Below, piece by piece: positions 1-32,000 of a DNA stretch of 32,000 nucleotides. Both the position numbers and the translations under genes were made by a program. Origin of the DNA: Zygophlyctis sp. KS116 (lineage: Eukaryota > Fungi > Chytridiomycota); NCBI GenBank assembly GCA_054661495.1, contig BAAFSQ010000092.1, forward strand, positions 1 to 32,000. The letters are read 5' to 3'. Each line of letters opens with the position of its first letter. Within the stretch, counting starts at the first letter, position 1. The notes beneath the pieces were generated by a model. It had not been told where the DNA came from. It saw nothing but the letters and a program-made list of their open reading frames with translations, and did not search any database.

Positions 1-86
1 TCTTTTTCAAGGAATAAAATTATCTATTTTTGACGAAATCTGGAAAAAATAAATATATCTATCTTTGAAGGGGGGGGGAAATATAT

Positions 87-392
87 TTAAATATTATTTT
101 TCCAAGGCCTGGATCCATCCGTGTTATCTTCAATATACTCTGTGTCATCAGTATCAACCGCATCTCTCATTCCATGCGTATCAATTCCAGTCTCCTTCAT
201 TTCTCCCCATTTTTTTCGATCATCTTTAATCATATCATCACTTCTTCCCTTATCAATCTTGATACTAGATTTATCATCATCAAAAAAGTCGTTTTGCCAT
301 TCTGCATTGTGCGCTTGATACTCATCAATACCTCTTGATACCCCTGGAGCAGCAATGGAGGTAGCCAATACGCCAAGAAACAGATAAAACAT
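87..392 (-). CDS. Small, probably secreted acidic protein of unknown function
   Basis: First true ATG at 392 gives MFYLFLGVLATSIAAPG (signal-peptide-like), followed by an Asp-rich hydrophilic tail. No recognisable domain. Confidence 0.55.
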   Translation of the reverse strand: MFYLFLGVLATSIAAPGVSRGIDEYQAHNAEWQNDFFDDDKSSIKIDKGRSDDMIKDDRKKWGEMKETGIDTHGMRDAVDTDDTEYIEDNTDGSRPWKNNI

Positions 393-497
393 TGTAGGAC
401 AGATCAATTTAGGGCATTCAAAATTGATACTCAGCAATGATCAGCAACAGCAAGATCACTAAAAGCACTACAAAAAGTAAATTCCATACACAGTTTA

Positions 498-2586
498 TTA
501 CTCGCAAAAAGAATCCTTCAAGAATGATTCAAAATCATAACCATCTTCCTTTTGAGACATTTTAGCAGCCAAAAATTCAACCGTCGCAGGTGCAATCCCG
601 ACAGTTAATAAATCATGCTTGGTAATAAACTTCTTTTCGATTGCTAAAGTGCTAAATGCAGATTGCAACTGATCAACTGTAACGCGATCTTCCTGCTCAG
701 ACTTCATATAACCAATGTACTAATAATAAGAGATGTAATAAAAACCTTTTCAAAGGAAATGCCTTCTCTTCCGTCTGAAAGAGACAAGAACAGTTTTTCA
801 AATTCGTCATCCTAATTTATCAATTGATTAAAATATTACAGCAAATTCTTCACCTTCAGCCTTTAGAGCCAATTTGAATCCATCACGGTCCAACAAATTA
901 GTATTAGCCTTATCACAAGATTTAAAGGTTTCAGAGTATTCTTCGAGCTGTTCCGCAGTAACATTTGTCATACTTCTGGCGACAATTTGATTTTCTATAA
1001 ATACCAATTTCTTTTTCAAAGACTGACCAAGAAGATTAGTATCGAAATCAAGATCCTCGACAGAATAAATGGTATATCTAGCAATTTAGAAACCAAATTA
1101 AATTACTCATTGTCTTCAATATTTGCAATTTCACACTGTGAATTTAGTTCAACAATCAATGGTAATTGTTTCTTTAAATTTTCTAGCTGGGCTGCAAAAC
1201 CATGAAATGTCGTTAGTTGAGTTTCCAGCGTGCCTTCAACAACTGTGACATCATTTGCAATATTTGCTAAATCTTGAGCATACTTATTAGCAGCATCTGC
1301 ATAACTCTTGCGAAGAGAATCTTTAATACCTCGAATAGAGGCAGTAATAGCACGTTTTCTATTTGCCTCTGTAGCTAAAAGATTATTCCAGGTATTAGAA
1401 AGGTCCTCAAGTGTAAGTCCTGCAGGAGGAGTATAATGATTCAGCTTGTAAGTTTGTAACTTTGTTTGAATATTACCCAAAAGCTAAAATATTTAAAAAT
1501 TAAAAATTACAGTATCTAGTTCACGTCTTTCAGAAATCCAATTTCTTTTTGTTGTCCCTTTATAATTTTCAAACTCTTTTAATTGTCTAATTGTATCAGA
1601 ATAACCATTAAAAGTAGACTTTTTCCAAACTTGTGCCATATTTTCAACTTGATTCTTCAAATTTGTAACTCTCAACTCATAGTCATGTTCCATTTCCCAA
1701 GCTTGTTGCATTACTTGAGCAAATCCATCAACACGACGTGCAGCAGTTCCAAACTTATCTTGTACTGAAAAAGCATGAAAGTATTGAGCTACATAAGTCA
1801 TTACTGAACGTTCATCAGGCTAAATTTAGCTTTTAAATTTTAAAAAAATACCTTTACAACATCCACAATATCCTCAACTCCAAACAATTTAGGAATTCCT
1901 AAATGTTTTTCCGCAATATCAAAGGCTAATTGAGTATTTTCATTCCTTTTAGACTTATCCAAGGCCCAATAATCTAATAAATCTGGTCTATGCCTATGAA
2001 TCAATCCACAAAGAGCTAATCCTGATTGCCAAGAAAATGTAAATTCCCTTATAGTAAAATCAGAAGCATAAGGAGTCGTTCTCTTTTGACACCAAAGTAA
2101 TAAACCTTCTTTAGCACTTAGACCTTCTTCAGAAATTTCTGAAATAGAAAAACGAAGAATTATTGTCCAAATCAATCCCAAAATTAACTTTAAATTTGAG
2201 TCTACTATATCTTCTGCCCCAATATTAGTCAGCTGAACCTTCTTCTTCCTAATAAAATCCAATGCCAGAGTCAAGTTTTCCATTTGTTGAATTCTTAATT
2301 TTGGATTTTTATTGTATTTCCCCAAACTTTCATCTGAAATTACTTCTAGTAACTGAATAAGCGACACTCCTGAAGAGACATCAGTTTCCAAATTACCGAT
2401 AGTTGGAAGAGATTTCTTACTCAATTGATTATTGATCCAATTCAAAAAAGTCTTTTTCTGGATATTTTCCCAAGATTTATCCATGACAACTGCAGTGTCG
2501 AGTACTTGTTCTACTGACGCTTTTGAGGCGATAAAAGAGCTACGTTGTTCAGACATAAATTTACCAGCATCCATCGATTCTCTCAT
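498..2586 (-). CDS. ACTN: Alpha-actinin (2 CH domains, short spectrin-repeat rod, C-terminal EF-hands), 5 introns
   Basis: CH motifs WENIQKKTFLNWIN, IGAEDIVDSNLKLILGLIWTIILRF, SAKEGLLLWCQ and KPDERSVMTYV. GT-AG introns at 1820-1851, 1484-1510, 1078-1106, 812-839 and 720-745 join the ORFs in frame. Start ATG inferred. Confidence 0.95.
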
Positions 2587-2768
2587 CAACTTTTTTGACC
2601 GTGCAACGGCCCGACTCAACTATTTTGACTGGCCGCTAATGCATTAAATGATTTAGAATATTGAAACTTACGGCGCTCAAAGAGTCTTGGGCTTTCTAAT
2701 GATCTGATCCTATTTGGTTAATCCTCCAATGCTCCAAATTATTGCAATTTACAAATCTTAAATTCCCG

Positions 2769-4300
2769 ATGTCATATTCTTCTGATCTAAAGACTGATGT
2801 TTGTTTACAGAGATTGTCAAGGATAAAATCAGGATTCTCTAAATCAAATTATAATAGGCTGTTGGATTTTAAGCAAGGGAATATAAGACTAGAACAAAGA
2901 ATTAAAAAATTAGAAAATAAGGATTTCAAGATTTGTAGTCATAAAGTGATTTGGATAGATGAATATCATAGACTGTTGGAGTTGGAATCACAATTGGAGT
3001 CGGAAAATGGTTTTTTAGAAGATACAAAAGATTCTTCTTCTTCTTTTAAAGAATTATTAGAAAAGGAAGAGGAATTAAGTGCTGAAATACTCAAATTACA
3101 AGGGAAAAATAGTATTCTTTCAATGGATCATTGGAATCCATGGATTGAATATAATGGTGAAAAACTAAAATTCTTGGATTTAACATGTTCTGATAAGGAT
3201 CTTACTATTTCAAGACAATTAGATTATCAGGAAATGTATGATAGGTGTCAGACTCAGGTTTATGAATTGAATTTAAATTATTCAGAGGTTTTAAAAAAGG
3301 AAAATGGGGGTTTCCAAGTAGAAGAACTTTTTAAATTTAGAAAATTAAGGCAAGAGTATTCAAAAGTTTCTAAAAAGGAATTTTATGAACGGGCAATATT
3401 GGAAATTAAAGGGAAATCTAAAAAGGAACTTTTAGAATTGGAATTTTGGATTCAGAAATTAGACTGTTATAAGTCTAAAGTTTCTAGTCTATTTTGGAAA
3501 TATAAGGGACTGATAAATGGGTTTATTCAAAGGACTAGAGAGATTTATCGTGAAAATCAAGACTTTTTTCTACTAGACTCTTTAAAAGAAGAAGAGGAAT
3601 GTATTAGAAAAGAGAAATCAAGACTTTTACATGAAAGAATTGAACTTTGGAAAAGAGAAAAACTTTATGAAATTAGGAAGATAGAAAATAATCTTTCAAA
3701 AGAATTACAAGAAAAACTAGAAAAAGAACAGCAAGACTTTACAAAAAAGCTCAAATTAAGAGAAAAAGTACAGAATGATTTAGAAAAATATCATGAAAAA
3801 TTGCTTTTGGATGTCTTCAAACAAGAAAGTATCATTAAAAATAGAGAAAATCAACGTTTACTAGAAAAGGAACTTGAAAATCAACACAATAAATCAAGAA
3901 TAGAATATCGCCATAGTCTATTAAAGGATCGAGAACGTGAAAAATCCGCCAGAAATGCATTGGAGCAGGATAAGAAAAGATGGAGAGATAAACAGCTGGA
4001 ATTATCAAAATACAAAGTGGAAGTAGAAGAGTATATTTTTGAATAATAATCAGTAGAGATCCAAGTAGAATTTACAGGGATACGATTGCATTTTCTTGTA
4101 GCAAAAACTCTGTATCTGTAGAAAAACAATTGTTTCCAGTTAATGGATTCACATTAGAAAAATTAATGCGAGATAAAAGAGTTGTATTATCAATGGCATT
4201 ACATGCACAGGGACTTGATCACTCTAGCTATGGCAGGGAGATTTTAGCATCACTCTGCGAAGGACACAGTAGAGATTTCAAGTCAAACATTGTTTTTTAA
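2769..4300 (+). CDS. CCDC148: CCDC148-like coiled-coil protein, 1 intron
   Basis: Long E/K/L coiled coil. Intron 4031-4053 (or 4056) leads into the exon DPSRIYRDT...LFPVNGFTLEKLMRDKRV...ALHAQGL...YGREIL, which resembles the conserved CCDC148 C-terminus. Confidence 0.75.
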
Positions 4301-4387
4301 GTAGCATTATAATACAATTTAATTTTATTGCGCTTTTTTCTCAACAATAAATAGCTGATCAGATCTCACCATGGTTTTGTTTGTCAG

Positions 4388-4399
4388 TTCCGCGCCAAA
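4388..4399. promoter_or_regulatory. E2F-like site TTCCGCGCCAAA (TTTGGCGC on the minus strand)
   Basis: Matches TTTSSCGC and lies 42 nt upstream of the ATG at 4442, in AT-rich intergenic DNA. Confidence 0.35.
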
Positions 4400-4441
4400 T
4401 GTTCATATTTCTTTCGTTATCCGGACATTTCCGAGAGTGCA

Positions 4442-5038
4442 ATGTTTCTCTCCTCTAGCATTAATAATCACGAATCCGGAGGTGACGTAGCCTCTCTGCT
4501 CATTGAGACAATGCCAGTAGAACTCCCTCAGCCCTACCCAATTAGGCTCCATTTGTATACGGTAGGCATTAAAGATGTGCTTGTAAAGATGGATGATAAA
4601 CAAACCCCCGTTTTCTTTTTTGATTTTCCATTCTCATGTATTACCTCACGAATCTATATGCATGCAGGATCAAATAATAATGGGCCCATGATTGCTGAAA
4701 TTAAATACAAATTCGGAACTTTCACCATCAAGTTAATTGGAGATAATGGATCAGAAATTGAATGTAAGCGAAGGCTTTTTGCTCGAAAATACGAGTTTTC
4801 TGTTAATAATGTAATATATGCTTGGAAAGGTAGTAATTTCAAGGCTGGACGAGATATGACTTTATATAGGTATCCAGAAAAGGAAGAGATTGCCTCCTTT
4901 AAAGCTCCATTTATGTCCTTTACGAAGATGGGGAAAGTTATTATTCAGCCAGAAGGTCAAATGATACTGAATCTATTAATGGCCTCTCTTTACAGTATCA
5001 TCATCATAGAAAGAATGAATTCTAATAACGTGAAATAA
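4442..5038 (+). CDS. Tubby-C/LURP-one-like (DUF6593-like) beta-barrel protein
   Basis: Intronless 198-aa ORF with GPMIAEIK, RKYEFSVNNVIYAWK, EIASF and a terminal hydrophobic helix ending IIIER, the pattern of this fold family. Confidence 0.6.
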   Translation: MFLSSSINNHESGGDVASLLIETMPVELPQPYPIRLHLYTVGIKDVLVKMDDKQTPVFFFDFPFSCITSRIYMHAGSNNNGPMIAEIKYKFGTFTIKLIGDNGSEIECKRRLFARKYEFSVNNVIYAWKGSNFKAGRDMTLYRYPEKEEIASFKAPFMSFTKMGKVIIQPEGQMILNLLMASLYSIIIIERMNSNNVK

Positions 5039-5160
5039 TTAGTAACTTTTTAATCTGACATCAGTTAATTTTAAGAATTCTGTGTCCGAAAGTGCATTCC
5101 CCTTGACTTATAACAGCCCGTCTGGCCAAGGTCAGAGAGTCCGAAATTGTAAAGCGATCA

Positions 5161-6492
5161 ATGGATTTTGATGTTTTGGTTCTTGGTACCGGCCTTTTAG
5201 AATCAATACTGTCGGCCGAAATCTCTAAAAAAGGTTTAACAGTTGGACATTTAGATAACTTGCCATTCTATGGACGATCGCACTCGCTGTTGGATGATCG
5301 GCTAGTAACCAATCTCAAACAAGATGGGAAAAAACCAGCCAAGTGTAATTTAGAGACTGCTCCAAAGCTAGTATATGCAAATGGATCTTTAGTGAACCTT
5401 TTGATTGATTCCAAAGTTGGATCTTATCTAGAATTTAAAGAATGCAATGGAATATATGTTTTTCTAAATAACAGCTGGAAGACTCTTCCTGAAAGCAAGG
5501 AAGATGTTTTTGCGAATCAAACTCTAACTCTGATTGAAAAACGGAAATTGATGAAATTTATAACAACCACTAAAGACTTTACAGGAGAAAATGAGAATAA
5601 TTTCAATACTTTTGCAGAATATTTAGAGTCTTTTGATTTAGGAGATAATCTTGTTCAAATGATTTTATATGGCATTTTTTTATTTTCAGGCACAAGAGAT
5701 GATTTTTACTGTAATTTCCTTTAAATTAAAATAATTAGCACAAGAATATCAGTCTGGTATTAATAAAGCCAAACTTTACTTGAACTCTATTGGTAGATTT
5801 TGTAAAAGTGGATTTTTGGTAGGAATGCATGGAGTTGGTAGTGAATTATGTCAAGGTTTTTGTAGATCATCTGCAGTTCATGGTGGTACTTTTATTTTAG
5901 ACTTGAAAATCAACAAAATTCTGAAAGACAAGTCTACAAATCAATTTCAAGTTCAAACTGCAGATAATCAAGTATTTACTTGTAAGAATTTGATCGCATC
6001 ATCTGATTTTTCCTGTTATTATGAAAACTGTAGCTCTACTTTTTCAAGGTATTAATCTTAAATTTCTTAAATTAGAACTTCAATTTGCAGATCTATTCAT
6101 ATTTTTTCATATCCTTTATTTCCCAACTCTAAAACTTCTCTCTTCATTCTACCTCCAAACACCACAAGTTCTAAATCTATTATTGGAATCCAAATGAGTT
6201 CAGAGACAGCATCTGTTCCAGAAGATAATTGTAATTTTTCTTTAATTTATTAGTAGGGGTAATTTATCTTTTTGGAGAAATCACGTCTCAAGAAATGGAA
6301 AAAACTATAGATTTCCTGTTTCCACTTAAAAATCATTTATATTCTTCAATTTACAATCAAATAGTATCAAAGGTTGAAAAATCAAATGATCCCAACATTG
6401 AATGGTGTCAATCTTGCGATGAAAAAATTGATGATGAAGTAATTATATCTATTGCGAATGCATACTTGTCAAAATTCAATAATAAAGAGTAA
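5161..6492 (+). CDS. MRS6: Rab escort protein (Rab GGTase component A; GDI/CHM family), 3 introns
   Basis: FDVLVLGTGLLESILSA..HLD..FYG, PESKEDVF..LTLIEKRKLMKF and SELCQGFCRSSAVHGGTFIL. Introns at 5711-5738, 6049-6075 and 6231-6256. Confidence 0.85.
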
Positions 6493-6575
6493 AGTCTAGA
6501 TAAGAAAATACCTAACCTGTGGTGATGTGCATTGATCGACTCCCACCGTTCCAGTGTCTGTGGCGTTTGTTTCAG

Positions 6576-6625
6576 ATTCTAGAAGTTTCGGGTAGCACCC
6601 TGAGACGCCTAGAAGATTCGAGAAT
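6576..6625. promoter_or_regulatory. Two heat-shock elements upstream of HSP90
   Basis: aTTCt-aGAAg-tTTCg (6576-6590) and aGAAg-aTTCg-aGAAt (6611-6625) are perfect 3-unit inverted nGAAn arrays. Confidence 0.9.
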
Positions 6626-6640
6626 GTTTCAGGACAAACG

Positions 6641-6647
6641 TATAAAA
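6641..6647 (+). promoter_or_regulatory. TATA box of HSP90
   Basis: TATAAAA between the HSEs and the ATG at 6681. Confidence 0.7.
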
Positions 6648-6680
6648 CCGACGAGTCAAATTCTTTAAAAAAAAAGAAAA

Positions 6681-8819
6681 ATGTCTGAAGCGCCAGAAAC
6701 GTTTGCTTTCCAAGCTGAAATCTCTCAGGTATGATTTACAATCACTTAAATACAGTTGATGTCCCTCATCATCAATACTTTCTACTCAAACAAGGAAGTG
6801 TTTTTAAGGGAATTGATCTCTAATGCATCTGATGCTCTTGACAAGATCCGCTACGAATCTCTTACTGATCCATCAAAATTGGACTCTGAGAAATCCCTCT
6901 TTATCAAGATTACTCCTGATAGAGAAGCAAAGATTCTTGAAATCAGAGATACTGGTATCGGTATGACAAAGGCTGATTTGGTTAATAATCTTGGTACAAT
7001 TGCAAAGTCTGGAACAAAGGCTTTTATGGAAGCTCTTTCATCTGGTGCTGATATCTCTATGATTGGTCAATTTGGTGTTGGTTTTTATGCTGCTTACTTG
7101 GTTGCTGATAAGGTCCAGGTTATTACAAAGCACAATGATGATGAACAATATATTTGGGAATCTGCTGCTGGTGGTTCTTTTACTATTACAAGAGATACTT
7201 CCAATGAATCTATTGGAAGAGGAACAATAATTCGTCTTTTTATGAAGGAAGATCAGACTGAATATCTTGAAGAGAAGAAGATTAAGGATATTGTCAAGAA
7301 ACACTCTGAATTCATTGGTTATCCAATTCAGTTACTTGTTGAAAAAGAAGTTGAAAAGGAAGTTGAAGATGATTCTATTGAAGAAGTTCAAGAAGAAACC
7401 AAGGAAGAAGGTGATGCACCAAAGATTGAAGAAGTTACTGAAGAAGAAGGTGAAAAGAAGAAGACCAAGAAAATTAAGGAAATTACAAAGGAAACTGAAG
7501 AGTTGAACAAGACTAAGCCTCTTTGGACCAGAAATCCTGAAGATATTACTGCAGAAGAATACTCTTCCTTTTATAAGGCTCTTTCTAATGATTGGGAAGA
7601 TCATCTTGCTGTCAAGCATTTCTCTGTAGAAGGTCAATTGGAATTCCGTGCTATCTTGTTTATTCCTAAGCGAGCTCCATTTGATATGTTTGAATCCAAG
7701 AAGAAGAAGAATAACATTAAACTCTATGTTAGAAGAGTCTTTATCATGGACGATTGTGAAGAATTGATTCCTGAATGGCTTGGATTTGTCAAGGGTATTG
7801 TTGATTCTGAAGATTTGCCTTTGAATATTTCTCGTGAAATGCTTCAACAAAATAAGATTCTAAAGGTTATTAGAAAAAACATTGTCAAGAAGTGTGTGGA
7901 ACTTTTCACTGAAATCGCTGAAGATAAGGATAATTTCGCCAAATTCTATGAAGCTTTCTCAAAGAACCTCAAGTTGGGAGTACATGAAGACTCTGCTAAC
8001 CGTTCCAAATTGGCTGAATTCTTGAGATTCCACTCTACTAAATCTGGTGAAGAAATTACTTCTCTCAAGGACTATGTTACTCGTATGCCTGAAAAACAAA
8101 AGAATATCTACTATATCACTGGTGAATCCCGTGCCTCTGTAGAGAACTCTCCATTCTTGGAAGCTCTAAAGAAGAAAGGCTTTGAAGCTCTTTATATGGT
8201 TGATCCTATTGATGAATATTGTGTTCAACAGCTCAAAGAATATGATGGCAAGAAACTCATGTCATGTACCAAGGAAGGACTTGAATTAGAAGAAGATGAA
8301 GAGGAGAAGAAGGCTCTTGAAGAACAAAAAGCTTCCTTTGAAGAACTTTTGAAACAAGTCAAGGAAATTTTGGGAGACAAGGTTGAAAAAGTTGTTCTCT
8401 CTAACCGTATCATCAACTCTCCTTGTGTTTTAGTCACTGGTCAATTTGGATGGACTGCAAATATGGAAAGAATCATGAAGGCACAAGCTCTCCGTGACTC
8501 TTCAATGTCTTCTTACATGGCCTCCAAAAAGACTTTGGAAATCAATCCTGCCCACTCCATTGTAAAATCCTTGAAGGATAAGGTCACTGCTGATAAGAAT
8601 GACAAGACTGTCAAGGACTTGACATTATTGTTATTTGAAACTGCTTTATTGTCTTCTGGTTTCTCATTGGACGATCCTTCATCCTTTGCCTCTCGAATTC
8701 ACAGAATGATTAAATTGGGTCTATCTATTGATGAGGAAGAACCTATGCCCGTTGAAATGGAAGATCTCCCTCCTCTTGAAGAAGTCACTGCTGAATCAAA
8801 AATGGAAGAAGTAGATTAA
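6681..8819 (+). CDS. HSP90: Cytosolic heat shock protein 90, 1 intron
   Basis: Exon 1 is [16 protein letters not shown], then intron 6729-6755, then [32 protein letters not shown] and terminal MEEVD. Confidence 0.99.
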
Positions 8820-8912
8820 GAAGTTTGTGGTGCAGTAATAGCTCTTAGATTTTTTGAATTTTTTTTAATTGTTTGAGAATTGTTTCAAAATTTGTCCAAA
8901 TTTACCCCTCAA

Positions 8913-9671
8913 ATGTTCAACTCAATCAAGGAATTCATCTTTCCTACAATTGAGTCTGAACAATCGACCGATGACCCAGAGATATCTTCATTAACCGGAT
9001 TCTTTAAAGATTTGCTGGGAATAGAAGAAGAAGTTGTTGAAAATGAGACAGCTCATAGGGATGAATCGTCATCAATCTCTAATCATGAATCTCAGTCTGT
9101 AAACCAAGCCATCTTCTCTAATGATTTTCTTCCATCTTTAACTCTAAAATCATCTAATATTCTATCATCTACTATGGCATCTGATCTTCGATCTCATCTT
9201 CCTCCTTTACTAAAGGAAGCACCTGTCTGGGACTTGCTCTATTCTACTCAAGTCCATGGTATTTCTATAACTACACTGTATAATAATGTAAAGGATGCCG
9301 GTCCATTTCTGCTTGTCATTAAAGATGAAGAAGATGAAATATTTGGTGGATTTGTGAATGAAAGCCTGCATATATCAACTGGATTTTATGGAGATGATAC
9401 AGCATTCCTCTTCAAGATTAACAAGAATCAAACTCAAAATGAGCCACTAGTTCAAGTTTGGAAAGCAACGGGTGAAAATAATTATATAATGTATGCCGAT
9501 ATTAATTGCATTGCTTTTGGTGGTGGATCTGGTAGATTTGGACTATGGATAGATCAAGAATTATGGAATGGACATTCAGAGCCATGTAAAGCATTTGGAA
9601 ATTCTTCTCTATCAAAAGAATCAGAATTTAGAATTGAGAATTTAGAGGTTTTCAAGTTTAAAATGCAATAG
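8913..9671 (+). CDS. OXR1: TLDc-domain (Oxr1-like) protein
   Basis: WDLLYST.VHGISITTLY, IFGGF, FYGDDTAFLF, IAFGGGSGRFGLWID and F.IENLEVF. Confidence 0.88.
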   Translation: MFNSIKEFIFPTIESEQSTDDPEISSLTGFFKDLLGIEEEVVENETAHRDESSSISNHESQSVNQAIFSNDFLPSLTLKSSNILSSTMASDLRSHLPPLLKEAPVWDLLYSTQVHGISITTLYNNVKDAGPFLLVIKDEEDEIFGGFVNESLHISTGFYGDDTAFLFKINKNQTQNEPLVQVWKATGENNYIMYADINCIAFGGGSGRFGLWIDQELWNGHSEPCKAFGNSSLSKESEFRIENLEVFKFKMQ

Positions 9672-9904
9672 ATCATGTTTCTATTGGCTATTATTAGTGG
9701 TGGGAGGTTGATTTCTTGTCTTTTTAAAAAACTCTAATATTTTCTTGGAGAAATCATAAAGGAAAATGTCGAAAATAAGATAATCAATTTAAAATTTATT
9801 AATATCTTTGTGAATTCTAAAACTAGGTGGAGAAACATTCTTGGACTGTTGAACCCTAGGCCACATTGCACTTATCATTTCACATTATACTAATATATCC
9901 TAGT

Positions 9905-11329
9905 ATGGATGAGATATTGACGATTTATCAGGGATTAAGCTATCGTGAGAGATTGCAAGTTTTGCAAGAGATCCTAAAAAATTCAAACTCTACAGAATTG
10001 TCAATAATCAATCAAAAATCATTTTTGCTGTTGAGAATAGATTTCTTGTCGGAATTGCCGTTTGAACTTTCATTGCGAATTCTGTCTTTTTGCGATGCAA
10101 AGTCTCTTTGTCAGGCTTCGAAAGTCTCTAGAGTATGGATGAAAATGGCTAATGATGATTGGGTTTGGCATAGAATGTGTAATCAACATATTAATCATAA
10201 ATGCAAGGGATGCGGTATGTCGGTTTTATTAATTTTAAGGATGGGGATTGCCATTAATGCAACCATTTAAAAAATCTTTATTGAGGCCTTGGAAACAATT
10301 GTATGCTGAACGATGTGTGGTTGAGAAAAATTGGAGACGTGGAAAATATAATGTATTAGAGTTTAGAGGACATTCAGGTCCAATAACTTGTTTGCAATAT
10401 GATGAACAAAGGAATTTACTTGTTTCAGGATCTGCTGATATGACCGTTAGAGTATGGGATACTAATAATCAGTCTTGTATTTCTATTCTTAAAGGACATC
10501 GTTTGGCAATTCGTGCTTTACAATTTGATCAGTAATTATATCTTATTTTAAAGTGAATAGCTCTAAAATTGTGACTGGATCTATTGATGGGACAATAAGA
10601 ATTTGGAATTTTCAGGATTTTTCATGTATAAAGATTCTTGAAGCGCATCCTGATGGTGTAGTTTGTTTATCTTTTAATAATAAAATACTTGCAAGTGGAT
10701 CAGTTGATGGAACTATTAAAGTTTGGGATCTAACAGCTGGAATCATATTTAATCTTCCTGGACATTCAATATGGACAAATTGTATACAAATTATAAATCA
10801 AAATACGTTAATATCATGCTCTGATGATGCAACAATTAAAATATGGGATTTATCTACAAGATCATTGATTAAAGAACTTAGAGGACATACTGCGTAAATC
10901 TTTTTTTATTAAATTTAAAAAGACCTGTACAGAAATTTAGACTATTGAAATGCTCTAGTTTACAAGAAGAAACTAAAAGTATTTGTGGGAATCTTGTTTC
11001 TGCTTCATTAGATTCAACTGGTATGCTCTGTTTTAATAAAACTAGTTAAAATGTGGGATATTAGTAGCGAAACTTGCATTAATACTCTATATGGTCATAG
11101 TGATGGTGTATGGGATATATCTTGTGATTCCCTAAGAATTGTGTCTGGATCCCATGATAAAAAGATTAATATGTAAATTTAATTATTAAAGATTAGATGG
11201 GATTCAGAGACTGGATTACTAATGCATTCTTTCTCATTCCCAGATTCGGTCAATTGTGTGTCATTGTCCGATACCGGTCTTTTTACTGGAGATGGCGTAG
11301 GCCTTGTCAGATTTTTGAATTTTTTATAA
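9905..11329 (+). CDS. MET30: F-box/WD40 protein, Met30/SconB/Pof1 type, 5 introns
   Basis: F-box IDFLSELPFELSLRILSF. The spliced sequence MCNQHINHKCKGCGWGLPL is the Met30-family signature, followed by WD40 repeats. Introns at 10215-10239, 10532-10560, 10894-10922, 11021-11045 and 11173-11196. Confidence 0.88.
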
Positions 11330-11343
11330 ATTGATTAGATCAA

Positions 11344-13695
11344 ATGAATACATTAGCAATTGAATTCATTCCGGATTCCATTAAATCTGTCTGGGATTAT
11401 GGATGCGAAATCGTTAAAGTCCAAATGCCTAACAGAGGAGAATTTCTGAATTCAATTGAACCGTTATCAATGCCATTGACTGATCATGACTCTAGCGATG
11501 ATTTAAATGCTTTGCCTTCATCGATCGATGATTATTCTAAATATTTGAAATTGATCTACTCTGAATTAGAAGCTCAAAAGTTGGTTTTCAACAATTATAC
11601 TTTATATAATGCTAGGCCTCTCAAGGTAGGAAAAAATGGATATTGGGAATTTATCTTGCCGGGATTAGCAGACGCTTCCCCAATGATTCGGGAAGGAGAT
11701 TGGGTATTTTTAAACAGTCTTAAATAATAGGCGATTATTAGAGTTTACCACATGGTAGGAAATCTAACTATTGTACAGTCTGAATATCAGACCAGAATTT
11801 TAGTCATTCTAAGAAAGGAAAATAGAATTATCATTCCAATGGAAACTAACAAATTCAAAAGTGGTGCATATTGTGCGTGCAAGTTTTTTCCTAGCGGTGT
11901 TCAATCACTATTGATGTCATCGAGCGTGGCTTATATTCATAGTCATCCGAAATTGTTTGGATCTATTCTCTTTCCAAAAAAGACTTTTAAACAAATCATT
12001 TACTCAAATTTAGAAAAAAAGGAAACTAATGGGGAAAATCTAAATGAATATCAAAAATCGTTTATAGATAGAGTTTTACAGCGAACGCAATTAGCTTTTG
12101 ATGGGCTTAAAAAAGATTCAGATTTGGATTTGCCAATGTTGCTAATCGGACCATTTGGAACTGGTAAAACTGTTACGTTTGCGAACACTTTAAAACGAAT
12201 CTGTGATCAATTTGAAAATAGTAAAATTCTAGCCATAGCGCCATCTCAGTCTGCTGCTGATACGATTGCTCTTAAATTACTATCGATCGGAATGGATCCC
12301 AAGAAAGTATTTCGTTTTAATAATCCATTACGAGATTTCTACAGTTTACCATGGGATTTAACGGCTGTTTCATGTGTTGTGGACGACTCATTTTCGATTC
12401 CTGATAATTTTCTAGAATTTTCAATTGTTGTTTGTACAACATACGAAGCAGACCTACTGGATTATTTTGGATTTAGCAATTCAAACATTGAAGAAAATCG
12501 TAAAACTGTTCTGGAAAATGTGGATAAACAGTTGAAGATAAATGGACTCCCCCCTTATAAATGTCAGAACTGGAGAGTTCATTGGACTCATTTAGGAGGT
12601 TGATACATATTTTACTAATCATTACAGTGGATGAAGCCGCTCAGGCAACTGAAACCTCTCTAGCCTCTGCTTTGAAAATTGTTGTTTCTGAACATTTTCA
12701 TTCCCAGATAATACTTGCAGGAGATCCACAGCAATTAGGTCCTCAATTGACTAGTATAAATGCCGCAAACTCTGGACTTGCTCTGTCACTGTTGGAACGG
12801 CTTTCAATGAATAGCTACTACAAGAACGCCAACTCACCAATACTAACTTTAAGGCAAAACTATAGGTCGCATCCTGCTCTTTTAATGATGCCATCGGCTT
12901 TGTTTTACTTTAAAGATTTGATTCCGACCAGGGGAGAACGAAACGCGCACGATTTTAGTTATTTTACTAGAGTTCCATCATATTCCGTTACCAGAATTAC
13001 CTCATATCGATAGCAAATGGCCATTTTTATTCTATCCAGTACGGGGAAAAGAGCAGCATGGATATTTAGAAAACCATTTAACAGCAGGATGGTGGAATGG
13101 GGTAGAAGCTTTGGTGATTTTGTTACTTGTTGAAAAAATGATTGCAAATTCCGGTCCTTCAATCAAAAGTGAAATTGGTATCATGACTATATCTAGAAGA
13201 CAGGTGGCACACATTCGAAATGTCTTGAGAGATGCTAATTTATCCGAAATAAATGTTGGAACAGTAGAAGACTATCAAGGGATGGAAAGAAAGTATATAT
13301 TTTTATCTACAGTCAGAGTTTCAGAATCTCATGTAGATCAAGATGTAGAACGAAACGTAGGTCTCGTTGAGCAACACAAAAGGCTAAATGTCGCATTATC
13401 TAGAGCACAGGATTTAATGATAATTGTCGGTTCACCAAAACACTTATTAAGAGATTCTAGATGGCGACAGATCCTATATTTCTGTGATAGAAATGGTCTC
13501 TGGATTAATCAAGCGGACAAGGAAGATGAAATTCATTCATACTCAAAAAGTGAAAATGTGACACTGAAACGAAATCTTTCTTCGGATTCGGTGATTGGAT
13601 CTAAACCAATTTCTGATTCTGACAAAATTATAGTATCAGATTTGGAGAATGGTCTCCGGACTCTGAAAATATGTGCGTCAAGTGGCGAGGTTTGA
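11344..13695 (+). CDS. MOV10: UPF1-like SF1 RNA helicase, MOV10/SDE3/Armitage type, 3 introns
   Basis: LPGLAD.SP.IREGD, Walker A GPFGTGKT, APSQSAAD, DEAAQ, AGDPQQLGP, NYRSHP, GTVEDYQGME and RLNVALSRA. Introns at 11704-11730, 12599-12627 and probably 12958-12994. Confidence 0.82.
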
Positions 13696-13711
13696 TTAAT
13701 CATCAAAAAAT

Positions 13712-14767
13712 ATGGAAATTCCAGAGATTGACGATTTTCACATTCATGTTAGACAAGGACCATTGATGGAGCTAGTAGTATCTCAGCTAAAAGGCGTCAG
13801 ACTCGTTTATGTGATGCCCAATACAAAACCTCCAATTACTTTGACAGCTCAGGCCTTAGAATATCGTTCACGGCTACAAAAAATAAATCCAAAAGTGACT
13901 TACGTAATGACTCTATACTTGAGCCCAGAACTTACTCCTGAAGAAATCCGCAAGGCATCGGCTGCTGGAATTACAGGCGTTAAATCATACCCAAGAGGAG
14001 TTACTACAAATAGCGACCAAGGAATAGAGGATTATAGAACTTACTATCCGGTTTTTGAAGCTATGCAGGACTGCGGAATGATTCTAAATCTACACGGTGA
14101 AATGCCTTCAACAGAAGGGTCGGATATATGTGTACTCAATGCTGAGGAACGATTTTTGGTTCATTTAAAGCAATTACATACTGATTTTCCAAAATTAAAA
14201 ATTGTATTGGAACATGCTACTACGAAAGCTGCTGTAGACATGGTTAAATCTCTTGGAGATACTGTTGGCTGCACTATAACACTTCATCATCTATCATTAA
14301 TAGTTGATGATTGGGCTGGACAATGTTTTAACTATTGTAAACCAGTTGCAAAATATCCAATTGATAGGGAAGCACTTCGTCAGGTCATTTTACAAGGTAT
14401 AATACTTTTCTTAAAAATCTTAGGACATCCCAGATTCTTTCTAGGAACGGACTCTGCTCCCCATTCTCGATCAGCCAAAGAATGCAGTAACAGTGCAGCA
14501 GGAGTCTATACTGGATCTATGATGGTTTCTTACTTGGCGACAATATTGGAGTCTTTTGGAGCTCTGGATAAATTAGTTGATTTCGCCTGTACTTTTGGAC
14601 GAAAGTTTTATGGTTTCCCTATAGATAATACACCATCTATAAGACTGCTAAGAAAAGGGACTATTGTCCCATCAGAGTATGAATATACTGATGAAAACAA
14701 CAAGCCATGTACTTTAGTGCCCTTTATGGCAGGAAAAGAACTAAATTGGTCTTTAGAAAAGTATTGA
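13712..14767 (+). CDS. URA4: Dihydroorotase (standalone, homodimeric type), 1 in-frame intron
   Basis: DFHIHVRQG, MPNTKPP, GVKSYPRGVTTNS, LEHATT, CKPVAK and FLGTDSAPH. The segment 14397-14423 is a 27-nt GT-AG intron that the ORF track reads through. Confidence 0.96.
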   Translation: MEIPEIDDFHIHVRQGPLMELVVSQLKGVRLVYVMPNTKPPITLTAQALEYRSRLQKINPKVTYVMTLYLSPELTPEEIRKASAAGITGVKSYPRGVTTNSDQGIEDYRTYYPVFEAMQDCGMILNLHGEMPSTEGSDICVLNAEERFLVHLKQLHTDFPKLKIVLEHATTKAAVDMVKSLGDTVGCTITLHHLSLIVDDWAGQCFNYCKPVAKYPIDREALRQVILQGIILFLKILGHPRFFLGTDSAPHSRSAKECSNSAAGVYTGSMMVSYLATILESFGALDKLVDFACTFGRKFYGFPIDNTPSIRLLRKGTIVPSEYEYTDENNKPCTLVPFMAGKELNWSLEKY

Positions 14768-14858
14768 AATCTTTACTAATAAATTCTATTAAAAGTCTTT
14801 CATCGGATCCCTTACTTATCGAGTCTTGGTTTAAATTCAAGAGTCTTGTGTAATAAAT

Positions 14859-15497
14859 TTATTCATCATATCGAATATAAGTATCCGCATCCAATTTCTT
14901 TGAGATGAATTTTCTTTCAGGATTTGATTTATAATAGTCTTGAATTAACTGATACTGCTTTAAAAAAAAGAATAACAATCCTTCATATTCTCCATCATAA
15001 GTTTTAGTCATATTCCTATAAAGCCAATAAATAGCTTCAATAGTTGCAAGATAAGATGAATCAAACCTTTGATATCTCCAAAACATTGTAGGAGTTTGAT
15101 TTATCTGTACATGTCTTTTAAACCTATTGGATATTTTAGATGCCATTGATTTAGCTTGACTCCATGTACCATCAATCACTATAATCTGATCAAAACTATT
15201 AAATTCAATTTCTTGAATTTCTTTTGCATCGTTTGAAGGAAATAATAATAAAGTCCTTGAAGGATCACAGTCTTCTAATTGTAATGATTTAGATTCAATC
15301 AAGAGAGAGTCATTAGGACAAAGAATTGGAGCATGCAGTGCAGTTGACTTTGATCTCTTTTCCTTTGGATCTTTAAAGATTACAAGTTTCTTTGGTAATC
15401 GAATTCCTTTAGGTGCATCAGGATGAGTGGGCAAAAGACATAATGAACAATATAGCCAGCATGCTTTTCCACATGAAGCACAAGGATCCTTTTGCAT
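14859..15497 (-). CDS. DTWD1: DTW-domain tRNA-uridine aminocarboxypropyltransferase (DTWD1-like)
   Basis: N-terminal CxxC...YCxxC, SKSTALHA, LLFPS, IDGTWSQA and FWRYQ...LATIEAIY. Start codon uncertain. Confidence 0.88.
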   Translation of the reverse strand: MQKDPCASCGKACWLYCSLCLLPTHPDAPKGIRLPKKLVIFKDPKEKRSKSTALHAPILCPNDSLLIESKSLQLEDCDPSRTLLLFPSNDAKEIQEIEFNSFDQIIVIDGTWSQAKSMASKISNRFKRHVQINQTPTMFWRYQRFDSSYLATIEAIYWLYRNMTKTYDGEYEGLLFFFLKQYQLIQDYYKSNPERKFISKKLDADTYIRYDE

Positions 15498-15824
15498 TGA
15501 TTTGATCTTTTAATAAATTTTACTATAGCCTCTGCATCCGATATTTACATATTTACATTGGCATATTTAATTCTACTAACCGATGTAATATTGGTTGTAT
15601 TGCTAATGCTACAATTGGATTATTCTTGTATTATGGCGTATAATTCGGTATAATTCGTAGTTTTTGTGCATGAGTAGTGCATCTAGAAAGCATCAGTAAT
15701 GAATCAGTCAAATAACAATCATGCATGCAGTCTACTAGTAATGCATGCATTGAATTTAATCGTCAGTTCATGAAACGGCTTAAACTGCCAATAGTTTGAA
15801 GGAGTAGGAAGTTTCAAGTTTAGA

Positions 15825-16904
15825 ATGACAATGGATATGATTAGACTATGGGAACCATTTGTAGTCAACTGTCCTTTTATGGCAAATGGAAATGATGAAT
15901 GCAATTGGGATCCTTGTCTGTTGGATCATATCGATCCCTTACTAGATCATTTTTCAAAGGCTCATAGTGTCATAATAAAAGATCCGCTTAGAATTATACC
16001 GTTTGCTCAGGAATATATTTTGGAATTATCAATGTTAAATGGATCATTGGATTATAAAACAGATTTAGAGATTAGATCAAACTTGATTCAAGGGAAATTA
16101 CTACAAGTCTGTAAAACTCAACAGGAAGAACGGTTGCAAGAGTTTGATAGAAAATGTTTATTCTGCAAAGAAGAGATTAATAATCGGCTTTGCTATTTTC
16201 AACATTTAAAGAATGATCATGGTTTTAATACCGGACATCCAGATAATTTAGTCTATATTTCAAAGTTTTTGGACACTTGTCAAGGACTATTAGACAAGAA
16301 TCAATGCATTTATTGTAAAAAGGAATTTCCAGAGTCTTCTCTACTTCGAAAGCATATGAGGAAAAAGAAGCATTTTAAGATTAATTCAGATGATGATAAT
16401 TTTGACAGATTTTATGTTATCAATTACAAGGATACTTACAAGGATAAAGAAGATTTAGGAGATGATAATCAAGAGGATGAAGAAGGTTATTCGGATTGGG
16501 AAGAAGAATGTGATAGAGTTACAATGTGTTTATTTGATGGTAATTTTAGTTTTTTTTTCAATTAATACTTAGATCAAGTATTTTCAACTTCAGAATTGGC
16601 TATGCAACATATGCGTAAATGTCACAAGTTTGATTTAAATGCTTTAAAAAAGGACAATGAATGGGATTTTTACGATTGTGTTCGGTTAATCAATTATATT
16701 AGACGTAAAACTTCTTATCTAACTTGCTTAAACTGTGATTATAAAGCTGAATCTTTTTCAGACTTGGAAAAACATTTTACTCAATCTATGCATGATTCTG
16801 ATATTCCTGAAAAGTCTCTTTGGAATGACTCTATATATCTTTTTCCTACATATGAATCTGATCCACTACTTATGCATCCTGATTTAATGGAATTTAATAT
16901 GTAA
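15825..16904 (+). CDS. ZNF277: ZNF277-like C2H2 zinc-finger protein, 1 intron
   Basis: QQEER...RKCLFC, HGFNTGHPDNLVY, CIYCKKEF..LRKHMRKKKH, DRFYVINY, FYDCVRLINYIR and YLFPTYESDPLL. Intron 16540-16572. Confidence 0.9.
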
Positions 16905-16955
16905 ACTTCAAATCAATAAATTAAATGCAACATATTTCTAGTATTCCTAGTAGTT

Positions 16956-17643
16956 CTATGAGTAATCGAGAAACGATTTCTCCAAAATATATAAAATATC
17001 AGTCACACAGAGAGAATCAATCAGTCTTTGACTTGAGTCAGTAACATAAATCACTCTAAATTGATTTTGAACGAATTCATGAATCACTTGATCTAAATTG
17101 CACATTAAAGAACAAATTGGAATTTTATGATTCCCTTGTTCTTTAAGTAAATCATTGACGGTTTTTTTGAGAATATTGGGCTCTTTGAGTTGTAAATCAG
17201 TTAAATCAATGCAACCGCGCACCTTGCAATCATCATCCAAAACTGGTATATTTCTTTGTGAATACATGTACATCTTTTCAAATCCATAAAAACATGATTG
17301 ATTTAAATTTATAGAGACTGGAAAATTTAGATCAGCATCCAGCTTTTTCTCTAATATTTCAGACATTTGCAGTGAAATAATCGGACATTTTGCCCGCATA
17401 AATCGTAACAAATCCATCTGTGATACTAATCTTTCTCGATCATCATGAATTACTAAAACATAATCAATTAAACAAGTCATTATAATCAAGACTTTAAGTA
17501 GAGCATCATTTCCTGAAAGAATAAAACACTTTGATTTCTTGATTGGTTGCACTGATTGTCCGATATCAATTTTATGTATAGAATTAAAATAATTCCATAT
17601 ATCTAATCTATTCGTAATTGAGGATTTTAAGCTACTTATTCAT
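16956..17643 (-). CDS. Divergent CBS-domain protein, 1 intron
   Basis: CBS-like IPVLDDDCKVRGCIDLTDL and IYVTDSSQRLIDSLCVTDIL. ATG at 17643 plus the 28-nt intron 17608-17635 joins in frame. Confidence 0.7.
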
Positions 17644-17824
17644 AGTTTCTAATCGCTGCCTTCCGGTCACTACAATAGTTTTAACGTTATAGAGTTGCAT
17701 TTGCTGTAATGCCTAATTATGATTTAGATCTAATCGTACTTTTTCAATCGTATTATCCTCATTAATTGAAACTAGTTGTCTTTTACCTATAAATTCTAAT
17801 AGCTCCTTGATCTTTATTGAATTC

Positions 17825-18586
17825 ATGTCAAGAAAGCTTCCGATAACTGGGACAGCAACTTACGTAAAAATGACTTCAAACAAGATCATATCTGGTATTG
17901 TACTAAAAAAGAGAAAAGAAGAAGAATCTAATCCATGGTCTTCTGTGGGTTATCTTACTGTTAAATCGACACTTGCTGTTGTTAATCTACTCATCTTTAT
18001 CTTTGGAATAGCACTAATTATTATTGGTATTAATGCTACTAAAATATTCAAATTTGGAGCTCCTAGCGGTTTATCAGTTGCGATCATGCTATGCGGAATC
18101 TTTATATGTGTTGTTGGCGCTGTGGGAATCTATGGCGTTTTGTCCGAAAAGGGAATGTATCTAAAGAGTTATATCATTCTCATTTCTCTTGCGATTATAA
18201 TACAGCTCATTCTTACAACAATGCTAATGACTCAAGCTCCTGTTATTAATGCATTCTTTGAAAATCTTTTTAATTCTTCAATTGGTACTGATCTAGACAA
18301 GGTTGAATATATTCAAGATGCATTGGAATGCTGTGGATATTCTAATATAAGATCGGCTTGTAAATATTCCCAGCCATGTGGTCCAAAAATTACAGAAGTA
18401 TTTACAAAGTTGGCAATTCCGATTGGAATAGTAACCGGAATAGAAGCGGCTCTCGTAATGATCTGCTTACTATATATATCTTGTTTAGTCAGGAAACAGG
18501 CGATATCTAATAAAGAGATAAATCAGGCATGGAATCAAAATAATGAATCTATTCAAAAGGATTATGCAAAGTTTGATTATGCTTAA
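17825..18586 (+). CDS. Tetraspanin (intronless copy)
   Basis: Four TM helices, G.YG..SE..YL..Y after TM2, and a large loop with ECCG plus two more Cys. Confidence 0.88.
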   Translation: MSRKLPITGTATYVKMTSNKIISGIVLKKRKEEESNPWSSVGYLTVKSTLAVVNLLIFIFGIALIIIGINATKIFKFGAPSGLSVAIMLCGIFICVVGAVGIYGVLSEKGMYLKSYIILISLAIIIQLILTTMLMTQAPVINAFFENLFNSSIGTDLDKVEYIQDALECCGYSNIRSACKYSQPCGPKITEVFTKLAIPIGIVTGIEAALVMICLLYISCLVRKQAISNKEINQAWNQNNESIQKDYAKFDYA

Positions 18587-18634
18587 TAAAGAGTATTTTA
18601 AGAGTTTGTTTACGTCATCAGAGTTTGTAAACAT

Positions 18635-19533
18635 ATGCCACCATTTATTGAGAGCATTGGGACATTTTCATTTAACAAGGAAACATTTTGGTCTGCAGGA
18701 GGTATATTAATTATATTTCAGCTGATACAATAGGTTTTATGATTGTAAAGAATCTGCTCTTGTTTATAAACTTTCTATCATTGGTAACATTAGGATGTTT
18801 AATGATAGATTGCTGGTATTGTCCTGATAAGCGGTGGAAGTGTTATAACATCTAGTTCATCATCGGATATTCTAAATCTTTCGGGATCTATCGGGGTTTC
18901 TGCAATTGTGATTGGACTTATTATTACGATTGTGTCATTTTTGGGTTGTTTTGGTGCTGCAAATGAAAAAGGACTCATGTTGAAAACTTACTTTGGTCTA
19001 TTGATTTTATTAGTAATCTTGGAAATAAGTGTTGGTATTGCCGCATATGTTAAAATGGATGATGTATTATAATTTAGATTTCTAAACTCGTAGTTGGATA
19101 CATTATTAGGTAATGCCTGGAGAAATTCTTATGCTCAAAATACTACTAGCTCACTTGCCACTTTAAGATCTATTGAAAGATCGCTAAATTGCTGTGGATA
19201 TAATAGCACGTTGGATTATTCAGTTCCGATTATTGAAAAGTCAAATGTTACATGTGTTGAATCATTAGGAACAACAGTTTCTTGTCATGATACATTATTT
19301 GACAAATTCAATGATTCTTTAAGTACTGTTGGTGCTGCTGGGATTACTATCGGACTTTTAGAATTAATTGGCTTGTTTTTTTCAGTTATTCTATTTAGAA
19401 GAATCGCTGCTAAAGAAAACATACATTCTTCTCTATTAAATGAATCCTGGAGAATAAATCGTAATAAGATTCAATATGGGTAAGTATTTGTATTTTGATG
19501 AATATTAGATTTCAACGATATCAGTACGTCTAG
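18635..19533 (+). CDS. Tetraspanin (4-intron copy)
   Basis: SFLGCFGAANEKGLMLKTYF, NCCG and four TM helices. Introns at 18702-18733, 18784-18808, 19064-19093 and 19480-19508; ends YGFQRYQYV*. Confidence 0.9.
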
Positions 19534-19550
19534 TCTGCATTTTTAAAAGA

Positions 19551-20090
19551 TCAATAGAATTCATCATTGCATTCATCATATTCCCCAATCATTTTAATAT
19601 CAAATCTTAGTGAATTTGCTACTTCCAAAAGACTAAGAGATCGTGAAATGTCCTGTACCACAACTTGTCCGATTAAATCTCTTAATTCTAGAATCAGTAG
19701 CCGAGATTTTTCTCTCCATTTTCCAATCAATTCCTTTAAATTTTCATCTTTCCCTGCATTAATCTTTGAATATACCAAGAGCTGATTATATTTTTCTTGT
19801 AATTTAGAGACTTGGAGAGTATTAGACACATTTTTCAGAATTGGAGATCTAAATTTACCTATAGATTTCTTTTCAGGTTTAGATGTGGCTCTGAATTTAT
19901 TAAATGTCTGAGAAGCAGATTTAATCGGACAAGTTCTCAAGTAAAAATACGCTTTTTCATTTATTACTTTTGTACAAATCAATTTCTTTCTAAATAAAGA
20001 ATCAATAACCGGTACAGGAGGAGAATTCTCCCCAAGAGAAATTGGCTCAGAAAAGACAATTTTTAAACAAGATTCTAAAAGAGAAATCAT
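19551..20090 (-). CDS. SFR1: Sfr1/Mei5-like recombination mediator (Swi5 partner)
   Basis: KFRSPI, LKELIGKWREKS..LILEL and terminal SL.EV..SL.FD.KMIG.YD...DEF match the Sfr1/Mei5 C-terminal pattern. Confidence 0.72.
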   Translation of the reverse strand: MISLLESCLKIVFSEPISLGENSPPVPVIDSLFRKKLICTKVINEKAYFYLRTCPIKSASQTFNKFRATSKPEKKSIGKFRSPILKNVSNTLQVSKLQEKYNQLLVYSKINAGKDENLKELIGKWREKSRLLILELRDLIGQVVVQDISRSLSLLEVANSLRFDIKMIGEYDECNDEFY

Positions 20091-20093
20091 TTT

Positions 20094-20933
20094 TCAAAGA
20101 GAAAACCCTAAATGAGCATTTTTGACCCCAGTCCCAAAGTAAACTGAACCAAATCTGTTCAATCTGGGTACATGATAAAATACATGTCCTGGCCAACTTA
20201 AATTCTTTAAAATAACAATAGATCCTCCATTCTCTCCTTGAATAGACCAAGAACCTTTGGGTAAATCTTTAGAAATAGGTTCAAGTATATCTACAGATTC
20301 ATCAAAAGTATTAATATTTGCTTCAATTGTTTCCGTATCCACTACAAATCCATCCCTAAAGTGTAAATATGAATCCAAATTTAGTAATGAATCTGATTTA
20401 ATCCCATTAAACTCGGGATTAATAGATAAAGCAGATGTTTTTGATTTATAATACGCCCCTCTTGGAACAATTTCAGATTCATGATTGATCAGAGCCACAA
20501 CTCTTGATAAGCGTTTATCTTCTTTTATAATTCTTTCCTAGAAATATTAAGAGTTTTAAAATACATTTTGGGTAGTGTCTGAGCCATCTGCATTTTTTAA
20601 AACTGTATATTCATAGGCCGGATCACCCATAAATCTTGCTTGGATTTGATCAATTCTAAATTTATCATCTGATGAGACTTCAGGTAATTGAAACCAGTTA
20701 ATCATATCTAGACTATAAAAATATTTTCTTTCAAAGAAATTTGCGCCTGTTGATTGGGCGATATAATAATCTCGTTGTATTGCCAAGATCTTGCCCCATA
20801 GGAAAATATTTGATAATTTTTCTTCGGCCTTTTTAGCAGCGATTGATGAATTTAAGACGGTTTTTTCTTCAACATTTAAAGTAAATCCAGCAAGAGAAAA
20901 GTAATTTATATCTTCCAGGCTAGCAAATGACAT
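20094..20933 (-). CDS. RSPH9: Flagellar radial spoke head protein 9, 1 intron
   Basis: FLWGKILAIQRDYYIAQ, RFMGDPAYEY, KEDKRL, IVPRGAY, DLPKGSWS, LSWPG and YFGTGVKN. Intron 20538-20564. Confidence 0.93.
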
Positions 20934-20980
20934 TTTGATGACTGCGACGCGTTTATTTTCTTTCAGTCGGAGATTTTGCA

Positions 20981-21820
20981 ATGAAAATATCCTTGCGGCC
21001 ACTCAACGACTCTAATGAAATTCCTAGAATTCTAATAGATCCAAAAACTCCCATAGCAGTATGTAGAGCCAAAACTCCGAATCAATGTCTTGAAAATAAT
21101 CTCTTTCTACTTCCAAAAGTCATTTCTAGAAAACATGCCATTATCTATGAGAAAGAGTTTACAGTTTACTTACAAGACACAAAAAGTTCTGGGGGTATCA
21201 TTATAAAATCTAAATTAAGGAACATGGGTAAATGGTAATCGACTATCACCATCAGGAATAGAATCCAATCCACAAATAATTGTAGATGATGATATAATAC
21301 AGTTTGGGGAAGATACAGATTATGATGGCAGTAAGTCTTTAAGCATTTATAAAAAGGTTTGATAAAGGCAGTTTGCTTTAGGATAAATATAACTGAATGC
21401 AAGCCAGAGCCGTCAATAGGAAAACCCGACATAGTACTCCAAAATAAATTAGAATCTCAAGATCACTCAAGTCAATCTATTGAAATAAGAGAAAAGATAA
21501 AGATTATCAACCCACTACCAAATGTAGATTTAGCGACTTCTCCAATTGTTAAAAATACAAAAATACTCACAAATTCCTCAATTCTACAATCGTCATCTTT
21601 GGGGAATACAGCAATCCATGATCAGAATTCTCAAAAAGAAACGAGTCATCTTGGAATTCGAAACCAATCAATGAAAATCCACAAAGTTTTAGAGCTACCT
21701 CTATTACCTCAACTACCGAATCATATTCAAGAAGAGTTAAATACTTTATGGACACCATTGGAAGTGATTGCATCACCATTTAAAGAGGCTGAATTACTAC
21801 TATCGTCAAATAAATCGTAA
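20981..21820 (+). CDS. FHA-domain protein (Vps64/Far10/SLMAP-like N-terminus), 2 introns
   Basis: KVISRKHA, spliced LQDTKSSGGTWVNG.RLS and DDIIQFGED. Introns 21195-21219 and 21331-21356. Confidence 0.8.
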
Positions 21821-21822
21821 TA

Positions 21823-22433
21823 TTATTCAAAATACACTGATAAAAATTGATGAAAATCAAACAAATCACCTTGTTTCTCTGAAGATACTAAATCAATCAA
21901 CTCTATAGCTTCATCACGCTTTAATCTTTTTTCTTTTGTTCCCCAATTACTGAGAAGATCAATTAATACTTTGACCGGAAGTTTTCCTTCAGTAGTTTCA
22001 TCTGGTTTTTGAAATCTATGATTAATCCTAGAATAAAATACTTTTTAAATGCCTTTATCATTTCTGAATAATTAAAACTAGCCTTTACTTTTTTAGAGAC
22101 TGTCCCAACAAAAGACTCAAAATCAATTTCTCCAGTGTTATCAGGATCGCATTCAGAAATCATATTATCTATTTCGACTTGATTAGATTTGATTCCTAGT
22201 GTATTCATGAGGACTAATAATTCATCTGGAGAGATTGCTCCTGAATGATCAGAATCCACCAATTGAAATATTTCTTGAATTTCTTTCAGTTCTTCTAGAG
22301 AAAGTCCAGTTTTTTCTAATAATGAATCTAATCCTTGAGTAGAAATTGGATCATTCTCAATCTTTTCTTGTCTTTCTAATCTTTTCCTGACTTTAATATC
22401 CTCATCTTCTGAAAAAACAGAGTCTGTAGACAT
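21823..22433 (-). CDS. Calmodulin/centrin-like EF-hand protein, 1 intron
   Basis: EIFQLVDSDHSGAISPDEL and DPDNTGEIDFESF. Intron 22016-22041 leads to a degenerate C-lobe ending at TAA 21823-21825. Confidence 0.82.
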
Positions 22434-22458
22434 GATTTATTATTTCCGATTAGAAAAA

Positions 22459-23067
22459 TCATCCTTCATAGACAAAATTATATGCAGAAAGTAACCAACT
22501 TATTGCAGAAATTTGAGAATTATACTTTTTAGAATTATAAATTTCATATAACGGAACAGCAATCAGTTTTGCATTTTTAGGGACATTAAATGTCATATTT
22601 TCCATCAAATGAACTATAAATGTCTTTTTAATCTCTTTGGGTTTTGTAATATGACACGGTAAATAAGGATACTAAAATTAACTCTGTAAAATTACCCAAT
22701 AAACTTCAAAATTAGGACGATACATGACACCAACAATCTCCCCAACATCCCAATCTGAAGATGATTTACTCCCCAGTAATGAATTTAAAATTCTTTTTAG
22801 ACCTACCGTTTCATCTTCTCCCATTAGAAGAGATCCTAGAGGTAAAGATAGTTGTCCGGCTGAATTTTGAATCATTAGTAAATGTGGATGATGATGCTCG
22901 TGTACAATTAAAATCCCTTGGACCAGTGTTTTCATACCTTTTGCAGAGTATTGCTTGATTAGAGAATCAATCTCTTTAGAAGGAAGAATAGGATCTAGAT
23001 CAGAACAAGCCTCTTTTGTACCAAATGTATAGTTTGCAAGAGAATACACTGTTAAACTAGATTGCAT
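22459..23067 (-). CDS. NUDT21: Cleavage factor Im 25 kDa subunit (CPSF5), divergent, 1 intron
   Basis: YSLANYTFGTKE, VHEHHHPHLL, GEDETVGLKR, YRPNFE and YPYLPCHITKPKE. Intron 22672-22695. Confidence 0.9.
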
Positions 23068-23108
23068 GAACTAGACCTAGACTTTCTCCACACGAAAACC
23101 CTTGAGCG

Positions 23109-24276
23109 ATGACTTATAGACTCGTTATATGTTGTATTATCATGAATTTTATATTTTCCTGCTATGCATTAGATTCGACAGAAGAAAAATTAAATGGTTT
23201 TTTTACTCAACATACAAATAATTGGGTAATTTTTAAATTATTTAAAGTCAAGGCTGTTTTAGTTTGTACGTCACGTTTTTGGTTTAACTATCGTCATATT
23301 GCAAATACATTGTCAATGTACAGAACTGTCAAACGACTAGGAATACCAGACTCTAATATTATTATGATGTTGGCGGATGATGTTGCTTGTAATCCACGGA
23401 ATAGATTTCCTGCAAAAGTTTTTAATAATAATGGACTATCTCTCGACTTGTATGGTGATAATGTAGAAGTGGATTATAGAGGATATGAAGTGACTGTTGA
23501 AAGTTTTATTAGAGTTTTGACAGGACGTCATGACTCTCATGTTCCTAGATCAAAAAGATTATTAACTGATGATAGATCAAATGTTTTTATTTTCATGACT
23601 GGACATGGTGGTGATGATTTTCTGAAATTTCAAGATGCAGAAGAAATTGGTGCACAAGATATTGCAGATGCAATTGCACAAATGTTTGAAAAAAAGAGAT
23701 ATCATGAATTATTTTTCATGATTGATACATGTCAAGCTGCAACAATGTATTCAAAAATTTCATCACCAAATGTATTAGCTGCTGCATCATCTTTAAAAGG
23801 AGAATCTTCTTATTCTCATCATGCATCTTTTGATATTGGTGTTGCAGTCATTGATAGATTTACTTTTTATAATTTGGAAGTTTTAGAAAAAGTTGATTCT
23901 TCATCTAAAGCTACAATGAAGAATCTCTTTGATACTTATAATCCTTCTGAAATGTTATCAACACCAGGAATCAGAACTGATTTATTTCAAAGACCAATTC
24001 AAGAGGTAATTTTTCTAAAATGTAAACCCAATCTAGACGTTATTAACTGATTTCTTTGGAGGATTATCAATGGTAGAAATGACTATAGACTCTTATCCAA
24101 TGAAACCATACAAGTCTAAAATTCCAAAAGAGATAAAGTCCGAAACAACATTTCTGCAAGAACCAAGTTTGTCTCAAAAATTCTCTGTTAAAAAAGGACC
24201 AAAATCACTAGGGACTGATTTTTGGGTTGGATTGAGTGGATTTGGATTATTTTTAATCTTGGTTTGTGTCAAATAA
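23109..24276 (+). CDS. GPI8: GPI-anchor transamidase catalytic subunit, 2 introns
   Basis: Signal peptide, HTNNWAVLVCTSRFWFNYRH (after removing 23226-23252), catalytic TGHGG and IDTCQA, and a C-terminal TM. Second intron 24006-24036. Confidence 0.97.
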
Positions 24277-24316
24277 ATTATGAATAGGAAATCAATTTAT
24301 TACTTCCGCTCCTGAA

Positions 24317-26072
24317 ATGAATGTCAATCATCGCAAGACTCCACAGAAACGAGAGCATAAATTCAACTTGAATCTACAGTCTGATAAAGAGAATGTTCTA
24401 CAAGTACCGCTGGATGAGAATTCATTAGTCGCTCTAGAAACTAAAGCACAGGATTTTACTGAAACTCCCGGAAAAGAATTGTTTAAATTGAATCATTCGC
24501 ACAAGCAAAAGTCTCAAGTTTGGTCTGCTAAATCTCTTCCTTTGAATAAGACTCCTAAATCCAGAAATTCAAAGGCCGGAACCAAAACAGTCTCTAATAC
24601 TCCTTGTAAAAACTCTCAAAGAAAGACTCCATTGAAATTAAATACACTCAAAAGTTCATTAACAAAGACGCCGTCTAAATCGGATAGGTCTCTAAGATCT
24701 GGTCTAAGATCTGCAGCAAAGGAAAAGGAAAATGTTGAAATAACGCCAACAAATACTAGAAGAATGGCTAAATTAAAGGAAACTAAAAACGAAAAGCAGT
24801 CAGAGGAGAGACTTACTCGAAGAATGGCTAAAATACTGGAAAATAGACAGCAAGATAAAGAGTCAGAGGAGGAGGAAGAGATCAAAGAGACTGCTTCATC
24901 AAGGAAAAAACGTGTCTCTGCTAGATCAAAGACTCCAATGGTGGAAAGATGTCAAAAGAGAATAAAGGCAAATAAAGAATTGGCAAAGGTTTTGGAGAGT
25001 TCAGAATCTTCTGAAGAGGATTCAGAAAAAGAAGAGGAAGAGTTGGATTTACCTTCATTTGAGAATTATTTTAAAGAATCAAAAGATCTTTCAAAAAAGA
25101 ATACTTCTAATAATAATTTATCACAATTACCGGTACTGGATCCTCAAGAATATTTAAAAGAATTGAAAAACATATGTCAAAAGACTCAAGGTTTGGTGAA
25201 TGACCAAAAGGCACGTATCCAGCAGTATTATCCTGATTGGGTTTTTGAATTAGAGTATGGATTTAATATTCTCTGTTATGGATATGGCTCTAAAAAAGAT
25301 GTTTTGGAGGATTTTGTTGAATGCAATTTTAAAGGATATCCAGTTTTAAAAGTAAATGGATTTTTTCCAACTCTTAATATAAGATCAATTCTATCGCCAT
25401 TGCTGGAACTTATAAATCATACGGGTTCAACGGGCTCTGTGATGGATCAAGTAGGATTAATTACAAGTTATTTTAATTCTCCAAATCGGGAAATCAAACA
25501 TTTGATTTTACTCATTCATAACATTGATTCAGTATCTCTGCGTAATGATAAGTCAAGTACGCTTTTAAGTCTTCTGGCTGAATGTCCTTGTATATATATG
25601 ATTGCATCTGTGGATCATATTAATGCACCACTGCTTTGGGACCATAATAAATCCAAACGTTTTAATTGGATTTGGCATGATGCAACTTCATTTTCACCTT
25701 GGATATCTGAAAGTACTTTTGAGAATTCTGTATTAGTCAAATCTGGTGGAATTGGGCCGAGAAATGTAATTTGTGTTTTGAACAGTTTGCATGGACACGC
25801 TCGTGGAGTAATTCTATTAATTCTAATATTAGATATTTGGAATATTGGCAAAACATCAAATTGCAAGCCAGACTGTAGGATCAGGAATGTCTTGGAATTT
25901 ATTATTTCAGTCATCTTGTGAACAATTCCTTGTAACAAATGAAATCACGTTTTCGAGTTTAATGACAGAGTTTAGAGATCATAAAATAGTTATTAAAGGG
26001 TCAGATGAATCTCTAGAAATACCTTTGGACGTAAATTCATTAATTTCAGTTGTTGAAGAGCTTGAATTATAA
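24317..26072 (+). CDS. ORC2: Origin recognition complex subunit 2, 1 intron
   Basis: W.FELEYGFNILCYGYGSKK, VNGFFP, LIHNID, IASVDHINAPLLWD, WHDATSF and LMTEFRDH. Intron 25808-25832. Confidence 0.95.
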
Positions 26073-26079
26073 TAAAACT

Positions 26080-26838
26080 CTATTTTTTCGGCTTTTTGCC
26101 TTCGGAACCAGGTCTTGCTGTCTTTCCCTTTTTCCCTTCGAAACCAGGTCTTGCTTTCTTTCCCTTTTTCCCCTTTCCTTTTGCATTCCTTGCCTTTTTA
26201 TTTTGAATATTCTCTAATCTCTTTTTTTGTCTTTCCTTGATTGACAGGGCAGTATTTTTAATTCTATTTTTCCATTCTTTTTCAGATTTCTTCTTTATAG
26301 TTTTTGTTCTTTGTATAGATTTTCTCAATAGAGTTGGATCATCCTTTACTTTTTTACCATTTGCGAGAGCCTCTGCTTTTTTCCATTCATGTTCTTGAGT
26401 CAATTCCAAAGATTTTGAGGGATCAACTTTTTCCAATTCTTTAATCTTTTGCTTTTTTTTCAAAATAGTTGCCAACTGTCCCTGAGCATCTCTCTTTTTC
26501 CCTTTTGTTACTTGAGCATTATCATTATGAATATTAAAATTTAAGTTTAGTGCCTTTTCCTTTTGAGATTTTTGTACTGATTCTAGTGCATTTTCCTTTT
26601 CCTGAAACTCTTGCTTGTCATCATTCCCTGAGAGATCAGTTGCAACAACATCCTTTGTAGGAGATTTACTAGTCTTTGGTCTCTTTAATAAAGAATTTTT
26701 AGAAATTTTATTCAGGAATTTTGGGGATTTACTGACTGAAATTTCAGTCTTTTTGTATTCCTTGTGTTTCGAGTCTTGATAAAAAGATTCTGGGATCAGT
26801 GACTTTAATTTAAGAAATTTAGAATTCCAATTTTCCAT
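26080..26838 (-). CDS. RRP14: Surfeit-6/Rrp14 nucleolar ribosome-biogenesis protein
   Basis: N-terminal FLKLKSLIPESFY, W.KA...A.GKKVKDDPTLLRKS..R....KKKSEKEW..R and RPGFEG. Confidence 0.92.
   Translation of the reverse strand: MENWNSKFLKLKSLIPESFYQDSKHKEYKKTEISVSKSPKFLNKISKNSLLKRPKTSKSPTKDVVATDLSGNDDKQEFQEKENALESVQKSQKEKALNLNFNIHNDNAQVTKGKKRDAQGQLATILKKKQKIKELEKVDPSKSLELTQEHEWKKAEALANGKKVKDDPTLLRKSIQRTKTIKKKSEKEWKNRIKNTALSIKERQKKRLENIQNKKARNAKGKGKKGKKARPGFEGKKGKTARPGSEGKKPKK
26099..26170. repeat. 36-nt tandem duplication in the 3' end of RRP14/SURF6
   Basis: 26099-26134 and 26135-26170 differ at 2 positions and duplicate KKGKxARPGxEG. Confidence 0.9.
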
Positions 26839-27103
26839 TTAATTTTCAAGGGCTTAAAAGGGGATAATTCCTATATTATTAGATTTTTAAACACTATTAA
26901 AATTTTGTTGCTCTTGTTGAAATATTTACCCTTTTCAACCCTTGAAAAAATTATGAAAACCCACTGCGCATTTTTGTAAAAATTTTATTTTTTAATTTTT
27001 CTCAATTCAGGGTTCTTATTTTTCTAATCTTAGGGTTCTTTTTGAGATTGTCCATAACCTACTTAGTAAAGCTGTAAAGTATGCCTAGGTTTCAATTTAA
27101 AAA

Positions 27104-30001
27104 ATGAACAAATTCATTCAACAAAATCCAAATTTCTCATTGATTGGGTTACTAATTGGTAAAATATATCAAAGCTCGCTAGGAATATTTAGTCAAGATT
27201 TCAAGCCTGTGCTTCTATTTAAACAATTGAATAGAGAAACTAATAAAGATGCGCTAGAATCTACTCAAATAGATGAATGGATAGATTTCTTAAATGAAGG
27301 AATTTCTTTAAATTCTCTTGAAAAACATTTACAATTAAGATCTTTTTTAGTGGGTTATAAACTATCATTGGCTGATGTTTTGATTTGGGGATTTTTGGCT
27401 CAGGATTATAAAAAAAAGAATTTTGTGAATCTAAATAGATGGTTTGATTCCATAAATTCAATTCCGGTTTTCAAGGAATCTTTACAGGAATTTAAAAAAA
27501 TTGGAAATAAGGATCAACAAGGGAATTTTGATATTCAGTTGAAAAATGCTGAAATGGGAAAAGTGGTGACTAGATTTCCTCCTGAACCTTCAGGTTATTT
27601 ACATATTGGTCATGCAAAGGCTGCATTATTAAATGATTATTTTGCGAAATTATACAAGGGGAAATTACTTCTTAGATTTGATGATACTAATCCTTCAAAA
27701 GAGAAAATGGAGTATGAGAATTCTATAAAGGAAGATTTGGAATTATTAGGAATTAAAGCAGACTCGGTGTCTCATACTTCTGATCATTTCTCAAAGATTT
27801 ATGATTATGCAATTACCATGATAAAATCTGGGCTTGCATATGTTGATGATACTGATCAGGAAACAATGAGAGCTCAAAGATTTGATGGAATAGAGTCAAA
27901 ATGTAGAAACAAGTCTGTCGAGGAGAATTTAAGAGATTTTGAAGAAATGAAAAATGGGACTGCATTTGGTTTAAAATCATGTCTAAGGGCGAAAATTGAT
28001 ATGACAGATAAGAATAAGGCGATGAGAGATCCAGTGATTTATAGATGTAATCTTATTCCTCATCCTCATACAGGAACTACTTATAAAATGTATCCTACTT
28101 ATGATTTTGTATGCCCAATTGTGGATTCTATTGAAGGCGTGACTCATGCTTTACGTACAAATGAATATAGAGATCGTAATCCACAATACGAATGGTTCTT
28201 AAAGGCTTTGAATCTTCGTTGGGTTCATATTTGGGATTATTCAAGACTTAATTTTGTTTACACCTTATTATCCAAGCGTAAATTGACATGGTTTGTTGAA
28301 CAGGGTCTTGTATCTGGCTGGGATGATCCTCGATTTGCCACTGTTAGGGGTATTAGAAGACGTGGAATGACTATTGAAGCTTTAAGGTCTTATATTTTGA
28401 GTCAAGGGGCATCTCAAAGAGAATTATCCTTGGAATGGGATAAGCTGTGGAATACAAACAAGAAAGTTATTGATCCAGTTGCATCTAGATATACTGCTCT
28501 AATCAAGGATAAACTGTATATTTTAAATATTTTTAAAAATTAGTGTGAAAGTAAACGTATTAGATTCTGTTAAACCTCATGAAAAAACACTTCCAAAGCA
28601 TAAGAAAAATCCTGAAGTAGGAACTAAAATTACTTCTTACTCCTCTAAATTATATTTAGAGTTTGAGGATGCCAAAGATCTTGTTGAAGAAGAAGAGGTC
28701 ACATTTATGGATTGGGGTAATGTGATTGTCAAAAAAGTTAATTGGAATGCAGAAAAATCGTCTTTAGAATCAATCGACATTTCATTACACTTGGAGGGCG
28801 ATTTTAAGAAAACAAAGAAGAAACTAACGTGGTTATCGGACGGGGAAGGATTATCTGCAGATCGTGGCCTAGTCAACGTTCTACTTTTAGATTATGATTA
28901 CCTTATTACGAAAAAGAAATTAGAAGAAGATGATGAATTAGAAAAGTTTATCACTCCTGTGACAGAATTCAAGTCATTTGCCGTTGGAGATGGAAATCTT
29001 CGGCTTTTGAAAAAAGGTAAGGCGTAAATAAACTCATTCTATAGGTGATGTAATACAATTCGAGCGAAAAGGATATTATATCTGTGATAAGCCTTTCGAC
29101 GCTTCTAATCCAAATTCTGACATCCACTTTATTCTTATTCCAGATGGTAAAGTAGCGAATATGACTTCAAAAGCAACAGAGGCTGTTACTAAGGATTCGG
29201 GAAAGGCTAAGCAGAGCAAGAAAGCAGAAAAGATGCCAAAAGCTCCACTGAACTCAAAAAATAAGATGTATGCCATGGATAGCATATATGATGAAAGTGT
29301 TCGAATAGATCAATCCAAGGTTTCCAAAATGTACCCGATGGATAGTGTGTGCGTTGATCAAACAGAAATCGAGACGGCTAGCATAGCAGTCAAAACGCAA
29401 AATGCCGTCCCAAATTCAAAAACAGACTCGCCTAAAAAATCAAAACCTGCCAAGCAACAAACTCCAGCTCAAGAAGGTAAGTTTTTCAATTTTTGATATC
29501 TTAGCGTCAATTATCTCCAAACTAGATATTGTAGTTGGGAAAATTCTGTCCGTATCCAAACATCCTGATGCTGATACTCTCTATGTTGAAGAAATAGATG
29601 TTGGAGAAGAAGCACCCAGGACAGTCGTATCAGGCCTAGTTAAATTTATGAAACCAGAGGACATGAAGGATAAGACAATTCTAGTTTTAAAGAATCTCAA
29701 GCCTGTATCGATGAGAGGAGTCAAATCTCATGCAATGGTCCTTTGCGCTTCTGATTCTACTCATGAAAAAGTTGAATTTCTGATCCCTCCCGCCGGATCA
29801 CTTCCTGGAGAGTCTGTGTACTTTGAAGGCCATGAAGGGACTCCTGAACTTCAACTAAACCCCAAGAAGAAGGTCTGGGAAAGTATCCAACCTGATTTCT
29901 CCACTCGCGATGACTTGGTAGCTACATGGAAAGGAGTTGAATGGCGTACAAAACGAGGACTAGTTAAAACACCATCCATTCCAAAGGCCACAATCAAATA
30001 A
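27104..30001 (+). CDS. GUS1: Cytosolic glutamyl-tRNA synthetase with N-terminal GST-like domain, fused to a C-terminal Arc1p/EMAP II-like tRNA-binding domain (about 937 aa), 3 introns
   Basis: GST-like ([17 protein letters not shown]), [19 protein letters not shown] and IQFERKGYY, then [47 protein letters not shown]. Three 28-nt introns (28516-28543, 29017-29044, 29477-29504) give one 2814-nt frame. Confidence 0.92.
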
Positions 30002-30037
30002 AACATTTGGAAGTTTTTTAAAATTAAAATCTCTTCT

Positions 30038-30880
30038 TTAATCTTCATCCATTTCAGTTTGCAGTGAAGCCTTTGCCAATCTTTCAGCTTCTCCCAATAC
30101 TTGTTTAGGAACAAATTGATGAAGTCCGTTTGACTCTTGACACGCCCAACTCATCTCCAATTCAAATTCTTTATCCTTTACATCATCATGAACCATGTAA
30201 ATACTAAAATATTAAATTTCCAATAAATTTACATTCTAGCAGCTTCTTTTACAGCTTGCTGAACAGTTAATTCTTGAAAATTAAGTTTTTCCAACTCTGT
30301 CTTTGCCAACTGCTTTCCTTTCCCACAAGCTACAGCAAAATATCCCTAAATCTTTTAAAAGAAAAAAAAGATTACATGATACATACCACTTGGCTCAATC
30401 ATCATTAGCCTTGGACTTCCATCTTCATCCAAACACCCCAAGATTGCTGAAACACCAAAAGGTCTAACGGAACCGTACAAAGTGTAAGCCTGTACATACT
30501 GAGAGGTTCTCTCTGAAAGCATTCTAGCAGATATTGGTTTTTTATAAGTATCTCTATACTGTTTTGCTTCTTGTCTCGCTCGATTGACTAAATGTCTCGC
30601 ATCCGCAACCAAACCAGCCGATGTCATTCCTACATGCGAATCTACAGTCTGAATCCGAACGTTTGAGCCTTGAACCAACAGTTTTGAAGGAACGAGTTTT
30701 TCCACCGCCAAAACAATTCCATCCTTTGCTCTTATACCAATCGCAGTCCCTGAATTCTCAACAGCCTTGTTGGCGTATTCCACTTGAAATATTCTACCGT
30801 CTGGTGAGTACGTCGAAGAAGATAAATCATACTGTTGTTAAAAATAGTCAAAAACTCACTCCAGTTCCAATTGAAGTCAT
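30038..30880 (-). CDS. PRE10: 20S proteasome subunit alpha-7 (PSMA3), 3 introns
   Basis: [39 protein letters not shown] and HDDVKDKEFELEMSW. Introns 30832-30859, 30346-30375 and 30204-30232. Confidence 0.97.
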
Positions 30881-30892
30881 TTAAAGTTTATT

Positions 30893-32000
30893 TTAGAAAC
30901 CTTGCCTCGCACCACAAAACTCAACGATGCGGTCACAAGCAATCTTCAAGTCCGATTTATGAACTGTAAATACAATTCTTACCCATGGACCATCGCAATG
31001 AAAACACGATCCTGGAAGAACTAGAACCGACTCTGAAGATACCAAAGATTCTACAAATTCTAATTCACTTTTCACGCCCAAGACTTTCAAGTCTAGTTTA
31101 AGCATGAGATACATTGCTCCTTGAGGAAATACAATTTGAATTCCATTAGCTTTTGATAATATTTCACTTGCTAATTGTGCATTTTCTTGCAATTGATCAA
31201 TAGTTTCAGAAAAAAAAGAGTCTGGAAGAGACAAAAGTTTGGGAATAGCAGCTTGAATTAGAGAATTTGCACCAAGAGTCAACTGAGTTAGACTCATTAA
31301 TCCTTTTCTAATTTCATCTAAATTTTTTAAAGGATCATGAATTAATATCCAACCCACTCTCCATCCTGGAACTAACCATTTTTTAGCAAGTCCTCCAGTC
31401 GTCAAAATAGGAACATTTCCATTTAAAGAAGCCAAAGCATGAAAAGTAAATCCTTTGATATTATCAACCTGCTGTATTACCTTTAAACACCATATCCGCA
31501 TAAATTTCATCACTAATGACTGGCAAACTATACTTTTCTGCAATTTTTAAAATTTCTTGTAAATGTGATTTTGTATATACAGACCCACATGGATTAGAAG
31601 GATTATTTAATAGAATTGCACGTGTATTCTGATCAATACAATTCTCTAAAGACTCCAAATCAATTTCCCAATTACTCTATTAAATTAGAAATTAAGTTTT
31701 ACTAGTGGTTTCAACTTGTAAAATCTTGTTTGTATTCCTTTAGAAGAACATAATGTTTCATATAGAGCAAAACCTGGACTTGGTAAAATAATATTATCTC
31801 CTTCATTTGCCAAGACTCCAATACATAGATTTAGCGCATCAGAACAACCAGACGCCAAAACTACATCAGCAGGCGTATAATTTACACCATTTTTAGAATA
31901 ATATTTAGAGATTGCTTCTCTTGCCTCTAGAGTCCCAAAAGAAGGAACATAACCACTGCCTTTATAATTTTTAAGGCTATCGACGACTGCATCAATTCCG
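30893..32000 (-). CDS. TAT: Tyrosine aminotransferase (PLP fold I), 5'-truncated by the window, at least 2 introns
   Basis: LASGCSDAL, PGFALY, NNPSNPCGSV, SDEIY, GGLAKKWLVPGWRVGW and PQGAMY. Introns 31677-31702 and 31453-31480. Confidence 0.92.

Follow-up and report, generated by a model that had tools for sequence, protein, structure and literature searches.

The gene examined here, from the chytrid Zygophlyctis sp. KS116, raises the question of whether a glutamyl-tRNA synthetase (GluRS) joined in one polypeptide to an EMAPII/Arc1p-C module is an enzyme alone or an enzyme and a scaffold at once. It lies in a 32,000-nucleotide stretch of contig BAAFSQ010000092.1 (the window), at 27104–30001 on the + strand, and consists of four exons separated by three 28-nt introns of the form GTA...TAG. 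When the introns are removed, the reading passes from frame 1 to frame 2, to frame 3 and back to frame 1, giving 2811 nt, or 937 codons, from the ATG at 27104 to the TAA at 29999–30001. The encoded protein comprises, in order, a GST_C-like domain, GluRS, a 109-residue tail and a complete EMAPII/Arc1p-C module. The features of the locus are as follows:

27104–28515, + strand: exon 1, with the start codon, the shortened GST_C-like N-domain and the GluRS catalytic domain
about 27308–27478, + strand: shortened GST_C-like N-domain within exon 1 (GST_C, 22.6 bits)
about 27560–28474, + strand: GluRS catalytic domain within exon 1 (tRNA-synt_1c, 3e-110)
28516–28543, + strand: intron 1, 28 nt, GTAT..TTAG, phase 2 (frame change and HSP ends)
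28544–29016, + strand: exon 2, GluRS anticodon-binding domain (tRNA-synt_1c_C, 2e-15; gltX_arch positions 412–538)
29017–29044, + strand: intron 2, 28 nt, GTAAGG..ATAG, phase 1
29045–29151, + strand: start of exon 3, C-terminal end of the GluRS core, ..IPDGK (end of tRNA-synt_1c_C2; orthologue alignment)
29152–29262, + strand: tail spacer 1, lysine-rich, of variable length among orthologues (alignment)
29263–29289, + strand: motif 1 (K-MYAMDSIY), AIMP2-like; peptide residues 2–13 contact a LysRS groove in the model
29326–29352, + strand: motif 2 (K-MYPMDSVC), AIMP2-like, 21 residues after motif 1; peptide residues 22–35 contact the symmetric groove in the model
29353–29476, + strand: tail spacer 2, rich in K, P, A and Q, to the end of exon 3 (alignment)
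29477–29504, + strand: intron 3, 28 nt, GTAAGT..TTAG, phase 1; retention would bring in a stop codon, TGA at 29494–29496, between the motifs and the OB domain
29505–30001, + strand: exon 4, complete EMAPII/Arc1p-C-like module and TAA (Pfam tRNA_bind at 29528–29812, then the C-terminal subdomain)
30355–30783, − strand: convergent proteasome-subunit gene, given as context and found downstream of the GluRS gene in B. dendrobatidis as well

Profile searches of the window protein (Pfam, NCBIfam) were run exon by exon, and whole-protein comparisons used natural orthologues, including the single-ORF protein of B. dendrobatidis. In tblastn, four full-length chytrid GluRS–OB proteins matched the exons in order, with HSPs ending at the predicted splice sites; for the orthologue P0173, residues 680–811 end at 29475 and residues 814–978 start at 29504. 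The N-terminal orthologue alignment agrees with the start codon at 27104, and past the ..IPDGK end of the GluRS core at 29151 the frame is open for 108 codons up to intron 3. The gene structure is thereby established, and with it the framework of the preliminary description. That GluRS is fused to the OB module is confirmed by the four-exon model, the collinear orthologues and the single-ORF B. dendrobatidis protein; the linker beyond ..IPDGK is indeed open; and a canonical 28-nt intron does join the tail to the module in frame, as judged from the sequence and the tblastn HSP ends.

The identity of the enzyme is clear. The TIGR00463 gltX_arch profile scores 472.6 bits on exon 1 alone (cut-off 401.75) compared with 327.1 bits for glnS, so the enzyme is GluRS, and a GlnRS identity is ruled out. 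Exon 2 extends the gltX_arch match to model position 538 of 560, and the Pfam matches in the core are tRNA-synt_1c (3e-110), tRNA-synt_1c_C (2e-15) and the end of tRNA-synt_1c_C2. The exon 1 translation contains both class I signatures, HIGH and an LSKRK loop equivalent to KMSKS. With the family profile above cut-off and the class I motifs present, the protein is a eukaryotic/archaeal-type GluRS; holding a full synthetase core, it is not a stand-alone cofactor of the Arc1p/AIMP1 kind. Ahead of the catalytic core, GST_C matches residues 1–152 with 22.6 bits (cut-off 20.7), which indicates a GST_C-type domain, shortened relative to the orthologues in the N-terminal alignment. At the other end of the protein, Pfam PF01588 tRNA_bind matches exon 4 with 107.7 bits (cut-off 27; 3e-31). 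The alignment of exon 4 to human EMAPII (E 1e-51) spans residues 6–159 of 166, so that the whole module is present rather than the OB barrel alone, and its earlier designation as complete holds. On sequence grounds, the window protein is the cytosolic GluRS of a freshwater chytrid, orthologous to GluRS throughout the Chytridiomycota.

The architecture had at first been taken as non-standard for a GluRS, which is not borne out. GluRS with tRNA_bind is annotated at NCBI in 31 named chytrid species, spanning Chytridiales, Rhizophydiales, Spizellomycetales, Rhizophlyctidales, Cladochytriales, Polychytriales and Monoblepharidomycetes, and we conclude from annotation and alignment that the GluRS–EMAPII fusion is the standard GluRS of Chytridiomycota, the norm and not a rarity. 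The preliminary description named, among the things that would count against its own reading, a search showing the architecture to be already common and described in fungi; it is indeed common there, and we found no paper describing a GluRS–EMAPII fusion in fungi. The chytrid proteins form one orthologue group, with collinear full-length alignment, a shared neighbour gene and a shared intron position. The B. dendrobatidis orthologue is one uninterrupted ORF of 1018 codons with the same proteasome gene downstream, while Globomyces sp. JEL0801 has an intron at the same linker/OB junction, where B. dendrobatidis has none.

The further suggestion that the protein is Arc1p with a synthetase inserted, taking the role of Arc1p, did not survive the genome search for a free ARC1 gene that had been proposed alongside it. 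An Arc1p-like gene was found on contig C17, in which Arc1p_N_like (2e-12) and tRNA_bind (4e-30) are joined by a 26-nt intron, and we reject the fusion as an Arc1p replacement because this free gene is kept in the same genome. TyrRS–EMAPII and MetRS–WHEP are also present, and other chytrids have both GluRS–OB and Arc1p-like genes. The preliminary description also proposed that the GST domain of GluRS recruits MetRS. A GST domain on MetRS was sought in two N-terminal ORF pieces, which gave no Pfam match even at E ≤ 10, a result that speaks neither for nor against that proposal. The OB-domain phylogeny that had been called for places the GluRS-borne OB domains in a separate chytrid group, albeit with weak support (FastTree).

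The fusion itself is ordinary for chytrids; the new point is an AIMP2-like motif pair in the tail between the domains. Within this tail, first regarded as a linker, are two conserved motifs, MYxΦxxΦY, in which M-Y..M-Y is invariant at a separation of 19–22 residues in 50 GluRS tails. The single motif has no match in 194 Arc1/AIMP1-, MetRS- and TyrRS-linked OB proteins (88,419 residues) and none in GluRS bodies, and occurs three times in 68,039 LysRS residues; the profile of the motif pair matches one place only in the 12.7-Mb genome. The motifs are also found at the C-terminal end of OB-less GluRS in Agaricomycetes, Microbotryomycetes, Kickxellomycotina, Neoconidiobolus and Ambispora, and their persistence on such tails shows them to be separate from the tRNA-binding module. 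The GluRS of Ascomycota and Cryptococcus is only 712–728 residues long (PMC4301749). Judged from GluRS length alone, the model yeast probably lacks the motif, which would explain why it has been overlooked; we found no description in the literature of a LysRS-binding motif on GluRS.

A profile of 50 tail sequences was compared with 177,635 PDB sequences, and the top four matches were all N-peptide chains of AIMP2 (9dpl_D, 4ycu_C, 6ild_C and 4dpg_I), with E values of 0.08–0.27 that refer to one and the same peptide and lie below conventional significance. The alignment is gapless across both motifs. Pfam PF16780, AIMP2_LysRS_bd, matches 18 of the 50 orthologue peptides weakly (best E 4e-4, below conventional significance), every other family matches at most one peptide of this set, and the family threshold of 27 bits is reached by neither the window peptide nor the orthologue peptides. 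The 36-residue window peptide gives no match to PF16780 at E ≤ 10. The single window linker likewise finds nothing among PDB sequences at E ≤ 10 (phmmer), AIMP2 being reached only with the 50-sequence profile. A search with PF16780 across the whole genome gave no match, but as the same search matched in no control genome, this negative carries little weight. The GluRS tail is not itself an AIMP2/p38 scaffold, having neither its leucine zipper nor its C-terminal GST domain. We conclude that the tail motifs resemble the peptide by which AIMP2 holds LysRS, and that they model like that peptide, at a level of similarity below family thresholds.

On the LysRS dimer, AIMP2 docks where the anticodon-binding domain of one subunit and the catalytic domain of its partner form a groove (PMC11643047; PMC4394549), and its peptide reduces the Km of LysRS for tRNA about two-fold (PMC11643047). 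The complex of the tail peptide with a LysRS dimer was predicted with a metagenome protein 96% identical to the LysRS exon of this genome. The prediction scored 0.71 in a test not calibrated on peptides; 51 of 78 solved complexes reach that mark, as do 2 of 108 mismatched pairs. The best of three controls, in which unrelated peptides were used or an unrelated protein replaced LysRS, scored 0.00. Contact agreement in the docking runs was at least 81%, and the pLDDT of the partner was at least 68. In the model, motif 1 touches one LysRS copy at residues 84–91 of its anticodon-binding domain and the other at residues 323–345 of its catalytic domain, and motif 2 contacts the mirror site, so that the motifs occupy two symmetric grooves with the geometry given for AIMP2 in PMC11643047. 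The high score may reflect recall of solved LysRS–AIMP2 complexes, and it speaks for likeness, not binding. The LysRS interface residues are about as conserved in fungi with the GluRS motifs as in the motif-less Synchytrium, Basidiobolus and Dimargaris, and no co-variation signal was found between LysRS groove residues and motif presence in this comparison. A Gly-to-Asp change at position 243 of the LysRS P0271 is present in Basidiobolus and Dimargaris and not in Synchytrium.

Overall, the modelling and the domain analogies lead us to think it fairly likely that this is a GluRS–OB protein with a cis-acting tRNA cofactor and a predicted LysRS-docking tail, enzyme and scaffold both. The single polypeptide carries five parts. 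The GST-like domain, which is shortened, comes first and is of the kind by which GST-type partners such as Arc1p are usually bound; it is followed by the class I GluRS core, a lysine-rich spacer, the pair of AIMP2-like MYxΦxxΦY motifs, and another spacer that runs into the EMAPII/Arc1p-C module. By analogy with plant MetRS, Arc1p and an engineered MetRS–Arc1pC fusion, the OB module would serve in cis as a general tRNA-binding cofactor, lowering the Km for tRNA. The tail motifs would tether LysRS to GluRS, as does the N-terminal peptide of AIMP2/p38 in animals, and GluRS would thereby combine catalysis with the role of scaffold in a GluRS–LysRS assembly, with Arc1p/MetRS in addition. A dual role had been suggested in the preliminary description, which missed the motifs; it is the scaffold part of that idea that gains support from their predicted docking to LysRS. 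Docking of LysRS, if true, would explain the conservation of a supposed spacer.

The alternative that survives best, less probable than this but keeping appreciable weight, is that the tail is a cis tRNA-binding appendage only, the middle and C domains of Arc1p having moved onto GluRS, and that the MY motifs contact tRNA, pack back against GluRS or the OB domain, or bind some protein that is not LysRS, for example Arc1p or a different class IIb synthetase. Such an appendage would sit uneasily with the absence of the motifs from all 194 other OB-carrying proteins, Arc1p and AIMP1 homologues included, and with their retention on the tails of GluRS proteins wholly without an OB domain. The combination of an OB module with lysine-rich spacers is nevertheless typical of the appendages of Arc1p, AIMP1 and plant MetRS (PMC4394549; PMC11286949). 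The likeness to AIMP2 is statistically marginal, with the window peptide failing PF16780, but spacing and residues match both AIMP2 motifs without a gap; similarly, the complex model may reproduce a structure already solved, but the unrelated-peptide and unrelated-protein controls scored 0.00.

A further question is whether the OB module is always present in the product. None of nine short contigs with parts of the gene, from five metatranscriptome runs, contains a splice joint; these contigs may be DNA or pre-mRNA. One of them, 151 nt long (29356–29506), crosses intron 3 unspliced, as it would if this intron were a regulated switch or often retained. The TGA at 29494–29496 would then yield GluRS with motifs and without OB, as in many non-chytrid fungi, and OB alone could arise from the ATG at 29402, the ORF 29402–30001 being open through intron 3 and in frame with exon 4. 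The intron lies exactly at the module boundary, a position common to Globomyces. However, the unspliced evidence is one metatranscriptome contig of depth 3, no longer than a read. B. dendrobatidis lacks this intron, so that its product can only be the fused one, all orthologues are fused, and a stand-alone OB protein is already supplied by the free Arc1p; we find such a switch quite improbable. That the fusion is an artefact, two neighbouring genes or a mis-assembly read as one, is scarcely credible, for although no spliced read was recovered, there are 108 open codons after the GluRS core in a genome of 33% GC, intron 3 has the same 28-nt form as introns 1 and 2, and the gene is collinear with dozens of independent assemblies, a single-ORF orthologue among them.

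AIMP2/p38 has been treated as having no yeast homologue, and the origin of the LysRS-containing complex has been placed near that of animals (PMC4394549). With the motif pair on their GluRS, chytrids, kickxellomycetes, glomeromycetes and many basidiomycetes are predicted to have a GluRS–LysRS complex, so far unreported in fungi. The pair also provides a simple, testable handle on how multisynthetase complexes came into being, with short docking peptides moving between carriers. A bolder view, which we regard as speculative and on balance unlikely, is that the fungal GluRS motifs are homologous to the animal AIMP2 N-terminus and not convergent with it. LysRS docking on a GluRS-centred complex would then predate the split between fungi and animals, and the peptide would have moved to AIMP2, a separate scaffold, in the lineage in which WHEP repeats and ProRS came to take up the GluRS C-terminus. 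By uniting a GST handle, a docking peptide and an EMAPII module on one synthetase, the chytrid protein would retain the multisynthetase complex in a compact, ancestral state.

The closest relatives of the window protein are the other chytrid GluRS–tRNA_bind proteins, among them those of B. dendrobatidis (P0176, 1018 residues), Chytridiales sp. JEL0842 (KAJ3417380.1, P0001) and Globomyces sp. JEL0801 (P0180), which have the same domain order and both tail motifs. Identity to these orthologues is 72–77% in the OB module and about 61–66% in the catalytic exon. The window protein is shorter, at 937 residues, owing to deletions in the GST-like domain and the spacers, and its motif 2 ends in VC where the orthologues have VY(G). 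GluRS–tRNA_bind proteins also occur in the diplonemids Flectonema, Diplonema japonicum and Rhynchopus (P0206, P0207 and P0209); their OB domains group, with full support, in a clade of their own that is distant from that of chytrids (FastTree), and the MY motifs are absent, which suggests that the diplonemid protein is probably an independent fusion.

Arc1p and AIMP1 (p43) have a homologous OB domain and C-terminal subdomain (4r1j, E 3e-40; EMAPII, E 1e-51) with adjoining lysine-rich segments; both are non-enzymatic and act in trans, by way of a GST-like or helical domain at the N-terminus. Plant and nematode MetRS and metazoan TyrRS resemble the chytrid protein in carrying a C-terminal EMAPII module on a class I synthetase by way of a basic linker (PDB 1ntg, E 5e-50). 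Appended EMAPII-like domains act as cis cofactors for tRNA binding (PMC4394549), and the engineered MetRS–Arc1pC fusion, as cited in PMC11286949 (its references 45–46), is another cis tRNA-binding module. The chytrid protein differs from these in that the carrier is GluRS and that the linker bears the MY motif pair, which is present in none of 48 MetRS–OB and none of 12 TyrRS–OB proteins. The LysRS-binding N-peptide of AIMP2/p38 (PDB 4dpg, 4ycu, 6ild and 9dpl; PF16780) likewise has two motifs, MYxΦxxΦ(Y/H)(G), about 21 residues apart, but there they lie at the free N-terminus of a scaffold protein, whereas in chytrids they lie inside the C-terminal tail of a synthetase.

The reading frame that opens at ATG 27104 is broken by three introns, each exactly 28 nt long with GTA..TAG ends. 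With the introns removed, the four exons, which lie in frames 1, 2, 3 and again 1, amount to 2811 nt, or 937 codons, up to the TAA at 29999–30001. The preliminary description of the region 27104–30001 (an open tail behind the synthetase, an intron at its end and an OB module) agrees with the sequence. The parts are:

28516–28543, + strand: intron 1 (28 nt, GTA..TAG)
28544–29016, + strand: exon 2, anticodon-binding domain
29017–29044, + strand: intron 2 (28 nt, GTA..TAG)
29477–29504, + strand: intron 3 (28 nt, GTA..TAG), at the tail/OB junction
exon 4, + strand: the tRNA_bind domain of GluRS

Profile and database searches were run exon by exon. Exon 1 contains a GST_C-like segment (22.6 bits against a cut-off of 20.7) and the class I E/Q catalytic domain (3e-110); because this exon alone scores 472.6 bits with the archaeal/eukaryotic GluRS model of NCBIfam against 327.1 for GlnRS, the enzyme is GluRS. 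Exon 3 opens with the final 35 core residues (..IPDGK), which reach to 29151, followed by 108 further codons. Exon 4 matches tRNA_bind (3e-31), and human EMAPII aligns with it over residues 6–159 of 166 (E 1e-51), from which we conclude that the Arc1p-C/EMAP II module is complete, as originally proposed. Orthologues align with the N-terminus from the first residues, which places the start codon at 27104. The GST-like N-domain (27104–27560) is some 25–70 residues shorter than those of other chytrids, with several internal deletions; this shortening fits a generally compacted genome.

Alignment of the tails of 19 chytrid orthologues reveals two conserved motifs in variable, lysine-rich sequence. 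Their consensus is MYxΦxxΦY, often with Lys before it and Gly after it, and in the window they are:

29266–29289, + strand: motif 1, MYAMDSIY
29329–29352, + strand: motif 2, MYPMDSVC

A simple pattern finds the pair, 19–22 residues apart, in 50 GluRS tails. The single pattern is absent from 194 Arc1/AIMP1-like, MetRS-OB and TyrRS-OB proteins (88,419 residues) and from GluRS bodies, and the LysRS sequences (68,039 residues) contain it only three times. Across the whole KS116 genome, a profile of 50 motif regions (A1) matches only the window GluRS locus. The pair lies at the very C-terminus of the OB-less GluRS of Dentipellis, Cerioporus, Tulasnella, Peniophora, a microbotryomycete, Coemansia, Neoconidiobolus, Ambispora, Zopfochytrium and Cladochytrium. 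Many non-chytrid fungal GluRS (P0190, P0196, P0213, P0227, P0230, P0243, P0261, P0262, P0268 and others) have a K-rich spacer and then the pair, motif 2 often forming the last residues; short tails without the motifs are found in Synchytrium, Basidiobolus, Dimargaris and a mucoralean. The pair thus belongs to fungal GluRS tails independently of the OB module. In chytrids it is followed by another spacer and then by that module.

In a search of all PDB sequences (177,635 distinct ones) with A1, the top four matches were the four deposited versions of the N-terminal peptide of AIMP2/p38 (9dpl_D, 4ycu_C, 6ild_C and 4dpg_I; E 0.08–0.27), the next matches having E 2.7. Both AIMP2 motifs, MYQVKPYH and MYRLPNVH, align without a gap with the GluRS pair. 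Scanned singly, 18 of the 50 peptides match PF16780, the AIMP2 lysyl-tRNA synthetase binding domain (best E 4e-4), and no other Pfam family is matched by more than one of them. The window's own peptide gives no PF16780 match; its motif region is below threshold, and we therefore say that it may work like the AIMP2 peptide, not that it is a member of the family.

The AIMP2 peptide site lies underneath the LysRS dimer (PMC4394549). The LysRS gene of KS116, on contig C121, is split by introns, and its large exon is 96% identical to P0271, a metagenome protein. Two copies of P0271 (residues 75–555) were modelled with a 36-residue window peptide (29254–29361). The complex scored 0.71 and the best of three controls 0.00, a verdict in favour of binding; of the benchmark cases, 51 of 78 solved complexes but only 2 of 108 mismatched pairs attain this mark. 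By the tool's own warning, a pass may reflect learned structures where a like complex has been solved, and its calibration did not include peptides, so that the model establishes likeness, not binding. At least 81% of the contacts recur between runs, and the partner pLDDT does not fall below 68. Motif 1 (peptide residues 2–13) is placed against residues 84–91 of one LysRS copy and 323–345 of the other, and motif 2 (residues 22–35) against the mirror-image site; these predicted contacts are those of the AIMP2 geometry. A comparison of LysRS groove residues with the presence of the motifs gave no clear sign of co-variation. A glycine of the predicted peptide-binding groove (P0271 position 243, alignment A2) is replaced by Asp in Basidiobolus and Dimargaris, two fungi with motif-free GluRS, and is kept in Synchytrium endobioticum, whose GluRS also is without them; the cases are too few for an interpretation.

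From the PDB profile matches, the complex model and the PF16780 matches, we think it somewhat more likely than not that a LysRS dimer is tethered through the two motifs. That the tail instead binds tRNA only, the motifs having another function, is a less probable alternative. The OB module probably acts in cis, capturing tRNA and lowering Km, by analogy with what is established for plant MetRS, for Arc1p and for an engineered MetRS-Arc1pC fusion (work cited in PMC4394549 and PMC11286949). The polypeptide runs from GST-like domain through GluRS, spacer, two motifs and spacer to the EMAPII module. With LysRS tethered, it would serve as enzyme and scaffold, the GST-like domain being left free for Arc1p-type contacts. 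A single gene encodes the whole GluRS-motifs-EMAPII order, which is conserved across chytrids. Taken whole, the reading of a fusion with a cis-cofactor OB and a LysRS-docking tail is favoured with moderate confidence; the candidate docking peptide leads to a directly testable prediction, a GluRS–LysRS complex in fungi.

RNA evidence for the gene is weak: matches are confined to freshwater and lake metatranscriptome contigs, none of which shows a splice joint. One 151-nt lake-water contig (run X2, depth 3) covers 29356–29506 unspliced and without mismatch, including the whole of intron 3; it could be contaminating DNA or unspliced RNA/pre-mRNA. Regulated retention of this 28-nt intron, giving an OB-less form as a meaningful isoform, would accommodate such a contig, and we consider it improbable. 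ATG 29402 opens a 199-codon ORF (29402–30001) in the frame of exon 4 through the unspliced intron, and translation of an intron-retaining transcript could in principle yield an OB protein on its own.

In tblastn searches, four full-length GluRS-OB proteins of other organisms match the four exons in order, with HSP ends that coincide with the predicted splice sites; for P0173, residues 680–811 stop at 29475 and residues 814–978 start at 29504. The introns are uniformly tiny, 28 nt in this gene and 26 nt in the Arc1p gene of KS116. Similar micro-introns occur in Globomyces, where the annotated gene of Globomyces sp. JEL0801 has one of about 29 nt between linker and OB, at the same junction (L008, about 5289–5317). 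The Batrachochytrium dendrobatidis orthologue is a single unbroken ORF of 1018 codons, its translation identical to the database protein, and is followed, like the window gene, by a convergent proteasome-subunit gene:

30355–30783: proteasome-subunit ORF, convergent to the GluRS gene

That the fusion and the orthology are real is nearly certain, and an artefact is extremely improbable.

Chytrids provide the best relatives for every exon, and the window OB is nearest to that of Globomyces in the OB-domain tree (SH-like support 95); this points to a freshwater chytrid, perhaps close to Rhizophydiales. The protein belongs to the eukaryotic GluRS and to the chytrid GluRS-EMAPII orthologue group, and its last domain to the EMAPII/Arc1p-C family. 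The preliminary description did not count an EMAP II-like appendage among the standard features of GluRS. With the C-terminal half of the protein of Chytridiales sp. JEL0842 as query, GluRS with tRNA_bind was found in 31 named chytrid species. These belong to Chytridiales, Rhizophydiales (including both Batrachochytrium species), Spizellomycetales, Rhizophlyctidales, Cladochytriales (Nowakowskiella), Polychytriales and Hyaloraphidium. In Synchytrium endobioticum, Zopfochytrium and Cladochytrium the GluRS gene models are without the OB domain, as is the GluRS of all non-chytrid fungi among the matches listed. The architecture is thus common in one fungal phylum and already in public annotation; the literature searched contained no description of a GluRS-EMAPII fusion in fungi.

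Three diplonemids (Flectonema, Diplonema japonicum and Rhynchopus) have GluRS-tRNA_bind proteins of about 790–815 aa (P0206, P0207, P0209 and P0203, including one ENA contig), all without the MY motifs. Their OB domains form a separate clade (support 100), which suggests an independent fusion and hence, it seems, two origins or more; still others may lie behind the environmental proteins P0022 and P0200. The TyrRS-borne OB domains of Chytridiales (Chytriomyces, Rhizoclosmatium, Physocladia, Entophlyctis and Siphonaria) nest within the GluRS-OB group of chytrids, in a FastTree analysis only, with node support 95; one possibility is that a copy of the GluRS OB replaced their TyrRS appendage. The KS116 TyrRS OB is placed elsewhere, outside that grouping.

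A profile search of the contigs (12.7 Mb in 1175 contigs) finds three tRNA_bind domains in KS116. Beside that of GluRS, two are in the first two of these loci:

L002 (C17:55077–58355) 860–1989, + strand: free Arc1p/AIMP1-like gene (Arc1p_N_like 2e-12, tRNA_bind 4e-30)
L003 (C282:1–3264) 1288–2804, − strand: TyrRS with C-terminal EMAPII-like domain, an architecture as in animals
L004 (C91:20830–24888) about 936–3367, + strand: MetRS with C-terminal WHEP-TRS domain (E 3e-9)

In the Arc1p gene, a GST-type Arc1p_N_like domain (860–1345) precedes a short K-rich linker and the EMAPII-like domain, the two ORFs being joined across a 26-nt intron (1346–1371, GTATG..ATAG); it has no MY motifs. Gorgonomyces and Polychytrium likewise have a free Arc1p/AIMP1-like protein beside the fused GluRS, and in Boothiomyces the two occur in different species. 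The search for a free ARC1 gene, proposed earlier, thus succeeded, on C17, and the fusion did not replace Arc1p. MetRS has no tRNA_bind domain, and its N-terminal extension (about 170 aa) has no Pfam match; its C-terminal WHEP-TRS domain is as in human MetRS. The fusion alone is little new. The new point is an AIMP2-like candidate docking peptide on a synthetase tail, which the sequences compared indicate to be widespread in fungi and which is without description in the literature searched. The window GluRS itself is neither Arc1p nor AIMP2.
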